Below are positions 1-64,000 of a stretch of DNA of 64,000 nucleotides, one piece after another (position 1 is the stretch's first letter; every line of letters starts with the position of its first letter). The position numbers were made by a program, and so were the translations under genes. The stretch lies in IMG/VR virus record IMGVR_UViG_3300023106_000001, positions 65,485-129,484 of that record; one strand, 5' to 3'. Below the pieces are notes generated by a model. The model did no database searches. It had not been told where the DNA came from and saw only the letters and a list, made by a program, of their open reading frames with translations. The stretch is from a virus.

Positions 1-2
1 TA

Positions 3-170
3 TTTACAGCATTTCAAAAAGAGGCGGTAAAAAATGGAGGGTCACTAAGCTTTCTAAGAAAACTGTCTAGCGAAGACGCTTACACATTAGTAGAAAACGC
101 AATCAATACAGATTTTGCAGACGAACAATACACAGAAGAAGAATTTGAAAATTGGCAAAATAAAAAATAA
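3..170 (+). CDS. 3' end of a hypothetical protein (runs off the window start)
   Basis: Frame 3 is open from base 3 (FTAFQKEAVKNGG...EFENWQNKK*) to TAA at 168-170, directly abutting the next ATG at 171. Confidence 0.65.
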   Translation, partial: FTAFQKEAVKNGGSLSFLRKLSSEDAYTLVENAINTDFADEQYTEEEFENWQNKK

Positions 171-680
171 ATGAACAAATTTTACGACATAATAATCGCA
201 AAACACAAAGAATATTTACTTTATAATGAATTCCTTGAAAAAACTAAACTTGATTTCAAAGATAAAAGACAATCCGCGGTAGAAAAAGTTTATCAACTAA
301 ATTTCAATGAAAGTAAAGAAGTAGAAGAACTAATTGTTCCAGAAGAATTCACTAACTTACTTTACGATTTAAAAATAGAAGAAACAATATACATGCAAGA
401 CCTGCAAAATATATTTTACACTCTATACTTAGATGTAAAAACATATTTGGAAATTGGAGACGGAATGATTCTACCAAAAGAAATTACAGAATTATGTGAG
501 AGCTTAGAGTATCTAATTCCAAAACCATTCTTTATAGTAGATAGCAAACTTTCGGCAAAAGAAACTGAAAAAGGAAGACTAGAGCAAAGAAAAGAAAGCT
601 TAACTAAAGGACTTGAATTAGAGCAAATTAAAAACATAGTCTTGCAAGCAATTAAAGCGCAGGAAAATACGAAAGAATAA
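171..680 (+). CDS. hypothetical phage protein (169 aa)
   Basis: ORF track; A-rich codon usage like its neighbours; helical, charged; no motif recognised. Confidence 0.75.
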   Translation: MNKFYDIIIAKHKEYLLYNEFLEKTKLDFKDKRQSAVEKVYQLNFNESKEVEELIVPEEFTNLLYDLKIEETIYMQDLQNIFYTLYLDVKTYLEIGDGMILPKEITELCESLEYLIPKPFFIVDSKLSAKETEKGRLEQRKESLTKGLELEQIKNIVLQAIKAQENTKE

Positions 681-694
681 AAAACCATAAATGG

Positions 695-721
695 CCTCCT
701 AAGTACAAAATACTTAGGAGG
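695..721 (+). terminator. perfect 11-bp hairpin (terminator-like or RNA-processing/translation-control stem)
   Basis: CCTCCTAAGTA-caaaa-TACTTAGGAGG, followed only by a weak U-tract (tttaacgttt). Confidence 0.55.
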
Positions 722-737
722 TTTAACGTTTAAATAT

Positions 738-1925
738 ATGGAGATTAAAACTAAAAGAGTTGCTCATAATAAATTAAGTTGGGAACAGGTTAAACAAAGT
801 TTCTTAGAAGTACATGGAGAAGGAAATTATGAGTATGACAAAGAAAGTTTTGTTGATACAAAGTCAAAGATAAGTATTCATTGTAAAAAGCACAATTTTA
901 CATTCCCACAATTAGTTAAAGACCATAAAAAAGGTATGGGATGTTCTAAGTGTGGGAGAGAGCGACAGATAGAGTCTGCTAAAAAAGGAAATGATAAATT
1001 CATAAAGGAACTTATAGAATTGCACGGAGATATTTTTGATACTTCTAGAGTTGACTATAAAAATAATAAGACGGAAGTTGAATTAATATGTAAAGTACAT
1101 GGCTCATTTTTTAGAAAACCCTGTGATATATTAAATAATAACAATGCATGTAATAAATGTAAATTAGAAAAATCTAAGTATAATAATAAAGAACTATTTA
1201 TACAAGAGTCTACAAAATTATTTGGAGACATAACGGATTACTCAAAAGTAGGAGAGATATCAGCCTCAAAAAATGTAAATTTAAGATGTACTGTGCACGA
1301 CCATTACTTTAATTTAATTGTGTCTAATAGACTAGGGGGTCAAAAGTGTCCAAAATGCGCAGAAGAAAATTATAGTCTACTAAGAAAGAAATCAACAGAG
1401 CAGTTTATAAATGAAGCCAAAGAAATTTATGGAGATCTACACGATTATACAGATACTGTTTATACTGGATGTAGGAGAGAATTAGAGGTAAGATGTAAAA
1501 AACATGATTTCAAATTTAAAGCTTATCCAAATAGTTATCTAGATGGATATACTTGTTTTAAATGTAGACATGAAACCACAGGATATAAAGGAAGACATCA
1601 TCATACAAAAGAAGGGTATACATATTTAGCTAATGGTAGAACCACTTATTTATATTTAATAAAATGTTCTATAGATGATGAGGAATTTTATAAAATTGGT
1701 AAAACTTTTAGAAGCATGAAGGAAAGATTTACTAAAACTAATATGCCATATAACTATGAAGTAATATCTATTTATAATGGAAGTGCAGATAAAATATGGG
1801 ATTTAGAAGAAAAATTACATAAAAAATATAAGAAGTACAAATATAAAGTAAAAATACTTTTTGATGGGTATTCGGAGTGTTATAATTTAAATTTACCAAT
1901 AGAGGAGGTATTAAGATATGAGTGA
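738..1925 (+). CDS. free-standing homing endonuclease-like protein: tandem Zn-binding repeats plus C-terminal GIY-YIG-like (T5orf172/MUG113-type) domain
   Basis: Repeats of Y(D/E)Y...C..H...F......G..C.KC (DUF723-like). C-terminal TYLYLIKC...FYKIGKT...RF...E..LH..Y. Overlaps the terminase start. Confidence 0.75.
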   Translation: MEIKTKRVAHNKLSWEQVKQSFLEVHGEGNYEYDKESFVDTKSKISIHCKKHNFTFPQLVKDHKKGMGCSKCGRERQIESAKKGNDKFIKELIELHGDIFDTSRVDYKNNKTEVELICKVHGSFFRKPCDILNNNNACNKCKLEKSKYNNKELFIQESTKLFGDITDYSKVGEISASKNVNLRCTVHDHYFNLIVSNRLGGQKCPKCAEENYSLLRKKSTEQFINEAKEIYGDLHDYTDTVYTGCRRELEVRCKKHDFKFKAYPNSYLDGYTCFKCRHETTGYKGRHHHTKEGYTYLANGRTTYLYLIKCSIDDEEFYKIGKTFRSMKERFTKTNMPYNYEVISIYNGSADKIWDLEEKLHKKYKKYKYKVKILFDGYSECYNLNLPIEEVLRYE

Positions 1926-4656
1926 TTTTGCTGATAGATTCATAAGGGATCATACAGAGTATTTTGCAAGAAATAAAAAAGTAATAGAAAGCAATAACTG
2001 GAATGATACAAAAACCTATAACAACACCTTAGATAATTTTGCTCAACAAGTATTATCCATTTCAAATAGTAATTTAGAAGATAAAGAAAAACAGTTAAAG
2101 GAGCTTAGAGCTCAAATAAGAGTATTCACCGACACTTCTAAAAAAACAAAAGACGCTTTATTTAAACAAGAAAACCAGTTGACTTCTTCAATACTGGGGA
2201 GATTATCCGCTTTTATTAAAGATAGTAAAGGAGATAGAGATGACCCTAAAGCACAAAAATTTATATTAGAAACCGCAGAAATAATTCAAATTCATTTAAC
2301 AAAGTGCAGAGAGTATTTAGATTATAATTTAGAGGTAATAACTCAAGATACAAAAACTGAGGAAGAAGCTGATTATAAGTCTAGTGAGATAGTATTTCAA
2401 GATACAGTTTTTAATAAGAAAATAGAAATACAAGGTACATTAGAAGATTTAAATATAAATGATAATACAGAGAATTTAAAAATAAGATTCTATAAAGAAG
2501 ACAAAGCTCCTTTGATTATGAGAGAACCTCTATGTTTACTTAATGAAGATATAGAGAGAAAAACCTTAAATTTAAATACAAATTGGGATATAGTAACATC
2601 TACCGATATGTATATAAATATGAAGCCAGAGAATATACCAAAATGGAACAGAAATAAGCATTATTTTGATCAAGACCCCGTAGTTTTACAATTTTGGTCA
2701 GAGGAGTACAATAAGATCCAGAATGGTATAACAATTGGTGGATATTTTATGCATCCTTGGGCTTACTTTCATCTTAATTTTTTTAGAACACCTATTCCAC
2801 AACCTGATGGAAAAGAGCCAAATGTACCTCCACCATTTAGAGATAATGAGTGGTTTTTCGCGGAAAATTTAAAAAAGTGTATTAGTAAAGACTACCCTGA
2901 TTATTACTCCAAAGCTTTATTAATATATGGAACTAGACGTTTTGGTAAGTCTGTAATTCTAGCTTCTCTAGCTCACTGGAGAACCATAACTAAGTTCAAC
3001 TCTTTTGGAAGTATAATAGGGGGCACATCATCAGATATTAATGCCTTAACTAGTAAGATTAAAACTTCAATGACGTATATTGATAAACCATTTAGAATGG
3101 ATATCATAAAACAGAATTGGGAAAATGGGGAGACTACATTTGGTATAAAAGAGGATGCCTCAAATGCTATTATTTACTCTACATTAATGGTACAAAACCT
3201 AGAAGAAGGTACAGCAAAAAAAACACAAAAGACAGCGGGTCTGGCTCCTTCAGTCTCAATTTATGATGAAATTGGCAAATATTCTTTCCTTAAACCTTAT
3301 CTAGCAGCATTACCTTCGTTTAAAACTCCTTATGGATTTAAGTGTATTACTGCACTTGCAGGTACAGGGGGGGAAGCGGATTTATCTAAAGATGCAATGG
3401 ATGTTTTATCTAACCCTGAAGCCTATGATTTGCTGCCAATGGATTGGGATTTATTGGAAAACAAAATAGATCCAGATGAAATAACATGGAAAAGAAGACC
3501 TTTTGCTACATTTTTTCCAGGTCAAATGGCTTATGAAGAAGGTTTTATTAAAAATAGAATTAATTTCTCAGATTTTATAGACTCTAATCATGAAGATCTT
3601 AAAGATATAAAAATAGATGTCACAAACTGGAAAGGTAATAAAGAATACCTGGTTAATAAAGCAGCAGAAGGCGATAATGTGAGAGGTGCAAATGCGGCTC
3701 TTTTAAAACAACAAAGAAAAGTACAATATCCATTAGATCCAGAGGATTGTTTTTTATCAGCTAATAAAAATCCATTTGAATATGAAGATGCAAGAAGACA
3801 TAAAGAATTTTTAGATAATTCAGGACAGTGGGATAGAAGAAGAAGATTATTCAAAGACAGTCAAGGTAAGATACAAGCTGAGATATCAACCATGCCTTTA
3901 ATTGAATACCCGTTTTCAGGAGGAGTTGCAGAAGCACCATTTTTAATTTTTGAAGATATCCCAGATGAAATACCTCAGATGTACACATACGTGGCTGGAA
4001 TGGACGACTACAAGCAAGTATCATCCAATACAGACTCTGTAGGTACTTTATATATATTTAAGTATGATTTATTTGGGGATAAATTTGCAAAAAAATTAGT
4101 AGCGTCTTACTCAGGAAGACCTGATAAACATTTAACTTTCCATAATAATTGTTTACTGTTATTAGAAGCATATAATGCAATATGTTTTATGGAAAATGAA
4201 GATACTGCATTTATAGAATTTTTAGAATCAAAACACTTAGAAGACAAGTATTTAGCAAAAGCGGTAGATTTCACATCATCTTTAAATATTACTAATAACT
4301 CACCTAGAAAATTTGGATGGTCTCCTAAACAATCTAAATCAAAGTTACTGAATATGTTTGTTAATTATTGTAATCAAGACATTCCAAGTATAAATGAAAA
4401 AGGTGAAGAAATAACAGTTAAAGGTATAACTAGAATAAATGATGTTGTTCTTTTGACAGAAATAATAAACTTTAAAGAGATAGGTAACTACGATAGAATA
4501 ACAGCATGTTTAGGGGCAATAGGTTGGTTACATTATTTAGAAACTAACTGGATACATCCCAAAACTATAAATAAACAATTAAAAGAGGATGAGAATAGAA
4601 AACCATTTATTAAGACACCAATTAGAGGAGGAAGAGGTGGTAGAACAAGACTCTAA
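1918..4656 (+). CDS. terL: terminase large subunit (crAss-like)
   Basis: Walker A IYGTRRFGKS, Walker B SIYDEIGK, coupling motif LAGTGG, nuclease motif YVAGMDDY and C-terminal NYDRI. Sits upstream of the portal gene. Confidence 0.93.
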   Translation: MSDFADRFIRDHTEYFARNKKVIESNNWNDTKTYNNTLDNFAQQVLSISNSNLEDKEKQLKELRAQIRVFTDTSKKTKDALFKQENQLTSSILGRLSAFIKDSKGDRDDPKAQKFILETAEIIQIHLTKCREYLDYNLEVITQDTKTEEEADYKSSEIVFQDTVFNKKIEIQGTLEDLNINDNTENLKIRFYKEDKAPLIMREPLCLLNEDIERKTLNLNTNWDIVTSTDMYINMKPENIPKWNRNKHYFDQDPVVLQFWSEEYNKIQNGITIGGYFMHPWAYFHLNFFRTPIPQPDGKEPNVPPPFRDNEWFFAENLKKCISKDYPDYYSKALLIYGTRRFGKSVILASLAHWRTITKFNSFGSIIGGTSSDINALTSKIKTSMTYIDKPFRMDIIKQNWENGETTFGIKEDASNAIIYSTLMVQNLEEGTAKKTQKTAGLAPSVSIYDEIGKYSFLKPYLAALPSFKTPYGFKCITALAGTGGEADLSKDAMDVLSNPEAYDLLPMDWDLLENKIDPDEITWKRRPFATFFPGQMAYEEGFIKNRINFSDFIDSNHEDLKDIKIDVTNWKGNKEYLVNKAAEGDNVRGANAALLKQQRKVQYPLDPEDCFLSANKNPFEYEDARRHKEFLDNSGQWDRRRRLFKDSQGKIQAEISTMPLIEYPFSGGVAEAPFLIFEDIPDEIPQMYTYVAGMDDYKQVSSNTDSVGTLYIFKYDLFGDKFAKKLVASYSGRPDKHLTFHNNCLLLLEAYNAICFMENEDTAFIEFLESKHLEDKYLAKAVDFTSSLNITNNSPRKFGWSPKQSKSKLLNMFVNYCNQDIPSINEKGEEITVKGITRINDVVLLTEIINFKEIGNYDRITACLGAIGWLHYLETNWIHPKTINKQLKEDENRKPFIKTPIRGGRGGRTRL

Positions 4657-4666
4657 AAGTAAGTAA

Positions 4667-4698
4667 TTTGTTAAAACTATTATTTATGTGTAAATTTG
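4667..4698 (+). promoter_or_regulatory. Bacteroidota sigma-ABfr-type promoter (-33 TTTG / -7 TAAATTTG)
   Basis: TTTG 4667-4670, 20-nt spacer, TAAATTTG 4691-4698, upstream of the ATG at 4721. Confidence 0.75.
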
Positions 4699-4720
4699 CG
4701 GATTAACTACAGTAAAACTA

Positions 4721-5476
4721 ATGAATATAATAGGTATTTATAAAATAACATCGCCCTCTGGTAAAATATATATTGGTAAATCTATACACATAAATATACG
4801 AAAGAATGACTATAGTTCTAAAGATAAGTGTAAAACACAACCTAGGCTATTTAACTCAATAAAAAAATATGGTTGGGATAAGCATATTATGGAAATTATA
4901 GAGATATGTACAGTAGATAATCTTAGTGAAAGAGAACGACACTGGCAGGATTTTTATGATGTTTTAGGTGAAAATGGTCTAAATTGTATGTTAACTTTGA
5001 CATCAGATAAAAGTGGTAATTTGCACCCTGACACTAAGAGAAAAATGAGTGAGTCTAAAAAAGGACTTAATAACAAAACAGCAATAGCAACAGTTTGTAC
5101 TCTGACAGGGAAAGAATGGCATTCTGCACAAATGTGCGCCGAGGAAAATGGAATAGTACCAAATACCTTAATTTATAAACTTTTAGGTAAAAACACAAAT
5201 GACACTCCTTACATATATAAGAAAAATTTACACTTAAAAGATACTATGTGTAATCAAACAGTAAGGGGATTCAAAGGAAAAAATAATCCCATGTTTGGTA
5301 AATCGGGAAAGGATGCACCTAGCTCTAAAGCAGTAATTTGTAATTTAACAGGTAAAACTTGGGATACAATTTTAGAATGTGCTATAGAGAATGGTATAAA
5401 CCATATTACTCTAGGTGGCTGGTTAAGAGGAACTTCCCCTAATAAGTCAACTTTTAAATTTTTAGCAGATGTCTGA
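4721..5476 (+). CDS. GIY-YIG homing endonuclease with NUMOD-type DNA-binding repeats
   Basis: N-terminal IGIYKITSPSGKIYIGKS...R...E; NUMOD3-like HPDTKRKMSESKKG and GKNNPMFGK; NUMOD1-like repeats. Overlaps the portal start. Confidence 0.88.
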   Translation: MNIIGIYKITSPSGKIYIGKSIHINIRKNDYSSKDKCKTQPRLFNSIKKYGWDKHIMEIIEICTVDNLSERERHWQDFYDVLGENGLNCMLTLTSDKSGNLHPDTKRKMSESKKGLNNKTAIATVCTLTGKEWHSAQMCAEENGIVPNTLIYKLLGKNTNDTPYIYKKNLHLKDTMCNQTVRGFKGKNNPMFGKSGKDAPSSKAVICNLTGKTWDTILECAIENGINHITLGGWLRGTSPNKSTFKFLADV

Positions 5477-8258
5477 TTCTTTTACAACCAGTTTCTTGAG
5501 TAACTTTGGACAGGGAGGTGATTTTTCATCTGCTTTACCAACCCAGACACTTTTAGAGTCACAAAAAAATGACAAATGGGTTCAGCTTTGTTTGGATAGA
5601 CTTGAAACTATTGCCGTGCGCCAATTTAATAGAAATATTGAGTTTCGAGATTTTTACAAAATGAAGGAAGGTACTTTAATATACTCCGACTACGGCCTAG
5701 AAGATTTCTCAAAAGAAATTATAAGACTGCGCGGAGAAACAGATTATCCAGTTCATGCTAAACATTATGACTTCTTAGGAATTATATGTAACCAAATTGA
5801 ATCAGATTGGATTACAAGCAAGGCCGCATTTAGAATAGACAATACAGATCCCGTTTCACAAAATGATTTTACTAGAGATCAAGACAGCAAATTATGGGAA
5901 TTCACTCAAAAGAATTTTAATCTAGAATTAGAACGTAAATTACTTGCAAGAGGAATAGTAGTAAATGAAGACAGACAGTTTCAATCCGAACAGGAAATGC
6001 AAGCTTATGCTCAGGAACTACAACAGCAAAAAGATCAACTTGTTCCGCCAGAAGCAATTCAGGAGGCAATGTTTAAAAACTGGAAAACAACAGCTACTGA
6101 GTGGGCGGAAAAAACATATGAATTAGACCAAGACCGTTTTGGAATGGAGAAAATGAGCCGTCAAGAGATGGTTGATAGGCTTCTAACAGGAAGATGGTTT
6201 AGACATTATCATATAGGATATGACTATTATAAGCCAGAAAGATGGCATCCCTGCCAAGTATCTTTTTCAGAAGATTTAGATATAGAATATCCACAAGATG
6301 CAGAATACGTATCTTTCTTGACTCAAATGTCACCCTCTAAATTCTTAAATAGGTTCGGCGACAAAATAGATGAAGACACTCAAAAAAGATTAATGGGTTA
6401 TTACAACCAAAATCAAAGTGGAGGGTATAGTGGAGGAGCTTCTGTCAATCAAGTAATACAAAATAACTTCGGGCAAGTACAACAATTACCATTTGCAGGA
6501 TTTCATGATTATGAATTAGGTCTTGAAATTCAAGACACATTTGGAGTCCCTATGGGAGAATCAACAGTTGTAGTAGACGGTCAACAAAAAGTAGTACCAT
6601 CTTGGTATTCACCATTAGCAAGAGGCGGAGGATTTTTAAGTCAAAATACAATGAGCGAATTACGTTCAGACATTGATTTAAGATCAGACACACTGCAAGT
6701 AACAGAATCATATTGGCGTTCATACAAAAGGGTTGGTATTTTAAATTATATCAATGAAGATGGATATATGGATCAGGTTTTTACAACAGATGATTTACTA
6801 CCAGAATTTTTAAAAGAAAATGAAATTACCACGCTTAGAAAAATCTCTTTAGAAGAGGCTGAACTAAGAATGGAACCTAATACAATTGCATACACTTGGA
6901 TACCTGAAATTAGGTGGGGCGTAAAAGCAAAATCACACAACAGTTATTTAGATAAAGATTTATATATCGGCGGAAAAGCACTACCATTCCAAATTAAAGG
7001 AACACTAGATGGTGGAAGTAATATATATGATGCTAAAATACCAGTGGCAGGATATATAGGAGACTCAATAGCTAAAAAACTACGTCCATATATAATTAAA
7101 CATAATATCGTTTTAAATCAAATATATTCACTACTTGAAAAAGAATTAGGAACATTCTTTCTATTTGATATTAAATACTTACCTTCAGAATATAAAGGCT
7201 CAGGAAATACAAGACAGGCTTTAGAGCAAATGTACGATTTAATTCAGGACATCGGAATTGTTCCTGTAGATACTTCTCGCCAAAACTTAGAGGGAGGGCA
7301 ACCTGCAATGAACGCTTTTGCTACACAATCTATCGATTATACAGCAATGATTAACAATAGAATGAATTTAGCAGTTCAATTTAAATTGCAAGCTTTAGAG
7401 CAAATAGGCATTACTCCACAAAGAATTGGAACACCAGATCAGTATTCGACCGCGGAAGGAATAAAACAAGGAAATACAGCTTCATACGCACAAACAGAAG
7501 GTCTTTTTGCAGTACAAGCGGAAGCAGATAAAAGAGCCTGTTTATTACATTTAACTGTAGCACAATATTGCCAGAAAAACAATAAAGACTATTCATTCTT
7601 ATATACTAAGTCTGATGGTGAGAAAGCTTTTATAGAATTAAATGATCCGTATTTTTCTTTACGTGAGTGGTCTTTGACTATGGATATTACCTCAAATGGA
7701 AAAAAGGAATTAGAAACATTGAAAAACCTGTTATTACAAAACAACACAGTAGGAGCAGACATATTGGATATGGCAGAGATTGTGACATCAAATTCAATGA
7801 CGGCTATCATAAGTCACGCAAGGAAAAATCGTCTAGATTTACAGGCTCAAACTCAACAACAACAAGCACACGAAAAAGAAGTTGCTCAGATGCAAATTGA
7901 TGCTGCGGATAAAGCAATCCAGGCTAAGTATAATCAAGAAACTTTAATACAGAAAATGGATGACGAAAATAATTTAGAAGTTAAGAAATTAGATACTTAT
8001 GGTAAAATGTCTATTAATCAAAATTCTGATTCTAGTTTGTACGATAGATTAGATAGGGCTACGGAATTAGCTTTGAATGACGTACATCAGTCAAATGATT
8101 TTGCTCTGAAAGAAAGAAATTTAGATATCAAGGAAGACGAAATGAATTCTAGAAAAGAAAGAGACGCTAAAGAATTCCAATTAAAATTAGACCAACTTTC
8201 AGCTAAGAAAAGAGCCACTGAGGTACAACTACAAACTAGTCTAATTAACAAGAATTAA
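5469..8258 (+). CDS. portal protein (crAss-like, long C-terminal coiled-coil barrel)
   Basis: 929 aa between terL and MCP; HYD.LG.I, crAss-type portal core, Q/E/K-rich helical C-terminus. Confidence 0.85.
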   Translation: MSDSFTTSFLSNFGQGGDFSSALPTQTLLESQKNDKWVQLCLDRLETIAVRQFNRNIEFRDFYKMKEGTLIYSDYGLEDFSKEIIRLRGETDYPVHAKHYDFLGIICNQIESDWITSKAAFRIDNTDPVSQNDFTRDQDSKLWEFTQKNFNLELERKLLARGIVVNEDRQFQSEQEMQAYAQELQQQKDQLVPPEAIQEAMFKNWKTTATEWAEKTYELDQDRFGMEKMSRQEMVDRLLTGRWFRHYHIGYDYYKPERWHPCQVSFSEDLDIEYPQDAEYVSFLTQMSPSKFLNRFGDKIDEDTQKRLMGYYNQNQSGGYSGGASVNQVIQNNFGQVQQLPFAGFHDYELGLEIQDTFGVPMGESTVVVDGQQKVVPSWYSPLARGGGFLSQNTMSELRSDIDLRSDTLQVTESYWRSYKRVGILNYINEDGYMDQVFTTDDLLPEFLKENEITTLRKISLEEAELRMEPNTIAYTWIPEIRWGVKAKSHNSYLDKDLYIGGKALPFQIKGTLDGGSNIYDAKIPVAGYIGDSIAKKLRPYIIKHNIVLNQIYSLLEKELGTFFLFDIKYLPSEYKGSGNTRQALEQMYDLIQDIGIVPVDTSRQNLEGGQPAMNAFATQSIDYTAMINNRMNLAVQFKLQALEQIGITPQRIGTPDQYSTAEGIKQGNTASYAQTEGLFAVQAEADKRACLLHLTVAQYCQKNNKDYSFLYTKSDGEKAFIELNDPYFSLREWSLTMDITSNGKKELETLKNLLLQNNTVGADILDMAEIVTSNSMTAIISHARKNRLDLQAQTQQQQAHEKEVAQMQIDAADKAIQAKYNQETLIQKMDDENNLEVKKLDTYGKMSINQNSDSSLYDRLDRATELALNDVHQSNDFALKERNLDIKEDEMNSRKERDAKEFQLKLDQLSAKKRATEVQLQTSLINKN

Positions 8259-9289
8259 TGGCAGTAATATACAGACATTTAAAACCTTGCGGAGAAGTAT
8301 TCTATATAGGTATAGGTAAAAAGCATAAGAGGGCATATGCTAAAAGTGACAGGAGTAATTTTTGGAAAGATACAGTTAAAAAATACGGATATGAAGTACA
8401 AATTTTAAAATCTGACTTGACATGGGATGATGCTGTAGAGTTAGAGATTATTTTAATAGCCTATTACGGAAGGAGAAATTTAGGGAAAGGTACTCTTGTA
8501 AATTTAACTGATGGAGGCGAAGGCACTAATGGAGCTAAATTAGAGACAAGAATTAAAATAATAGACACTAGAACAGGAAAATTAGTAACTAAAGAAGAAG
8601 CCTCTAAAGAAATAGGTATAAGCCCATCTCATCTATATAGCCTATTAAAAGGAAAGTTAACAAATTATACTTATTACGTCTATGAAAAAAATTACAAAGG
8701 AGAAGTTCATTATCCTGAAGATAAATTACATGAACATCTAAAAGTAATAAATATAAAAACAAAGGAGATTTTTAACAGTATGATTAGCGGGGCAAGATCT
8801 ATAGGAATGAGTACAGCCGCCTTTCAGAGAAGAATGAAGGGAGAAGTTAAGAATAATACTCCATTCGTACTATTAAATAACTATGTTGAAGGGAAAATAA
8901 AATACAGTCATTATGTAAATTACATATGCACTAAGACTTTAAAAACTTTTGCTACAGTGAAAGAGTGTGGTGATTATTTAGGTATTAATTCTAAAACTTT
9001 AAGCGTTTGTTTAAATCCAGACAGAAGAGAAAATAATTCAACAACTATAATGTTATATAAGGATTACTTGACATATGGAATAATCCCACCACATGTAATA
9101 ACTAAAGAAAATATTAAAGTTATAAATAAGGACACAAAAGAAATTTTTGAAAGTATAAGATCCGCAGCTATTTCAGTCAACATGGATAGAGGCACCTTAA
9201 GAAGAAAACTAAAAGGAAAATCTAAAAACGACACACCCTTCATGCTTTTATCAGAATACGAAGAAATATACGGAAAAGTAAATAACTAA
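8258..9289 (+). CDS. GIY-YIG-family homing endonuclease-like protein with NUMOD1-like repeats
   Basis: VIYRH...EVFYIGIG...RAY...E..LIAYYGR...LVNLTDGGEG, then about four repeats of KVIN..T.EIF.S...AA..IG. Start overlaps the portal stop (TAATG). Confidence 0.8.
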   Translation: MAVIYRHLKPCGEVFYIGIGKKHKRAYAKSDRSNFWKDTVKKYGYEVQILKSDLTWDDAVELEIILIAYYGRRNLGKGTLVNLTDGGEGTNGAKLETRIKIIDTRTGKLVTKEEASKEIGISPSHLYSLLKGKLTNYTYYVYEKNYKGEVHYPEDKLHEHLKVINIKTKEIFNSMISGARSIGMSTAAFQRRMKGEVKNNTPFVLLNNYVEGKIKYSHYVNYICTKTLKTFATVKECGDYLGINSKTLSVCLNPDRRENNSTTIMLYKDYLTYGIIPPHVITKENIKVINKDTKEIFESIRSAAISVNMDRGTLRRKLKGKSKNDTPFMLLSEYEEIYGKVNN

Positions 9290-9313
9290 TAATCTCAGTC
9301 TTACTTTTAAAAT

Positions 9314-9356
9314 AAGGGCGTATCTTACTAAAAAATTAAGGAAAATACACCTTTTT
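9314..9356 (+). terminator. probable intrinsic terminator
   Basis: AAGGGCGTAT/ATACACCTT stem with one mismatch, inner CTTA/TAAG stem, followed by a T-run. Confidence 0.45.
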
Positions 9357-9372
9357 CGATAAAATTAAGAAA

Positions 9373-9404
9373 TTTGAATATCAGATAATAATAACATAAA
9401 TTTG
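9373..9404 (+). promoter_or_regulatory. Bacteroidota-type promoter for scaffold/MCP
   Basis: TTTG 9373-9376, 20-nt spacer, TAAATTTG 9397-9404. Confidence 0.75.
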
Positions 9405-9413
9405 CACAATACA

Positions 9414-10535
9414 ATGCCACAAGAAAACCAAACAAGTACTTTAGACACAGCTTTATCCTTTGATGATTTACAAAAAGGATTTTCATTCTCACCACCAGAT
9501 GAGACAACTCCTGAAACTCCCGAATTAACATTTGAACCTTTAGATTTAAGCGGAGAAAAAAAGGACGAAGAAATTGTAGATCCTCCCGCGGGAGAAAAAC
9601 CTGAAGAAAAAGATCCTGAGTTTAAACCTTTAAATTTAGAAACACCTAAAGATAATTTTTACACAAACCTATTAAAAAAGAAACTTGAAAAAGGACTTTG
9701 GGAAGATGTAATTATTAAAGAAGGAGAAACAGAAACAAAACTTTCTGAAATTGAAGACTTAACAGAAGAAGAGTATCTTAAACTTGAAGAGGATCAGTTA
9801 GCTATTAAGAACGAGGACATCAAAGAAAAATATATTTCAATTGACGGAATCGCGGAAGAAAAAAAGCTAATTCTTGAAATTGTTAAAAACGGAGGAAACT
9901 TAGCAGAGTTATTCCAAAATGAGCAACAACTAGAAAAACCGTTTGATGAAAGTAAAGGGTGGGATTTAGAAAATGAAAAACACCAGGAATCAATTGCTTA
10001 TCAACATTATTTAAGTCAAGGAAATACACCAAGCAGAGCAAAACTATTAGTAGAAGAAGACAAGAAAGAGTTTGTTTTAGATAGTGTGGCCAAACAAATT
10101 GTAGATTTTCATCAAAAAGCATATAGCGATAATTTAAATGAAATCAATAAAAAACTAATTGAAGATAAGGCCTCGGAAAAAGAAAATCTAAAAGTTTACA
10201 GATCAGAACTTACTAAAAAATATAAAGAAGATAAAGTACCAGAGCATGATATTAAGAAATTAGTAGATGCCGCCACAAAAGAAGATCAAAACGGAGAATT
10301 TGCTGTAGACACTATCTACGAAACAAAAATGAAAGACCCGATTGAAGCTTCAGAACTAATTTTCTTTTTAACTAATAAAGAACAGTATTTGCAACAAAAA
10401 ATGCTGGAAACAAAAGTTAAAACAAATTTAAGTACAATGCGAACAATTAATAGAGCACCAAAAGATGCTGCACAAAAAGTCGCGCCAAAAGAAGAAACAC
10501 AAGAATCAGGATTTAGATTTAATATACCAACATAA
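9414..10535 (+). CDS. probable capsid scaffolding/assembly protein
   Basis: Acidic, Pro/Glu-rich N-terminus and helical body, immediately before MCP. ATG 9414 is preferred because the track's TTG at 9402 lies inside the -7 promoter box. Confidence 0.65.
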   Translation: MPQENQTSTLDTALSFDDLQKGFSFSPPDETTPETPELTFEPLDLSGEKKDEEIVDPPAGEKPEEKDPEFKPLNLETPKDNFYTNLLKKKLEKGLWEDVIIKEGETETKLSEIEDLTEEEYLKLEEDQLAIKNEDIKEKYISIDGIAEEKKLILEIVKNGGNLAELFQNEQQLEKPFDESKGWDLENEKHQESIAYQHYLSQGNTPSRAKLLVEEDKKEFVLDSVAKQIVDFHQKAYSDNLNEINKKLIEDKASEKENLKVYRSELTKKYKEDKVPEHDIKKLVDAATKEDQNGEFAVDTIYETKMKDPIEASELIFFLTNKEQYLQQKMLETKVKTNLSTMRTINRAPKDAAQKVAPKEETQESGFRFNIPT

Positions 10536-10556
10536 AAAACAAATAAACAAAATAAA

Positions 10557-12272
10557 ATGAGCGTAACACAACTTCCTCCAAATATGCTGTACAACGGAGA
10601 TATGATTGTACAAAGAACGGACAGAAAAACTATTCAGTCTATAGGAGGCCACTTTGACACAAGTTCAATCTCGGATTGGTACAAACAAGATCCAGACAAG
10701 AACAATTTAGGATTAATTAAACTTTGGGGACAAGGTGCAATGGTAAACTATCCAATTTACACAGGATTGCTAGAGAAAAAAGCAATGCTTGAAGTAGATG
10801 GAGCAGAAGGTAAAGTTTACTATGATGTTGCAATTAAAGACTCAGGAAAATGCGTAACTGTAAGAGATACTTCTTTGGAATATCCATATGCAGGTTTAGA
10901 TAACTCAGTATTCAGAGTTGTTTTAAATAAACGTTATGAAGTAGGTGATGTATTAGCACCATCTTTCTACAAATCTTCTGTACAAATTATGGTGACAGAC
11001 AGAGAAGAAATTCAACAAGTAGTTGGTGGATGGAGCCTTCCTGTTATCTATGTAACAAACGATAAGAAAGCGAGCTATGATCAACAATACTTAAAAAGCG
11101 GAAGACAATATTTCAAAGTGTCGCAAAACATTTTAGGAGAGTACGGTACAAATTATGGTAATTTTGATATGCCAGATATGCCTACAACTATGAAATGTAT
11201 GTTCCAACTTGGTAACATGTCAGGGCACGAATTTTCAGTTACAGGTCGCGCAGATATGAGAAAATTCTCAGGAGCAGCATCTACAACTAAAGAATACTTA
11301 GACGAACTTTTAGGGGACGTTGAAAGAAATGGTGAATTTGCAATTATGACCGAAGCTGTTAATGTAGGAGCTGGCGGGGTAATAAAAAAAGGAGCAAATC
11401 TAAGATTAGGAGCTGCAATGGAATTACTATTGCACAAATATCACCAGAAAGCATTAAACACACAGTTCATGTTCCAAGACGCTGCTATTATCCCAGGAGC
11501 TAATGGAAGCGGAATCACAAGATTGAATGAAGGTGTTTACAAACAAATGCGTAGAGGTAAAATCATCACTTATGCTCGTCCAATGGGTATGACAAGAGCT
11601 GACGTTGCCGATGCAGTAGAATACTTATTTGTTAACAACCCTTTACCAGACGAACAAAGAGAAGTTACTTTTAGTGTAGGTAAGTACATGCAACAAAACT
11701 TCTTCGCAATTTTCAAAGAGGAGGTAAAACAACAAAATGAAGGGCTTGGAGTTTGGAACGGAGCAGACAGAATTATTCCAAAATCACCAGTGTCAGGTTC
11801 AAGCTTAACAGAATTAGAATACAATGCAGTGAGATTTACGAAAGTTTACTTACCAGGAATTGGAAATATCTCTGTAAAACATGATCCATCTTTAGATTAC
11901 AGACCAGGAGAAGATCGTTTTATCAGCGGAATGCACCAAGCAGGATTAGCTCATACAACTTACTCAGCTGTTATCTGGGATGCAGCGGATCAAAAGTATT
12001 CAAATAACAGAAAAATGCCACAAGGAGCAACACTTATTGAAGGTGGAGATAACGGTTCTAATGTGTATATTGTTAAGCCTTCAGGTGCGGCAACTTTTTG
12101 GGGATCTGAGCAGGGCAGGTATGATAGCATGAAACCTTCGGATATTGTTTCTTCAAACAAATTCCAAATGCAATCTTGGTGGATTTATAGTATGATAGCA
12201 GGACTTGTCCTAGACAAGGGACGTTTTGTCATCATAGAATTAGATGAAAAAGCCCAAGCAGGTTTTAATTAA
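10557..12272 (+). CDS. major capsid protein (crAss-like HK97 fold)
   Basis: 571 aa in the canonical position after portal and scaffold; highly expressed codon bias; crAss-type C-terminal segment (KPSGAATFWG...RY...W..SM...LVLD..RFVIIEL); followed by a terminator. Confidence 0.85.
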   Translation: MSVTQLPPNMLYNGDMIVQRTDRKTIQSIGGHFDTSSISDWYKQDPDKNNLGLIKLWGQGAMVNYPIYTGLLEKKAMLEVDGAEGKVYYDVAIKDSGKCVTVRDTSLEYPYAGLDNSVFRVVLNKRYEVGDVLAPSFYKSSVQIMVTDREEIQQVVGGWSLPVIYVTNDKKASYDQQYLKSGRQYFKVSQNILGEYGTNYGNFDMPDMPTTMKCMFQLGNMSGHEFSVTGRADMRKFSGAASTTKEYLDELLGDVERNGEFAIMTEAVNVGAGGVIKKGANLRLGAAMELLLHKYHQKALNTQFMFQDAAIIPGANGSGITRLNEGVYKQMRRGKIITYARPMGMTRADVADAVEYLFVNNPLPDEQREVTFSVGKYMQQNFFAIFKEEVKQQNEGLGVWNGADRIIPKSPVSGSSLTELEYNAVRFTKVYLPGIGNISVKHDPSLDYRPGEDRFISGMHQAGLAHTTYSAVIWDAADQKYSNNRKMPQGATLIEGGDNGSNVYIVKPSGAATFWGSEQGRYDSMKPSDIVSSNKFQMQSWWIYSMIAGLVLDKGRFVIIELDEKAQAGFN

Positions 12273-12286
12273 TAAAAAGTAAAAAT

Positions 12287-12311
12287 TCCCCTGACCTAAA
12301 AAATCAGGGGA
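12287..12311. terminator. bidirectional terminator between MCP and the convergent antisense gene
   Basis: TCCCCTGA-cctaaaaaa-TCAGGGGA, with an A-run upstream and an AT-rich run downstream. Confidence 0.7.
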
Positions 12312-12318
12312 TAATTAT

Positions 12319-12588
12319 TTACCAAAAAACTTCAATAAATTCATAGTTGTGTATACTACACGCTCCAGATATTTGGTAGAATCTTCTATTCTTCATATTT
12401 GATTTTGCATCCACATTATAGTTAATACACTTATTTTCAAAATCTATTTCTACTAATACTCTATTCTTTGAATGCCAATAAATAGAATCTCCTTGAGCAG
12501 TATCAGACGTTTCTTTCATTATAACTGAAATAAGGTTCGAAAAATCAACTTCTTCTCTACTATAACTTTCTTTTAATTCTTTTTTCAT
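12319..12588 (-). CDS. small hypothetical protein (89 aa), the only credible minus-strand gene
   Basis: Occupies otherwise empty intergenic space; has its own minus-strand promoter and a shared terminator. Confidence 0.7.
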   Translation of the reverse strand: MKKELKESYSREEVDFSNLISVIMKETSDTAQGDSIYWHSKNRVLVEIDFENKCINYNVDAKSNMKNRRFYQISGACSIHNYEFIEVFW

Positions 12589-12615
12589 AATTATATTTAT
12601 TTAAATTTTATAAGG

Positions 12616-12645
12616 CAAATATACAACTTTATTTTTATAAAACAA
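12616..12645 (-). promoter_or_regulatory. minus-strand Bacteroidota-type promoter
   Basis: Plus-strand CAAATATA 12616-12623 reads TATATTTG on minus; CAA 12643-12645 reads TTG at -33; 19-nt spacer. Confidence 0.6.
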
Positions 12646-12657
12646 GGAAAAATAAAT

Positions 12658-12688
12658 TTTGTTTTTAAGTTTTTTATCACTACATTTG
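12658..12688 (+). promoter_or_regulatory. Bacteroidota-type promoter
   Basis: TTTG 12658-12661, 19-nt spacer, TACATTTG 12681-12688; ATG follows at 12693. Confidence 0.65.
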
Positions 12689-12692
12689 TAGT

Positions 12693-14024
12693 ATGAAATA
12701 CACTACTGAAACATATATTGAAAAAGCAAACAAAATACATAATAATAAATACGATTACGGTAAAACTATTTTTAAGTCTAAGGGTCACGTTATAATAAAA
12801 TGCCCTCTACATAATTTTGAGTTTACAAAAAGAGTAGATGAGCACTTAAAAGGAAGGGGTTGTACAAAATGTATATCAGAAGAAAAATCTAAAAGACAGT
12901 CTCAGACTAAGGAGTATTCAATAGCAAAAGCAATTGAAAAACATGGTAGTATATACGACTACTCCTTAATTGAAAATTACACTAACCAAACTGAAGTATA
13001 TAATCTAGTTTGTAAATCTCATGGTATATTTCCAATAAGATTTGATCATCATATTGAAGGAAGAGGATGTAAAAAGTGTGCCAGAGAAAATACAGCAGAT
13101 AAATTAAGATTGCCTTTAACTGAGGTATTGGAAAAAATTAAAAATATACATGGAGATAAATATGGGGTTGAAAATTTAAAATATAAAGGTGCGAATTATA
13201 AAATGTACCCAACTTGTAAAATACACGGTCAATTTCCTATAACGCCTTTTGAATTTTTTAATGGGGCAAATTGCATTTATTGTGGAGTAACTGTTTCAAA
13301 ACCAGAATTAGAAGTGAAGACCTTTATACAACAATTTGTAGAAGCAGAGTCATCTAACAGAAAAATATTAAAAAATAAATTTGAATTGGATATTTACATC
13401 CCAACTTTAAAAGCAGCAGTCGAATTTAACGGCCTTTATTTTCATTCTGATGAATTTCACAAAATGGATTCACACTTAAATAAGACAATGGAATGTCAAG
13501 GTAAAGGAATTAAATTGATTCATATATTTGAAGATGAGTGGAAAGATAAAAAAGAAATTGTAAAATCACTTTTATTAGAATCTATTGACAAGACAGAGAA
13601 TAAAGTATCAGTTGAGGATTGTGAAATTAAAATAGTTGATCAAAAAGAGTACAGAGATTTTCTGGAAAGTAATTATATTGACGATTTTGTAGAAGCTAAT
13701 GTAATAGTGGGACTTTACCACGAAAATGAATTAGTTTCTTTAATATCAGAAAAGAACAAAGAATTACTTTTTGTAAACAAACTAAACACTATTGTCGATA
13801 AAGGATTTGAAAAACTTTTAGAAAATTTTAAAGGAGAATATGTAACTACAGTTGATTTAAGATGGAGTTATGGCGAACGCGAAAAAGCTTTAGGATTTAA
13901 AGTAATTGAACAAACACCACCTGCTTACTTTTTTACTAAGGGTCAAGTGAGAACTAAAAAAGAAATTAAGGGTTATAATAAGATATATGATTGTGGTACT
14001 CTAAAATTAAGTAATTTGCTGTAA
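12693..14024 (+). CDS. homing endonuclease-like protein: DUF723-like Zn repeats plus PD-(D/E)XK (Vsr/Hef-like) nuclease
   Basis: Three repeats of HG.KYDY...C..HG.F......G.GC..C, then SKPELEV...ELDIYIP...AVEFNGLYFHS...KT..C...GIKLIHIFEDEW. Confidence 0.8.
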   Translation: MKYTTETYIEKANKIHNNKYDYGKTIFKSKGHVIIKCPLHNFEFTKRVDEHLKGRGCTKCISEEKSKRQSQTKEYSIAKAIEKHGSIYDYSLIENYTNQTEVYNLVCKSHGIFPIRFDHHIEGRGCKKCARENTADKLRLPLTEVLEKIKNIHGDKYGVENLKYKGANYKMYPTCKIHGQFPITPFEFFNGANCIYCGVTVSKPELEVKTFIQQFVEAESSNRKILKNKFELDIYIPTLKAAVEFNGLYFHSDEFHKMDSHLNKTMECQGKGIKLIHIFEDEWKDKKEIVKSLLLESIDKTENKVSVEDCEIKIVDQKEYRDFLESNYIDDFVEANVIVGLYHENELVSLISEKNKELLFVNKLNTIVDKGFEKLLENFKGEYVTTVDLRWSYGEREKALGFKVIEQTPPAYFFTKGQVRTKKEIKGYNKIYDCGTLKLSNLL

Positions 14025-14046
14025 TAAAAACATATTACTATATTTG
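14015..14046 (+). promoter_or_regulatory. Bacteroidota-type promoter
   Basis: TTTG 14015-14018, 20-nt spacer, TATATTTG 14039-14046. Confidence 0.75.
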
Positions 14047-14071
14047 CAGAGTAAAACCAAAAAACAATACA

Positions 14072-15043
14072 ATGTCAAAAGAATTATTAGTTTATAAAAA
14101 CGGTAATAAAGAATACTCAATTAAAATAGGAACATCTGATAAACCTTATACTTATCAAGTTATTCCGATGTATGATGCAGACGCATTAGATGGTTTTCAG
14201 AAAATGAGAACTACAAAAATTATTGATCCTAATGTTTATAATAGAGTTAGAGTTGCAACATTCGATAGTGAGAAAAACATGTATGATGTAGGAATTACTC
14301 ACAACTCCAGAATTCTTACTAAATTATATCCAGACGAAAGTTTAAGAAAAATAGCTTTACAAGATATTACAAAACTCATTATTAACCCACTTTTAGATTT
14401 TTACACTAAAGATCAAATTTTAGATTTTAAAAATTTTGAATTTTGGGATAATTTTACAGAGAATATTGAATTAGACAACAGTTATAATACCTCTGACCCA
14501 CTTCAATTATTCAAATTATACTGCCTTATTTCTAAAGGTGATTTATGTCCAATTGAATTTGAGAGTGAGGCTTACTACAAAGGATCGGCACAATACGCAG
14601 TAGAGAATAAAGAATCTGTAGTTGATGTCGGCCAAAAAAGAAAATTAGAAATTAGCCAGGCAACTACTAAATTTATTACATTACTATCCACAGATAAAGA
14701 AGGACTAACAGCTATTCTGGAGTGGATGGGAATTACAGGAGTTGTTGACAGTGAAGATGCACTTCTTAACGATATCTTTACTACATGGCTTTCTAAAGAT
14801 GACAATCAAAATCCAAAAGCTTTCTTAGAAACTTATGCTAATTACTACGAATCAGATTCAGGTAAAAAAGAGCTTGTAATGTTTAAAGACTTAAAACATC
14901 TACAAAGACAAAAGAAAGTTATTAAAGGTATGAATGGATTCTACTTAAATGACCATTTATTAGGAAAAGATTTAAAAGGCTCGGTTAAAAATATTTTAAA
15001 AGACAACAGTTTATTAGAATTAGTATATGCCGCATTAGGATAA
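14072..15043 (+). CDS. conserved crAss-like head-module protein of unknown function
   Basis: 323-aa ORF in the post-MCP position; no catalytic motif recognised. Confidence 0.6.
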   Translation: MSKELLVYKNGNKEYSIKIGTSDKPYTYQVIPMYDADALDGFQKMRTTKIIDPNVYNRVRVATFDSEKNMYDVGITHNSRILTKLYPDESLRKIALQDITKLIINPLLDFYTKDQILDFKNFEFWDNFTENIELDNSYNTSDPLQLFKLYCLISKGDLCPIEFESEAYYKGSAQYAVENKESVVDVGQKRKLEISQATTKFITLLSTDKEGLTAILEWMGITGVVDSEDALLNDIFTTWLSKDDNQNPKAFLETYANYYESDSGKKELVMFKDLKHLQRQKKVIKGMNGFYLNDHLLGKDLKGSVKNILKDNSLLELVYAALG

Positions 15044-15047
15044 AAAC

Positions 15048-15713
15048 ATGACAACAGAACAGTTCTACCAGAGTACAATTATAAAGCTTAATGAGAACGC
15101 CACCACCGATAAAATCAGTTTAGATAAAGGAAGGTTTTGCGTTTTAGCTAATAATGTAGCTAACAGGCTTATAGAAGTGTTTCTAGACAGGAAATTTGAA
15201 GATGATATAAGGTATATTCAGAAAATATTAGTTCATGATTTATCTATACCATCTTCAAAAAAACTAAAAGACTTCGCAGAATTTAGTCTACCTAAAGACT
15301 ATTTTGATTTCTCTAACTTATTTTGCACGGCCACTAAAGACAAGTGCGAAAGAAAAAAAGTAGATTGCTTCGAAATAAAAGATGATGATACTAATGGAAT
15401 ACTAAGAGATTCTAATAACAATCCATCTTTCAAGCACAGAGAAACACCTTTTCATTTAGCATCTGATAAAATTATTATCTACACTTCAGATGACTTTACC
15501 ATCGATAGAGCAAATCTTTCCTACTATCGTTACCCAATCCAAGTTGGTCTTAAAGATCCAGAAAATCCAGAGAGTGAGTTTAATTCAAATAATCCAGAAT
15601 TCGATGATAAATTTATGAATAGAGTAATAGATTTATTGGCAGCAGAATTCTTATTGAATACAGACGATCCAAAATATCAAGCAGAAAAACAAAACGCAAT
15701 AACAAAAAATTAA
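15048..15713 (+). CDS. probable neck/tail ring (head-tail adaptor) protein
   Basis: 221 aa; LP.DYF ... LSYYRYP ... EFDD..M..VIDL.A pattern typical of tail tubular/ring proteins; synteny. Confidence 0.65.
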   Translation: MTTEQFYQSTIIKLNENATTDKISLDKGRFCVLANNVANRLIEVFLDRKFEDDIRYIQKILVHDLSIPSSKKLKDFAEFSLPKDYFDFSNLFCTATKDKCERKKVDCFEIKDDDTNGILRDSNNNPSFKHRETPFHLASDKIIIYTSDDFTIDRANLSYYRYPIQVGLKDPENPESEFNSNNPEFDDKFMNRVIDLLAAEFLLNTDDPKYQAEKQNAITKN

Positions 15714-15733
15714 TTTAAACAAAAAACAATAGA

Positions 15734-17992
15734 ATGGCAACAGCGGGAGCATTAGAGAGAGACTTTTTCATCCTAGATGGTAAGACTCTAACAACAGGTG
15801 GTTCTTTAAATGTAACTAATGGCGTACTAGCCATTGTTAGTAACGATAATAAAGAACTTACACAAAACGGAAGAAAAGTTTATTCAACTTTCACAGGACA
15901 ATCAAAAGATAAATCATTCGATTTGCTTGTAGGGGCGTTCGATAAACCAGTGTCTCAATACACTACAAATAAAGCATATGAGAGCCAGACTTTCAGAATT
16001 GCTGATATTGAGGATATTAGAGTAGAAGTTCCAAACAGAACAGGTATTGAAGTAGATGATTTTATTATCGGATACAATGGAAAACCAGGAACAGAAATTA
16101 TAGTAGGAGAAAGAACTTCTACAGGAATTGACATTACTCTTTGCGGAGATCCAATGTATAATTTAGGTTATAAAGAAGGAGAAACAACAGTGAGACTTGA
16201 TTTACAATATCCTTATCTAGATGATGACGGAGTATGTATTGATTGCGCCAATGGAGTAGTTACAATGCAGGAACTAATTGAGAATGCTGTGGCTGAATTT
16301 AACGCTACAAAATTATTGGGTGGTGTACCTATTACAGATTATGTTGACGCATTAGTTGTTAACAGTCTAAATGGAGCATTAGAAGATACAGTTGATTATC
16401 AATATTACAATTTAACTTTGTTTGATAATGGAGATTCAACAGCTTTAGCCAGAGTACAAGCACAATACCCACTTTACAAAGTTGTAAGAACAGACGAAGT
16501 TTCAGGAAATCAAACAGTTTATACTTTACAAGCTCCAGTGGGAACATCAATTCCTGCTTATACAACAAGTTTAGCTTCTAAAATTAAAGGATGTGATACT
16601 TGCCCAGCAGGATACACAGAAATTGCAGCAGGATTTGTTTATTCTATTGCTTTAGAAGATGATGGAGCAAGTTTAGTAACTACAATTGATGATTTACCAG
16701 GATTTGTATCAGGAACGGCAGTTAAAATTGGTGGTTCAGTTGCAGGTGTAGGAACATACACAGTGGTAGTAACAGCAGAGTTAACAGACGCACAAATTAC
16801 AACATTCAGAGCTATTTCTGCACCAGCTTCAACAGCGGTATTTGATTTGGCAGGAGAAGTTCAAGCAGTATGTTCTAATGCAACTACAGTTTCTACTGCA
16901 TGGGTATTAGGAGATATTTGTCAGTCAACTACTAAAGCATATACAATCACAATTGCAGATGACGAGTGTGGTGGAAATATCTTAGCAGATTTACAAGAAG
17001 CTTATCCTGATTTAACAATTGCAATTGATACAGTTAACTTGTCAAGAACAGCAACACTAACAGGTACTTCAGGAACAGCTACAATTACAATTGGCGGTAT
17101 TCCTTATACAGTTACATTTGCTACGGATTTAGCTACTACAGCTACTAACTTTATTACAACTAATAAAGCAGCAATTGAATTAGCAACAGGTGGAACGATA
17201 ACTTCTAGTGGAGCAACAATTATTTTAGTAGCACCATCAGCAACATATCCAGGATTCTCTATCACAACAGCTACAGGCACATTAGCAGGTACAGTTGCAT
17301 CAGCAGTGGGATCAGGAGCACAAATTTCTTCTTTATGTCAAACAACTTATAGAACTAATGTACCAACAAATATTGTTTGTGAAGAGTGTTCAGATGAGTT
17401 CAGAGCTTTATTTACAGCGGAAGCACCTAAAAACTATGGTTTAAATGTTTGGGAGACAGCTATTGATGAATATGATGCCGCAGCAAAAATGGGTATCCGT
17501 TTCAGAGGTAAGCCTTTCACAATGTCAGGATCAGAAGAATATAGAGATGATATGCCATTTTACGCAACTTCTACTCGTATTTCTGTAGCAGGTGGCCAAG
17601 CAACATATATTGCAGAGAACTGGGAATCAAGTAAATTTCCTTTCAAAGTAAAAGTATTATCTATTGCCGCAGATCCAGAAGCATTAGGAGGTTACTTATA
17701 CAACAGAGAAGATCAGGCCAGATATAACTTAGACGGTGTTGAAAGATTTGAAGGTAATAACTACGGTAAATGGTTATGGGGACAAGAATCAAGACTTAGA
17801 GGTTTAGCTCAGTATATTCAATATACAATTACAATTAGACCTCAGTTCTATTACAAATTGTTACCACATTCTTCAATTAAAACAAATCTTAATATTATTG
17901 TTGAAGTTGGCCGTCAAGCCGCAGTAGAGACCCTTATTAATCAACTTGCTTCGGCAGCTCAATTACACGCTGTACAAGCATTTGCAAAATAA
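15734..17992 (+). CDS. abundant virion structural protein (auxiliary capsid-like) with Thr/Ala-rich beta insertions
   Basis: 752 aa; highly expressed codon bias; T/A/G-rich Ig-like middle region; Cys pairs; strong terminator downstream. Confidence 0.6.
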   Translation: MATAGALERDFFILDGKTLTTGGSLNVTNGVLAIVSNDNKELTQNGRKVYSTFTGQSKDKSFDLLVGAFDKPVSQYTTNKAYESQTFRIADIEDIRVEVPNRTGIEVDDFIIGYNGKPGTEIIVGERTSTGIDITLCGDPMYNLGYKEGETTVRLDLQYPYLDDDGVCIDCANGVVTMQELIENAVAEFNATKLLGGVPITDYVDALVVNSLNGALEDTVDYQYYNLTLFDNGDSTALARVQAQYPLYKVVRTDEVSGNQTVYTLQAPVGTSIPAYTTSLASKIKGCDTCPAGYTEIAAGFVYSIALEDDGASLVTTIDDLPGFVSGTAVKIGGSVAGVGTYTVVVTAELTDAQITTFRAISAPASTAVFDLAGEVQAVCSNATTVSTAWVLGDICQSTTKAYTITIADDECGGNILADLQEAYPDLTIAIDTVNLSRTATLTGTSGTATITIGGIPYTVTFATDLATTATNFITTNKAAIELATGGTITSSGATIILVAPSATYPGFSITTATGTLAGTVASAVGSGAQISSLCQTTYRTNVPTNIVCEECSDEFRALFTAEAPKNYGLNVWETAIDEYDAAAKMGIRFRGKPFTMSGSEEYRDDMPFYATSTRISVAGGQATYIAENWESSKFPFKVKVLSIAADPEALGGYLYNREDQARYNLDGVERFEGNNYGKWLWGQESRLRGLAQYIQYTITIRPQFYYKLLPHSSIKTNLNIIVEVGRQAAVETLINQLASAAQLHAVQAFAK

Positions 17993-18013
17993 ATAAAATC
18001 CAATTAATGACAG

Positions 18014-18047
18014 AAGGAGAGAAGGTTAAAATTTTCTCTCCTTTTTT
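18014..18047 (+). terminator. intrinsic terminator
   Basis: AAGGAGAGAA/TTCTCTCCTT stem followed by a T-run. Confidence 0.85.
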
Positions 18048-18062
18048 AATAAAAATTAATCA

Positions 18063-18452
18063 ATGAATTGGATAGAATATTGGAGAGAATTTGTTTTTGT
18101 TGCGGGGTTATTAGGCGCTTGGGTTACAGGTAGAAAGTCTAAAGAGATAAAACTAAAGACAGAGGGAGCTGATGCTATTTCAGCTTTACAACGTATATAT
18201 GATAAGTACATAGAACATAATTCTGCAATAACACAAGAGCTAACTTTAAGGCTTAATCAAGTAGAAGCTCATAACAGGGATTTACAAAAGAATTTCAACG
18301 ATATGCAGATTTCATATGCTGTAGTAGTTGGAGAAAGTAAAAAATTTGAGGCTAAGTATAACTTACTACTTAAAGAACACGAGCAACTAAAAACAGCCCA
18401 TGAAAAATTGCAAAAAGATTTTGAAAAATATAAAAAAGAAAATAAAGAATGA
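18063..18452 (+). CDS. membrane-anchored coiled-coil lysis protein (holin/spanin-like)
   Basis: N-terminal hydrophobic helix (FVFVAGLLGAWV) plus heptad coiled coil; first gene of the lysis cassette. Confidence 0.55.
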   Translation: MNWIEYWREFVFVAGLLGAWVTGRKSKEIKLKTEGADAISALQRIYDKYIEHNSAITQELTLRLNQVEAHNRDLQKNFNDMQISYAVVVGESKKFEAKYNLLLKEHEQLKTAHEKLQKDFEKYKKENKE

Positions 18453-18706
18453 AACTAGTAGATGACACTCTAAAAAATAAAGATGGAATTTGGTCTAGAA
18501 AGAGCATAATGATTCTTATCACTTTTGTTTTTGTTTTATTACTAGGAACGTTTATTGTAGTTTCAGATAAGGTACTTGATAAACCAGTTAATATATATGC
18601 GATAGATGTATTTAACTCTTTGCTTTTATTTCTAGCCACAATGACAGGAATTGCCGAAGCAAGTAAGAAGATACTAAATAAACAAATACCACCAGAAAAT
18701 GAGTAA
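18449..18706 (+). CDS. probable holin (2 TM)
   Basis: 85 aa, two hydrophobic segments, charged C-terminus, directly upstream of the endolysin. Confidence 0.65.
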   Translation: MKLVDDTLKNKDGIWSRKSIMILITFVFVLLLGTFIVVSDKVLDKPVNIYAIDVFNSLLLFLATMTGIAEASKKILNKQIPPENE

Positions 18707-19337
18707 AATAGCAGAATTTCAAAAAGCAAACGGACTTGTAGCAGATGGGATATTAGGAAAGAAAACTTTCTCAAAAATGAAAGAAGTTTGGAAAATTAAA
18801 TCTGATGAACAGCTAGCTAATTTCTTAGGCCAGTTTTCAATAGAGTCAGCAAATTTTACAAAAGACAAAGAGAATTTAAATTATTCAAAAGAAGGTTTAA
18901 AAGACTATTTTTTAAAATACTTCCCAACGGAACAAGATAGAATAAACTACGCCAGACAACCACAAAAGATAGCAAATAAAGCTTATGCAAACAGAATGGG
19001 TAATGGTAGCGAATCAAGTGGAGACGGTTATAAATACCGTGGCTCAGGTGGAATTCAATTAACGGGGGCTAATAATTATAAAGAATTTTCTAAATGGATT
19101 GGGTCTAAAATAGTATTAACAACCGAAGAAATAGCAACAAAATACTTTTGGGAAACAGGATTATACTATTTTACACAAAATAATTTATGGAATCTGGCTT
19201 CAAAAGTTGATGATATAAGTATTACACAGTTAAGTAAAGCAATTAATCTGGGAAACAAAAATAGTGATAAAACTCCAAATCACTTAAAAGAAAGAATAGA
19301 AAATACAAAAAAATATTATAAACAAATAAAGAGTTAA
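18699..19337 (+). CDS. endolysin: peptidoglycan-binding domain plus glycoside hydrolase family 19
   Basis: FQKANGLVADGILGKKT (PG_binding_1-like); LANFLGQFSIES, IANKAYANRMGNG, GDGYKYRGSGGIQLTG.NNY and AIN.G (GH19 motifs). Confidence 0.88.
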   Translation: MSKIAEFQKANGLVADGILGKKTFSKMKEVWKIKSDEQLANFLGQFSIESANFTKDKENLNYSKEGLKDYFLKYFPTEQDRINYARQPQKIANKAYANRMGNGSESSGDGYKYRGSGGIQLTGANNYKEFSKWIGSKIVLTTEEIATKYFWETGLYYFTQNNLWNLASKVDDISITQLSKAINLGNKNSDKTPNHLKERIENTKKYYKQIKS

Positions 19338-19338
19338 A

Positions 19339-20100
19339 TTGGGGTATTTATATAGACATATACGATTAGACACCAATGAAGTCTTCTATATAGGAATTAG
19401 TAAATCGGTAAAAAATTATAAAAGAGCATATTCTAAATCTCAAAGATCTGATTTCTGGAAAAACATTATCAATCAAACAGATTACAAAGTTGAAATTCTC
19501 TTAGAATCAGATGACTATGAATTCATAAAACAAAAAGAAATTGAATTTATTGCATTATATGGCAGACGCGATAAGGGACTAGGAACCCTTTGTAATCTAA
19601 CCGATGGTGGGGAAGGGTCTTGCGGAATTTTGATAAGTGAGGAACAAAGAAAGAAAATTAGTGATAGGATGAAAGGTGAAAATAACCCTTTCTATGGAAA
19701 AACCCACTCTCCAGAAAATATAGAATTAATTAGAGAAAGTAAAACTGGAACTAGACATTCAGAAGGGCAAAAGGAATTATGGAGTAAAAATAGGTCAGGA
19801 AAGAATCACCCTCAATTTGGAATACCATTAACTCAAGAGAGAAGAGATAATATAAGTTTATCGAAAATAGGGATTAAACTTTCAGAAGAAACTAGATCCA
19901 GAATGAGTGAAAGTAGGACAGGAAAAACTTTGAGTAAAGAGCATATATTAAATTTATCAAAGAAAGTTATAAATGAATTAACACAAGAAATATACGACTG
20001 CCCTAAAGATGTAGCAGAAATATACGGATGGAACTATAAAACATTTCTTAACAGGTTAGGGGGAAATGCAAAAAATGAAACAAATTTTAAATATTTATAA
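19339..20100 (+). CDS. GIY-YIG-family homing endonuclease-like protein with NUMOD3 repeats (TTG start)
   Basis: Catalytic domain paralogous to 8258..9289 (LYRH...EVFYIGI...NLTDGGEG); NUMOD3-like GENNPFYGKTHS and SEETRSRMSESRTG. Confidence 0.8.
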   Translation: MGYLYRHIRLDTNEVFYIGISKSVKNYKRAYSKSQRSDFWKNIINQTDYKVEILLESDDYEFIKQKEIEFIALYGRRDKGLGTLCNLTDGGEGSCGILISEEQRKKISDRMKGENNPFYGKTHSPENIELIRESKTGTRHSEGQKELWSKNRSGKNHPQFGIPLTQERRDNISLSKIGIKLSEETRSRMSESRTGKTLSKEHILNLSKKVINELTQEIYDCPKDVAEIYGWNYKTFLNRLGGNAKNETNFKYL

Positions 20101-20104
20101 AAAA

Positions 20105-20257
20105 ATGAAAGAATACATAGTAGCAGGAATTATATTAGTAGTTATTATTGGAGGAATAATCAAATTTAAAAAGAAAAAAGTTAAAGATAATGATAAACCT
20201 AAATCGGCTGATACGCCACTTCCAACGCCTCCAAAACCACCAACTGGTAGTATCTAG
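20105..20257 (+). CDS. small single-TM protein with basic and Pro-rich tail (50 aa)
   Basis: MKEYIVAGIILVVIIGGIIKFKKKK...PLPTPPKPP; ATG 20105 preferred over the track start at 20066. Confidence 0.6.
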   Translation: MKEYIVAGIILVVIIGGIIKFKKKKVKDNDKPKSADTPLPTPPKPPTGSI

Positions 20258-20612
20258 AATAACACTTTTACTATCAATAACAGTTCTATTCTTTTGCAGA
20301 AGTATAAGTGCATACACAAGTAATTACAATGATGATATTTGGTTTATACATTTCGTAGTAGTTGAAAGATCAGCAATGCTACTTTTATTATTATCTGTAT
20401 TTAAAACTGTAAAGAAGGTTTCATGGCTAATAGGAGAATTACTATTCTTTTTCTTAGCTCAGGATATAATAGATAGGCTGTTCTTCAACGTAAAAGAAAT
20501 CAGTACAAATGACTATATAGCAATAAGTATATTAATTATAATAGCAATAATAAAATTTAAAAATAAACAAAATGACAATACCAGAACAAATAAAGAAATT
20601 ATACAATTATAA
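20190..20612 (+). CDS. multi-pass membrane protein (start uncertain)
   Basis: About four hydrophobic segments; 5' end overlaps the previous ORF in another frame. Confidence 0.55.
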   Translation: MINLNRLIRHFQRLQNHQLVVSRITLLLSITVLFFCRSISAYTSNYNDDIWFIHFVVVERSAMLLLLLSVFKTVKKVSWLIGELLFFFLAQDIIDRLFFNVKEISTNDYIAISILIIIAIIKFKNKQNDNTRTNKEIIQL

Positions 20613-20862
20613 TTCCGCAAGCAAACTAAAAAAGCTGTTTACTGATTTATATAATAGCATTTCAAAACCTTCGGCTACAATAGCTAAAATCACACCAACA
20701 ACTAATCTTCCAGCAGTAGCGGCAACATATGCAGATTTAGCGGCGGCAAGAACATCAGTAGATGCTCAAAGAACAGCTGTTGAAGCAAGACTTGATGCAA
20801 TTGAAGCAAAAATAGATGAATACAATACAAAATTAAAAGCTTCTGGTGTAATTTCAGAATAA
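20572..20862 (+). CDS. small head-fibre/decoration-like protein
   Basis: C-terminal coiled coil ending KIDEYNTKLKASGVI, a pattern seen in head-fibre proteins; Ala-rich. Confidence 0.55.
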   Translation: MTIPEQIKKLYNYNSASKLKKLFTDLYNSISKPSATIAKITPTTNLPAVAATYADLAAARTSVDAQRTAVEARLDAIEAKIDEYNTKLKASGVISE

Positions 20863-20867
20863 ATAAA

Positions 20868-21401
20868 ATGGAGACAGTAGGTAAAATACATATAGATTTT
20901 GAAGTTTTTGAAACAGGTAATCCAAAAATACTTTCTGTAGCCGATACTAGCGATTGGCTCTATTCGGAAAATAAACCAAGTTACATATCAATAAAAATTC
21001 CAGGATCTTCAAAATACAAAACAGTTTCTTTTAAAAAGTGGGCGGTAAATAATTTTAACTCTCATAATTTAGGAATATCATGTTTAAAAGGTGATTGTAC
21101 AAAAGAAACTTATGTAAACTTACCTGATGGCATTTACACCATTAAATTACTTAGCGGGTATGAAGATATAGAAAAAGAGAAATATTACCTTAAAACAGAT
21201 GAAATAGACTTAGAAATAGCAAAGTCACTAACTCAAATAGGATTTGATTTCACAGATCAAACAGAAAAACAAATAAAACCTTTTCAAAAAATAGATCAAT
21301 TTTTATCTGTTGCGAAATCATGGACTAAATTAGGAGATTTTGTTAAGGCTGATAGATATTTTCAAGAAGCTAGTTCCCTATTTGATAAACAAAAATGCTA
21401 A
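20868..21401 (+). CDS. probable tail hub/structural protein
   Basis: 177 aa; LPDGIYTIK motif; position before the fibre genes. Confidence 0.5.
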   Translation: METVGKIHIDFEVFETGNPKILSVADTSDWLYSENKPSYISIKIPGSSKYKTVSFKKWAVNNFNSHNLGISCLKGDCTKETYVNLPDGIYTIKLLSGYEDIEKEKYYLKTDEIDLEIAKSLTQIGFDFTDQTEKQIKPFQKIDQFLSVAKSWTKLGDFVKADRYFQEASSLFDKQKC

Positions 21402-21402
21402 T

Positions 21403-21714
21403 ATGACAACTCTGCAAAAAATAAAAAATTTAATTTGGTTCAATCAACCTGAAAAACTAAAACCAATTCTTTTAGATTTATATAATAGGTCAGAAGAGTC
21501 CAAGTTAACACAAGATGAAATAGATGCTTTGGATAATTCAAATTCTCCTAGTGAACTAAATCCATTTGCAACTATTAGTGAAGTTTACAATATATTAAAT
21601 GGCACAAGTATTACCTTACCTACTTTTGCAGATAATGCTTCAGCAATATTAGGAGGTTTAGAAACAAGTAGGTGGTATAAAACCCCAGCAGGTGATTTAA
21701 AAACAGTAGTGTAA
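21403..21714 (+). CDS. small virion protein sharing its N-terminus with 20572 and its C-terminus with 22059
   Basis: ATG 21403 (MTTLQKIKNLI...DLYN); C-terminal LPTFADNASA..GGL....Y.T..G.LK. Confidence 0.55.
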   Translation: MTTLQKIKNLIWFNQPEKLKPILLDLYNRSEESKLTQDEIDALDNSNSPSELNPFATISEVYNILNGTSITLPTFADNASAILGGLETSRWYKTPAGDLKTVV

Positions 21715-22049
21715 TGGGACAGGAAAGTTTAGAAAAAATAAATATTGTAAATTACTTATTGCAATGGGAACAAAACCTACTAGAAGAAAATGATAAACAG
21801 TATTTGAAAGATCATTTTATGTTAGGTGACGGGGGAGATAATAGTAAGATTGAATTCTATCAGCTTTATATAAAAACTTTTTCAATGAAAAATTGTGAAT
21901 TATCAGAATGGGTTTGGAAAAAAATAAATGGGACTTTAGGTAATCCTAAGAGTTGCGACATAGAAAAAATAAAACCATTTAAGGAGTGTTGTCCAAAAAA
22001 CGTAACAAATATATATAATAACTACGACTGGAAAAGTACGGAGTGGTAA
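21714..22049 (+). CDS. probable tail hub/structural protein
   Basis: 111 aa with several Cys; start overlaps the previous stop. Confidence 0.5.
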   Translation: MGQESLEKINIVNYLLQWEQNLLEENDKQYLKDHFMLGDGGDNSKIEFYQLYIKTFSMKNCELSEWVWKKINGTLGNPKSCDIEKIKPFKECCPKNVTNIYNNYDWKSTEW

Positions 22050-22058
22050 AATTAAAAA

Positions 22059-25000
22059 ATGGCAAAAGAAGTTAAAAATTACAAATTAAAAGCTCTACCA
22101 TCGAAACCTATTCCTGATGCCATATTATACATAAAGGCAGACGGAGACTCATCTATTTCTACATACATAACTGATGTAAATGGAATACCTTACCCTTTAA
22201 AAGATGACGCTCCATCAGGAGGAGTACAAAGTATTTTTAATACAGACGGCACTATCTCTGTAATAGGACCAACTGATGTTAAAGTTAGCATTCAATCTAG
22301 TATTTTAAACACAATAAATTCTGCATTACAACCAGGAGATTTACCAAATACAAAAGCTGAATTTAATTCTCAATTATCTGATGGAGATTTCTTATTTGTC
22401 GGAGATGTAATACCATATACAGATGAAGAAGCACAAGATGCTGTAGGTAATATATTTATAGATACTAACACTATTGATATAACTTATGATGATTTAACTC
22501 CAAGTATATCTGCAATTGTAAAACCAAATTCAATAACACCAACTGAGTTAGCAGATAATATAAACTTAACAGAGTTTGTAAATAATGCAGGTTTTGAAAA
22601 CACTTCTCAATTAAATACAAGAGATACAAATAATAGGAATAGAGCTAATCACAATGGCACTCAAGCTATTTCAACAATTGTGAATTTACAAAATTCTTTG
22701 GACAATAAATTAGATGAAGGCGGATATGTTGGAACAGCACAAACTTTAGCCGACGCTATTGATGCAATTTTTGTTCCAGACCAATTAATTTCAGGTGTTC
22801 CGCCAACAAGATCCGTAAATACATTCACTTATCCAGCATTAGGATATACAGCATTGATTTCTAAAACACTAAGAACTAATCCTTCTTCATTTGTTACAAC
22901 CATAAGTGCTGCCTCAACTACTAATCATAAAAGAGTTGACTTAATTTATTTTAAGCCAGATAATACCTTGGCTAAACTTGTTGGTACTGAAGATTTAATA
23001 ATTGCCCCACGGCCAGATGTTCCTGCTGGATCAGTTGGAGTTTCCTTTATAAATGTTTTTGGTAATGTTATTGATACTCCAACGCCTATTACAGATGAAA
23101 TATCGGTTCAGAATTCTTTAGGGGTTGAACAATTTAAAATTACAGATTATTTTAGAGTTAGAGGAGCATCTTTTAGTTCGTCTTTAAAACAAATTTCAAT
23201 TGACCCAACCGTTCCATTTACAGCATTTGTGGACAGAGTAAACGGAAATGACAGTATTGCTGAATTAGGGAATTCAAACAAACCTTATAAAACAATCGAT
23301 GCTGTTTTTATTGGCTTGACTGATAGTGTTGATAGGCAAATAATTATTCAGTTAATTACAAAAGGGAATTACCCAATAAACAATAGGCTACCCGTAGGTC
23401 AAACAACAATAAGAAGTACTCTAGAAGTAACTATTGATTTAAGCGCAAATACTAATCAATACTTATTTTTAACTTATAATAATGGCTCTTTATCAGGTTC
23501 AACACTAAACTTTGATTTACCTAATGGAACACTTCAAAATTTAAGATCAGGAGGCACTGGAACTAATATTGCTCAGGGGCAAACAAGCTATGTCTTAAAT
23601 TTAAAATCAATAGTTTGGGATTGTACTTCTTATATGTTTTATGGGAATGATGCTGTGATACAAAAATTAGATAGCTTAAATACGAAAGGTGTTTTTAGCA
23701 ATGTTTTGTTAGTTAAAAACGGATTTAAAACAAATACATTAACAATACCAGTAGGCGCAGTAGAGACTGTGTTAAGCGGTATCGGCGGAACGGTAGAGAT
23801 ATCTAGTTTGGTTTTAAATGTAGGTAGTATCCAATTTAGCGGGGATGTTTATTATAGAATTGGTAATATATCAGGGACAGGGGTCTTAAATTTTACATAT
23901 CAGGGAGGTTCTACTGTAATTGATTTTATTAATTCTGTTGTGATTCCTAAAATAAGAATATCCCAAACAATAGAGAATTTAACTTTTACAGGGTCTATAA
24001 AATCATGTCCTTTTGACGAGACTGGATACATAGGGGGGGGGGTATTGAACTTTAAAAACTTTATAATTGATAATGTTACAAGCGGTTACTTTCTTAATTC
24101 GGGTGCATTCACGTTTAACATTATAAACACAACAATAAAATTGCCTTCGTTTTTAATATATAAAGTTGGGGGAGCGAGTGCTACAATAAATATAGTTAAT
24201 TCAACAATTGAACAAATTATACCGACTTATTTAATTGGTTCGGAAGTGAATGCAATTGTTAATTTAAAAGTAGGTGGATTAGAGACAAATGCAACATCTT
24301 TAGGAAGTTCTAAAGATATTATAGTTGATTATGCGCTTTTGTCATTTAAAGATAAAAAAAATGAAATAGTTGTTAGAAACAAAGTTGATATAATTAATAA
24401 AACTTTAGATTCCAATATGACATATCTTATTGATGGTGTATTGACGTTGTTGACTGGAGAATATATTGAAATACCAATAGGAGGTTTAACTATAAATGGT
24501 TACGGCTTTACCCCGTCATCAATAAAGAAAAACGTATCTGGTCAAAGTATTTTTACTAGCCCAATATCAGGAAGTGGAGATTTGGTTTCAATAAATATTT
24601 CTTATTATCCAGGATTAGGAAGCGTATTTAATATTAAAGACGCGACGGGTAATCATGCAATAGAACTTGATAAAGTTAATTTTCAAGGTGTAACTGGATC
24701 ATCTTTGGGTATCTGGGATAATTATAGGCAATTTACTGGTACTACTTGTGGGCTATACAGTTTGTCTGACGGAATTACATTAGAAGGCACTTGGAGCGGA
24801 TTTAAACTAACTAATAGTAATATTATTGGATTCGGATCTACAGGTACTTTATTCAAAAAAGGGACTTCAACTTTATTTAGTAATAGATTTTATATTGATT
24901 TAAATATTCAAATTTCAACTGGATCAAAAATTTGTGACTTTGCAGATGCCAATTTTACAAATGATAAATCATTACAAGTAGTAAACTGCTATGCAAAGGT

Positions 25001-25244
25001 AAACGGAGCTGTCAATGACTCTACAACAGCCACAAATTTTCCGAATATAACTCCATATTCTACTAAAGCATATTTTGTAAATAATATTGGAATTAAGAAT
25101 AGTAACAATATGCCTTATGGTATTAGTACTGGAAATATGCAAACTTATGCAGATGATTCTGCCGCATCTGCTGGTGGAATAGTTGCCGTAGGAGATACTT
25201 ATATAGAAACGTCAACAGGGTATTTTAAAAAGAGACTTACATAA
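22059..25244 (+). CDS. tail spike/fibre (receptor-binding, beta-helix-like), 1061 aa
   Basis: RANHNGTQ fibre motif; FVDRVNGND..A......PYKTI beta-helix entry motif; N/T/S/I/G-rich beta repeats; second beta-rich domain after about aa 770. Confidence 0.72.
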   Translation: MAKEVKNYKLKALPSKPIPDAILYIKADGDSSISTYITDVNGIPYPLKDDAPSGGVQSIFNTDGTISVIGPTDVKVSIQSSILNTINSALQPGDLPNTKAEFNSQLSDGDFLFVGDVIPYTDEEAQDAVGNIFIDTNTIDITYDDLTPSISAIVKPNSITPTELADNINLTEFVNNAGFENTSQLNTRDTNNRNRANHNGTQAISTIVNLQNSLDNKLDEGGYVGTAQTLADAIDAIFVPDQLISGVPPTRSVNTFTYPALGYTALISKTLRTNPSSFVTTISAASTTNHKRVDLIYFKPDNTLAKLVGTEDLIIAPRPDVPAGSVGVSFINVFGNVIDTPTPITDEISVQNSLGVEQFKITDYFRVRGASFSSSLKQISIDPTVPFTAFVDRVNGNDSIAELGNSNKPYKTIDAVFIGLTDSVDRQIIIQLITKGNYPINNRLPVGQTTIRSTLEVTIDLSANTNQYLFLTYNNGSLSGSTLNFDLPNGTLQNLRSGGTGTNIAQGQTSYVLNLKSIVWDCTSYMFYGNDAVIQKLDSLNTKGVFSNVLLVKNGFKTNTLTIPVGAVETVLSGIGGTVEISSLVLNVGSIQFSGDVYYRIGNISGTGVLNFTYQGGSTVIDFINSVVIPKIRISQTIENLTFTGSIKSCPFDETGYIGGGVLNFKNFIIDNVTSGYFLNSGAFTFNIINTTIKLPSFLIYKVGGASATINIVNSTIEQIIPTYLIGSEVNAIVNLKVGGLETNATSLGSSKDIIVDYALLSFKDKKNEIVVRNKVDIINKTLDSNMTYLIDGVLTLLTGEYIEIPIGGLTINGYGFTPSSIKKNVSGQSIFTSPISGSGDLVSINISYYPGLGSVFNIKDATGNHAIELDKVNFQGVTGSSLGIWDNYRQFTGTTCGLYSLSDGITLEGTWSGFKLTNSNIIGFGSTGTLFKKGTSTLFSNRFYIDLNIQISTGSKICDFADANFTNDKSLQVVNCYAKVNGAVNDSTTATNFPNITPYSTKAYFVNNIGIKNSNNMPYGISTGNMQTYADDSAASAGGIVAVGDTYIETSTGYFKKRLT
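24033..24042 (+). repeat. G10 homopolymer inside the tail-spike gene
   Basis: ata-GGGGGGGGGG-tattg (I-G-G-G-V-L); longest G-run I saw in the window. Confidence 0.9.
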
Positions 25245-25256
25245 TAAAAAATAAAA

Positions 25257-25706
25257 ATGGCAAAAAATTGCGGAAATAAAATAAGTAATACTTGTGGGGC
25301 AAGAAAAAACTCAGCGTGTATAGATTTTGAAGGGACACCTAACTCACAATCTGAATTAGTAGAAGAAACATGTTTAGATCAAGAACAAGTGACTCAGGAT
25401 TTATATAACCAAGTAGGAGAAATAAAGGACGAAATAGATTTATCAGAGCTAGGAGAGTTATGTCTTTCATATACATTAGAAGAAGGAAAAGTAATTGTAA
25501 AAAATGTTTTAGCTAAATTCGAGGAAGTAATTTGTGACCTACAAGAAAGAATAGTAGAACTAGAAACCGAACCAATCTGTTCAAAACCAATTGGAGAATG
25601 TACAGATGTAATAGGTTGTTTGGTTGATCCATGTGATAATTCTATTTTAACATTAGGAGATTGGATGAAAATAGTAGCAGAAAAAATTTGTATAAATAAT
25701 GGATAA
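25257..25706 (+). CDS. Cys-rich tail-fibre-associated protein
   Basis: 11 Cys in 149 aa; S.C(I/V) motif shared with the next two ORFs; coiled coil. Confidence 0.6.
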   Translation: MAKNCGNKISNTCGARKNSACIDFEGTPNSQSELVEETCLDQEQVTQDLYNQVGEIKDEIDLSELGELCLSYTLEEGKVIVKNVLAKFEEVICDLQERIVELETEPICSKPIGECTDVIGCLVDPCDNSILTLGDWMKIVAEKICINNG

Positions 25707-25715
25707 TTTAAAAAT

Positions 25716-25961
25716 ATGAGCTGTCAAGAGTCAATAATACCTGTTTTAATAGAAGATGAATGTCATGGAGAAAACGTAAGTGCTACTTGTGTCATTAAAT
25801 CCGCGGCCATAACGTACTTATCACTACCTCCAAACTCGACATTAACAGAAATATTAGATGCTTATTTACTATCATTAGTAGATGCAAGAAATAGAATATT
25901 AGTTCTAGAAGCGCAAGGAGCAAACTTTGAAACAAGAATAACCGCGTTAGAGAACGCATAA
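25716..25961 (+). CDS. small tail-fibre-associated coiled-coil protein
   Basis: 81 aa; SATCV motif; C-terminal RI..LE repeats. Confidence 0.55.
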   Translation: MSCQESIIPVLIEDECHGENVSATCVIKSAAITYLSLPPNSTLTEILDAYLLSLVDARNRILVLEAQGANFETRITALENA

Positions 25962-25973
25962 CAATAATAATTT

Positions 25974-27422
25974 ATGTGCACTAATTGCCAAAAAAATAAT
26001 TGTGGATGTCAACCAGAACCTCAATTCAGTCTTTGTAATCCACTATGTCCACCAGAACCTTGTACATGCCCAGTTTCTGATCTTTCTACAGACTGTATTG
26101 TTTTAGCGCAAGATTTGGAATGCTCAGGTGTTTTAGCAGGAACGGTTTTTACAGAAGCAATTCAACAGCTAGATGAATATATTTGTACAGCTATTGCAGA
26201 ACTAATTGCATCTATTAATTTAGTGAATGTAGGGTCAGGTGCTCAAATATACAAAGGAGTTGACGGAATCGGCCGAAAACAAATAAAAACAATTACTTCT
26301 GATGGTTCTGTAGTCATAACAGAAAATGAAAATGATATAGAATTATCTGTACCTACAGGATCTTTACAAGGATTACAGAGTGTATTAAACGTAGGTGATA
26401 CAGCAACTAAAGGTTTTAGTTCGTATAAAATGAGTTCTACTGATTTTAGTGCTTTAATGGAAGTTCAATACGGATTTCCAACATTTGGAAAAGAACAGCA
26501 ACAATTAAGTCTAAGCGCAAATAGATTATTATTAAATGGTACTTATTATCAGAATAATAGTGCAAATTTTGTAGCTGCGGCATTATCTATTGATGAAGGA
26601 GTAATGTCTTTACAACAAACATTTAATGGTAATTTTTTACAAACAACAAGAGTTGAATTTCAAGAAGGAATTACAAAACAAACAAGGTTATTATTTCCAG
26701 CTAAACCAATAGATGGTGATTATGTGCTAGCAACAGAAGACATGATACCTACTATAGATGGAAGCGAAACCAAGATATCTAATGGAACAAATACTACAGT
26801 TACAGGTAATGGTACAATTGCAACTCCATACCAAATTGCAGTTAATGGCTCCGAAACCAAAGTAAATGCAGGAACTAATGTAACAATAACAGGAAATGGA
26901 ACTACAGCGACTCCTTACATAATTAATTCAACTGCCACAGGAGCTTCTACGGTAATAAATGCAGGAACAAATATTTCAGTCACAGGTGCGGGAACATCGG
27001 GATCACCATTTGTAATAAGTAACACACAAGTTATAGATGGGTCTGAAACTAAACTAAATAGTGGAGTAACTACAGTAGTGACAGGAAACGGAACTATTGC
27101 AACACCCTATACTTTAGAAACAGTTAATTTACAAAAAGCAATAACTGCTAACTATACTATATTGCCCACAGATAACAAATACAGTATTAAAATTAATAAT
27201 GGAGCAACTCCAATTACAATCACCGTACCAGCAGGATTACCAGAAAACTTTTTTGTAGGGATAACACAAAAAGGTACAGGAGATGTCACTTTTACTAATG
27301 GATTAGGAGTAACATTATCTAATCCTACAGGATTAAAAATAGAAGGGCAAGGGTTATTTGTAGGTGTTGAACAAATTGGATCTACTAATGTATTTGATAT
27401 ATTAGGTAACACAAAATCTTAA
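25974..27422 (+). CDS. tail fibre protein with Cys-rich N-terminus and internal repeats
   Basis: 10 Cys in the first 50 aa; four DGSETK...TVTG.GT...PY repeats; C-terminal beta domain (YTIL..D...PITITVP..LP..F.V.ITQ.GTG.VT). Confidence 0.7.
   Translation: MCTNCQKNNCGCQPEPQFSLCNPLCPPEPCTCPVSDLSTDCIVLAQDLECSGVLAGTVFTEAIQQLDEYICTAIAELIASINLVNVGSGAQIYKGVDGIGRKQIKTITSDGSVVITENENDIELSVPTGSLQGLQSVLNVGDTATKGFSSYKMSSTDFSALMEVQYGFPTFGKEQQQLSLSANRLLLNGTYYQNNSANFVAAALSIDEGVMSLQQTFNGNFLQTTRVEFQEGITKQTRLLFPAKPIDGDYVLATEDMIPTIDGSETKISNGTNTTVTGNGTIATPYQIAVNGSETKVNAGTNVTITGNGTTATPYIINSTATGASTVINAGTNISVTGAGTSGSPFVISNTQVIDGSETKLNSGVTTVVTGNGTIATPYTLETVNLQKAITANYTILPTDNKYSIKINNGATPITITVPAGLPENFFVGITQKGTGDVTFTNGLGVTLSNPTGLKIEGQGLFVGVEQIGSTNVFDILGNTKS
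26755..27118 (+). repeat. four imperfect tandem coding repeats of about 29-33 aa
   Basis: IDGSETKISNGTNTTVTGNGTIATPYQI / VNGSETKVNAGTNVTITGNGTTATPYII / GASTVINAGTNISVTGAGTSGSPFVI / IDGSETKLNSGVTTVVTGNGTIATPYTL. Confidence 0.9.
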
Positions 27423-27424
27423 TC

Positions 27425-27850
27425 ATGAATAGTGTACAAAGAGCAGTATTTAAAAATAAAGTTAACACAATAGTTTCTCCTATATCAGTAATAGATATTA
27501 TTGAAGATAATAGTGACGTTTGTGACGGATATTATCAATTTAAAGTAATAACAGCTATAGAAGTAACAATTACTATAACAACTGATTTACAAAGTGTTGC
27601 AACTCTTATACCAGCTATAGGACTTCCATTACCTTCAGGATATATTGGATTATATTCAGCTACTTCACCTATTGTAACTAGCACAAATGTAGACCAAGGT
27701 TATATGCTTGGAATAAACGCTACATTATTTCCTGGTGGTGGAGCGCCAAGTTTTATAAGTAGATTGATTTTAGAGATAACTAATACAGCAACATCAGAAG
27801 TGCTATACGGAAGAGAGTTTACAAGAAATCATACTAATGCAATTTGTTAA
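27425..27850 (+). CDS. hypothetical beta-rich protein (possible fibre tip or chaperone)
   Basis: 141-aa ORF ending the fibre transcription unit. Confidence 0.55.
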   Translation: MNSVQRAVFKNKVNTIVSPISVIDIIEDNSDVCDGYYQFKVITAIEVTITITTDLQSVATLIPAIGLPLPSGYIGLYSATSPIVTSTNVDQGYMLGINATLFPGGGAPSFISRLILEITNTATSEVLYGREFTRNHTNAIC

Positions 27851-27883
27851 AAATATAGGTTTTTGGTCATCCTATATTCAACG

Positions 27884-27909
27884 AGGAGAGTAGAAATGCT
27901 CTCCTTTTT
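27884..27909 (+). terminator. intrinsic terminator with GAAA tetraloop
   Basis: AGGAGAGTA-GAAA-TGCTCTCCT followed by TTTT; preceded by a second stem (ATATAGG/CCTATAT, 27853-27877). Confidence 0.85.
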
Positions 27910-27925
27910 GTTTAAAATTAAGTAA

Positions 27926-27957
27926 TTTGTTAAAGTAATTAAATATCACTAAATTTG
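27926..27957 (+). promoter_or_regulatory. Bacteroidota-type promoter for the tail operon
   Basis: TTTG 27926-27929, 20-nt spacer, TAAATTTG 27950-27957; ATG at 27962. Confidence 0.78.
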
Positions 27958-27961
27958 CAAC

Positions 27962-28627
27962 ATGAGTAATAATGAAATCACCGATATTATTTTAAATACC
28001 TTAAAGGCTAATTCAAAAGACAGTAGAATTAGCAGAAGACTTGTTTTATCTACTTTAGAGAGCAAAGCAAAATTTTATATTAGTCAGAAATTAAATGATA
28101 AGAGTTTATATAGAGAAGCTAATATATATAAAGAAATACCTTGTACGGAGTTTAAAAACATTGATATTATAGATTGCCCAATAGTGGAGTTTAAAACTTG
28201 TAAGACTTTAATGAGAAGTAAGAAAAAAATTCCAGAACTTATTTGGTCAAAATACGGACACACCTTAAAAGAAGTCACAAGTATAGATGGAAGTTACGCA
28301 TTTGAACCTATAACAGCCACACAATACCGAAAAAATAAGGAAAGAACGGGAAAAACAAATAAAAAGTATTTTTACATTAAAGATAATTATATTTACATCC
28401 CAGACTACGAATTTTATACAGGAAATCTATATTTGATTTCTCAGGATTTATATGAGTTAGAGCAAATATCTGAATGTAGCAAAAATAAATGTGACTCTGT
28501 TTGGGATTTTGAATTTGTCTGCCCTAATAAATTAGAAGAAGTTGTAATACAGGAAACATTAAAACAGTTATCTTTAACTAAGCAAATTCAAGAAGATACA
28601 AATCCGAATTTAAATCCGAATGGCTAA
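27962..28627 (+). CDS. tail ring/tubular protein
   Basis: 221 aa; crAss-type ring pattern (LMRSKKKIPELI...VTSIDG...YFYIKDNYIY...F.CP..LE). Confidence 0.65.
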   Translation: MSNNEITDIILNTLKANSKDSRISRRLVLSTLESKAKFYISQKLNDKSLYREANIYKEIPCTEFKNIDIIDCPIVEFKTCKTLMRSKKKIPELIWSKYGHTLKEVTSIDGSYAFEPITATQYRKNKERTGKTNKKYFYIKDNYIYIPDYEFYTGNLYLISQDLYELEQISECSKNKCDSVWDFEFVCPNKLEEVVIQETLKQLSLTKQIQEDTNPNLNPNG

Positions 28628-29216
28628 GAAATATTTAAAAAGAGATGCTGTAAAAAGGGTGTTTAGATGTACTAATCATAAAAAACAAATACCTCCTACA
28701 AAACAGCTTCCCGAACCTTTATATGAAGAAAGTGCTAAATTTCTAAAGTCCGAATTAATATTTTCTCCTCGAGCACATAAGTTTTACAGACAAAAGACAA
28801 AGTATAAGAAACGGATAGCTAAACAAAAATTATTTTTTCTAATGCGAGAATGCCTTAAAGAAATTAAGAAACGTATGTTAGAAAATGAAGCAGGTGTCTT
28901 TATAGAAGGTTTTGGATATTTTTGTATGATGCGCCACCCAGAGAGAAAAATAAGAAATTTTTATATTGATGGGTATGTAGTAAAAGGTAAATATCTTCAA
29001 ACTATGGGATGCATGTATAGCCCAGTGTTCATGCCAATAAGAAAAGAGAGTTCCATGCAACAATGGACAATGGATAAAGCTTTTGATCAACGACTCATCA
29101 ACAGTTTAAAGTACAGGCTTAGAAAAAAAAGTAAAAAATATAGAATGTCATTTATGTTATTGAATAATTTATATGGCCGAGAAAATTCTAAAATTGATCC
29201 CCCAATATTAAAATGA
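28620..29216 (+). CDS. HU/IHF-like basic DNA-binding protein
   Basis: Very basic; helix followed by GVFIEGFGYF, resembling the V.I.GFG.F HU/IHF signature; crAss-like phages carry IHF-like genes in this region. Confidence 0.6.
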   Translation: MAKKYLKRDAVKRVFRCTNHKKQIPPTKQLPEPLYEESAKFLKSELIFSPRAHKFYRQKTKYKKRIAKQKLFFLMRECLKEIKKRMLENEAGVFIEGFGYFCMMRHPERKIRNFYIDGYVVKGKYLQTMGCMYSPVFMPIRKESSMQQWTMDKAFDQRLINSLKYRLRKKSKKYRMSFMLLNNLYGRENSKIDPPILK

Positions 29217-30082
29217 CAACATTAAAAAATGTACTGGCCGACATAACATCAGATTTAAAAATGTATGATGAAATGGGATTGATTGACGACATCTCATTAA
29301 AACTATTCTTATTAAATGAATTAAAGGGTTTTGGTGGTAATGTCATGGAAGTATACCCTCATGTATTACAAATTAAAAACGGCCAAGCTACTTTACCTGA
29401 TAACTTTTTCTCGCTTACTAAAGCTGTAAAAACAAGTCCGATAGGATGTGTTCCAGAAGCAGACTGCAACGAGCCAGAATTAATAAACAGTTATTTTTAT
29501 AGAGTTAGAAAAGAAGCCTCTGAAATTTGGGACAATGGTTCAAAAATATTAGAAGGAGACTATAAGTATGTAGAAGAGAAAACTTATTTTTTTAATAAAG
29601 ATTTAAAAGCTAATTTTTACTATGGAAATAATACTATTTTAAAATTAGTTCCTGGATTTGATAAAAGTAAATTAGATTTAAAATGTGAAAATGTGTATGT
29701 TAAATCATCACCTTATCATATAAATATTATAAATAATACTTTACAAACAAATTTTTCAAATGGCTTTATATGTATTTGGTATCAGGGATTATTAGTGGAC
29801 GAAGAGGAAGAAATTATTTTACCCGAAGATCCAAATAAAAATATTTATAAGTACCTTATTTCAACAGGAAAAGCCAAAGTTTTTGAATTAGTGTGGGCAA
29901 ATGACGATGATGCTAACGTACTAACTAAATTACAGTTTTACAAAGGAGAATCACAAAAAGATAAAACAGCTGCTTTAGCACAAGTAAGGTTTAATTCTAT
30001 CACAGGAGAAAATTGGGATGAAGGGCTAAAACAAAGAAGAGATAAGAGATTTAGAAAATTCAATAATTTCGGCAGAGGTTAA
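29213..30082 (+). CDS. tail ring/tubular protein
   Basis: 289 aa; ATLPDNFFSL and LQTNFSNGFICIWY.G patterns; position just before the muzzle gene. Confidence 0.6.
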   Translation: MTTLKNVLADITSDLKMYDEMGLIDDISLKLFLLNELKGFGGNVMEVYPHVLQIKNGQATLPDNFFSLTKAVKTSPIGCVPEADCNEPELINSYFYRVRKEASEIWDNGSKILEGDYKYVEEKTYFFNKDLKANFYYGNNTILKLVPGFDKSKLDLKCENVYVKSSPYHINIINNTLQTNFSNGFICIWYQGLLVDEEEEIILPEDPNKNIYKYLISTGKAKVFELVWANDDDANVLTKLQFYKGESQKDKTAALAQVRFNSITGENWDEGLKQRRDKRFRKFNNFGRG

Positions 30083-30104
30083 CAATTAAAAATAAAGTAC
30101 AGTT

Positions 30105-33100
30105 TTGGCTAAACCAGATATAAAATTAAATCAACCTCAAAGAGGATTAAATAGAGATCAATATAATTTAGGAGAAGCTGATTACTCAACTCTTTTGAAT
30201 GGCCTTTTTGATGGAATAGATGGAGGAAGTTTCACTTTAACCAATGAGATGTCTAATTTACTTTCCTCTAGATTTAAAGCAGGATTTAAAGTAATTAATG
30301 GTACAAATGATATTTATTCCAATTCAACCTATTTCTTCCTAGTAAATCCTACAACAGGCGTGGGAGAATTTGGCCAGATAAAAAATGTGCAGCAAATTCA
30401 AAATATTGATGACTTGCAGAATGATTGCGAAGGATGTGTAAAATATTTTGATTTAGCGGAACCATTAGAAAATATTACACAGACAGAATTAAATATATAT
30501 GAAACATTACTTAATGATGAATGTCATATATTAGCTGGGGAACCAGAAAAAGGATTTCAATTTTCTATCAATTCACCAATAAAAAAAACAGTTATAAAAA
30601 ATGAGAAGTGCGGTAAAACAATATATTTCACTGATGACAATACACCTCCTAGATATATAGTATTAGATAACTTACAACAATACAAACAAACAGGAGACAT
30701 AAATTGTGGAGTAGATGAAATAATTCCTACATGTTTAGATGCAGACAAATTACTTATATTTAAAAGATACAACTTACCTGAATTAACTCCAATTTCAATT
30801 GAATTAGGAGGAAGACTTAAATTAGGAACGTATGAGTTTCTAATCGCTTATACAGATCAATTAGGTAATGAAATATCAGAATATACTTCTATAACTAACC
30901 CTATTCAAATATTTGACAGAAATAATGTCACTTTAACCCAAGCAGAATTAGGAACACCAACTAATTTTTCTATTAAACTTCAAGTAGGGAATTTAGATAA
31001 AAGATTTACACATTATAAAATTGCAGTTATTCAAACAACTTTAGAGGATGTTGGAGTGACACGATTTTTCGTAGAAGGAATCCACAATATAAACGACACT
31101 ACAGTTATTTATGGAGGGGAACAAAATAAACAAACAATTGAATTATCTGATTTAATCAGAGAGAATTTATATATTCAACGCTGGGAATTCATAACTGAGA
31201 GTAATAATTCATTAATAGGCGCGGGGATAACAACTGAAAAAGAAATAAATCTACAACCTGTAGTTAATTTACTAGGTTCTTTTTTAAAGTGGCAAACACA
31301 CATAGCTAAAGAAGATTTATATAAAGATGGAGTAAAAGACTCACTATATTTATCTATCAATAGAGATGAAGTAGTACCTTACTCTATAAGATTTTTATTA
31401 GAAGGTGGATATAAAACATCTTTATTTCCTTTAATTAATAGAAATGCAAAAGAAAGTGACTTAATAGAAGTACCTATTACCAACAAAGATAGAGTTTCTA
31501 TAGAGTCAAATAAAAGTGCTTGTAATTCAACAGACAGAACTAAATATTGGCAATATTATAATACAGCAACTGAAGATGAAGATTTTTGTTCTTCTGACTC
31601 TTTGGAAATAGTTGAAGTACAGGAAGACATTCAAAAAAACTGTGTTTATCAAAATGTTATTACTACACCAGGCGCAACATTCAGTATAGAAACAACTCAG
31701 AATTACGTAGATTTAACAACTTTTATAACTGACACTATTACTAATGGTGATTGTTTAACTTATGCAAATTGTCCATCTCCTTCTGATCCAAATTCTTACC
31801 CTTTCTGTAATTATTTTGATATAGACTGTTATAGTAACTTAAATTGCGCACCAAATTATAATAATTGTGAAGCGCCTATATTAGATGATGAAGAATTAAT
31901 TGTAGGAGCCATTGTTGGAGAATCTGCTACGATGGTGGATGCTATTTTCCCAACAGAGTATATTAAAACAAAACCTCCACAAACTTGTACAATTTACGAA
32001 TTAGATACAAGTACAGGGAATCCAAAAAGAAATACAGATTTTGAAACTGCTTTTATGCAATGTAGAGGAGGATTTCCCCCTCAACCAAGAACTGCTTTTT
32101 ACAGAACCCTTCAATTTGAAAATTTAGAATGTACATATGCTGATGCAATTGCAGAAGTTACACCTACAAGTAGTTTTAATCAAGGATATTTTCATGATTA
32201 TTATGGGGCAGAAACTGTAGCAGAACTGCAAACAACAAAAGATACAGTTGCTTCAGGAGCAGAATGGACAAATAAATTACATAAAGGAGTTTTATGGTTT
32301 AAGGGAGATATATTAAGTAGAGATAGATTCGTATTAGAAGTATCTAAAATAAAAGAATTACAACAGACAGATAATATTTCAGCAGGAAATGATATAAGAG
32401 TTTCTATTTATAATAAATGTAATTCAACAACACCTTTATATTCTAAAGTAGTAGATGCAGCACAAGGAGAGATGTTGTTTTTCCAGAAAGCAGACAACTC
32501 TTTAGATTGGACTATTACTAATGAAGCAGGAATTTCTACAAATATAGGTCAAATTTCAGGTCAAAACTTTTATGTAGCCATTGATGCTAAAATAGTAAGT
32601 CAGGAGAATTGTGCAGAAGAATTAGTTTACAGAACAGCACCTTTAAGTGGGTGTTTTGCTGTAGTTATTAGAAGTAGAGAATACTCCAGAATAGATGTAA
32701 CTTATGAATCTATAAGAATAGATAAAAAACAAACTTACACGGCAACTTGTACATTCAATAAACCTGTTGCAAATTCATGTATAGCCACTCCATATAAAAA
32801 AGGAGATTTTGCTTATTGGGAAAGTCAAGAGATTTATCCCGATAATACTTCTTTATATGATTCTAGCACCTTAAAAATAAAACCTTCGGATATAAACATA
32901 TTTCAAAGAGAAAAATTTGAATTAGAATTTGTAGAGGGTACAACTATTTCAGAGGTGTTTATACCTATTTTAGATTCAGAAGGCAATTACCAGTGGAAGA
33001 AAGATAGTGTTGAAAAACCTTTAGTAAATTTTACTTGTAGAAATATAAGACATTTTAAATTTCCTGATAATAAGGTGAGTCCTTTCATGTATGAAAATCC

Positions 33101-36100
33101 TCAATTGACTCAAAGTGATTCAGTGATATATCCATTAGGGATAACAATAGATGAAACTACAATTAATTCATTTTTAGATATTGCGGTAAATAACGGATTA
33201 TTAAGCGAAGAAAAAAGAAATCAAATATCAGGATATGAAATATTCAGAGGAGATATAGCGCAAGATAGAAGTATAATGTCTTCAGGGCTTATATTTGATA
33301 TGAGAAAGTACATAGATGATAATGACAAAACACAGTCTATTTATTATTCTAATTACCCTTACAATGATCTAGGTAGTGATATTTTAAATTATTCAGATAA
33401 AAGCAGAACAACATTTATCCCACATCCTTACAATGGATTGAAAAATGATAAATTCACGTACCATAGCCCAGAAACAGATTATTATAGATACACATTACCA
33501 ACAGAATTATCTGTGCAGGGATATGTATTCGGCCAAACAGATAACAGTTATTTTAATGAAGTAAAAGATCATCCAAAATTTGTAATCTTAACAAGAAAAG
33601 CAAAAGATTTAGCAGGATTATTAGCAGGATTAGAAGTAGCTACAGAAGTTGCAGTACAGTTGGCAAATGCAGGAGAGAATTATAGAGTTGCAGCAGGATT
33701 TGTAGTGTCTGTGAATCCAGCAGGTATTGTACTTTCTATTATAGCAGGAGCCTTATCGGCAATTAGTTCTGTAGTTGTAAATTATGGCCGACACAGATTA
33801 GATTGGATAAAAGCATTTAGAGATTTAGGGCAACCTGAAAACTTCTCTTCATATTTTCATTCTAGTGCTAAGTATAATTACATGCAATTACTACAAGAAA
33901 ATGGAAATCAAATCAGGTCTCTATATTCCGCAAAGTATTTAAAAGAAGGTAATTTTTCACAAGTAGATGATGTCACAGGAGAAAAAATAAGTATAAATAA
34001 CTTAGACAGAGAAAAATCTGTTTTATTAACTTTAGGAGTTTCTAATACATTAAATTACCCCACAGAATATGTATCTTTTGATAATAATAAGATAGATACA
34101 AATACCTCGTCTTTAACTATAGCAAGTCAAAATAATGCTTGTACTACAGGGATAAGTAAAGTAATAAAGAAAAATGTGGCCAATCCATACGTAGCTTTAA
34201 AAAACTACTTACCTTCACAATACGGTACAGTTAATTCTATAAAATGGTTGTCAACAGGATACAGAGGAGATTTAAAAAATCCTAAAACAACCTGTTTGTC
34301 TATTTTTGGAGGGGACACTTTTATTTCCAGACATACACTTAAAAGAAAAATGCCGTTGTTTACAGATACAGCATTTGGTTTAGCAAGTTTAACACCATTT
34401 AATTATAAATTTTATTCTAATATAGGGAGAGAACCTAGATTTTATGTAGATTATGAAGTAATGACAGACTACAGAAGACAGTCTGCTTTATTCCCAGACA
34501 TAGATTATGATTTAAAATTTGATTGTGAAACTAAACAAACTAATTACTATAGACCACCAAGCAAATTTTATCTATATTATTATGGAGTACCTAATTTCTT
34601 AACTGAAACTAGAATAAATACCTGGAATAGAACCGCCGAACCAACATTAGAAAGGAACTTTTACCCAAATACAGGAGATACATCTGAATGGACACAAGAA
34701 AAAAATGTATCAATTAAAAAAGGAGAATTTTTCTTTTATAATCAAATATATTCTAAACCTGTAACCACTACAGCATATAGAACATTGTCAGATAATTTTG
34801 ATCAGTCAGAAAGTGATTGTAGGAATGATAAGCCTAATGGTATAATGTGGTCACAACCAGATAACAGTGAAAACAATTATAATGACCCTTACTTAAACTA
34901 CAAACCATTAGACTTTTACGAGTTTGATAGTAAATACGGAAAACTAAAAGATATCCGCACAATTGAAAGAGAGCAAATTCTAATTAGACAAGAAAATGCA
35001 ACTTCTCTATTCAATGCTATTGATGTGGCCGTAGATGATGGTAAAAGAGCGGATTCAAGAAATTTATCTTCAGCTTTTGCAAGAAGACCAATGACCTATT
35101 CAGAAACAGATCTTGGATTTGGAGGAACAGGAAGTTCAGAATCAGTAAGCTGTGAATTTGGACATTATCATGTAGATGCTAAAAGAGGTCAAGTTATTGA
35201 GATCCCAAGTGGTGGTCAAGGAATGAACGAGATATCGAGTCTTATAAACGGTAAACCAAGCGGAATGAGAAACTGGTTTAAAGAACATCTACCATTTAAA
35301 ATACTAAAATCCCAAATAGCTAATATAAGTGATTTAGATACAGATAATGCAATAAATGGAGTTGGTATAGCTATGGGTTACGATAGTCGATTCAGACGCG
35401 TATTTATAACTAAAAAAGACTATATACCTAAAGTTGATCCATGTCTAAAATTTGACAAAAATATTGGTTTTTACACAGATTGTGGAGAAAGTGAGATAAC
35501 TTGTCCGATAGGGTACGAATATAATCCAACAACAGAGTTATGTGAAAAAACAACATTATCAGGAACTTTGTGCCCAAATGGTTATATTTATGATGAAGAT
35601 ACACAAACGTGCACCCTTTCAACAACAGTATCCGCAGATTGTGATTGTGAAGCTACAGTAGTTGCAACACCGCCTTCTCAAAATATAAATAGTGGCCAAA
35701 CAACAAACATCACTTTAAGTGGAGAACCAGGAGCCCTATTCACATGGACAGTGGTTCAAAGTGGAGTTACAGGAGCAACAAGCGGATCAGGAACATCAAT
35801 AACTGACTTATTAATTAATGACGGAATTACTTCAGGTACGGCTGTTTATACGATTACACCTACAATTGATGGATGTATTTCAATTACAACAGTTGTTACA
35901 GTGACAGTTCAACCTCCAGCCATAAATTTTGATGTTGTTTCGACAAATTGGGGAACATTGTCTACAGTGAGTGCTTGGGAATCATTTTTCTTAACGCAGT
36001 CTGGAACAACTTTTGCAACAATAACTAATTTTTCATTAGTTGGAGGAAGAGTAAGATTTAGAGTTAATACTAATATGACAAGTTTAATAATAGACAGTAA

Positions 36101-36806
36101 AAATGTAACTACAGTTAATATTGTAAAAATACCAAGTCTTACAGGTTTAAATTTTGTTACTAATTCTATTGTAGTTTTTGACCCTATTGAAGCTTTATCA
36201 AATGGGTTGTTAAATTTAAGTTTACAAAATAATAATATAGTGAATTTCAATCCAACAATTCCTTTACCAACTAGTTTAAAAAATTTAAATTTAGTTAGTA
36301 ATGATATTGTCACATTTAATCCTACAATTCCTTTACCAAATGGACTTGAAACTTTGAATTTACAAGCTAATAAAATTGTAACTTTCAATCCCACAATTCC
36401 TTTACCAACTAGTTTAAAAAATTTAAATCTGGCTACTAATGATATTGTAATATTTAATCCAAGTTTAGCTTTACCAAGCGGACTATTAGATTTAGGATTA
36501 CAAGTTAATGATATTGTCACATTCAACCCCACAATTCCTTTACCAAGTAGCCTTCAGCAACTATTCTTAAATGCTAATGATATTGTAATATTTAATCCAA
36601 CTTTAGCTTTACCAAACAACCTTCAGCGACTATATTTAAATAATAATAAAATTACTGTTACATCTTGGGACACGGAAACAAGTTGGATAACGTTAGCTGG
36701 AAATAATGGAATACTAGAAGCATCAAGTAATATACCTGCACTAGGTATTACAGGAACAAATACAGAGACATTACTTTTAGCTAAAGGATGGACTATAATA
36801 CCTTAA
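30105..36806 (+). CDS. tail muzzle/stabilisation protein (P22 gp10-like), N-terminal part, with C-terminal Cys-rich, PKD-like and LRR additions; TTG start
   Basis: 2233 aa; crAss-type stabilisation motifs (IYFTD...PRY, IFGGDTFISR, FG.YHVDAKRG, GYDSRFRRVFITKKDY); then CPxGY repeats, a PKD-like domain and LRRs. Confidence 0.75.
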   Translation: MAKPDIKLNQPQRGLNRDQYNLGEADYSTLLNGLFDGIDGGSFTLTNEMSNLLSSRFKAGFKVINGTNDIYSNSTYFFLVNPTTGVGEFGQIKNVQQIQNIDDLQNDCEGCVKYFDLAEPLENITQTELNIYETLLNDECHILAGEPEKGFQFSINSPIKKTVIKNEKCGKTIYFTDDNTPPRYIVLDNLQQYKQTGDINCGVDEIIPTCLDADKLLIFKRYNLPELTPISIELGGRLKLGTYEFLIAYTDQLGNEISEYTSITNPIQIFDRNNVTLTQAELGTPTNFSIKLQVGNLDKRFTHYKIAVIQTTLEDVGVTRFFVEGIHNINDTTVIYGGEQNKQTIELSDLIRENLYIQRWEFITESNNSLIGAGITTEKEINLQPVVNLLGSFLKWQTHIAKEDLYKDGVKDSLYLSINRDEVVPYSIRFLLEGGYKTSLFPLINRNAKESDLIEVPITNKDRVSIESNKSACNSTDRTKYWQYYNTATEDEDFCSSDSLEIVEVQEDIQKNCVYQNVITTPGATFSIETTQNYVDLTTFITDTITNGDCLTYANCPSPSDPNSYPFCNYFDIDCYSNLNCAPNYNNCEAPILDDEELIVGAIVGESATMVDAIFPTEYIKTKPPQTCTIYELDTSTGNPKRNTDFETAFMQCRGGFPPQPRTAFYRTLQFENLECTYADAIAEVTPTSSFNQGYFHDYYGAETVAELQTTKDTVASGAEWTNKLHKGVLWFKGDILSRDRFVLEVSKIKELQQTDNISAGNDIRVSIYNKCNSTTPLYSKVVDAAQGEMLFFQKADNSLDWTITNEAGISTNIGQISGQNFYVAIDAKIVSQENCAEELVYRTAPLSGCFAVVIRSREYSRIDVTYESIRIDKKQTYTATCTFNKPVANSCIATPYKKGDFAYWESQEIYPDNTSLYDSSTLKIKPSDINIFQREKFELEFVEGTTISEVFIPILDSEGNYQWKKDSVEKPLVNFTCRNIRHFKFPDNKVSPFMYENPQLTQSDSVIYPLGITIDETTINSFLDIAVNNGLLSEEKRNQISGYEIFRGDIAQDRSIMSSGLIFDMRKYIDDNDKTQSIYYSNYPYNDLGSDILNYSDKSRTTFIPHPYNGLKNDKFTYHSPETDYYRYTLPTELSVQGYVFGQTDNSYFNEVKDHPKFVILTRKAKDLAGLLAGLEVATEVAVQLANAGENYRVAAGFVVSVNPAGIVLSIIAGALSAISSVVVNYGRHRLDWIKAFRDLGQPENFSSYFHSSAKYNYMQLLQENGNQIRSLYSAKYLKEGNFSQVDDVTGEKISINNLDREKSVLLTLGVSNTLNYPTEYVSFDNNKIDTNTSSLTIASQNNACTTGISKVIKKNVANPYVALKNYLPSQYGTVNSIKWLSTGYRGDLKNPKTTCLSIFGGDTFISRHTLKRKMPLFTDTAFGLASLTPFNYKFYSNIGREPRFYVDYEVMTDYRRQSALFPDIDYDLKFDCETKQTNYYRPPSKFYLYYYGVPNFLTETRINTWNRTAEPTLERNFYPNTGDTSEWTQEKNVSIKKGEFFFYNQIYSKPVTTTAYRTLSDNFDQSESDCRNDKPNGIMWSQPDNSENNYNDPYLNYKPLDFYEFDSKYGKLKDIRTIEREQILIRQENATSLFNAIDVAVDDGKRADSRNLSSAFARRPMTYSETDLGFGGTGSSESVSCEFGHYHVDAKRGQVIEIPSGGQGMNEISSLINGKPSGMRNWFKEHLPFKILKSQIANISDLDTDNAINGVGIAMGYDSRFRRVFITKKDYIPKVDPCLKFDKNIGFYTDCGESEITCPIGYEYNPTTELCEKTTLSGTLCPNGYIYDEDTQTCTLSTTVSADCDCEATVVATPPSQNINSGQTTNITLSGEPGALFTWTVVQSGVTGATSGSGTSITDLLINDGITSGTAVYTITPTIDGCISITTVVTVTVQPPAINFDVVSTNWGTLSTVSAWESFFLTQSGTTFATITNFSLVGGRVRFRVNTNMTSLIIDSKNVTTVNIVKIPSLTGLNFVTNSIVVFDPIEALSNGLLNLSLQNNNIVNFNPTIPLPTSLKNLNLVSNDIVTFNPTIPLPNGLETLNLQANKIVTFNPTIPLPTSLKNLNLATNDIVIFNPSLALPSGLLDLGLQVNDIVTFNPTIPLPSSLQQLFLNANDIVIFNPTLALPNNLQRLYLNNNKITVTSWDTETSWITLAGNNGILEASSNIPALGITGTNTETLLLAKGWTIIP
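36140..36655 (+). repeat. leucine-rich repeat array, 23-aa (69-nt) units with 138-nt higher-order duplication
   Basis: About 7-8 units of L..LxLxxNxI..FNPT.PLP; near-identical DNA blocks at 36246 and 36384, and at 36438 and 36576. Confidence 0.9.
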
Positions 36807-36842
36807 AAAATTAAAATATGGCTTGTAATTGTCTGAGTGAAA

Positions 36843-36874
36843 TTTGTGTATTAACAATATTATTACTATATTTG
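36843..36874 (+). promoter_or_regulatory. Bacteroidota-type promoter in front of an HNH-like gene
   Basis: TTTG 36843-36846, 20-nt spacer, TATATTTG 36867-36874. Confidence 0.75.
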
Positions 36875-36892
36875 TAAAAAATTAAAAATAAA

Positions 36893-37477
36893 ATGATTGA
36901 GATTGATCACAGATTAAAACCTTCTGTATATGGTGTTGGATATAGAGGGATAGGTAAGTATAGTAGTTCTAATAAGTCTTACAAGATATGGCAAAGTATG
37001 TTACAAAGGTGTTATGACCCCAAATACCATAAAACGAAACCTTCTTATATTAAATGTGAAGTACATCAAGAATGGCACAATTTTCAAAACTTCGCAAAAT
37101 GGTTTGAAAAAAGGTATACAGTTGAAAAAATGTTGGGTTGGGCTTTAGATAAAGATATTTTAATAAAAGGTAATAGAATTTACTCTCCCGAAGCATGTTG
37201 TCTAGTTCCACTTGAAATTAATAGTTTATTTATAAAAAGCGGAAAATCAAGAGGAAAATATCCAATAGGTGTTACAAAATCAGGTAAAAAATTTAGAGCC
37301 AGATTTGGTAAAGATAGAGATCATTTAGGAATATTTAATACTCCTGAAGAAGCTTTCCAAGTATACAAGATCGCCAAAGAAATTTATATTAAAGAGATTG
37401 CATATAAATGGCGCAGTAAGATTACAGAAGCATGCTATTCAGCATTAATAAACTACCAAGTAGAAATAACCGATTAA
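36893..37477 (+). CDS. HNH-like (beta-beta-alpha) homing endonuclease-like protein, copy 1
   Basis: W.SMLQRCY...Y..C.V..EWHNFQNFA.W...LDKDIL.KGN.IYSPE.C.LVP.EIN; AP2-like C-terminus. Confidence 0.75.
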   Translation: MIEIDHRLKPSVYGVGYRGIGKYSSSNKSYKIWQSMLQRCYDPKYHKTKPSYIKCEVHQEWHNFQNFAKWFEKRYTVEKMLGWALDKDILIKGNRIYSPEACCLVPLEINSLFIKSGKSRGKYPIGVTKSGKKFRARFGKDRDHLGIFNTPEEAFQVYKIAKEIYIKEIAYKWRSKITEACYSALINYQVEITD

Positions 37478-37479
37478 TT

Positions 37480-38421
37480 ATGCCAATATGTAATTGCCCA
37501 AATGAGACATGCTCTCAACAAACAATAGAAGGAGTAGTATATTGTAACTGCACAGTGGTTATAAATGATATTGTATGCGATGATGGTTGCACAACAATAA
37601 TACTTCCAAATGGCAATGTGCAATGTTCTTGCACTGAGAGTGTTGAACCGACCATAGAAAAAGTAAAAACACCTGTTTCAGTGACAGACCCTAATTATTT
37701 TCAGGATGTCAGCTGGACCATCGCATTTTCCCCTATAGAACAAAAATGGATAGGATGGTATTCTTATACACCAAATTATTATATTCCGCACCAAAATTAT
37801 TTCCAAACAGGAATAAATCAAAGTTCAGATTCAACAGAATTAGGATTATGGTCACACTTACTAACTAATAGAAGTTATCAAGTATTCTACGGTAAAAAGT
37901 ATCCTTTCTTAGTTGAGTATATGTTGAAACGAGAATATGGAGAAATACTGTTAAAAACGGTTGGTTTTGAGATGGAAGTGAGTAGATATCATAATGAGTA
38001 TGACGCAGCACAAATAGATGATAAGCCATTTAACAAGATGTGGATTTATTCACCGTTTACTAATTCGGGAGAACTTAGACTTGTACCAAATACAGGGCAA
38101 CTTTCTTTGATTTCTAAATATCCTATTACAGCAAAAGATGGTTCTTATCAGGAGATTTTGGTAACTAAGGTACATAATCGATACACAACTAATTATTTTT
38201 ATAATAGAATGCTCTCTCATAAAGCCAATAATCCTTGCTGGTTATGGGATAAGAATCAAATAAATAAAACAATCAATACAGATATTGTAAAATTTAGCGG
38301 TAAAAATGTCCTAGAGCCAATGAGATCTAATGTATTCTCAATTAGGTTAGAACAATCACTAGAGACAAGACTTAGGTACGCAATTAATATTTTAAGCTCA
38401 AAAGTAAATTTAGAATTATAG
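37480..38421 (+). CDS. probable C-terminal part of the tail muzzle/stabilisation protein, encoded separately
   Basis: ATG 37480 (MPICNCP...); Cys-rich start, then DVSWTIAFS...WIGWYSYTPNYY and FNKMWIYS...SGELRL, motifs I associate with the C-terminal third of crAss-like muzzle proteins. Confidence 0.65.
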   Translation: MPICNCPNETCSQQTIEGVVYCNCTVVINDIVCDDGCTTIILPNGNVQCSCTESVEPTIEKVKTPVSVTDPNYFQDVSWTIAFSPIEQKWIGWYSYTPNYYIPHQNYFQTGINQSSDSTELGLWSHLLTNRSYQVFYGKKYPFLVEYMLKREYGEILLKTVGFEMEVSRYHNEYDAAQIDDKPFNKMWIYSPFTNSGELRLVPNTGQLSLISKYPITAKDGSYQEILVTKVHNRYTTNYFYNRMLSHKANNPCWLWDKNQINKTINTDIVKFSGKNVLEPMRSNVFSIRLEQSLETRLRYAINILSSKVNLEL

Positions 38422-38452
38422 TTGCAAATATCAAAATAAAGTTGTATTTTTG
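38421..38452 (+). promoter_or_regulatory. Bacteroidota-type promoter in front of an HNH-like gene
   Basis: GTTG 38421-38424, 20-nt spacer, TATTTTTG 38445-38452. Confidence 0.65.
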
Positions 38453-38469
38453 TAAAAAATAAAAGAGGT

Positions 38470-39231
38470 ATGCAAAAAAGATTAGACAGGGAAGAAATAA
38501 TAGGAAAAACCTACAAAAATAATTTAGGGCAAGATTTCACAGTAATAGATTATAAAAATCCTAAGAATATAGATATTAAATTTGAGGATGGGACTATTAT
38601 CTTAAATAAGAGGTTTACGGCAGTATTATCAGGGAGTATAAGAAATCCTAACTTCCCTATTAAATATGGAGTTGCATTTATAGGTCAAGGTAAGTATAAA
38701 TCTACTATAGAGGGAAAAGATACTAATATATACACCGCTTGGTCTGGAGTTCTCAGAAGATGTTATGATAAAAATTTTCTTATTAGTAATCCTAGCTACT
38801 ATAAAGTTACTGTTTGTAAAGAATGGCATAACTTTCAAAACTTTGCAAAATGGTACGAGGAAAATTGGAAACCTTATATGAAAGGATGGCATGTAGATAA
38901 AGACATTCTTAAGAAAGGGAATAAAATTTATAGTCCAGAAACATGTTCACTAGTCCCTGTCGAAATTAACTGCTTGCTTTTAAAATGTGATGCTTCGAGA
39001 GGTATTTTACCTATAGGTGTATTTAAAGATGGAAAAAAATATGTAGCTAAATTAGTTAGAGACAAAGGAATTCAAAAATATACTAGACATAACACGATTG
39101 AAGAAGCTTTCCAATCATATAAAGATAAAAAAGAAGCACACATGAAAGAGGTTGCCGAAATATGGAAACCTAAATTAGCTACAAAAACATATGAAGCTTT
39201 AATAAATTATCAAGTAGAAATAACAGACTAA
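38470..39231 (+). CDS. HNH-like homing endonuclease-like protein, copy 2
   Basis: Paralog of 36893 with an extra N-terminal domain (KTYKNN.GQ.F.VIDY); ends in ALINYQVEITD; stop overlaps the next ATG. Confidence 0.75.
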   Translation: MQKRLDREEIIGKTYKNNLGQDFTVIDYKNPKNIDIKFEDGTIILNKRFTAVLSGSIRNPNFPIKYGVAFIGQGKYKSTIEGKDTNIYTAWSGVLRRCYDKNFLISNPSYYKVTVCKEWHNFQNFAKWYEENWKPYMKGWHVDKDILKKGNKIYSPETCSLVPVEINCLLLKCDASRGILPIGVFKDGKKYVAKLVRDKGIQKYTRHNTIEEAFQSYKDKKEAHMKEVAEIWKPKLATKTYEALINYQVEITD

Positions 39232-40940
39232 TGGCGCTAATAAAGGAAAAAATAAAGCAACAAAACAAAGAAGAATATGCCTATAAGAAAATGCTTAGTT
39301 ATGGATGGACTCCTGATCAAGCTGCGGGTATTGTTGGTAATTTGATAAGAGAAAGTAATCTGAATACTACTATATTAGGAACAGCGGATACAAAAGGATC
39401 AAAAGGGATCGCGCAGTGGCACAGTGGAAGATTAGAGGCCTTACAAAATAAATACGGATCAAATTGGACAGATTTAGACAACCAATTAGATTTTGTAAAT
39501 TGGGAGTTAAATAACACTCATAAAAAAGCAGGCGATAAGTTAAGAACAGCACAAGGTGTTTATAATACAGGTAGAATTGTTTCAGATGATTATGAAAGAC
39601 CTAAAGTAAAATTTCATGCTGATACTAAAAGACAAAAATTAGTATTAAACACTTATAAAAAATTATCAGGTAGTTCCCTCACAGACTCAGACCAACAACA
39701 GTTTTTAAAAGGAACAGCACAAAGAGCGATAGACAGTTATACGCCACCTACTAACGAAGTACCTCTTACATACACACCAGAAGTAAGTAGTTTTGTAGAA
39801 CCAATTAATATACCTACCTTAGCGCCAGAAAATGAAACAGAAGCTGTACAAAAGGCAAAAGAAGAATTAAATAGTAAACAACAGCAACAAATTAATCAGC
39901 AAAGATTTATACAAGATTTATTAGTAGCTTCACAAGTAAAGTATGTAGATCCTAACCAAGTACAACAAGAAGACATCTATAATCAAGAGCAATACTTTCA
40001 AAGAGGGGGTATTTATGATCTTCCTATGAATAATGCTAATCCCATAACACCAAAGCAATTCACTCTAGAATACCTTAACTCACCTAAATACAGAGAACGT
40101 TTAAAAAATAGCGGATATGAAGATGTTGATGGTGAAATAAAAAGAAGATTAGCAGGAACAAACCCTGAAGTTTTTCCATATAAGGCTCCACCAGCACCAA
40201 ATGTAATACAGTCGTTATTAGGCAAAAAACAAGAAGAAGGGGAAAGAGGCAGTTATTACAGTCCATTCACAAAGAAAATACAATTAGATTCTAAATATAA
40301 TATTGATACTCATAGAGATGTTTATCCAAATGCAACCCAACCAACATCTGAGGAAATAGAGACTCACGAGAGATCACATGCCACTACTAGTTTATTCCCA
40401 GAAGATAGGTTCAATAAAACAGATATAAGAAGGCTTACTAATTATCATAAAAAAGATAAAAATATTCCTGAACATGATTTAATCCCAGGAGAAAATAAAG
40501 CAGATTTAGATGCGTTCAGATACCTATTAAAAAGAGAAGGTGTTTATGATGCAGGAAAGCAAGATTTTACTCCCGAAATGTTTAAAAGAACTAAAAAATC
40601 TGCCACTAAAGATAGATTACAAAGTGTTTATTCAGACGAAGCTATTATATATTTAATGAATAATGTAGCGCAAAATGAAGATAATAATTTAATTTATGGA
40701 CAAAATGGAGGAGTTATTAATGATGATCAAGGTTATTGGAATCCAGATAATTGGGGTAAGGTTGTAGAAATAAATTCAAATAATATTTCAATGCAAAATG
40801 TAAATCAACCCCTCATTGGCGTATCAAATGAAACAGGAGAAAGTAAGTTAATGATGCCTGGAAAGAATTATATTTTCGAAAATACGAATAAAGTTACTGA
40901 ATACCCTACAAAAAGAAATAAAAACAAAAGATTTTCATAA
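39231..40940 (+). CDS. ejection/cargo protein: phage tail lysozyme domain plus zincin-like (HExxH) domain
   Basis: N-terminal GWTPDQAAGIVGNLIRES...GIAQW...RL...QLDF...EL (Phage_lysozyme2-like); THERSH at 40365-40379 with a downstream E..AD motif. Confidence 0.75.
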   Translation: MALIKEKIKQQNKEEYAYKKMLSYGWTPDQAAGIVGNLIRESNLNTTILGTADTKGSKGIAQWHSGRLEALQNKYGSNWTDLDNQLDFVNWELNNTHKKAGDKLRTAQGVYNTGRIVSDDYERPKVKFHADTKRQKLVLNTYKKLSGSSLTDSDQQQFLKGTAQRAIDSYTPPTNEVPLTYTPEVSSFVEPINIPTLAPENETEAVQKAKEELNSKQQQQINQQRFIQDLLVASQVKYVDPNQVQQEDIYNQEQYFQRGGIYDLPMNNANPITPKQFTLEYLNSPKYRERLKNSGYEDVDGEIKRRLAGTNPEVFPYKAPPAPNVIQSLLGKKQEEGERGSYYSPFTKKIQLDSKYNIDTHRDVYPNATQPTSEEIETHERSHATTSLFPEDRFNKTDIRRLTNYHKKDKNIPEHDLIPGENKADLDAFRYLLKREGVYDAGKQDFTPEMFKRTKKSATKDRLQSVYSDEAIIYLMNNVAQNEDNNLIYGQNGGVINDDQGYWNPDNWGKVVEINSNNISMQNVNQPLIGVSNETGESKLMMPGKNYIFENTNKVTEYPTKRNKNKRFS

Positions 40941-43900
40941 TGAAGAGAGTTAAAAATAATAGATATCAAAGCGGAGGAAATCTGTACAACTATCAAAAAA
41001 CAGGTAATAAAAATATTACTGCTAATGATGTAGCAAACATAAATCAAGCTACAGGAATTACCTTTACCCCTGAATTCAGTCAAGCGTATTTTTCTAATCA
41101 AAACAATCCTCCAGCACCTGTACAACAATCACAAATTGATTTTACTACAATCCCTGTAAAAGACGTGACCTCGGACGGTTTATTTACAGACAGAAAAATT
41201 TGGTACACAGACAGAGCAGAGAATTTCTTAGGTAAAGCGCCAGCAGTAGAAGGTAAAGATTATCAAAGAATACCTTACAGTCAATGGAAAACATACCAAA
41301 CTTCCCCTGCCTACCAACAATATCAAAACCGTCAAGGCACTACTGCAACAGGTATGGCTTCTATGCAAATAGGAGGGAACTTCACAGCGCCTAGTAATCT
41401 AGGGTATACTCCACAACCAATAACACTGCAACCACCAACAACAAATCAGTTTGACACTAATGAATTTGGTACTTATTCTAATCAGTTAGCTCAACAATAT
41501 CCTCTACCGAATACTACAAATAATGGATTTACCTACAATCCTAATGAGTTATCCCCATATTCTACTCCACCTCAAATTACAACTCCTAATACTTATGGAG
41601 TCCAAGATACAGGATCAGAATATATTCAAGGGGATAATAATGGAGATGGTGTTGTAGATCAAAGAGATCAATACGATATGAATGGAAACCCACTACAAAC
41701 GCCTACTCAAACACCAAATGTAACAGAAAATTTTTCTTATTTTAACCCATATGGAGGCTTCGATATTCCTAGCGCAGCTTATAAATTAGGCCAAGGTATC
41801 GGAACAGGAAATGCTTTTGATATCGGAGTCTCAGCAACTAAATTAGCAACAGGATTAGGAAGAAATCTTGTTTCAGGATTAGGTACGGCCAATAGAAGAC
41901 AAAATATTCTAAATGAATATCAACAGAAATCAAGACAAGCTTCTGTACCTGCAACTCAGTCTTTACAAATAGGTGGATATTTTCAGGAAGGCGGGCAGCA
42001 ATCAACCCCTAGTCCAGAAGATATTGTAATAGCTTTTGCAGAGTCTACAGGCCAAGACCCACAAGCAATAATGGCTGAACTACAACAATTACCACCAGAC
42101 CAACAGCAAGCTGCACTTCAAGAAATGGTTTCTACCTTACAACAAAGTCAAGCACCACCTGTTCAAGAGCCTCAAGCATTTATGAAAGACGGGGGCAGAT
42201 TAAAAAAAAAAGATGAAAATAAGGTAGCGACAGGAGAATATGTAGCTGAAACTCCAGAAGGAGATAAGGTAGCTGAAATTGAAAAAGATGAATATATAAA
42301 AAAACCTGATGGAACAATCCAAAAAGCATTAGGAGCTACTCATGAAAAAGGAGGTATTGAACTTACAGCAGAACAATTACCAGAAGACTCTCAAATTATT
42401 TCCGACCATTTAAAAATAGGTAAAGAAGGCGCTAAAAAATTCAATGAAGAATATGATTTAGGAGTTAAGTCTACAAACACTTATGCAGATGTAATTGACA
42501 AATTCAACAGAAAAACAGGGCTTGATAAAATTATTAAAGAACAAGAGGACATAGCCTCAAAACTTCAAAAACAAGCAGATAAATTATTACATAATCCAAA
42601 CTTAGAAGATACAATTAGAATTAATGTAAATTTCCTAACTGAAGAATTTCAAGAATTAGAGCAAGAGAAATTACCTATAATAGAAGCACGTAAAAGCTTT
42701 TTTGATGAAGTATTTAATTTACAAGAAGATTCTAAAGTAGGTCATAATGCAGAGGAAATTACAAAACCCATTATGCAAAATGGAGGCCTTTATAATGGGG
42801 ATATAATTATAGGATATTCTAAAAAATATAATCTTCCGCAAGAAAAAGTAAAAGAATTACTTTATGAATTTCAAAACGGAGGAAATAGAACAGCCAATGT
42901 AACTAGTAACTTAAATCCTTACAGTAAAAATATTCGAGAACAGCAATCAGCTAATACAGAAGCTTATGGAGTGGTTAAAACACAAGAAGCTCTTCAAAAT
43001 CTGTATAATAATTTTCCAAATATTATTAACTCTGATCCTGGATTTAAACAATTGATAACAGTTGACTCAAAAGGAAATGTAAAGTTAAAAGGGAATGTGC
43101 CTTTAAACAAACAATCTGAAATTGTAGGGAATGTGCAAAGATTGATAGATGAGAATATGAAAGACTCAGCTCAAACTATCATAAATAACCCTAATAACTT
43201 TAATTCAGATGCAGTTAAAGAAGCTCAAAGATATTTAACAGAAGAGACTTTTTTACCAGATACAACAGGAGAAACAGATCAGTCTAGAGCTATTAGAGGG
43301 TATGATGAAAAATTAGGCAACTTCACTTCTGGAAGATACTCAATGCAAATCAACCTAGTAACACCAGAAGAAAAACAGTTGTTGGCCGACAATGGAATAT
43401 TAACAGTTAAACAACTAAAAAATTCACCTTTAAGAGCTAAACTTTCTGCTCCTAGTATTAAAAATTTAGATAACATTGAAGGTCTTATTGGGGATACATC
43501 AGCTGATTATGGAATTGCAGAAGTAACACCTGACTCAAGACCTCTGGCAACCAAGCCTTCTCCAACCAATAAACTCCCATCATTTACAGCAAACAATCAG
43601 GAAATAAATACACAAGGATTACTAAATTTACCTGACCAAAGTCCTTTATTGCCAGATAGTTTACAAGGGGCTTTAAAAATAAATAGAAGGTATGATAGAA
43701 TTGAAGCACCATTAGTTTCACCTGATGCACAAGTGAATGAAATCAGAAGACAAGAAGCTTCAACAATAGAGAGTTTAAATAGTTTACCAGATGCGCAAAG
43801 AGCCTCAGCAATAGCACAAGTTCAAGCTAATACACAAGCTCAATTAAATAATGTAATGGGTCAAGTCGCAGGACAAAATCAAGCTTCTACATTTCAGGCC

Positions 43901-44269
43901 AATGCAGCAAATGCACAAATACAAGCCAGAGAGGAAGACGCAAGAGCTAGTGATTTATTAAGTTATGAAGGTAGAATATTAAAAGCCGATGCAATAACTC
44001 AACAGAATCTTAGAAATTATTATAATACTGCTCAAAAAGTAAATTTAGGTAATTATAACACTGTAAACTCTGTAAACCTAATAAATTCCATGTATGACAA
44101 TGCTAGATATACCCCTGATGGAGTTGCTATGACTAATTTAGATTTAGCTACTAATTACAGCGCAAGTCCACAAGATGAGTATCAAAGATTATTAGATGCA
44201 AAGAAAACTTTACAAAAATTTAATGTCCAAGCTAAAAAGAAACGTTTTGGAGGCACTCAAAGAACTTAA
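40940..44269 (+). CDS. ejection/cargo protein (1109 aa, Q/N/P/T-rich disordered N-half)
   Basis: Low-complexity segments separated by QxGG motifs; AEIEKDEY and GATHEKGGI motifs typical of crAss-like cargo proteins; coiled coils. Confidence 0.65.
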   Translation: MKRVKNNRYQSGGNLYNYQKTGNKNITANDVANINQATGITFTPEFSQAYFSNQNNPPAPVQQSQIDFTTIPVKDVTSDGLFTDRKIWYTDRAENFLGKAPAVEGKDYQRIPYSQWKTYQTSPAYQQYQNRQGTTATGMASMQIGGNFTAPSNLGYTPQPITLQPPTTNQFDTNEFGTYSNQLAQQYPLPNTTNNGFTYNPNELSPYSTPPQITTPNTYGVQDTGSEYIQGDNNGDGVVDQRDQYDMNGNPLQTPTQTPNVTENFSYFNPYGGFDIPSAAYKLGQGIGTGNAFDIGVSATKLATGLGRNLVSGLGTANRRQNILNEYQQKSRQASVPATQSLQIGGYFQEGGQQSTPSPEDIVIAFAESTGQDPQAIMAELQQLPPDQQQAALQEMVSTLQQSQAPPVQEPQAFMKDGGRLKKKDENKVATGEYVAETPEGDKVAEIEKDEYIKKPDGTIQKALGATHEKGGIELTAEQLPEDSQIISDHLKIGKEGAKKFNEEYDLGVKSTNTYADVIDKFNRKTGLDKIIKEQEDIASKLQKQADKLLHNPNLEDTIRINVNFLTEEFQELEQEKLPIIEARKSFFDEVFNLQEDSKVGHNAEEITKPIMQNGGLYNGDIIIGYSKKYNLPQEKVKELLYEFQNGGNRTANVTSNLNPYSKNIREQQSANTEAYGVVKTQEALQNLYNNFPNIINSDPGFKQLITVDSKGNVKLKGNVPLNKQSEIVGNVQRLIDENMKDSAQTIINNPNNFNSDAVKEAQRYLTEETFLPDTTGETDQSRAIRGYDEKLGNFTSGRYSMQINLVTPEEKQLLADNGILTVKQLKNSPLRAKLSAPSIKNLDNIEGLIGDTSADYGIAEVTPDSRPLATKPSPTNKLPSFTANNQEINTQGLLNLPDQSPLLPDSLQGALKINRRYDRIEAPLVSPDAQVNEIRRQEASTIESLNSLPDAQRASAIAQVQANTQAQLNNVMGQVAGQNQASTFQANAANAQIQAREEDARASDLLSYEGRILKADAITQQNLRNYYNTAQKVNLGNYNTVNSVNLINSMYDNARYTPDGVAMTNLDLATNYSASPQDEYQRLLDAKKTLQKFNVQAKKKRFGGTQRT

Positions 44270-44291
44270 ACGTAGTGCAAAAAATAATTAA

Positions 44292-44323
44292 TTTGCAAAT
44301 CTCAAATAAATAACGTAATTTCG
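44292..44323 (+). promoter_or_regulatory. Bacteroidota-type promoter (variant -7 TAATTTCG)
   Basis: TTTG 44292-44295, 20-nt spacer, TAATTTCG 44316-44323; a hairpin (CCATCTTAT/ATAGGGTGG) follows immediately. Confidence 0.6.
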
Positions 44324-44378
44324 CAATTCCATCTTATATAAATAGGGTGGGATTTTGCGTTTTAATAAACAACAATAT

Positions 44379-47039
44379 ATGGCATCTTATTTATCCACTC
44401 CTGATACTCCACAAGAATATCAAAGTCCAATAAATCTAAATTTACTTAATCAGGCACTTTCTGTTAATCAGGGTAAGTACGATAACGGATTACAAAAGTA
44501 TAATAATAATCTTGTTCAATTAAAAGTGCAGGAAAATCTATTATTACGACAAGAAGACAAAGATAGATTTGCTCAAAATGTTCAAGGACTTATTGATGAA
44601 GTAAATAAAAGTGGGAAGATAAATTGGGCAAAAAGTGGGTTAACAAATAAAATCAACGCTTATACCAATATGGCCATTGATGATTACACTTTAGATCAAA
44701 TTGGCATTTCACAGTCTATTCGTAATTTTGACACGGAAATAAAGAAAAAAAGAGAGAAAAACGATGGTAGTTATTCCGATGTAAATTACGCATTTGCCCA
44801 AGAGCAAGCAGGAATTGCTAACTATCTTCAAGGTAGAGATGCTCAGGGTAATAAGGTTGATAAAATTGGAGCACTTCAATATACAAACTACATTGATGTA
44901 AATAAATCGGCCTTAGAAAAAGCAAAGGCATTTAAAGAACTAAAAGGAGAAGAAACAGTTGAAATTCCGTTTACTGATAGTGATGGTGTAAGAAGGACAA
45001 AAACAACTTCTGTTAAAGGACTTACAGAATCTGAAATATTGGCTTACATGCCTCAAATACTATCCCCACAAGAAGGAAAACAATTACAGATAAATGGTTG
45101 GGCTAAATACCAAGGAGAAAATGGATTAGCAGTTGCTCAAGAAGCATTTAAATCATATACAAAAAACGTAGAAGAAAACTTAAATGCAAATATTGAAAAG
45201 TATAATGTAGATTATAATAATAAAAACTTAACACAAGAACAAAGAAACCAAGCATTTAGAAATAAAACAGCAGAAGAAGATAGAAAATCACAATATTTAC
45301 AAAGTTTTAAAAGTATTGACCCTAACAATTCCGCTTCAATAGGGGGATTTTTAGAAACTACAAATTGGAAAACTACTTTTGCAAAAATGGCAGGAGCTAA
45401 AACCTCTGTTACTTATGATACAGATGCTGCTTTTTATGATGCTAAAGATTTAGAACTTAAGTATTCTGCCGAATCAAGAGCGGTACAAAAGCATGCTTTA
45501 GAAATGACAAAACTACAACAAGAAATAAGTAAAGAAGCCGTAGGTGCAGTTGGATCAGGTACAGGAATTTCTCTTTCAAACTTACCTGTGGAAAATGTAG
45601 ACGAAACTAATCCATACACCACATTAGTAAAAGATTTCGCTACAGAAAGTGTCGGAATTGTTTCTTTGGCGAATAATACACTACAAGGAGGGGGAATAGA
45701 TGATAATACTAAAAAATCATATCAAGCAAATTATGCAGAAGCTATAAAGAGCGGATATGCTCCAGCAACTGCCGCAAAGACAGCATTTAGTAAATCAGGG
45801 TTATCTAACTTATTTCCTGAACAGTATTCTCAAATATTAGAAGCTTATGTTAGAAGAAACGATATGGCCTCAGTTTTAAAAGAATCTAATACACAAACAG
45901 TAAATGTGTTCAAACAAGATCCTGCAAAATATGTAAGCTCTCTTAGACAAAAACTAAATTCTTTAGGAAGAGTAGAGACAACAGGTGCTTATGGTATACC
46001 TATAATGAGTAAAACAGCAGATTCTCCTGAAGTAAGGCAAGCACAAGACTTTGTAAATAAAAACGGAGGGTGGGATAATCTTCAAAAAACATTATTGGCA
46101 GACCCTACAAAAATACCAGTTTTTGAAAATGTATTAAATGGCTTAGAGACACTAGCAGATAGAGCGGGAGTGAGAACAACTTTAAATCCATTCGGATCTG
46201 TCAGTTTAAGAGAAGACTCTTTGTCAGGAAGAAATAAAATAGTGGCCGATAAAGGAAAAGGAATTGTAACAACAAATAAGTTAGCAACAGTTACTAATGA
46301 TAAAGTAAAAGAACAGATAATTAACGCAATTCCTCAAATGGAAGGAGAAGTAGCTTTTGATCCCAAAAAAGGACTTAGTTTTAGAAGAACAGATGATGGA
46401 AGTTTTGAAGTTATACAATCAGGTCTAAAAGAAGGTGTTAAAGGAATATTTGGAAGTGCCAGAACATACACAGTTAAAAGAGGAGATGATTTATATAATG
46501 TTTTAAATGCACAGGCTCTAAATGAAGCACAATCAAGACAAGTTACAGCAGGTAATTATACAACTCCTATAAATAATGAAAATATTCAATTTTTAGATAT
46601 GCAACAAAAATCAGCTTTAAACAAAGCAAGTAATTTTATTTCAGGTACATTAGGAGTGAATTTTCAAATGGGTTCTAAAGTTAATCCAAGTTATTTTTTA
46701 ACTCAACCAACAACAGATCAAGTTTATAAACAAAAATTACAAGCGGTAATTCCCGTAGAAAAAATTGAAGCTTTAACAGCACTAATGTCAAAAGATGCTT
46801 ACAATAAATTTACCGTTAGTGCTACTCCAGTTCAAGGACAATGGACAACTTCTGTATCTCTTAAAAAAGGAGGAGCGCCATTACTTCTAAGTGAAACAGA
46901 GACAGGTAAACAAGTAATGGATAAACAACTTCTTTTATTTATTAAACAATATCCACAAATATTAGTGGGAGAAGCAGTATTAGAATACCTACAACAAAAC
47001 CCTAAAGAAATAGACACAGTTTTAAACAGACTAAAATAA
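44379..47039 (+). CDS. ejection/cargo protein (886 aa)
   Basis: ATG 44379 (MASYLSTP...) preferred over TTG 44355; helical; position in the cargo cluster. Confidence 0.6.
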   Translation: MASYLSTPDTPQEYQSPINLNLLNQALSVNQGKYDNGLQKYNNNLVQLKVQENLLLRQEDKDRFAQNVQGLIDEVNKSGKINWAKSGLTNKINAYTNMAIDDYTLDQIGISQSIRNFDTEIKKKREKNDGSYSDVNYAFAQEQAGIANYLQGRDAQGNKVDKIGALQYTNYIDVNKSALEKAKAFKELKGEETVEIPFTDSDGVRRTKTTSVKGLTESEILAYMPQILSPQEGKQLQINGWAKYQGENGLAVAQEAFKSYTKNVEENLNANIEKYNVDYNNKNLTQEQRNQAFRNKTAEEDRKSQYLQSFKSIDPNNSASIGGFLETTNWKTTFAKMAGAKTSVTYDTDAAFYDAKDLELKYSAESRAVQKHALEMTKLQQEISKEAVGAVGSGTGISLSNLPVENVDETNPYTTLVKDFATESVGIVSLANNTLQGGGIDDNTKKSYQANYAEAIKSGYAPATAAKTAFSKSGLSNLFPEQYSQILEAYVRRNDMASVLKESNTQTVNVFKQDPAKYVSSLRQKLNSLGRVETTGAYGIPIMSKTADSPEVRQAQDFVNKNGGWDNLQKTLLADPTKIPVFENVLNGLETLADRAGVRTTLNPFGSVSLREDSLSGRNKIVADKGKGIVTTNKLATVTNDKVKEQIINAIPQMEGEVAFDPKKGLSFRRTDDGSFEVIQSGLKEGVKGIFGSARTYTVKRGDDLYNVLNAQALNEAQSRQVTAGNYTTPINNENIQFLDMQQKSALNKASNFISGTLGVNFQMGSKVNPSYFLTQPTTDQVYKQKLQAVIPVEKIEALTALMSKDAYNKFTVSATPVQGQWTTSVSLKKGGAPLLLSETETGKQVMDKQLLLFIKQYPQILVGEAVLEYLQQNPKEIDTVLNRLK

Positions 47040-47043
47040 GCAC

Positions 47044-50000
47044 ATGGCAGAACCAACTACAGCAGGTTATAATCCAATAGATACTCAATTACTAGCAGAT
47101 GCAACAGTGGCTCCTGTTATTACTACACCTACCACTTTTATTGCACAAGATGTAAGGAAAAAAGAAGTTCAGCCTGACTTATCTTCAAATCCATTTGCAC
47201 AAGCACCCTCTTTATTTGGAAGTCAATTTAAAGAAGAGCCAAGAGCATTGAAGGGATACGCTAATGAGTCTTACAATGAAGCTTACACGCCTCTTTCTAA
47301 TGGAGAATATATAGGAAGGTATGAGAATTTTATCCCAGGCACAAATAACCAAGAAAGACTGGCACAACAACAAACAACATCTGAAAAATGGACAAACGGA
47401 TTTGGTAAGTTACTTGGTAAAACAGGTGTTGCTGTATTAGGAGGGACTTTAGGAGTCGTTGACAGTTTAGTTGAAGGGATATCTAAAGGAAGTTTATCCG
47501 AAGCATATAATACAGATTTCAACAATTATTTAGATGATTTGAATGTTAAACTTGACTACAAATTACCAAATTATTATACAGAACAAGAAAATAATGCAAG
47601 TTTATTTGGTCAGGTAGCTACAACTAATTTCTGGGCAGATAAAGTATTTGGAGGACTGTCATTTACAGCGGGCTTACTTATTTCAGAGGGAATATGGACA
47701 GCGGCAACAGGAGGAGTAGGGTTATTAGCGCAAGAAAGTCAATTAGCAAAATTAGCAAAGTGGACAATTAAAGGAGCTGGAGGGGAAGCAAAAACTTTAG
47801 AAGCTTTAAACGCGGCAAAAATATTGTCTAAAGGATCATCTACAGCATTACTAGAAGCAGAAACTACAGCGTTAGGTAGAAAAGTAAGTGATCAGATATT
47901 AGGTAAGATAGGAGAGATAAATAAAACTACTTCTATAAATGCATATAAAATAAGAAAAATATCGGATGTAGCTTTGGTAGCAACACGTTCAGCAGGTTAT
48001 GAGGCTGGAATGGAAGCGCGCCAATATATGAATTCCACAGAACATGATTGGCTTGAAAATTATCAAAAAGTAAATGGAGTTGATCCAACACCTGAAGAAT
48101 ATTCTGCTTTCAAAGACCAATTAACTACAACAGGAAATTATGTTTTTGGAGCTAATATGATTATTGTAGGAACCTCTAATTTAGCCCAATTTGGAAATGC
48201 ATTAATAGGTAAAACAGTTAATCCAAATGTAGGTAATAGCTTTCTAAAAAGAAGCTTATTAGGCATTGGATTTGATAAAACAATTACAGAAGAAGGTAAA
48301 ATATTGTATAAAGCTTTAGAGGCAACTAAAGGACAAAGAATAGCAGGTAAAGTTTGGGGAGTATTAGGGGCAGCAATTCCAGAAGCACAAGAAGAAATGG
48401 GACAAAGAGTTGTTTCACAAACTGCCGAAAAATACATGCTAAATGCTTTTGACCCCGAAAAAACAAAAACAACTTATGGAGTGGCTGATGCATTTACAGA
48501 AGCACTTCAAGACACTTATGGCACAAAAGAAGGACTTTCAGAAGGACTTGTAGGAGCTATTGTTGGGGTATTAGGTGCAGGAGTGCATTCAAGATTTAAA
48601 TTTGGAGATGTTACAGCTGAGAGAGAAGAAACACAAAGAACAGTTGACTACGCTAATGCATTTACAGCAGATAACCATATAAATAATGTAATTGCAAATA
48701 ATAAAATACAGGCTTCTCAAGAATCAAAACAACAAGCAATACAAAGAGGTGATTTAACAGGAGAATTACTAGCTGATGCGGAATCGGCCATAGCTCACAT
48801 AGAACGTAATCAAGCTATAAGTAGCGTACAGGAAGGCTTTTTTGATTTTCAACGTCAAATAAATGCTGTTAAAAATGACGAATTAGCTAAAGAATTAGGA
48901 TTAGGTACAGGTCAAGAAGCCGAAGAACAAGCCCAGGTATTTAAAGAAGAAAAAATAGCTGAGTATAAAGAAATTTCAGATAAACATCAAAAGAATTTAA
49001 ATTATTCTCAAGCTTTATTAGGTGAAACAGAAATCGCAGGATTAGATAAAACTTCTACAAGAGAAGTAGTAAGAGCAATGGCCTATAGTATGACTATGGG
49101 AGAAACGGCTATGCGTATAAATCAAAATTTAATTTCTCACGTTAAATCTTTAGTGACTGATTCAGTTAATGTAGAAAACATTACAGAAGCTTTAGATGTA
49201 CAACAAGTTTTAGATTTAGCGCCAAAAGAAAAAACTCTAAAAATATCTCAATTAGATTTACATTTACAATCTTTAGATCGTCGAGAAAAAGAAGTTTTAA
49301 ATAGACAATTTGAAGCAAGTAAGTTAACAGACACAGAAGACAACAAAGCACGAGCAAACGCTTTAATTGACATCAATAAGGAGATTACGGCAATACAAGA
49401 AGAAAGAACACAGGCACAAACGGAAAAACAACTAGCTTTAGATGCAATAGGCATAAAAAATTATACAGATGCAAGTATAACTGTTGACATGTTCACTACT
49501 CAAAATGAAAATTTAGATAAATTAAGAGCAACTTTAGCAGATATAAAATTATCAGATCCAGAAAAATTCTTTGAAATTCAAAAAGCTTTACAAGCACAAT
49601 CAAAAGCTGTAGACCACATTAAAAATTATCAGAAAACTACTCAAGCTATTGTAAATCCAAACACCAGAGTAAAAGTTATAAATGGGTGGGTTAGTAAGTT
49701 ACTGAATAAAAATACTAAACTTAATGAGTCAACTGCATCATATTTCACCGATATTTTAGAGAAGTGGAAAACTGATACAGTGGTAGTTTTTCAGGAAAAT
49801 CAGAATCTAATAGAAAGAAGAGCGTTTGAGAATGGAGAACCTGTTTCAGAAGCGTATAAACAACAGTTAGGGGAAGAAGTAAGAAAAGGAATTCAATTGC
49901 CCTCAGCTGATCAGGCTATTTATGATGCATACCAAAAAGAAATTGAAGATAATGCAGTAGCCACTATTCCAAATAATGTAGAAGTTACACCAGTTACAAA

Positions 50001-53000
50001 TCTAACTACTTTACAACAGTTACAAAATAAAATTGCTGAAATAATTGGTTCAAATGATTATTTAACTCAATATTTTGGAACAGATCTTGCCGAACAAGGG
50101 AAAACAAAACCTTCAGAATCAGACATAAGAAATTATGAAAATCTACTTTCTAAAATTGACAGAAGAGTAGAGCCAAACACAGATAGAATTGTAAGCAGAC
50201 CATCAAATTTCTATAAAAATTTAGGATTAACTATTGCCGAAATAGACCAACTTAAAGTTTTACAAACAAGGTTAAATGATTGGCTAACACTAGAAGGAAC
50301 AGTTTCAAATGATGAGCAAAGTGTTGCAGAAATGCTAGATTTAATTGACAGTCTTCAAACACAAGCTGTTAGAGATACAACTAAAACTGAATTAATAGAT
50401 AAAGACTATAAATCTGTTGTTGATGCTATAGATGAACAAGCGAATTCTTTAGGTTCTTCTGTGAGAGGATTACAAACTCCTACAAATGCTTTAGCTACAA
50501 TTAAAAATCAAAATATAAGGTTTAGTCATATCAGAGTAGAAACTTTAGCAAGTTTTTTCCCTGGTTCCAATATGATTGTTAATTCAAACAATACCTTTGA
50601 AATTGATTTAAATAACGGACAAAGACTTACGGGAAGAATAAATGACAAAGGGGGACAAGATATTACATTAAAAGAATGGCTTGCTGTTGCACCTCAATCA
50701 AATGTACTTATTAAAAACTTCGGAACTAATTCTTCGGCCATTTCACAATTACTAGGATTAGATTCTCAAGGAAATGAAATCTATCAAAATGTCCCATCTG
50801 ATTTTGATTACAGACAAACTGACGGGACTAATTACTCTGTAGATGAAGAGGCTGTAAACGCAGTTAAAAATGGAGATACCTTAGATTTATTTGTAAGTTC
50901 AACAGATGCTTTCAATGATAGTTTGACAAGTAAAGAACTAGCTAAACAGATTCATATTTATGTAATGAAGAACGGAAAACTTTTGGGATCACTTCCTGCG
51001 CCTTATGATAAGGAAAGTACGGAAGGCATTGGTATACCTTTAAGTGAGTTAAGACAGTCTGCGGCCGAGTTTACAAAAGGTAAAAAAGGACTTATAAAGC
51101 TACCTCAAAAAATGACTGCTAAAATCACTTTTATAGGGGCACCACAAATTACTTTACAAAAATCAGGAGAAGAAACAGTTACTAAAAATAATCCTTTCAC
51201 AAAAGAAAGCTTACAAAATGTAGTAGGACAAGGATTTATTGAAAATGGTCAAGTAACTTCTACAATAAAAATAGATGTAAACCAATTTATAAACAAAATA
51301 AGTACTTCTAATAAAGACGCTAAAATACCTTTTATAGCTTTTAATTATAATGGTAAAGTGGTTGGATTTCCAGTGAGTTTAAATTCAGTTACAGTGGATA
51401 TATCTAAATCAGTTTTAGATATTTTCAACAGTACTGAAGCAACAACTGCAATAAAAGCAAAAACTTTGGTAGATGCTCTGATTCAAAATGGATTAGATCC
51501 ACAATCTTATGGAATTGATTTTACAGATAAAGAAAATTGGATTGATTCTCAGGAAACGTCTAATGCTTTATCAGATTTATCTAAAATAAAACAGTTTGTA
51601 GATGTTGAACAATTCGCCACAAAAAACTATAATAAAGAGAATTTAATAGATGACGCTACAATTGCAATAAGATTAGACAACAGTCCTTTTCAAACCAGTA
51701 AGATAATGCTTAGCATGTCTAATAAAATAGACTCCGATGTATTAGGGTATAAAGAGTTTTTACAAGCAAATGAAGCCAGAGAAATAGAGATAAGATCAGA
51801 ATTAAATACAGTTGCAAAAGAACTTTATAGTGCTTACATAAATAATTCTGAATTAGATAATAATTTTACTCAGACTTTTGACGAAAATCCTATTTTACCA
51901 GGAGATAGTGATATTATAATGCGTCAAAATATTAACACTTTAAAAACAGCAATAAAAGGCGCATCACAAAAAACCAAAAAAGAAATTGGAGTAGACTTAT
52001 TTAAAAAAGCAAATGAATTATTAAATGAATTAAATTACAGCACAAACAAGTCAAAAGACATTAAAGAACAAATTAAAAACAGTGAATATTATCAAGATGC
52101 CGATCCTAACTTCATAACTGTTGATGAACAAGGTAATCTGGAAAACCCTTTTATCAATGAAACAGAAGCAATTCAGGAATTAGGCGGGATAAAAACTGAG
52201 GAGGAATTTAATGAAGCTTTAGATGCAAGTGATTTAGATTATTTAAAAACAGATACTGCGTTATTTGAAGAAATGTCTGAATTTAACAATATTGCGGTAA
52301 AAGAAGAAACAGAAGAGGGACTTCAAGATAAAATAAATACAGGTGTTCAAGATACTTTAGAAGCAACACTAAGAGAACCTACAAATAACGGTTTACAGAC
52401 AAGTTTATCTAATATTGAAGGCTATACGCCAGAAGTTTGGAATTCGTCACCAGAAGCTATAAAAACACTATTGAAAGACATTGAAAAACAAGCTATTGAT
52501 GTAAATGTTGATTTAACAGGATTGGCCGACTCATATGAAACAAAAACACAAGAAGAAGTTTTGGATGTTACCAGAGCTTTAGATTTCATGTTGAATAACC
52601 CAACGCCTGATAGTTTAAATCATTTTGTAAATACTTATCAGGATTTTACCAATGTAGTGGATACAATAGAAAGAGAAGTAGTTAAAGTAGAACCTAAATA
52701 TAGAGATTTACCTCTTATTTCTTTAGACACAACATCATCCGAACACAAAGCATTTAAAGATAATGGACTTTTAAAAATACAAGATAATGTTTACATAAAA
52801 ACTGATGGGAATACAAAAACTTTAGAAGAAGTTGAAGATTTAATGTCAAATAATTTAGATGTTTTTCCAGAAAATACTGTTCAGGGTGATGTAAACAATA
52901 AGAATATTGTACTAGAAGACTTAAATTCATATGTTGAAAGCCAAATGGTCGATGTTTTAACGAATGATTCTGAATTTGATGCAGATACAGTTAAAAAACT

Positions 53001-53676
53001 CATCTACTATAAAACATATTTCGGCATAGAAAATAAAGAAGTGCTAACAATTTCACAAGAAAAAATAGCAGATACTTCGGCTTTAAATATATCGAATGCA
53101 GAATACTTAACAACAGATTATATCGCGGAAGTAAGAAACCAACAACTGAGAGAAATTCATCCCGTTTTACAAAATTTAGTTTTTAATCAGAAAGGCATCA
53201 CATTAAGATACACTGATGAGATTAGTGTTGCAGAAATGAATGATTACTTGAAAGATAATGAAGATCTAAGAAATTACTTCTTATTATCTAAAAACACTAA
53301 TTTTAATGTAGATTTAGAAGCAAGTGAAGATGAAATTACCACGCAAAATATGAGAGATTATTACGCCAATGGAGGAGCATTAGAAGCATATAAGAACGGA
53401 TATACAAAAATAAACAACGAAACTATTCAAACAAAAACTACAGAGGATTTTATAAGTATAAATGGAGATGTATATGAGCGTACAGCAGATGAATTATTCT
53501 CTAAATTACCAAAAACAGATCCTAATTTTTATGAATTAAATATGGAAGCACCTGTTATTAATGTAGATCCAAGTCAATATCCTTCAATAAATTCAGTGTC
53601 AGAAATAGAAACAAAAAACATTTTAACTAAAGCAGAGCAAAATAATTTTGATGAAAATATAGATTGTTCTAAATAA
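47044..53676 (+). CDS. giant ejection/cargo protein (2210 aa) with Gly/Ala-rich hydrophobic segments
   Basis: N-terminal membrane-like stretches (VFGGLSFTAGLLISEGIWTAATGGVGLLA; GLVGAIVGVLGAGV) and long coiled coils; no DxDxD polymerase motif found. Confidence 0.65.
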   Translation: MAEPTTAGYNPIDTQLLADATVAPVITTPTTFIAQDVRKKEVQPDLSSNPFAQAPSLFGSQFKEEPRALKGYANESYNEAYTPLSNGEYIGRYENFIPGTNNQERLAQQQTTSEKWTNGFGKLLGKTGVAVLGGTLGVVDSLVEGISKGSLSEAYNTDFNNYLDDLNVKLDYKLPNYYTEQENNASLFGQVATTNFWADKVFGGLSFTAGLLISEGIWTAATGGVGLLAQESQLAKLAKWTIKGAGGEAKTLEALNAAKILSKGSSTALLEAETTALGRKVSDQILGKIGEINKTTSINAYKIRKISDVALVATRSAGYEAGMEARQYMNSTEHDWLENYQKVNGVDPTPEEYSAFKDQLTTTGNYVFGANMIIVGTSNLAQFGNALIGKTVNPNVGNSFLKRSLLGIGFDKTITEEGKILYKALEATKGQRIAGKVWGVLGAAIPEAQEEMGQRVVSQTAEKYMLNAFDPEKTKTTYGVADAFTEALQDTYGTKEGLSEGLVGAIVGVLGAGVHSRFKFGDVTAEREETQRTVDYANAFTADNHINNVIANNKIQASQESKQQAIQRGDLTGELLADAESAIAHIERNQAISSVQEGFFDFQRQINAVKNDELAKELGLGTGQEAEEQAQVFKEEKIAEYKEISDKHQKNLNYSQALLGETEIAGLDKTSTREVVRAMAYSMTMGETAMRINQNLISHVKSLVTDSVNVENITEALDVQQVLDLAPKEKTLKISQLDLHLQSLDRREKEVLNRQFEASKLTDTEDNKARANALIDINKEITAIQEERTQAQTEKQLALDAIGIKNYTDASITVDMFTTQNENLDKLRATLADIKLSDPEKFFEIQKALQAQSKAVDHIKNYQKTTQAIVNPNTRVKVINGWVSKLLNKNTKLNESTASYFTDILEKWKTDTVVVFQENQNLIERRAFENGEPVSEAYKQQLGEEVRKGIQLPSADQAIYDAYQKEIEDNAVATIPNNVEVTPVTNLTTLQQLQNKIAEIIGSNDYLTQYFGTDLAEQGKTKPSESDIRNYENLLSKIDRRVEPNTDRIVSRPSNFYKNLGLTIAEIDQLKVLQTRLNDWLTLEGTVSNDEQSVAEMLDLIDSLQTQAVRDTTKTELIDKDYKSVVDAIDEQANSLGSSVRGLQTPTNALATIKNQNIRFSHIRVETLASFFPGSNMIVNSNNTFEIDLNNGQRLTGRINDKGGQDITLKEWLAVAPQSNVLIKNFGTNSSAISQLLGLDSQGNEIYQNVPSDFDYRQTDGTNYSVDEEAVNAVKNGDTLDLFVSSTDAFNDSLTSKELAKQIHIYVMKNGKLLGSLPAPYDKESTEGIGIPLSELRQSAAEFTKGKKGLIKLPQKMTAKITFIGAPQITLQKSGEETVTKNNPFTKESLQNVVGQGFIENGQVTSTIKIDVNQFINKISTSNKDAKIPFIAFNYNGKVVGFPVSLNSVTVDISKSVLDIFNSTEATTAIKAKTLVDALIQNGLDPQSYGIDFTDKENWIDSQETSNALSDLSKIKQFVDVEQFATKNYNKENLIDDATIAIRLDNSPFQTSKIMLSMSNKIDSDVLGYKEFLQANEAREIEIRSELNTVAKELYSAYINNSELDNNFTQTFDENPILPGDSDIIMRQNINTLKTAIKGASQKTKKEIGVDLFKKANELLNELNYSTNKSKDIKEQIKNSEYYQDADPNFITVDEQGNLENPFINETEAIQELGGIKTEEEFNEALDASDLDYLKTDTALFEEMSEFNNIAVKEETEEGLQDKINTGVQDTLEATLREPTNNGLQTSLSNIEGYTPEVWNSSPEAIKTLLKDIEKQAIDVNVDLTGLADSYETKTQEEVLDVTRALDFMLNNPTPDSLNHFVNTYQDFTNVVDTIEREVVKVEPKYRDLPLISLDTTSSEHKAFKDNGLLKIQDNVYIKTDGNTKTLEEVEDLMSNNLDVFPENTVQGDVNNKNIVLEDLNSYVESQMVDVLTNDSEFDADTVKKLIYYKTYFGIENKEVLTISQEKIADTSALNISNAEYLTTDYIAEVRNQQLREIHPVLQNLVFNQKGITLRYTDEISVAEMNDYLKDNEDLRNYFLLSKNTNFNVDLEASEDEITTQNMRDYYANGGALEAYKNGYTKINNETIQTKTTEDFISINGDVYERTADELFSKLPKTDPNFYELNMEAPVINVDPSQYPSINSVSEIETKNILTKAEQNNFDENIDCSK

Positions 53677-53682
53677 AAAGTG

Positions 53683-53690
53683 TATATTTG
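53683..53690 (+). promoter_or_regulatory. -7 element TATATTTG
   Basis: Located in the 40-nt gap before ATG 53717; no -33 box at consensus spacing. Confidence 0.45.
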
Positions 53691-53716
53691 CACAAATAAA
53701 AAACTAAAAATAAATT

Positions 53717-56700
53717 ATGGCTTGTAAAGTTGATAGAAATTCGGAAGGAATAATAACAAAAGTATTAGATCAAAATGGAAATGAAAGTAGACTTTTTATA
53801 AGTGTTGCTTCAAATCCATTTGTAGAAAACACTGAAAAAGCATTAGAACTATACAAAAACATTTATTCGCCGAAAATAGATAAAACAGCAAAAGAAGTTA
53901 CACCCAGAGTTTCTTCTATTTATAATCAAAACCAAGATTTATCTAATATAGGTACGGCTGAACAATATCAAGAATATCTATCTCAGATATTTCCTCAAAG
54001 TCAATTAAAAGATGTAGTTTATCACGGCACAAAAAGAGATTTTGAAGACTTTGATGCCACTCAAATAGGTACAGAAAGTGACAGAAATAAAACTATAGGG
54101 GATTTTGGCCAAGGATTTTATTTTACAGATAATTTTTTTAAAGCTGAAGGGTATTCAATTAATATGGATACAGGTAGAAAAGGAGCTGTTAAAAATGTAA
54201 TTCTAAATATAACCAACCCTTTATATAGAAATTCTAAAACTATCATAGCTCCTAAAACCAGCGAAGAATTAGAAAATGAGGGGTATGATGGCGTAATTGT
54301 ATCTTACACTACCAATAACAATATGGATGAAATTGTTGTTCCTAATAGTAATCAAATTCATGTTTTAGGTTCGGCAAAAGATTTACAACAGTTTCAAGAT
54401 TTTGTAAGTAACCCTTCAATAAATGAAAGTGGTATCCAATTCGTTCATGAAGTAAATGGAAAACAATTCAGTTCTTTAAAATCCGCATTAAAAGAAGCAG
54501 TAGACGGCCAAAAAATAGAATTAGGATTCACTTCAAATAATGAATTCACTTCTGTAATGTCTGTAACCAAAAACGTAGATAAATCTTCGGTTAATGGGTT
54601 TACACAGGCTTCTATTTTGGAAGGAACAATGGCTGAAACCAGAGTGAAGATAGGTAATGAGTATTTGCTTCAGAGTGAGGGTCAAAGCGAAATGAAGAAA
54701 AATGTTTCTTTAGATTTATTGGCAAATTCGGCAATGACAAATTTAGGTTCTTTAGGAATTGAAGTTTCTGGAACAACTGTAAGACTTAATGAGAATTTAG
54801 GTAAAACAGCAGTTTATACTAAAAGTGGAGAAAGACAAATAATTGATGCGCAAGAATTAGACGAACTGTCAATTGATGAACTTAAAGCTCGTTATGAGAA
54901 TTATGAAGAGATTTTCGCGGAAAGAGAATATAAAAGAAATGTACCTTTATATAGAGAAACTTCAGAGGAAGAGCAACCAGAAACTGTAAAAACAGAAGAT
55001 GAAGTTAAACTATCTTTATATAAGCTTCTTAAAAATATGGGTGTAACTGTAACTTCAATTACAAATTACACTGAGAAATTCCAAATTAGAAACTCTGTGC
55101 CTATCCAGGCTGAGGCTTTAGCAGATATCGCACAAAGAGTTATTGCTTTTCAAACAGGAGCGGAAACACTAGAAAACTTAACTGAAGAAACAATTCACTT
55201 TATAGTAGAAGCACTTCCGCAAGAAAGACTTGAAAACATACTTAGAAACATAGATAAATCTGAAGAATATAAAGAATTTGCGCAAACATATAGAGAAGTT
55301 TACAGCAGAGAATACAATGCAGAAGAAACTGAAATGGCTGTTCGTAAAGAAGTCTTAGGAAAAATAGCTTTAAATGCTGTTCAACAATCAGCGCCTGTTT
55401 CTGAAACAACTCAAAATTTCTTCAATAGCGCAATTCAATTTATACAACAGTTTTTTCAAGATATTGCTTCTTATTTCAAGCCACAATATATTTCCGATTT
55501 AAATGGAATTATTACAGATATTCAAGATATTTTAAATACAGGGGATATTAGTGGATTACAATTAGATAACTTAGATAATAATCGAAAAAGATTTTATTCT
55601 TTAGATACATCTACAAACGCTAAGAGAATCGCGGAAGAAACTAAAAAACAAATTGATATTTTAAGTAGGGAAAATGATGATTTATCTAGAAATCAACAAG
55701 GATCTCAATTCAATAAAAATAGACTTTTAGCTGTACAAAAAGAACTTGATGATAAATTAGAAGTACATGCTGTGGCTACGGTGGCCAGAATTGCAGATAA
55801 TAATGTTAATAGACTTTTCGCCGCGATAAAAGATTCACAAGACAAAGGAAAAAATTACGACTTATCACAAGAAGAAGTAATGATCTTTAAAAATCTTATA
55901 GGGGAAACAACACAAACTCTTGGAGTTATCAAAAAACTGATTGAAGATGACACCACTTTAAATAAATTAACTGTTTGGCAAACACTATCTAAAAGCATTG
56001 GAGACTCAATTCAAAATATATCTAACTTAAAAGCACAAAGAGATGTAACTCAACAACAAAGTATTGAGAAGCAAATTAATGCCGTTACGATTGACAGGGG
56101 CTTAAGTGCTAGAGAAAAAGAGGCTATGCTTAGATGGAGTATTTCAGCAGAGAACGACATTAGCTGGATAGGCTCCACTTTTGGGACTCTCAACAACTCA
56201 CCCGATGCCTTAATGTCATTATTTGCAACTGTTAAGACAGGAATGATTTCTGAAGGATCACGCGCAGACCATAATCAGATTAAAAACTGGCAAAAAGTTA
56301 TTTATGATAATGGATTCGACGAAAAAATTATTTCTACATTTGTTAAAGATGGGTATTTCTTGTCAGAAAGAGATATTGCAGGTTATCAAAAACAGTTAGA
56401 TGAAAACTTCTTGCAAGAATATAAAAAAGTATTTACCGATACTAAACTTAAAGATGAAGAAATTCTAAATAAAAGAAGTAAAGGTACATTAGAATGGTCA
56501 GATGAGCAAAAAGACAGTATTTATGAAGCTACAAGAAAGCTAAATGAAAATGAGTCTGAGCGCCGAATGAAAGATGAGTATTATGCTGAATTAGAACAAA
56601 AATTTGTCAATTTAAATATTTCTAAAAATACTCAAAACATTCTTCAAGGCCTAAACGCCGACAAAAGAAGAATAACAGAAAGAGCAAGAGATTCTAACGG

Positions 56701-59700
56701 TAAGATAGATTTAACTTTACTTAGCGGTCAAGGTATACAACAGTTAAACACTTTAAATTTAGAAAGGAAACAACTTAAAAGCTTTATAGATGAGCTTGGA
56801 AATCTAAAAGAAGGTTTAAAATACAGCCAAAACGAAGAAGGAAAAACAATCATTGAATCTATTGGTGACATTGATAAATTACCAGCACCTTCAAGACAAG
56901 CTTTAGACTTAAACAAATTAGATAATTCTTACGATAACACAACACCTGAAGGAAGTTCTCAATTACCACAATCTTTCATAGATTTAATTCTAAGTAAAGA
57001 CGACAGGCAAACTCAAATCCAAGCATTACAATTAAACTCTCAAATAGGCTTTTCAAGCGATTTCTGGGATAGTTTTGGCAATAATAAAGGATTAGTAGAT
57101 AAGCTTGAAGACATAGGTGGAAATGAAGACTTAATAGAAGATATTAAAGCAAATAGTTTCCGACTTAAAAATATTATTAAAGTTTACACTAAATCTTCAA
57201 ATCCTTCAGAAACTGATGTTGAGAACATGCCTGAATTGGCCAGACAAACAGTGAGGGATATTCAAGAGAATTTAGAAGAACTTTACGCCGAAGCAAGAGA
57301 ATTAACAGCAGATATTACTTCTGAAGATATTGAGAATTTAGTAGAGGGAGTTTCGGGAATAAATGAGTCCTGGAATAAAAGACTCTTAGACTTAGGACTT
57401 GATATAATAGATACAGCGGGAGTTGAACTTGAGATTTTAACTAATAAAATCGCGGAAGAAGCAAAAGCAAACATGACTGCAAAAAACCGAAAAACAACTC
57501 AACAAATGCAAGATAGCATAGAGAGTTACATAAACGGTTTTAGAGAAACTCTTCCTAAATCTGTAATGAGAAAATTAGAAGAACAAAATCTGTCTAAAGA
57601 AGATTTACTTGAACCAACAACTAAAAATCAGTTTGTAAGAAGTTTTGCAGAAAGCAGATTACTACCTTATTATAGAAGATACACACCACAAGGATATGTA
57701 GAATTTCAAAATGATTTAAACAGTGATAAACCTGTAAACGAAATCCTAAATAATTTAGAGCAGGGACAATATCAATACGTAGAAGTAAAACCAAATTACA
57801 GTTTTCAAGACGAAGATACTTCTCAAATGAATCCAAACTATATTGTTAATTCGGGAATGGGGAGCCAACAACCTAAATTAAGTAAATATAAAAATACAGA
57901 ATTTGATAGTTTATTTGGTACTGTTACAAGAGATAATGAAGGTAATTATATTTCGGCCACAAAAAATGAAAAACTATTTGAAGTTTACAAAGCTACAATA
58001 AAGCTAAGAAAGGATCAAATTGCACTCATGGATGGAGATTCGAGTTATAATATTTATTTAACTCCGCAAATCAGAAAACAAGGAATTGAACGTTATTTAG
58101 GAGGATTAAAAAGTTTGTCAGGGCAGTCTATAAAAGATGCTTTTGAGAACATAACCACATATACTGAGGATGACCAGATACAGGGGGATAATAGATTAGG
58201 AACCGCAAACAAAAGTATTCCAAAACCTTTTTATGCGAGATTAGAAAATCAAACAGATATCACAGAGGATATTTTCCACGGACTTGCTATGACAAATAAA
58301 GCTGCAAATATCTATGCTTCCAGAGTAAAATACTTTGGAGATGCTATGGCCATCATAGACAAAGCTTCTACAAGAACTAATGCTGATGGGAAAATAGGGA
58401 CAGCTACTAATAGGTATAAAGCATTAGAATCAGCGCTAGATAACGATTTCTTCGGTATAAAACAAGCCGCTACAGCTACAATTGATGTGCCTTTTGTCGG
58501 CAAAATAGATGGTGCGAAGGTCGTGGAAGGACTAGGTAGCTTCCTTAGGTTCAAAGGTTTAGGATCAAGTGTTGTCATACCAGCAACTGCTTTTCTTTCT
58601 GCAAAGAGTAAACAGACAGTCGAAAGAATTGTAGGGCAATATATAAATAATGACTCATTTAAAAGAGGAAGTGCTTTATACCATGATCAGGTTGGCAAGG
58701 CAATGACAGAGATAAACTCCGTCCAAACAAAATCTAAGTTAAACTCTGTTGGTCAATTTTGGGGGGCATTTGAAATGGAAAATAGTTTGTATGGTTCTAA
58801 ATTTAGCGCTTTCCCTAGATTTTTGTCAAAAAGTTCAATGATACTTTACCAAGCTGTAAATTACCCTCTGTATGGTAAAGGAATGCTTACAGTTTTAAAT
58901 GATTTCCGAATTGTAGAGGGACAATTAGTAAAATTCACAGATTTTCAACGTAATCAAAGAACTGCTAATTTAAAAATAACTAATGCCGAAATAAAAGAAA
59001 AATGGTCTAATGAAAATACTGTTATTTATGATTTCCAAGATGTTTCAGATAATGGAGAAGTGAGTTTTAACCGAGAAAAGCTTAAATCTATATTAAGGGA
59101 TTCAAATGGTAATGAATATTCAGATGCAGATCTAGAGGAAGAAATCTCTCGTTTTAGTAATGATATAAGGATTCAAATTAAGAATTTAAATGTAAGAATA
59201 GATTTGCAGTTATCTCATGAAGACAAAGTGGCCGCAAATCGAAACTTTTTACTTAATTTTATAATGATGTTCAAAGGATTTATGGTGGTTCTTGCGGAAG
59301 AAAGATTTAAACCTCAAGGATTTAACACTCAGTCGAGACAATTAGAAAGCGGCTCTTATTCTGGGATATACAGAATGATGAATGATATTGTAAGAGAATG
59401 GAAACAAAATGGAGTGCCGTTTATTCAAGCTTTTAAAAATCAATATAATGGAAATTTCACAGAACAAGAATCAAGAATAAATGAATTAGAACAAATATCT
59501 AATAGAACAGCTGCTGAAAATAAAGAACTTCAGGATTTAAAAGAAGAGGTTGTTCAAGGCATAGAGTTATCGGAACTAAGAAAGTCTAATTTGAAGAGGC
59601 TTTCAGTAGATTTGTTATTTGTTAATACAGTGATGCTAATTTCAATGCTACTTAGAGGACTTGCTGACGATGATCCAAAAAGAGAGAATTGGGCTTTACA

Positions 59701-60025
59701 AATGGCCAACTTACTTACGTATAGACTTGTAGGAGAGCTACATTCTTCAAATACGGGAATAGCTAATCAGTATTGGGGCGTGGTCTCCACTCCATTGCAA
59801 TCTTTTGATCAAATATTATCCTTAAATAAACTACTTGAAGAGAATGCTTGGAAGGAAGGTAAAGTTCTAAGTAGCATAGGTAAAATTGCACCATTTTCTA
59901 ATAGTTTAAATCAATTAATTGACCCAGGAACGGCCTATGAAAATAAAAAATATTATAGTGAAGTAAAAGGAAATGATTTTTTCTCAGTTCCCATGTGGCA
60001 GTTTTTAAATAAAGATGGTAATTAA
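53717..60025 (+). CDS. giant polyvalent ejection protein (2102 aa) with an ADP-ribosyltransferase-like domain and a degenerate zincin-like domain
   Basis: VYHGT...GQGFYFTD...LNITNP...GYDGVI...DEIVV (H-Y-E ART fold, ART-PolyVal-like); LTEETIHF (HExxH-like) around 55184-55198; long helical C-terminus. Confidence 0.7.
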   Translation: MACKVDRNSEGIITKVLDQNGNESRLFISVASNPFVENTEKALELYKNIYSPKIDKTAKEVTPRVSSIYNQNQDLSNIGTAEQYQEYLSQIFPQSQLKDVVYHGTKRDFEDFDATQIGTESDRNKTIGDFGQGFYFTDNFFKAEGYSINMDTGRKGAVKNVILNITNPLYRNSKTIIAPKTSEELENEGYDGVIVSYTTNNNMDEIVVPNSNQIHVLGSAKDLQQFQDFVSNPSINESGIQFVHEVNGKQFSSLKSALKEAVDGQKIELGFTSNNEFTSVMSVTKNVDKSSVNGFTQASILEGTMAETRVKIGNEYLLQSEGQSEMKKNVSLDLLANSAMTNLGSLGIEVSGTTVRLNENLGKTAVYTKSGERQIIDAQELDELSIDELKARYENYEEIFAEREYKRNVPLYRETSEEEQPETVKTEDEVKLSLYKLLKNMGVTVTSITNYTEKFQIRNSVPIQAEALADIAQRVIAFQTGAETLENLTEETIHFIVEALPQERLENILRNIDKSEEYKEFAQTYREVYSREYNAEETEMAVRKEVLGKIALNAVQQSAPVSETTQNFFNSAIQFIQQFFQDIASYFKPQYISDLNGIITDIQDILNTGDISGLQLDNLDNNRKRFYSLDTSTNAKRIAEETKKQIDILSRENDDLSRNQQGSQFNKNRLLAVQKELDDKLEVHAVATVARIADNNVNRLFAAIKDSQDKGKNYDLSQEEVMIFKNLIGETTQTLGVIKKLIEDDTTLNKLTVWQTLSKSIGDSIQNISNLKAQRDVTQQQSIEKQINAVTIDRGLSAREKEAMLRWSISAENDISWIGSTFGTLNNSPDALMSLFATVKTGMISEGSRADHNQIKNWQKVIYDNGFDEKIISTFVKDGYFLSERDIAGYQKQLDENFLQEYKKVFTDTKLKDEEILNKRSKGTLEWSDEQKDSIYEATRKLNENESERRMKDEYYAELEQKFVNLNISKNTQNILQGLNADKRRITERARDSNGKIDLTLLSGQGIQQLNTLNLERKQLKSFIDELGNLKEGLKYSQNEEGKTIIESIGDIDKLPAPSRQALDLNKLDNSYDNTTPEGSSQLPQSFIDLILSKDDRQTQIQALQLNSQIGFSSDFWDSFGNNKGLVDKLEDIGGNEDLIEDIKANSFRLKNIIKVYTKSSNPSETDVENMPELARQTVRDIQENLEELYAEARELTADITSEDIENLVEGVSGINESWNKRLLDLGLDIIDTAGVELEILTNKIAEEAKANMTAKNRKTTQQMQDSIESYINGFRETLPKSVMRKLEEQNLSKEDLLEPTTKNQFVRSFAESRLLPYYRRYTPQGYVEFQNDLNSDKPVNEILNNLEQGQYQYVEVKPNYSFQDEDTSQMNPNYIVNSGMGSQQPKLSKYKNTEFDSLFGTVTRDNEGNYISATKNEKLFEVYKATIKLRKDQIALMDGDSSYNIYLTPQIRKQGIERYLGGLKSLSGQSIKDAFENITTYTEDDQIQGDNRLGTANKSIPKPFYARLENQTDITEDIFHGLAMTNKAANIYASRVKYFGDAMAIIDKASTRTNADGKIGTATNRYKALESALDNDFFGIKQAATATIDVPFVGKIDGAKVVEGLGSFLRFKGLGSSVVIPATAFLSAKSKQTVERIVGQYINNDSFKRGSALYHDQVGKAMTEINSVQTKSKLNSVGQFWGAFEMENSLYGSKFSAFPRFLSKSSMILYQAVNYPLYGKGMLTVLNDFRIVEGQLVKFTDFQRNQRTANLKITNAEIKEKWSNENTVIYDFQDVSDNGEVSFNREKLKSILRDSNGNEYSDADLEEEISRFSNDIRIQIKNLNVRIDLQLSHEDKVAANRNFLLNFIMMFKGFMVVLAEERFKPQGFNTQSRQLESGSYSGIYRMMNDIVREWKQNGVPFIQAFKNQYNGNFTEQESRINELEQISNRTAAENKELQDLKEEVVQGIELSELRKSNLKRLSVDLLFVNTVMLISMLLRGLADDDPKRENWALQMANLLTYRLVGELHSSNTGIANQYWGVVSTPLQSFDQILSLNKLLEENAWKEGKVLSSIGKIAPFSNSLNQLIDPGTAYENKKYYSEVKGNDFFSVPMWQFLNKDGN

Positions 60026-60057
60026 TTTGGTAGATTGAAAAATAAATTGTAAGTTTG
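60026..60057 (+). promoter_or_regulatory. Bacteroidota-type promoter
   Basis: TTTG 60026-60029, 20-nt spacer, TAAGTTTG 60050-60057. Confidence 0.75.
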
Positions 60058-60060
60058 CAT

Positions 60061-60167
60061 AGTTGAATAAGATTTCCGAGATCAAATTCAATATTTTAAA
60101 AGATATAAACTATTCCCCGTTATTAATCTGAGTTCTCGGAAAACTCTTTTTAATAGTGGGGATTTTT
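60061..60167 (+). ncRNA. structured 5' leader: two hairpins with complementary 7-nt loops; the second is terminator-like
   Basis: Loop 1 TTCCGAG (60074-60080), loop 2 CTCGGAA (60135-60141); outer stem 60114-60125 with 60151-60162, followed by T5. Confidence 0.65.
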
Positions 60168-60176
60168 ATTTAAGAT

Positions 60177-60908
60177 ATGGGCAGACCAATAAGAAATAGG
60201 GCAGGAGAAAGATATTTAACTAATGAAGGTTATTGGGTATTAATTATAGAATCTTTCAGTGCAACAAATTGTACAATACAATTTAACGATGTTAATAAAA
60301 CAATTCTAAAAAATACGAGAGTTTGTGAAATAAAAAATGGGAGTATTAAAAATCCCTATCATCCGTCTGTATGCGGTATTGGATACTTTGGAATTGGTAA
60401 ATATAATTCACAAAAAGGTAAAGTATATCAAGCATGGGCTGACATGATAAAAAGGTGTTATTCTAAAAATAGACAAAATACTCAACCTACTTATACTATA
60501 TGTTCTGTTTGTAAAGAATGGTTAAATTTTCAAAATTACGCGGAGTGGTATGAAACGAATAGAGTCGATAATTACCAAGTTGACAAAGATATTTTAACCA
60601 AAGGTAATAAAATTTACAGCCCAGAAAATTGTTGCTTTGTTCCACAAGAGATTAACGCTTTACTTACCAAATCTAATAGTGCTAGAGGAAAATATCCGAT
60701 AGGTGTTCATAAATCAGGTAAAAAGTATATTGCAAGACTTCAAGAGAAAGATAAAAAAGAACGTTTTGACACTCCAGAAGAAGCTTTTGAATGTTATAAA
60801 TTTCACAAGGAAAATCATATAAAGAAAGTGGCTAACAAATACAGAGGTAAAATAACAGAAGGTTGTTACTGGGCATTATATAATTATCAAGTAGAAATAA
60901 CTGATTAA
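60177..60908 (+). CDS. HNH-like homing endonuclease-like protein, copy 3
   Basis: Same family as 36893 and 38470 (DMIKRCY...EWLNFQNYAEW...VDKDIL.KGNKIYSPE.C.FVP.EIN...NYQVEITD). Confidence 0.75.
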   Translation: MGRPIRNRAGERYLTNEGYWVLIIESFSATNCTIQFNDVNKTILKNTRVCEIKNGSIKNPYHPSVCGIGYFGIGKYNSQKGKVYQAWADMIKRCYSKNRQNTQPTYTICSVCKEWLNFQNYAEWYETNRVDNYQVDKDILTKGNKIYSPENCCFVPQEINALLTKSNSARGKYPIGVHKSGKKYIARLQEKDKKERFDTPEEAFECYKFHKENHIKKVANKYRGKITEGCYWALYNYQVEITD

Positions 60909-60911
60909 AAA

Positions 60912-60943
60912 CTTGCACAATAAAAATAAATAAACTAAATTTA
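60912..60943 (+). promoter_or_regulatory. probable promoter for the small-gene cluster
   Basis: CTTG 60912-60915, 20-nt spacer, TAAATTTA 60936-60943 (one mismatch to consensus). Confidence 0.45.
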
Positions 60944-60965
60944 CAAAAAATTAAAACAGATAAAC

Positions 60966-61109
60966 ATGAAACAGCAAGAATTAGAAGAAATGATTAAAGA
61001 TGAAGTTAGAAAAATAGTTATTTCTCACAAAGAAGGTAAAATGTCTGATGAAGAATATTTCCAAAAAATGACAGCTTATAGTGAGATTTGTGGAGCTTTA
61101 AATTCTTAG
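60966..61109 (+). CDS. small hypothetical protein (47 aa)
   Basis: MKQQELEEMIKDEVRKIVISHKEGKMSDEEYFQKMTAYSEICGALNS*, read by hand; fills the gap between genes. Confidence 0.6.
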   Translation: MKQQELEEMIKDEVRKIVISHKEGKMSDEEYFQKMTAYSEICGALNS

Positions 61110-61111
61110 TC

Positions 61112-61522
61112 ATGCAAGTAATAAGCTCAAAAATATTAAAGGCCAGAAAAGAACATAGATGTGATTTATGTTTAGAAAAAATTGAAAAAGGCGCACAATA
61201 CGAAAGGCAATGTAATAAGATAGATGATGTTTATACTTTTAAAAGTCATTTGTATTGTAAAGATATTGCTTCTCATTTGAATATGTATGATGATCTTGAC
61301 TATGGATTAAATGATGAGAATTTTATGGAGACAATTAGAGAACAGTTTATTTTTCTTCAAGAGCTTCATAATTCAGAGGTGTTTAATTATGAACATTATC
61401 GATATCCTTCTTTTCAAGAGCAGTTGTATTATGTTTGTACTTATCATTTAGTTGAAGATGAATATCAGAAGTATTTGGATGAGATGTCTAGTGATTGGAA
61501 TAGAGGTGTTGGATTTTTATAA
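61112..61522 (+). CDS. small putative Zn-binding protein
   Basis: ATG 61112; KARKEHRCDLC..KI..G..Y...H..C pattern. Confidence 0.65.
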   Translation: MQVISSKILKARKEHRCDLCLEKIEKGAQYERQCNKIDDVYTFKSHLYCKDIASHLNMYDDLDYGLNDENFMETIREQFIFLQELHNSEVFNYEHYRYPSFQEQLYYVCTYHLVEDEYQKYLDEMSSDWNRGVGFL

Positions 61523-61552
61523 AACTGTTTTTAAATCTTTTTTGCGCGAAAT

Positions 61553-61933
61553 ATGGAAAAATTATCAAATAAAAGACTGTCAGATATTATACTGGGTTTT
61601 GAGTTAGGAGACACAGTATTCCTTGATGGATTAGCTTTTAGAAAAAATATAAATAGAGATTCTTTTGAGAAACAGCTTAAATTACACCTTAAACCAAATC
61701 AAATGACTGCAATGGATCTTTGTGGTAATCAAGGAGATGAACTGCTTTTTACGATAGGAAATTCTAATATTGAGTGGGAATCTATAAGCTATAGGTATGG
61801 CTGTGATAAATTACGTATTCAAAGACTTTGTCAAAAACATGAAGGAGGGGCTGGCGCATTCTTAGGACTTAATCTAAAACAACAGTATATTAACCCTGAA
61901 ACTATTGTAACAGTTATAAAAAATAAATTATGA
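61553..61933 (+). CDS. hypothetical protein (126 aa)
   Basis: ORF track; coupled overlap with the next gene. Confidence 0.65.
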   Translation: MEKLSNKRLSDIILGFELGDTVFLDGLAFRKNINRDSFEKQLKLHLKPNQMTAMDLCGNQGDELLFTIGNSNIEWESISYRYGCDKLRIQRLCQKHEGGAGAFLGLNLKQQYINPETIVTVIKNKL

Positions 61934-62346
61934 AAAACTTAGAATTTAAAGACATCTACAGGTATTTACCATTTAATCTAGAAGGAATACATCACTTAAA
62001 TAATGATGTCATGACTATACATTTTTTCACAGAAGATATAAGTCAAAACAGTATTTCTCTTTTAGGTTTCTTTAACGAGTGTACGCCTATACTATATCCG
62101 CACGACTTGACTAAGGAGATTGAATACAACGGAGAAAAGTTTTTACCGACTGTTTGGTTTAGAGATAATTATTATCTATTCAATATTCAGCAAGATGATA
62201 TGTTACAATTAATTTCAATGTATTTATATATTTTCAATAGAAATGATTCCGCGCCAGATTGGTTTACATCAAAATTATATGAGTGGAAGATAGATGTTAA
62301 TGGTTTAATACCGCAAGGATTAGCAATAGATAAAAATGCATTATGA
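61930..62346 (+). CDS. hypothetical phage protein (138 aa)
   Basis: PILYP.DLTKEIEYNG ... KLYEW.IDV.GLI..GLAID.N pattern, which I recall from Bacteroidota phage small proteins. Confidence 0.65.
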   Translation: MKNLEFKDIYRYLPFNLEGIHHLNNDVMTIHFFTEDISQNSISLLGFFNECTPILYPHDLTKEIEYNGEKFLPTVWFRDNYYLFNIQQDDMLQLISMYLYIFNRNDSAPDWFTSKLYEWKIDVNGLIPQGLAIDKNAL

Positions 62347-62558
62347 TAAAAGAACAATCAAGAAGAGTAGGCCTTACAATTTCCGCGATAAAAGCAATAG
62401 CAGTTCAACTACAATTAGATAAAACATGTGCAGTAGTTGGTTTAAAATCCCCTGATTTATATCTAAGAATGATTGAGGCAGAAGGAGTACAAGCAGAGGC
62501 TGAGGAAATGTTTAAAGATAAGGTATCAACAGGTTTTATATTTAAATTGAAGAAATGA
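62343..62558 (+). CDS. hypothetical protein (71 aa)
   Basis: ORF track; ATGA overlaps on both sides. Confidence 0.6.
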   Translation: MIKEQSRRVGLTISAIKAIAVQLQLDKTCAVVGLKSPDLYLRMIEAEGVQAEAEEMFKDKVSTGFIFKLKK

Positions 62559-63154
62559 AAGAAGAGATAATTAAAAAAGCTTGGAAAATATCTGTCAAAA
62601 ACTTAGAAGAGCCTTGGCACTATAATGATGTTATCATAAGCGCCGAAACACGAGGACAAGCAAGAAGTGAAGGACTAACAGAAATGCGCAATCTGGGCGC
62701 TACGAAGTTAGTAGATTACAAATATGATGATACAGAAGTTTATTACACAGACATCATAGCACACAGAGCAAAAGAATATGACACTATTTTATTTGAAGGT
62801 AAAGAAATGAAACGTCATGCTATTGAAAAACATATTTGGTGTAGAGAACGTGATCAAAAAGCTTTAGATTTAACTGTTTCCAATCCAAATGATTTAGCTG
62901 TTGTGTGGGCGGGATGTTATAGAGGTTATTGGGGCAGCGGGAGATCTGGATATTCAGATGATATTATCTTTGCAGGTAAATACGACGTAAAAGAGGCTTA
63001 TGAGATTGTGAGAGGTTCAGATTATGGCCGACAAGAAACAGTTAGACTTTTGAATGTGGAGGAATTTAATGCTAACATTGACACAGAAGTTGAAAAGCTA
63101 CAGAAACAAATGGATAGATTAAGAACTTATAAAGTGAACCATGAAACGAAGTAA
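62555..63154 (+). CDS. hypothetical protein (199 aa)
   Basis: ORF track; YW...RSGY.D....AG.Y....A pattern; no function assignable. Confidence 0.65.
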   Translation: MKEEIIKKAWKISVKNLEEPWHYNDVIISAETRGQARSEGLTEMRNLGATKLVDYKYDDTEVYYTDIIAHRAKEYDTILFEGKEMKRHAIEKHIWCRERDQKALDLTVSNPNDLAVVWAGCYRGYWGSGRSGYSDDIIFAGKYDVKEAYEIVRGSDYGRQETVRLLNVEEFNANIDTEVEKLQKQMDRLRTYKVNHETK

Positions 63155-63329
63155 AATAACACCAATCGGCGCGAAAAGAAAACTAATAAAATACTTTAAC
63201 TTCAAACCTTCAGACTTCTATGACAATACATTAATTTGTCAAGACTGTGTAGAACTAAGTTCAGTGGATATATTAGAAGAAATACAATTAACTCATAAAG
63301 AACAATTTGAACAAGAATTATGGAAATAA
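63141..63329 (+). CDS. hypothetical protein (62 aa)
   Basis: ORF track; contains a CxxC. Confidence 0.5.
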   Translation: MKRSKITPIGAKRKLIKYFNFKPSDFYDNTLICQDCVELSSVDILEEIQLTHKEQFEQELWK

Positions 63330-63460
63330 CATGGACATATAACTGGCTGGAATCAATAGCCATCATAGGAATGAGTATTATAGCATTTATCGTTGTAGCT
63401 ATAGTTGTGATTAAAATTGTTGCAATATCTATTATCAAAACAATATTTAGATCATGGTAG
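63320..63460 (+). CDS. small membrane protein (46 aa)
   Basis: MEITWTYNWLESIAIIGMSIIAFIVVAIVVIKIVAISIIKTIFRSW*, read by hand. Confidence 0.55.
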   Translation: MEITWTYNWLESIAIIGMSIIAFIVVAIVVIKIVAISIIKTIFRSW

Positions 63461-63633
63461 TAAGATACGTAATAACAGACATTGATGGGTATGGTTATTG
63501 GGCAACAGATTATAGACGTTTTAAAGGTTTTCTTTTCGCCGACCAATTTGAATCTGAAGAAAAGGCTTTAGAAGCAGCGCAAAAGGAGAATGTAGGGGTA
63601 TTTAAAATAACTAAGATATATGATACAAAATGA
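63454..63633 (+). CDS. small hypothetical protein (59 aa)
   Basis: MVVRYVITDIDGYGYW...KIYDTK*, read by hand; overlaps neighbours in the coupled style of this cluster. Confidence 0.6.
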   Translation: MVVRYVITDIDGYGYWATDYRRFKGFLFADQFESEEKALEAAQKENVGVFKITKIYDTK

Positions 63634-63932
63634 GATTATTTAAAAAGAAATTAGACGTTTATGATGAACACGAGCAATTACTAGTAGAAAGAGTTATTGA
63701 GGCTCTGAGGGAAAATCCAGAAGATTTTTCTGCAAAATGGTGGACAGGTAAATCATTAGATTCATCAGTACAACATAAAAATGGCGAATTACTGATAACG
63801 GTTAAAGGAGGAGAAATAATAAGACCATTAGAACCAAAAATGAGCGATGAGCAAAAATATATTGTAAAAAAGCTGTTAGAACCAATAGTTAAAAGAGACA
63901 GTTATGAAATAATTAAAAACTTCACTTTATAA
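63630..63932 (+). CDS. hypothetical protein (100 aa)
   Basis: ORF track; TAATG overlap with the next ORF. Confidence 0.6.
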   Translation: MRLFKKKLDVYDEHEQLLVERVIEALRENPEDFSAKWWTGKSLDSSVQHKNGELLITVKGGEIIRPLEPKMSDEQKYIVKKLLEPIVKRDSYEIIKNFTL

Positions 63933-64000
63933 TGGACAAAAATAAACCAATTATCTGGCAAATGAGTAAGGATTATAATCCAAGAAACAATGTACAATAC
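63932..64000 (+). CDS. 5' end of a hypothetical protein (runs off the window)
   Basis: ATG 63932: MDKNKPIIWQMSKDYNPRNNVQY..., open to the end of the window. Confidence 0.5.
   Translation, partial: MDKNKPIIWQMSKDYNPRNNVQY

Follow-up and report, generated by a model that had tools for sequence, protein, structure and literature searches.

A soil crAss-like phage muzzle protein probably made from two adjacent cistrons and broken within a variable display loop

The window analysed here is a stretch of 64,000 nucleotides (positions 65,485 to 129,484 of IMG/VR record IMGVR_UViG_3300023106_000001) from the 141-kb, metagenome-assembled genome of a soil crAss-like phage. Two open reading frames, A and B, lie on its plus strand, with an HNH-family gene between them and a paralog of that gene directly behind (Table 1). 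Genes for CrAss_Ring_2 and CrAss_Ring_1 are found upstream and a tail lysozyme gene downstream; PF24228 and PF25702 also match the equivalent genes in relatives L012 and L020. Every sequence feature listed in an initial annotation of the locus was recovered at its place: GYDSRFRRVFITKKDY occupies residues 1758-1773 of A (nt 35376-35423), CPxGY repeats stand 3' of it at residues 1800 and 1823, and B contains YFQDVSWTIAFSPIEQKWIGWYSYTPNYY. The ATG of B at 37480 comes 2 nt past the HNH stop codon, and A and B are now 673 nt apart with a selfish gene between them. No terminator-like site was found on the plus strand between A and B, and a fixed-spacing DNA pattern search gave a chance-level match only. 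A sigma-70 promoter scan was uninformative, as this is a Bacteroidota phage.

Table 1. Features of the muzzle locus and its neighbours, in window coordinates
Feature	Position	Strand	Remarks
CrAss_Ring_2 gene	27962-28627		E 9e-28
CrAss_Ring_1 gene	29213-30082		E 2e-5, under the gathering score
ORF A, N-terminal half of the muzzle gene	30105..36806	+	2233 aa, TTG start
Muzzle core of A	aa 1-1773, ending ...RRVFITKKDY (nt 35423)	+	from the translation
Outgoing Cys-rich stalk of A	35424..35654	+	8 Cys, including two CPxGYxYN...C repeats
PKD-like domain of A	aa 1872-1937 = 35718..35915	+	PF19406 PKD_5
Leucine-rich-repeat (LRR) solenoid of A, free C-terminus	about aa 1975-2233 = 36027..36803	+	LRR matches
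Stop codon of A	36804-36806	+	
Original 11-nt spacer between the halves	36807..36817	+	aligns with the 10-11 nt spacer of endonuclease-free L005-L008
Relic start of B	36818..36877	+	19-codon dead ORF (MACNCLSEIC...)
Free-standing HNH-family homing-endonuclease-like gene	36893..37477	+	194 aa, phrog_953
ORF B, C-terminal half of the muzzle gene	37480..38421	+	313 aa, ATG start, phrog_37948
Return Cys-rich stalk of B	aa 1-65 = 37480-37674	+	9 Cys within the first 51 aa
Conserved propeller-C and C-terminal beta domain of B	from 37675 to the end of B	+	
Second HNH paralog, directly 3' of B	38470..39231	+	phrog_953, E 4e-57

Both reading frames match one protein family, phrog_37948, A over profile positions 7-1742 of 2289 (E=0) and B over positions 2051-2278 (E 2.6e-57), values that set chance aside. 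In the same order, A is 44% identical to residues 6-1740 of Cellulophaga phage phi4:1 gp042 and B 43% identical to its residues 2052-2285. This protein (genus Lightbulbvirus) is a single 2289-aa chain with both motif blocks, annotated in its GenBank record as a virion protein found by MS/MS; the 2257-aa "Muzzle protein" of csAssE-Sib likewise carries both blocks in one chain. The two are true sequence homologs of A and B (43-44% identity) in the same gene neighbourhood, but unlike the window they are single ORFs, and the site holds no endonuclease gene in either. Between the blocks, the loop measures about 310 aa in phi4:1, where the insert is not Cys-rich, and about 35 aa in csAssE-Sib. Homologs number 913 in all. 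Among the 150 best representative clusters, 114 are unsplit, with a median loop of 33 aa; a B-equivalent region is present in all 114, and 28 of them carry a loop insert of at least 200 aa. The initial annotation had taken the two blocks to belong to one polypeptide, separated by a variable loop, and had placed the split inside that loop. Alignment to the unsplit homologs bears it out on both points: the homologs are mostly one gene, B is related to muzzle C-termini, and A and B align one after the other along phrog_37948 and along gp042.

The break, by sequence comparison, falls within a hypervariable hairpin loop in one blade of the beta-propeller. Most relatives have a loop of about 30 aa here, and in roughly a quarter it serves as a display site; inserts in the unsplit homologs include VWA, DUF5122 beta-propeller and PA14 domains. 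In unsplit homologs P0017, P0018 and P0025, outgoing CPxGY repeats lead to an insert that is followed by return C-x-C repeats, and the start of B aligns to the first return repeat. The CPxGY repeats of A have a weak CBM_14-like match (E 1e-4). Behind them, the PKD_5 match scores above the gathering score (E 8e-9 in the whole protein, 3e-10 in the excised module), and relatives of this domain occur in Flavobacterium T9SS/gliding proteins. The LRR region matches LRR_8 (E 7e-5) and, over residues 2008-2200, the Leptospira LRR protein in PDB 4u09 (E 5.5e-11). It has 156 stand-alone relatives, one of them in a Flavobacterium genome at 46% identity; the phage collection yielded a single distant LRR relative, in Flavobacterium phage MaF61, and no second copy of the PKD-LRR module was found within the phage's own genome. 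A ends where the LRR domain naturally ends, and the terminal ...LLLAKGWTIIP is conserved in relatives. It had been proposed that the split freed a C-terminus for the display of a new module. Since unsplit loops already carry large domains (VWA, propeller, PA14), display in itself does not require a free C-terminus. LRR and DUF285 solenoids, in contrast, were seen at the loop in split forms only, which fits the part of the proposal that a split permits new kinds of module.

The kinship of B with phicrAss001 gp44 is apparent by fold only: a Pfam scan of B gave no family, and searching PDB sequences, whether with B itself or with a profile of it built from 57 rows, returned chance matches and no muzzle. 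The AlphaFold model of B (pLDDT 82.6) aligns over residues 75-311 with phicrAss001 gp44 (7qol_P) residues 1180-1371 at Z 11.7 (rmsd 3.2, 174 residues aligned; Foldseek E 1.6e-6), while its next unrelated match reaches Z 5.9. Residues 1570-1773 of A, comprising its last blades, have gp44 1024-1200 as their top match at Z 8.7, against up to Z 7.7 for generic beta-propellers. The propeller fold of A is clear in the model; its specific kinship to gp44 rests on B and synteny. When A and B were modelled together, the complex attained an ipSAE of 0.74, which indicates that the two modelled parts still fit each other rather than that they bind; the best control attained 0.00. Of 80 solved complexes, 58 came up to the 0.74 mark, as did 2 of 110 mismatched pairs. 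The runs had at least 95% of contacts in common, with a partner pLDDT of at least 79. The last strand of A is paired with the first conserved strand of B, with the tightest contacts between A 1766-1774 and B 75-83, and the two Cys-rich stalk halves are also paired, the outgoing stalk of A contacting residues 2-69 of B in the prediction. The model and its controls support the suggestion that the halves assemble in trans. The model may pass by likeness, because single-chain gp44 is in the PDB and the halves of split genes tend to score well. The placement "at the tail tip" in the initial annotation stands only loosely, as the break maps to the beta-propeller (about gp44 1180-1200) and not to the distal 'crass' domain.

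The divided arrangement extends well beyond this genome. Relatives L005-L008 (85-91% identity in B) and L009-L014 (41-53% identity) have the same split and no endonuclease gene, and at least 13 independent contigs, drawn from different samples, carry both A and B intact. We inspected the junctions of eight endonuclease-free split loci, namely L005-L008 and four more distant contigs. In all eight, the stop codon of A is followed by a gap of 4-40 nt and then an ATG. Relative to A, B is read in frame +1 or +2 depending on the locus, and a stop in B's frame lies 6-42 nt upstream of its ATG; in the window, a TAA in B's frame occupies 36812-36814, just upstream of the relic start. Estimates of dN/dS were 0.01-0.04 for the last 450 core codons of A and 0.07-0.27 for the whole PKD-LRR module; those for B were 0.07-0.14, and dS reached 1.8. 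All parts of the split muzzle are under purifying selection by these estimates, and the split is a real, inherited and selected arrangement. On a tree of the C-domain, the split forms fall into two well-supported clades mixed with unsplit forms, which implies at least three changes of state. Locus L022 seemed to offer a third kind of split, its C-half carrying an additional N-terminal domain, but was discarded because its gap is a run of N in the scaffold.

The HNH protein matches phrog_953, an HNH endonuclease family, at E 3e-63; a Pfam scan of it returned no family and no HNH match. The gene has the features of a free-standing HNH homing endonuclease, combining this family match with presence/absence polymorphism and signs of recent spread. 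It is absent from L005-L008 and is 100% identical to the copy in L004 over 37000-37400, where the flanks are 94-98% identical. In alignment A1 its insertion point falls about 30 nt past the start of B, away from the A/B break, and homology between the relic start and the 5' end of B is limited to 36818-36847. By these alignments the gene is a secondary insertion near the beginning of B, and it left a relic start behind. The genome holds many endonuclease genes, four HNH paralogs among them. The second paralog (54% identical to the first) is absent in L003, L006, L008 and in contigs of the DNA runs X2 and X3, and since it lies directly downstream of B, B is flanked by two endonuclease genes. 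The sequence around ATGGCTTGTAATTGCCC is a candidate cleavage region of the HNH endonuclease. B is itself a mosaic patch between strains. A contig of run X3 that jumps from 36833 to 37582 has no more than 30 letters on one side and was not counted as an endonuclease-free variant.

We propose, with a probability of roughly 85%, that the muzzle, a nozzle-type tail end protein, is made from two adjacent cistrons whose products are rejoined in trans. The display site is built as a Cys-rich stalk leading out, a globular domain and a Cys-rich stalk leading back. In this phage the cut falls behind the displayed module and ahead of the return stalk, so that A ends in stalk, PKD-like domain and LRRs with a free C-terminus. 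B opens with the return stalk and would supply the last strands of the propeller together with the C-terminal beta domain. In the model, the A strand RRVFITKKDY would run antiparallel to the B strand FQDVSWTIAF while the stalk halves pair, and disulfides could possibly lock the stalk. Judging by domain type, six PKD-LRR copies projecting from a hexameric muzzle might act as built-in adhesins. The HNH gene invaded the junction later, bringing a replacement start for B and leaving the old one as a relic. With 673 nt and a selfish gene now separating B from A, the two halves may not be made in equal amounts.

Other accounts of the locus were weighed against this reading. Group I introns with endonuclease ORFs are sometimes found in phage structural genes, and here an endonuclease gene does lie between two halves of one gene, as it would if a single full-length muzzle were restored by a self-splicing intron (group I or II), a frameshift, ribosome bypassing or a split intein. 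A scan of 34500-39000 for Rfam families at E up to 1 found none, and the HNH ORF is flanked by just 86 nt and 2 nt. Joining by an intron or frameshift is excluded by the endonuclease-free relatives, which keep the stop and the ATG in differing frames with a B-frame stop upstream of the ATG; the frames and stops at every junction likewise rule out fusion by frameshift or bypass, and the natural, conserved end of A also speaks against joining. A split intein was rejected since no Hint domain was found: Pfam matches in A 1774-2233 are limited to PKD_5, LRR and CBM_14-like ones, and B 1-84 has none. The earlier argument against a group I intron holds, and restoration of a single chain by any of these routes is close to refuted. 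A further account, in which B or the PKD-LRR tail is a decaying, non-functional remnant beside a truncated muzzle, or in which the division is an assembly error, may draw on the frequency with which selfish-gene insertions break genes and on the metagenomic assembly of this genome. It is very improbable given the intact reading frames in independent contigs and the low dN/dS at dS up to 1.8, and because B corresponds to the C-terminal propeller/platform part of gp44 and P22 gp10 and is retained in every unsplit homolog counted above.

How the split arose is a separate matter. The resident HNH gene is rejected as its maker, since relatives without the endonuclease gene are equally split. It is conceivable, though we consider it somewhat unlikely, that an earlier homing-endonuclease insertion first split the loop and that its imprecise loss left the stop, gap and ATG, the HNH gene of the window being a re-invasion. 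An unrelated lineage, L020, has a GIY-YIG/NUMOD3 gene exactly in the loop, with an N-half of 1828 aa before it and a C-half of 260 aa behind it, while the lineage's nearest IMG/VR relatives (67-68% identity) are unsplit; the abundance of endonuclease genes in the genome and the mixture of split and unsplit clades point the same way. Against such an origin, the eight split loci that lack an endonuclease gene show no remnant of one in their 4-40 nt gaps, the window HNH gene is inserted inside B and not at the break, and recombination that moves the loop cassette as a whole could spread the junction just as well. With this origin, too, the muzzle would function today as two chains assembling in trans, as in the proposed two-cistron reading.

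The two-cistron reading can be set beside several known systems. The phicrAss001 gp44 muzzle (PDB 7QOK/7QOL) is a hexameric tail-end assembly encoded right after ring protein genes, as here. It differs in being one chain of about 1370 aa with no detectable sequence similarity to A or B, and it is without the Cys stalk, PKD or LRR module that A and B carry at the loop. In genes-in-pieces cases, of which T4 gene 39/60 with mobA is one, an endonuclease gene separates the two cistrons of an essential gene, whose products come together again without splicing. The window locus resembles these in having an endonuclease gene between A and B and purifying selection on both halves. Genes-in-pieces would have endonuclease-free relatives that are unsplit, whereas L005-L008 and L009-L014 are split; the expected pattern may hold in lineage L020, with its unsplit nearest relatives. 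In Aeromonas phage Aeh1, nrdA is described (PMC3045599) as another such case, split by the free-standing endonuclease mobE. Unlike Aeh1 nrdA, the muzzle gene is structural, and its break coincides with a display site whose module varies among relatives.

Length variation by insertions has been noted for muzzles of the phicrAss001 gp44 type (Bayfield et al., Nature 2023, PMC10172136), and in the literature we found no report of a crAss-like muzzle made as two chains. In Pseudomonas podophage A1002, cryo-EM resolved a nozzle split into gp42 nozzle-base and gp39 nozzle-rope, two chains that complement each other's strands in trans and so restore the beta-propeller and platform (PLoS Biol 2026, PMC13730344). 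By the published residue ranges, the A1002 cut falls in the fiber-dock insertion between propeller-N and propeller-C (PMC13730344), and by analogy we infer that this is topologically the same place as the A/B break. A1002 belongs to a different phage family, its two genes are not adjacent or colinear as A and B are, and no endonuclease gene is reported there. What is freed in A1002 is a rope of 300 A to which separate fibre dimers dock, instead of a PKD-LRR module, and the A1002 split was shown by cryo-EM whereas the A/B assembly is modelled. Split nozzles and genes-in-pieces are thus already known kinds, and the A/B split is a variant of both.

A more speculative reading, which we regard as improbable, joins these elements: the break would be an evolved socket that enables free-ended modules, with endonucleases driving the co-conversion of module and B. 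If so, elongated LRR/DUF285 receptor-binding modules that are impossible in a closed loop would become carriable, and the cut site would be the equivalent of the fiber-dock loop. Endonucleases settling repeatedly at the junction would co-convert module and B between co-infecting phages, and selfish nucleases would thereby drive the exchange of host-range cassettes among soil crAss-like phages.

No tail protein of crAss-like phages is larger or better conserved than the muzzle, for which the two-gene form proposed here is a new arrangement. As a natural split form the muzzle suggests, from modelling, that the propeller can be completed in trans, and the coincidence with the A1002 split site suggests that nozzle-type proteins share a permissive site. 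For annotation, a 313-aa "hypothetical protein" beside an endonuclease gene is a muzzle C-terminus that pangenome tools would count as a second gene. Because two polymorphic endonuclease genes flank a mosaic B, the locus also offers a natural system for testing endonuclease-set recombination boundaries in structural modules. A single loop serves as the display site of the family, carrying VWA, propeller, PA14, PKD-LRR or DUF285 modules in some members, which makes it a candidate receptor-binding determinant. Since few adsorption proteins are known in crAss-like phages, this candidate loop is a concrete lead.

The muzzle gene of this crAss-like phage is carried in two pieces. The arrangement is real and conserved; its freed end bears a variable adhesin-like module, and an endonuclease gene was inserted secondarily. 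In a profile search against PHROG 37948, which has 2289 positions, the N-terminal half (ORF A) matched positions 7-1742 (E = 0) and the C-terminal half (ORF B) positions 2051-2278 (E 2.6e-57). The same partition is seen against Cellulophaga phage phi4:1 gp042, a single ORF of 2289 aa annotated as detected in virions by MS/MS, where A resembles residues 6-1740 (44% identity) and B residues 2052-2285 (43%). In the 2257-aa 'Muzzle protein' of csAssE-Sib, RVLITKKDY and YFKDVSFTIGYS are separated by only ~35 residues. An exhaustive profile-free search with B returned 913 relatives, and long proteins with both blocks account for 114 of the 150 best cluster representatives, so a single gene is the rule among homologs. 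The initial annotation had placed both motif blocks in one polypeptide in homologs, which these comparisons bear out, and the details it observed were all located at the positions it gave. The searchable literature yielded no description of a crAss-like phage whose muzzle gene is split.

The source virus record is complete (140,992 bp, direct terminal repeats), and close relatives at the DNA level come from leaf-litter and rhizosphere metagenomes. ORF A starts with TTG, 22 nt past the ring-protein gene; homologs have ATG at the equivalent position. The antisense ORF, which lies inside the LRR-coding repeats and recurs in the related loci L003 and L004, is most likely a by-product of repeated codons. 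In csAssE-Sib, a TnpB-family gene directly precedes the unsplit muzzle gene, again a mobile element beside a muzzle gene.

Features of the muzzle region and of two comparison loci
Feature	Position	Strand
CrAss_Ring_2	27962-28627	+
Small ORF	between CrAss_Ring_2 and CrAss_Ring_1-like gene	+
CrAss_Ring_1-like	29213-30082	+
ORF A, 2233 aa	30105-36806	+
Antisense ORF, 207 aa	35909-36532	-
Dead 19-codon ORF (old B start)	36818-36877	
HNH-like ORF	36893-37477	+
ORF B, 313 aa	37480 (ATG) to 38421	+
Second HNH paralog	38470-39231	+
Tail-lysozyme protein, then large virion proteins	3' of second HNH paralog	+
TnpB-family gene, csAssE-Sib	L002:1530-2753	
GIY-YIG/NUMOD3 endonuclease gene, L020	L020:7297-7998	

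The loop between the two blocks is a display site. Its median length in the 114 unsplit representatives is 33 aa, and in 28 of them it reaches 200-630 aa, holding VWA domains, a DUF5122 beta-propeller and PA14, together with Cys-rich repeats scored as CBM_14 or cEGF-like. Three unsplit homologs (P0017, P0018 and P0025) carry outgoing CPxGYxYN...C repeats, a globular insert and returning C-x-C/CPEGC repeats that end just ahead of YF-DVSWT. The A/B pair follows the same stalk-module-stalk plan: A's chain ends past the displayed module, and the first return repeat is precisely where B starts (MPICNCP..., compared with IVCTCPEGY in P0018).

The C-terminal modules on the N-half differ among split forms. 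PKD-like and LRR domains occur in the window, L003-L006 and L008, a PKD-like domain with another beta-rich domain in L009, a further module in L013, and a DUF285/BspA-type repeat domain (E 4e-54) in L014. L007 and L010-L012 share a module despite a mutual identity of only ~45% between their B halves, which suggests that this module moves between lineages; it forms the last 125 aa of the N-half and is small and Cys-framed (CDD-LPRTQL ... SSLP-C). Neither LRR nor DUF285 domains turned up in the 30 long loops of unsplit proteins. In this small sample, their absence agrees with the idea that a closed loop can take a globular domain whose two ends lie side by side, whereas a solenoid would require a free terminus. 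Most proteins related to the LRR part are stand-alone LRR proteins encoded on phage-sized contigs; one more comes from a Flavobacterium genome, and the PKD_5 relatives are Flavobacterium T9SS/gliding proteins. It is thus reasonable to call these domains captured, as initially proposed, and a Flavobacterium-like bacterium is the probable host.

The AlphaFold model of B (pLDDT 82.6) had one strong PDB match, the phicrAss001 muzzle (Foldseek E 1.6e-6). Residues 75-311 align with 1180-1371 of that protein, gp44 (VIA-align Z 11.7, rmsd 3.2, 174 residues; next Z 5.9), and podophage nozzle proteins (P22 gp10; cyanophages A4 and Pan3) match more weakly, in their C-terminal parts. In the model of A 1360-1860 (pLDDT 73.6), residues 1570-1773 align with gp44 1024-1200 at Z 8.7, with many generic beta-propellers and nozzle proteins close behind. 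On these alignments the break would map to about gp44 residue 1180-1200, within the propeller after what Bayfield et al. (PMC10172136) describe as the 'crass' domain. When A 1360-1860 and B were modeled as a complex, with a separate alignment for each, ipSAE was 0.74 (runs 0.73-0.75) against 0.00 for the best control; 58 of 80 solved complexes reach that mark, as do 2 of 110 mismatched pairs. A caveat is that the PDB contains gp44 as a single chain and that split-gene halves tend to pass such predictions. The runs shared at least 95% of contacts, with partner pLDDT of at least 79. The tightest predicted contacts form an antiparallel ladder of A 1766-1774 (in RRVFITKKDY) with B 75-83 (in FQDVSWTIAF), strands that make a hairpin in short-loop homologs, and the outgoing stalk (A 1787-1848) is predicted to contact the return stalk (B 2-69). 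The proposed assembly in trans is thereby supported to the extent that the modeled pieces still fit together, although a model is no proof of binding.

Sequence comparison shows the split to be inherited and not the product of the resident HNH gene. B is found at 85-95% identity in six IMG/VR contigs (L003-L008). Two, L003 and L004, are arranged like the window; the other four have no HNH gene, and 10-11 nt separate the A stop from the B ATG. In more distant split forms (L009-L014; B 41-53% identical), the endonuclease gene is likewise absent and gaps are 4-40 nt. B's frame differs from A's at every junction, by +1 at some loci and +2 at others, and a stop in B's frame lies 6-42 nt upstream of its ATG in every case, which rules out joining of the halves by read-through, frameshifting or splicing; rejoining by splicing had been named as a possible objection. 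Pairwise dN/dS against six relatives, with dS up to 1.8, was 0.01-0.04 for the last 450 core codons, 0.07-0.27 for the stalk-PKD-LRR module and 0.07-0.14 for B. The module evolves fastest (77-81% amino acid identity where the core has 96-99%), and both halves appear to be working genes.

In a DNA alignment of the junction, the HNH gene is inserted ~30 nt into B's 5' end. B's original start persists as a dead ORF, and the HNH stop is followed by a fresh copy of B's first eleven codons. The genome has four HNH paralogs. Between the window and L004 this gene is 100% identical over 37000-37400, with flanks at 94-98%, as expected for a recently spreading element. The second paralog (region 38421-39240) is polymorphic. 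L003, L006 and L008 do not have it, nor do contigs of runs X2 and X3, which skip 819 nt cleanly and carry 11 other letters there; in run X4 it gives way to 807 unrelated letters, and the L004 sequence is only 58-71% identical. TAnnTTTG is the Bacteroidota -7 promoter element. It stands 18 nt before the first HNH ATG (36843-36874; TTTG 16-22 nt upstream, partly within the relic start) and, at 38445-38452, precedes the second by 25 nt; the window's + strand holds 46 copies, and seven of the two-part form. It may be that the endonuclease cassettes arrive with promoters of their own. Compared with L003 and L004, B, which lies between the two endonuclease sites, is a mosaic patch: identity between the window and L003 is 98-100% as far as 37600 and from 39400 onward, but only 83-95% across B (37600-38420). 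B has a dS of 0.25 and the core 0.03, and the pattern looks like recombination boundaries at the nuclease genes.

In a C-terminal-domain tree, from a quick search with support by SH-aLRT only, split forms fall in two well-supported clades, both mixed with unsplit forms, and the tree requires three or more changes of state. In a further lineage, the unrelated crAss-like contig L020, the muzzle loop is the exact site of a GIY-YIG/NUMOD3 endonuclease gene, which lies 3 and 2 nt from an N-half of 1828 aa, ending past the first CPEGY repeat, and a C-half of 260 aa; the relatives nearest to L020 in IMG/VR (67-68% identity) are not split. The loop is therefore a site hit repeatedly. The split in the window's clade might likewise have come from an endonuclease insertion followed by imprecise loss, a reasonable hypothesis though less likely than not; no endonuclease remnant is visible in that clade.

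The inherited two-piece muzzle is a variation on systems already known. Structurally, the nearest precedent is the nozzle of Pseudomonas phage A1002, likewise split: gp42 and gp39 rebuild propeller and platform in trans (PMC13730344). Going by the domain ranges published there, that nozzle is cut in the fiber-dock insertion, which separates propeller-N from propeller-C, apparently the same topological place as the break here. The closest genetic precedent is the gene-in-pieces made by a free-standing endonuclease, described for Aeh1 nrdA/mobE (PMC3045599). The defining test of that type is intact endonuclease-free relatives, whereas those of the window are still split. The split muzzle bears on phage structural biology and on the host-recognition problem of crAss-like phages.

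Follow-up and report, generated by a model that had tools for sequence, protein, structure and literature searches.

Structure of the leader

The stretch of phage DNA analysed here (64,000 nt, hereafter the window) carries, between a gene for a giant virion protein and a gene for a homing endonuclease, two hairpins with complementary loops. We asked whether this arrangement is a functional RNA and what it might do for the nuclease gene behind it. The spacer (locus 1) holds a leader of about 105 nt with two hairpins whose loops pair, located between a promoter and a mobile nuclease gene. Its features are as follows.

53717–60025, + strand: gene for a virion polyvalent protein of 2102 aa with an ART-PolyVal domain (ORF list; Pfam PF18760 at 2.9e-11)
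60026–60057, + strand: predicted promoter P1 of the Bacteroidota sigma-A type, with TTTG at 60026–60029, a 20-nt spacer and the -7 box TAAGTTTG at 60050–60057 (sequence)
60062–60092, + strand: hairpin H1, with outer stem 60062–60068/60086–60092, inner stem 60071–60073/60081–60083 and loop UUCCGAG at 60074–60080 (folds)
60074–60141, + strand: kissing helix of 7 bp, 60074–60080 with 60135–60141 (covariation)
60093–60113, + strand: A/U-rich single-stranded linker of 21 nt with the semi-conserved motif UUUAAAAGA at 60095–60103 (unpaired in all folds)
60114–60162, + strand: two-tier hairpin H2 of the intrinsic-terminator type, with lower stem 60114–60126/60150–60162 and a 3x3 U-rich internal loop (folds)
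60163–60176, + strand: T-run at 60163–60167 (T5) followed by ATTT; 9-nt spacer before the nuclease start codon (sequence)
60177–60908, + strand: HNH homing endonuclease gene with an AP2-like C-terminal part, 243 aa (phrog_953 at 2.7e-59)
60913–60965, + strand: promoter-like box P2, with TTG at 60913–60915, a 20-nt spacer and TAAATTTA at 60936–60943; the first small ORF starts at 60966 (sequence, conservation)

The polyvalent protein gene closes a block of giant-protein genes, and its product and the virion structural proteins of two Cellulophaga phages, phi17:2 and phi4:1, are 24% identical. Its stop codon (60023–60025) abuts the -33 element of P1, and H2 is the first terminator 3' of the gene. 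In DNA letters, H1 is built of TTGAAT/ATTCAA and GAT/ATC around the loop TTCCGAG, and H2 of TCCCCGTTATTA/TAATAGTGGGGA and the apical GAGTT/AACTC (60130–60134/60142–60146) around the 7-nt loop CTCGGAA (CUCGGAA at 60135–60141 in the RNA), which starts with YUNR. The two complementary loop sequences, hereafter words, lie on the same strand, 54 nt apart, and in the window phage alone their match can be extended to 9 bp (60073–60081 with 60134–60142). On re-reading the sequence, every hairpin, loop, T5 and 9-bp coordinate given in a preliminary description of this DNA was right. DNA matches to the HNH gene fell under genes annotated as HNH endonuclease or AP2 domain protein, and the HNH protein was 36–56% identical to its other copies.

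P1 is a near-perfect match (TTTG, 20 nt, TAAGTTTG) to the Bacteroidota sigma-A consensus, in which a -7 box TAnnTTTG occupies -12 to -5 and a -33 TTTG lies about 19–21 nt upstream (PMC9723704, PMC7366714); promoter activity is predicted. The preliminary description had called it a consensus promoter, which holds for the Bacteroidota sigma-A type but not for sigma-70, to which the match is poor (9/12). With the box at -12 to -5, the predicted start is G60062, the first base of H1, and the predicted +1 fell no more than 1 nt from the base of H1 in all units, as we call the module of promoter and paired hairpins. Seven other sigma-A-type boxes on the + strand of the window lay 0–21 nt 5' of ORF starts. 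A 26-nt degenerate P1 pattern matched 60 metagenome stretches, mostly ordinary Bacteroidales promoters, and yielded four new units.

The minimum free energy fold of the leader was exactly H1 plus H2 (-26.6 kcal/mol, z -2.2), and all 12 complete units, folded from the predicted +1, gave H1, linker and H2. In every unit, folding of the + strand RNA was favoured over that of the - strand RNA by 3–14 kcal/mol. The fold is specific to the + strand because many stem pairs (38 of 306, 12%) are G-U, which would be mismatches if the other strand were the RNA. For the kissing duplex, energies of -6.7 to -9.0 kcal/mol were calculated. H2 has 18 pairs worth about -18.5 kcal/mol (62 nt before the T-run) without the kiss, and T5 follows its stem. 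It thus combines the stable, G+C-containing hairpin and the U-tract of an intrinsic (Rho-independent) terminator, termination itself being predicted; sequence and fold both agree with the terminator-type 3' hairpin proposed earlier, which a simple terminator consensus scan misses because of the internal loop.

The H2 apical loop measured exactly 7 nt in every complete unit from relatives (12 of 12) and in the window genome's other unit. Relatives lacking H1 had simple terminators with 3–6-nt loops or, in the one from which P1 and H1 are deleted (L087), an apical loop widened to 12 nt. This widening after the loss of H1 suggests that the form of H2 depends on H1, which we count in favour of the preferred reading given below. 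By eye, the linker motif UUUAAAAGA or a variant differing by 1–2 bases was found in the window, L060, L003, L083, L004 and L081.

Some other uses of the leader were considered and set aside. An antiterminator helix in place of the kiss is less likely, as complementarity ends exactly at the 7-nt loop in most words; when truncated transcripts were folded, a long-range helix formed only in those ending before the 3' arm of H2. A leader-encoded peptide was rejected by eye, since the 22-codon TTG frame of the window is not kept in relatives. A ribozyme or group I intron was rejected as well: there was no Rfam match, and the upstream gene ends at a conserved stop.

Covariation of the loop-loop pairing

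The preliminary description had judged the loop match unlikely to arise by chance. Within one genome this does not hold for the bare criterion: within 110 nt of a 7-nt terminator-type loop, a complementary 7-mer was found 25 times, against 17–35 times in shuffles. The word TTCCGAG occurred three times in the window (two expected), and a search of the window for targets in trans found the word or its complement just once more (10172, - strand), which is chance level. A stricter scan demanded that the word lie inside the loop of a 5' hairpin and that the other hairpin have at least 9 pairs and abut a T-run. It returned two units in the 141-kb genome, each with a promoter box in front, and 0, 0, 0, 0 and 2 matches in five shuffled genomes, one of these with a box. 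Viral contigs scanned for an exact pattern of the type-1 words plus flanks gave no match.

It is the comparative data that uphold the judgement. Across 13 homologous units with seven kissing pairs each, pairing was Watson–Crick in 91 of 91 cells and G-U in none. Five of the seven pairs changed on both sides, and six different words were present at locus 1; a seventh occurs in the second unit of the window genome and an eighth in the unrelated contig L142. None of 500 shuffles reached the observed percentage paired or covariation score, and controls in which the loops were slid were only 22–47% paired. The RNAalifold consensus structure included the long-range kissing helix unprompted. Whether homologues keep the loop complementarity had been set beforehand as a check, and the loops came through it intact. 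The stems behaved similarly: H1 pairs were kept in 84% of cells, with five of nine pairs changed on both sides (13 units), and in the upper stem of H2 the two loop-closing pairs were changed on both sides. The lower stem of H2 was judged by single-sequence folds alone, as the MAFFT alignment loses its register.

As far as sequence comparison can tell, these data are decisive support for the element. They identify the locus-1 leader as a genuine structured RNA of the + strand and place its loop-loop pairing under strong selection; its effect on expression is a prediction. The covariation is compatible with pairing in cis or in trans alike.

Association with homing endonuclease genes

At locus 1, an HNH, GIY-YIG or EndoVII-like gene followed 9–22 nt after 12 of the 13 units and in none of the seven relatives without a unit. 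A Fisher test computed by hand, with relatedness ignored, puts this at about 1 in 10,000. In nuclease-bearing units, the next ORF started 14–22 nt from the first T of the run. The window genome has a second such place (locus 2), where a unit with a different word precedes another HNH gene; in four relatives the flanking genes are present there but leader and nuclease gene are both absent. The terminator and nuclease genes thus co-occur in the manner of T4 mobE, by these counts at locus 1 and by joint presence or absence at locus 2. At locus 2, 3 nt separate the nuclease stop from the next gene and no promoter box was seen there, so H2 of this unit cannot be a tight terminator, a point against the preferred reading. 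In the unrelated, GC-richer contig L142, the same design lies 25 nt 5' of an HNH gene. The leader features (promoter, H1, kiss, terminator before a gene) were thus present at locus 1 (14 units), at locus 2 and in L142.

The tie to an HNH-like gene proposed in the preliminary description stands in so far as two HNH loci and the locus-1 counts support it, but GIY-YIG and EndoVII-like genes are served as well. Specificity for the HNH family must be given up: besides those two families, the third HNH copy in the window (36893–37477) has a plain promoter and a 14-nt leader. Among 80 HNH homologues in other viral contigs, the leader was found in at least one and 79 gave no match with a scanner of limited sensitivity; the count is a lower bound because early loop scanners missed known units. 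The leader thus appears dispensable for the HNH nuclease family, which we count against the preferred reading.

One relative (L005) has an intact unit without a nuclease gene, another point against that reading. Its kiss is intact, and a compensatory change is present in the upper stem of H2. A tiny ATG-AAA-AAA-TAA remnant lies where the nuclease genes of L060 and L070 begin, so the nuclease gene was probably lost recently.

The small genes downstream of the nuclease had been thought to fall under the control of the leader as well. A box near-identical to P2 was found 3' of the nuclease gene in L003, L035, L006, L070, L004, L064 and L060; in L005, which has no nuclease gene, it comes straight after the terminator. 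This conservation indicates that the small genes are served by P2, their own predicted promoter. Control by the leader is not borne out, given this conserved box (60913–60943 in the window), which adjoins the terminator where the nuclease gene is lacking.

Comparison with known systems

We searched Rfam 15 with positions 59800–60400 of the window; CopA came closest, scoring 19.4 bits (E 0.77) where its gathering score is 60. Nor did any family reach its gathering score in 62.6 kb of sequence from eight related loci. This covariance-model search of the window region and the eight related loci confirms the earlier statement that the leader belongs to no known Rfam family.

The nearest parallel in genomic setting is in phage T4, whose free-standing HNH gene mobE is throttled by an intrinsic terminator that phages without mobE lack (Wilson and Edgell 2009, PMC2790892). 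Both systems have a free-standing HNH gene in an intergenic slot, a Rho-independent terminator that limits (in the window, is predicted to limit) its transcripts, and a nearby promoter that offsets, or here would offset, polarity on downstream genes (PMC2790892). Unlike the leader described here, mobE lacks a dedicated promoter, has its terminator within the reading frame, and shows neither a 5' hairpin nor loop-loop pairing (PMC2790892). The window module does have such a promoter, directly ahead of the leader, and 9 nt separate the end of its terminator from the start codon.

In design, the unit resembles the PR'-6S RNA-tR' unit of phage lambda, which is opened by Q. There too, a strong promoter is followed immediately by a terminator, a short RNA is the default product and downstream genes need read-through. 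The 6S RNA lacks loop-loop pairing, however, and we identified no Q-like factor, pause site or binding element here. P4 CI (seqB with seqA/seqC) and the c4 RNAs of P1/P7 also derive from phage leader transcripts with short self-complementary segments, whose pairing controls premature termination or expression downstream and which show compensated changes between related phages. They differ in being cut from the leader and acting in trans on linear targets, in the immunity regions of temperate elements, and the Rfam model of C4 antisense RNA gave no match in the window region or the related loci.

Among RNAs with regulatory kissing loops, the cobalamin riboswitch has an L5-L13 contact, reportedly described by Johnson and colleagues in 2012 and Polaski and colleagues in 2016. 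As in the window leader, an upstream loop pairs with the loop of an expression-platform hairpin and stabilises it, and the pairing covaries; the riboswitch, however, has a large ligand-binding aptamer and a ligand-dependent kiss, whereas H1 is a bare hairpin and H2 is strong alone. Guanidine-II riboswitches have conserved ACGR loops. Cobalamin, guanidine-II and guanidine-IV riboswitches gave no Rfam match, the words vary at five of seven positions, and H1 is a plain hairpin. RNA I and RNA II of plasmid ColE1 form kissing complexes between 7-nt loops, recognised by Rop, and YUNR U-turn loops are found in antisense RNAs. The likeness lies in 7-nt loops that are fully Watson–Crick paired, usually start with YUNR and carry words that determine specificity among related replicons. 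In ColE1, however, antisense transcription of one DNA segment supplies two molecules, whereas the window loops are on the same transcript; because both are on the same strand, their complementarity must be selected. The words on the same strand and the strand-specific fold speak against antisense-controlled attenuators (pT181, pIP501) and the ColE1 type.

In the phage RNAs ROOL and GOLLD, kissing loops initially recognised by their covariation were later shown to join separate molecules (Kretsch et al. 2025, PMC12286853). These are, like the leader, non-coding phage RNAs with covarying kissing loops, which are essential to their architecture, but they span about 580 to >800 nt, are ornate and cage-forming, and are found near tRNA genes (PMC12286853). 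The window RNA is about 105 nt long with two hairpins, ends in a terminator and precedes nuclease genes.

Proposed working and alternatives

The unit is, in our view, somewhat more probably than otherwise a portable promoter joined to a leaky terminator that a kissing loop locks, throttling the nuclease gene and yielding a short RNA. For this reading, we infer the transcript ends, termination, the pairing in cis and the direction of its effect. Host RNA polymerase would start at P1, with +1 near G60062; the first 31 nt would fold as H1, and the 21-nt A/U linker and H2 would then be transcribed. All seven bases of the H2 apical loop would pair with the H1 loop of the same molecule, giving a compact, closed fold. 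Most transcripts from P1, and those arriving from the upstream giant-protein operon, would end at the T-run, so that P1 transcripts would become an RNA of about 105 nt, the expected main product of the unit, which leaves room for the small RNA of that size offered as an alternative in the preliminary description. The fraction reading through would be the source of nuclease mRNA and, at locus 2, would have to serve the next gene too. By tying the tip of the terminator to the 5' hairpin, the kiss would set, and most likely raise, termination efficiency and RNA stability. Because each unit has its own 7-nt word, units in one cell would not cross-pair. The need for such a lock is not obvious, since H2 is stable without the kiss (-18.5 kcal/mol).

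The compatibility of the covariation with both geometries bears most directly on where the pairing occurs. Pairing between molecules, somewhat unlikely in our view, would join short RNAs head-to-tail into dimers or rings, or bring the short RNA onto nascent leaders with the same word or onto the 3' ends of late operon mRNA. By analogy with plasmid copy-control RNAs, P4 CI and the P1/P7 c4 immunity RNAs, it might act as type-specific feedback or as an 'address'. Such a role would suit words that differ between close relatives (L004 and L006 with almost the same flanking protein; the window and L003, of types 1 and 2, with a 90% identical flank) and between the two units of one genome, and that are common to distant phages (the window, L060 and L081). 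It would also suit the G-U count (0 of 91 kissing cells against 12% of stem pairs) and the start of the H2 loop, which is YUNR (CUCG or UUCG) in five of six locus-1 words; Franch and colleagues reportedly recognised YUNR in 1999 as the U-turn motif of fast-pairing antisense RNA loops. ROOL and GOLLD are precedents for covarying kissing loops that join different molecules (PMC12286853). On the other hand, orthogonal words are equally expected of a cis element that avoids cross-talk, and the genome has no other copy of the word in a comparable context. With the loops 54 nt apart on one molecule, local concentration favours pairing in cis once loop 2 emerges, and closure by a 17–31-nt linker seems sterically plausible (U-rich H2 internal loop; a stack of H1, kiss and upper H2 of about 20–25 bp).

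The remaining readings keep the kiss and change what it serves, or take it out of the RNA altogether. It is unlikely, though the promoter-proximal terminator has the right design, that the leader is a conditional gate. At a fixed point in the infection, some factor of phage or host origin would read the kiss or its absence and open the terminator; it could be a protein recognising the kiss shape, as Rop does, or, by analogy with lambda PR'-tR', an antiterminator. The dependence of the downstream genes of locus 2 on read-through, a perfect conservation of the kiss that suggests more than fine tuning, and the conserved single-stranded motif UUUAAAAGA as a candidate binding site would all fit. 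Against this, we found no candidate for such a factor; H1, as a plain hairpin, has nothing like an aptamer core and no riboswitch family match; and the freely varying words mean that a factor would have to read shape rather than sequence. An independent phage small-RNA gene with host or phage targets elsewhere, behind which nuclease genes land for the sake of a nearby promoter, is rather less probable again. The lone unit of L005, with its intact kiss and compensated upper H2, speaks for it, as do three unrelated nuclease families behind the same leader and a 5' hairpin plus terminator, the usual build of stable bacterial small RNAs; but leader and nuclease gene were gained or lost together at locus 2, the remnant in L005 points to recent loss of the nuclease gene, and the words are not conserved, with no conserved seed besides the linker motif. 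Least probable by far is a feature of the DNA itself (a protein-bound 7-bp inverted repeat, a recombination site or an endonuclease cleavage site). The words are inverted repeats in DNA, and gene replacement and recombination are frequent in this region, yet a separate co-evolving protein would be required for each of the eight unrelated words, the stems are strand-specific owing to their many G-U pairs, the repeat boundaries coincide with an exact 7-nt RNA hairpin loop in every unit, and the repeats lie inside the leader rather than flanking the mobile gene.

Significance and occurrence

To our knowledge, almost nothing is known of transcription control in Bacteroidota phages, and the regulation of homing endonuclease genes is known mainly from T4. 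The leader adds to the former a well-supported structured RNA (eight covarying words, no kissing mismatches, no Rfam match) and connects the latter with an RNA tertiary contact. It may also explain how selfish nuclease cassettes are transcriptionally insulated from the operons they invade. As a tentative extension, the units could belong to a class of self-addressed transcription gates that is uncatalogued but widespread among Bacteroidota phages; the short RNA or a shape-reading factor would open or close the gate of leaders with the same word. If so, phages and mobile nuclease cassettes would run several independent RNA-coded switches per cell, each private in mixed infections. The unit is compact and modular, running from promoter through 31-nt hairpin and linker to terminator, and naturally orthogonal words exist for it. 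It is directly testable and potentially an orthogonal attenuator set for Bacteroidota, which are poor in genetic parts.

In the closest isolate, Cellulophaga phage phi17:2, a plain terminator and then a promoter occupy the orthologous site, and the scanner found no unit in the first 50 kb. A replication origin at the locus is not supported, as the cumulative GC skew climbs steadily across the whole window. A phi29-type pRNA likewise found no support: Rfam gave no pRNA match in the window region, and the window genome is a 141-kb, phi17:2-like genome with direct terminal repeats. The phages that carry the leader are uncultured Bacteroidota phages of leaf litter; they form a clade distantly related to phi17:2 and phi4:1 of Cellulophaga.

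Genomic setting and promoters

The window covers bases 65,485-129,484 of the parent virus record (140,992 bp), which carries direct terminal repeats and has a G+C content of about 31%. One sequencing run, from a leaf-litter metagenome, contained the entire stretch and may represent the source sample. The closest isolates were the Cellulophaga phages phi17:2 and phi4:1 (genus Lightbulbvirus), with 24% protein identity for the gene upstream of the leader. The main features were as follows (window coordinates unless stated otherwise):

53717-60025, virion polyvalent protein gene (2102 aa) with an ART-PolyVal domain, upstream of the leader
60026-60057, promoter P1 of the Bacteroidota sigma-A type: TTTG (60026-60029), 20 nt, TAAGTTTG (60050-60057)
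60177-60908, HNH homing endonuclease gene downstream of the leader (phrog_953 at 2.7e-59)
60913-60943 (region to 60965), conserved promoter-like box P2, the own box of the downstream small genes: TTG, 20 nt, TAAATTTA
G000:C1 ~33,985 to 33,877 (L090:2381-2489), - strand, second leader of the same genome (locus 2), outside the window, found by a stricter scanner

DNA matches of the gene at 60177-60908 fell under genes annotated as HNH endonuclease or AP2 domain protein.

The preliminary description had placed a consensus promoter before hairpin 1 (H1). A promoter is present, but it is of the Bacteroidota sigma-A type; as a sigma-70 promoter it scored poorly (9 of 12). Since the sigma-A box of Flavobacterium psychrophilum lies at -12 to -5 (PMC9723704), transcription is predicted to start at G60062, the first base of H1, and in every relative compared the predicted start fell within 1 nt of the H1 base. 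Among boxes of this type before + strand genes of the window, P1 alone is followed by a 115-nt leader; all others lie 0-21 nt from the ORF start. The last base of the -7 box of such + strand boxes was at 4698, 9404, 12688, 14046, 27957, 36874, and 38452. For two of them the predicted start coincides with the ATG, so the mRNAs there would be leaderless. A degenerate 26-nt pattern of the P1 box matched 60 metagenome stretches, mostly ordinary Bacteroidales promoters; several of the matches were followed by a tRNA-like sequence as judged by eye.

Structure and conservation of the leader

All coordinates of the preliminary description proved correct, and the two hairpins that it described are exactly the minimum-free-energy fold, with the + strand folding better than the - strand. 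Bare loop complementarity did not exceed chance when this genome was taken alone. Rarity holds only for the complete architecture: the genome contains two units, and shuffled genomes, five in all, gave 0, 0, 0, 0, and 2. As in the preliminary description, the leader could not be assigned to an Rfam family; no model in the Rfam search came near its threshold.

Orthologous regions were gathered via the C-terminus of the upstream protein and via the promoter pattern. The unit was present at fourteen loci, always with a promoter, H1 flush with the predicted start, and an A/U linker of ~17-31 nt. One contig (L081) ends just after the loop of hairpin 2 (H2); at the 13 uncut loci, the H2 stem has two tiers with a U-rich internal loop, the apical loop is always 7 nt long, and a T-run comes next. 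Stem sequences diverge widely among the fourteen units. At every locus, the H1 loop contains a 7-mer complementary to the entire H2 loop, and six such words were found.

Loop words of the window unit and of related viral contigs (L handles)
Type 1: H1 UUCCGAG, H2 loop CUCGGAA; window, L060, L081
Type 2: H1 GUUCGAG, H2 loop CUCGAAC; L003, L035, L005, L006, L070, L086
Type 3: H1 GUACGAA, H2 loop UUCGUAC; L004, L064
Type 4: H1 GGUAGAA, H2 loop UUCUACC; L078
Type 5: H1 AUUCGAG, H2 loop CUCGAAU; L082
Type 6: H1 CUACGAA, H2 loop UUCGUAG; L083

For the covariation analysis, 13 units were aligned with MAFFT; a nine-sequence version was also analyzed. The seven kissing pairs were Watson-Crick in 91 of 91 cells, with both sides changing in five of the seven, so the loop covariation that the preliminary description had proposed as a check is borne out among homologous leaders. 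None of 500 shuffles reached the observed percentage paired or the covariation score, and sliding the partner by 1-3 columns reduced pairing to 22-47%. RNAalifold returned the long-range kissing helix, unprompted, as the consensus structure. In the H1 stem, 84% of cells were paired although two rows were out of register, and five of nine pairs changed on both sides. G-U pairs made up 38 of 306 stem pairs and none of the kissing pairs. For every unit, the + strand RNA was the more stable one, by 3-14 kcal/mol. Together, covariation and strand-specific stability indicate a + strand RNA whose loop-loop pairing is under strong selection. The leader is a real RNA with unusually clean covariation that matched no catalogued family.

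In type-2 units (e.g., L003:5236-5262), GCCTCG could pair with CGAGGC in an alternative, G+C-rich hairpin, but solely in transcripts from upstream of P1. Four kissing-word bases would then be masked, so that folding might differ between P1 transcripts and read-through transcripts. The alternative hairpin was seen in no other word type.

Association with nuclease genes

Of the 13 determinable units at the window locus (locus 1), 12 have a nuclease gene behind the terminator, with the ORF starting 14-22 nt past the initial T of the T-run. The gene is of the HNH type in eight units; L004, L083, and (interrupted) L086 have GIY-YIG, and L006 has an EndoVII-like zinc-ribbon nuclease. There is none in L005. 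By comparison, none of the seven relatives without the unit (L079, L080, L084, L085, L087, L088, and phi17:2) has a nuclease gene there; they carry a simple terminator, then a promoter. The GIY-YIG gene of L086, behind a type-2 leader (L086:6074-6200), has a stop codon after ~40 codons, with the NUMOD1 part as a separate ORF, and seems to be a homing endonuclease gene in decay.

At locus 2, the unit comprises a promoter box, an H1 loop with GCUUCGAC, a 7-nt H2 loop (GUCGAAG), and a T-run, 12 nt past which lies an HNH gene (L090:1604-2368, - strand) 47% identical to the window copy. Four relatives keep both flanking genes at this locus and lack both leader and nuclease gene. In the four complete genomes scanned, units with a promoter box occurred solely at loci 1 and 2. 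Among 80 HNH homologues from other viral contigs, one, in the GC-richer phage L142, had the same design 25 nt upstream, with an eighth word (GUGACGG/CCGUCAC); the other 79 gave no leader match in a scan of limited sensitivity, and hence members of this nuclease family do not generally carry the leader.

Proposed mode of action and alternatives

The leader appears to work like a promoter-proximal attenuator. P1 would fire and most transcripts would halt at H2, giving a ~105-nt RNA; as no other terminator lies between the upstream stop codon and P1, H2 would also end the upstream operon. The nuclease mRNA would then come from read-through, which must be appreciable at locus 2, because the next gene there begins 3 nt past the nuclease stop with no visible promoter. 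For terminators as an adaptation that restrains a free-standing HNH gene, mobE of T4 provides a precedent (PMC2790892). The kiss would probably form in cis, as a single nascent chain carries both loops, 54 nt apart. A stack of ~20-25 bp might be built from H1, the kiss, and upper H2, closable by the 17-31-nt linker, with the U-rich internal loop of H2 as a possible hinge. The kiss would probably act as a clamp on the terminator tip and make the RNA more compact, and private words may prevent cross-pairing between units. In its biological setting the leader recalls the mobE terminator; its geometry is similar to that of the cobalamin L5-L13 kiss, its chemistry to that of 7-nt kissing loops of the ColE1 type, and its compensated diversity to that of the P4 and P1 leader RNAs. 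It lacks the full set of defining features of the first three families, and the Rfam C4 model gave no match for the last. The literature searched held no description of such an element.

The main alternative to pairing in cis is intermolecular pairing, in dimers or by the short RNA acting on leaders with the same word. The allele-like diversity of words, the lack of G-U pairs in the kiss, an H2 loop that begins with YUNR, and the precedent of ROOL and GOLLD (PMC12286853) are in its favor. Likeliest of three further explanations is a gate opened by a factor; least likely is a DNA-level repeat, set against the evidence for a + strand RNA.

Between these two ranks our first reading, a free-standing small-RNA gene bound to the locus. 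It would fit the varying gene behind the terminator, the separate P2 box of the downstream small genes, and the window HNH paralogue at 36893-37477, which has a plain promoter and a 14-nt leader (this third copy is 56% identical to that at 60177 and inserted beside a split tail gene). However, the 12/13 versus 0/7 distribution at locus 1, the second unit before an HNH gene, and the joint absence of leader and nuclease gene at locus 2 inclined us to read the unit as a module associated with nuclease cassettes. The anatomy, strand, covariation, and gene association of the unit were established here. The preliminary observation holds, and the interpretation attached to it, a proposed control of termination before the nuclease and downstream small genes, is partly supported: the RNA and its nuclease-gene association stand, and the downstream small genes have a promoter-like box of their own.

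Evolution at the locus

Words did not follow flanking-gene phylogeny: L004 and L006 have nearly identical flanks and words of types 3 and 2, and the window groups with type-2 phages (90% identity) yet has type 1. Locus-1 HNH genes were just 36-50% identical to the window copy. This discordance and divergence indicate that recombination between P1 and P2, both conserved boxes, exchanges leader and nuclease gene. In seven close relatives every nuclease gene has P2 behind it; P2 lies directly behind the terminator in L005, where a four-codon remnant occupies the start position of the L060 and L070 nuclease genes. In L087 (8300-8375), a natural deletion from one TTAATTAATTT copy to the other removed P1 and H1, and the site lacks a nuclease gene; the residual H2 is a plain terminator, its lower stem kept and its apical loop enlarged from 7 to 12 nt.

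At least eight relatives have a nearly identical P2, yet the genes behind it vary between phages (a 47-aa ORF in the window, an RNA ligase in L005, others elsewhere), and it looks like a recombination anchor of a variable gene cluster. In L080, a relative lacking the leader, an IS605 OrfB/TnpB-type gene (8655-9643) lies downstream of the gene for the giant protein, two genes on. In phi17:2 (L076:3629-3665), two copies of a 12-nt direct repeat, ATTACCTTATAA, lie after the stop of the structural gene and before its terminator.
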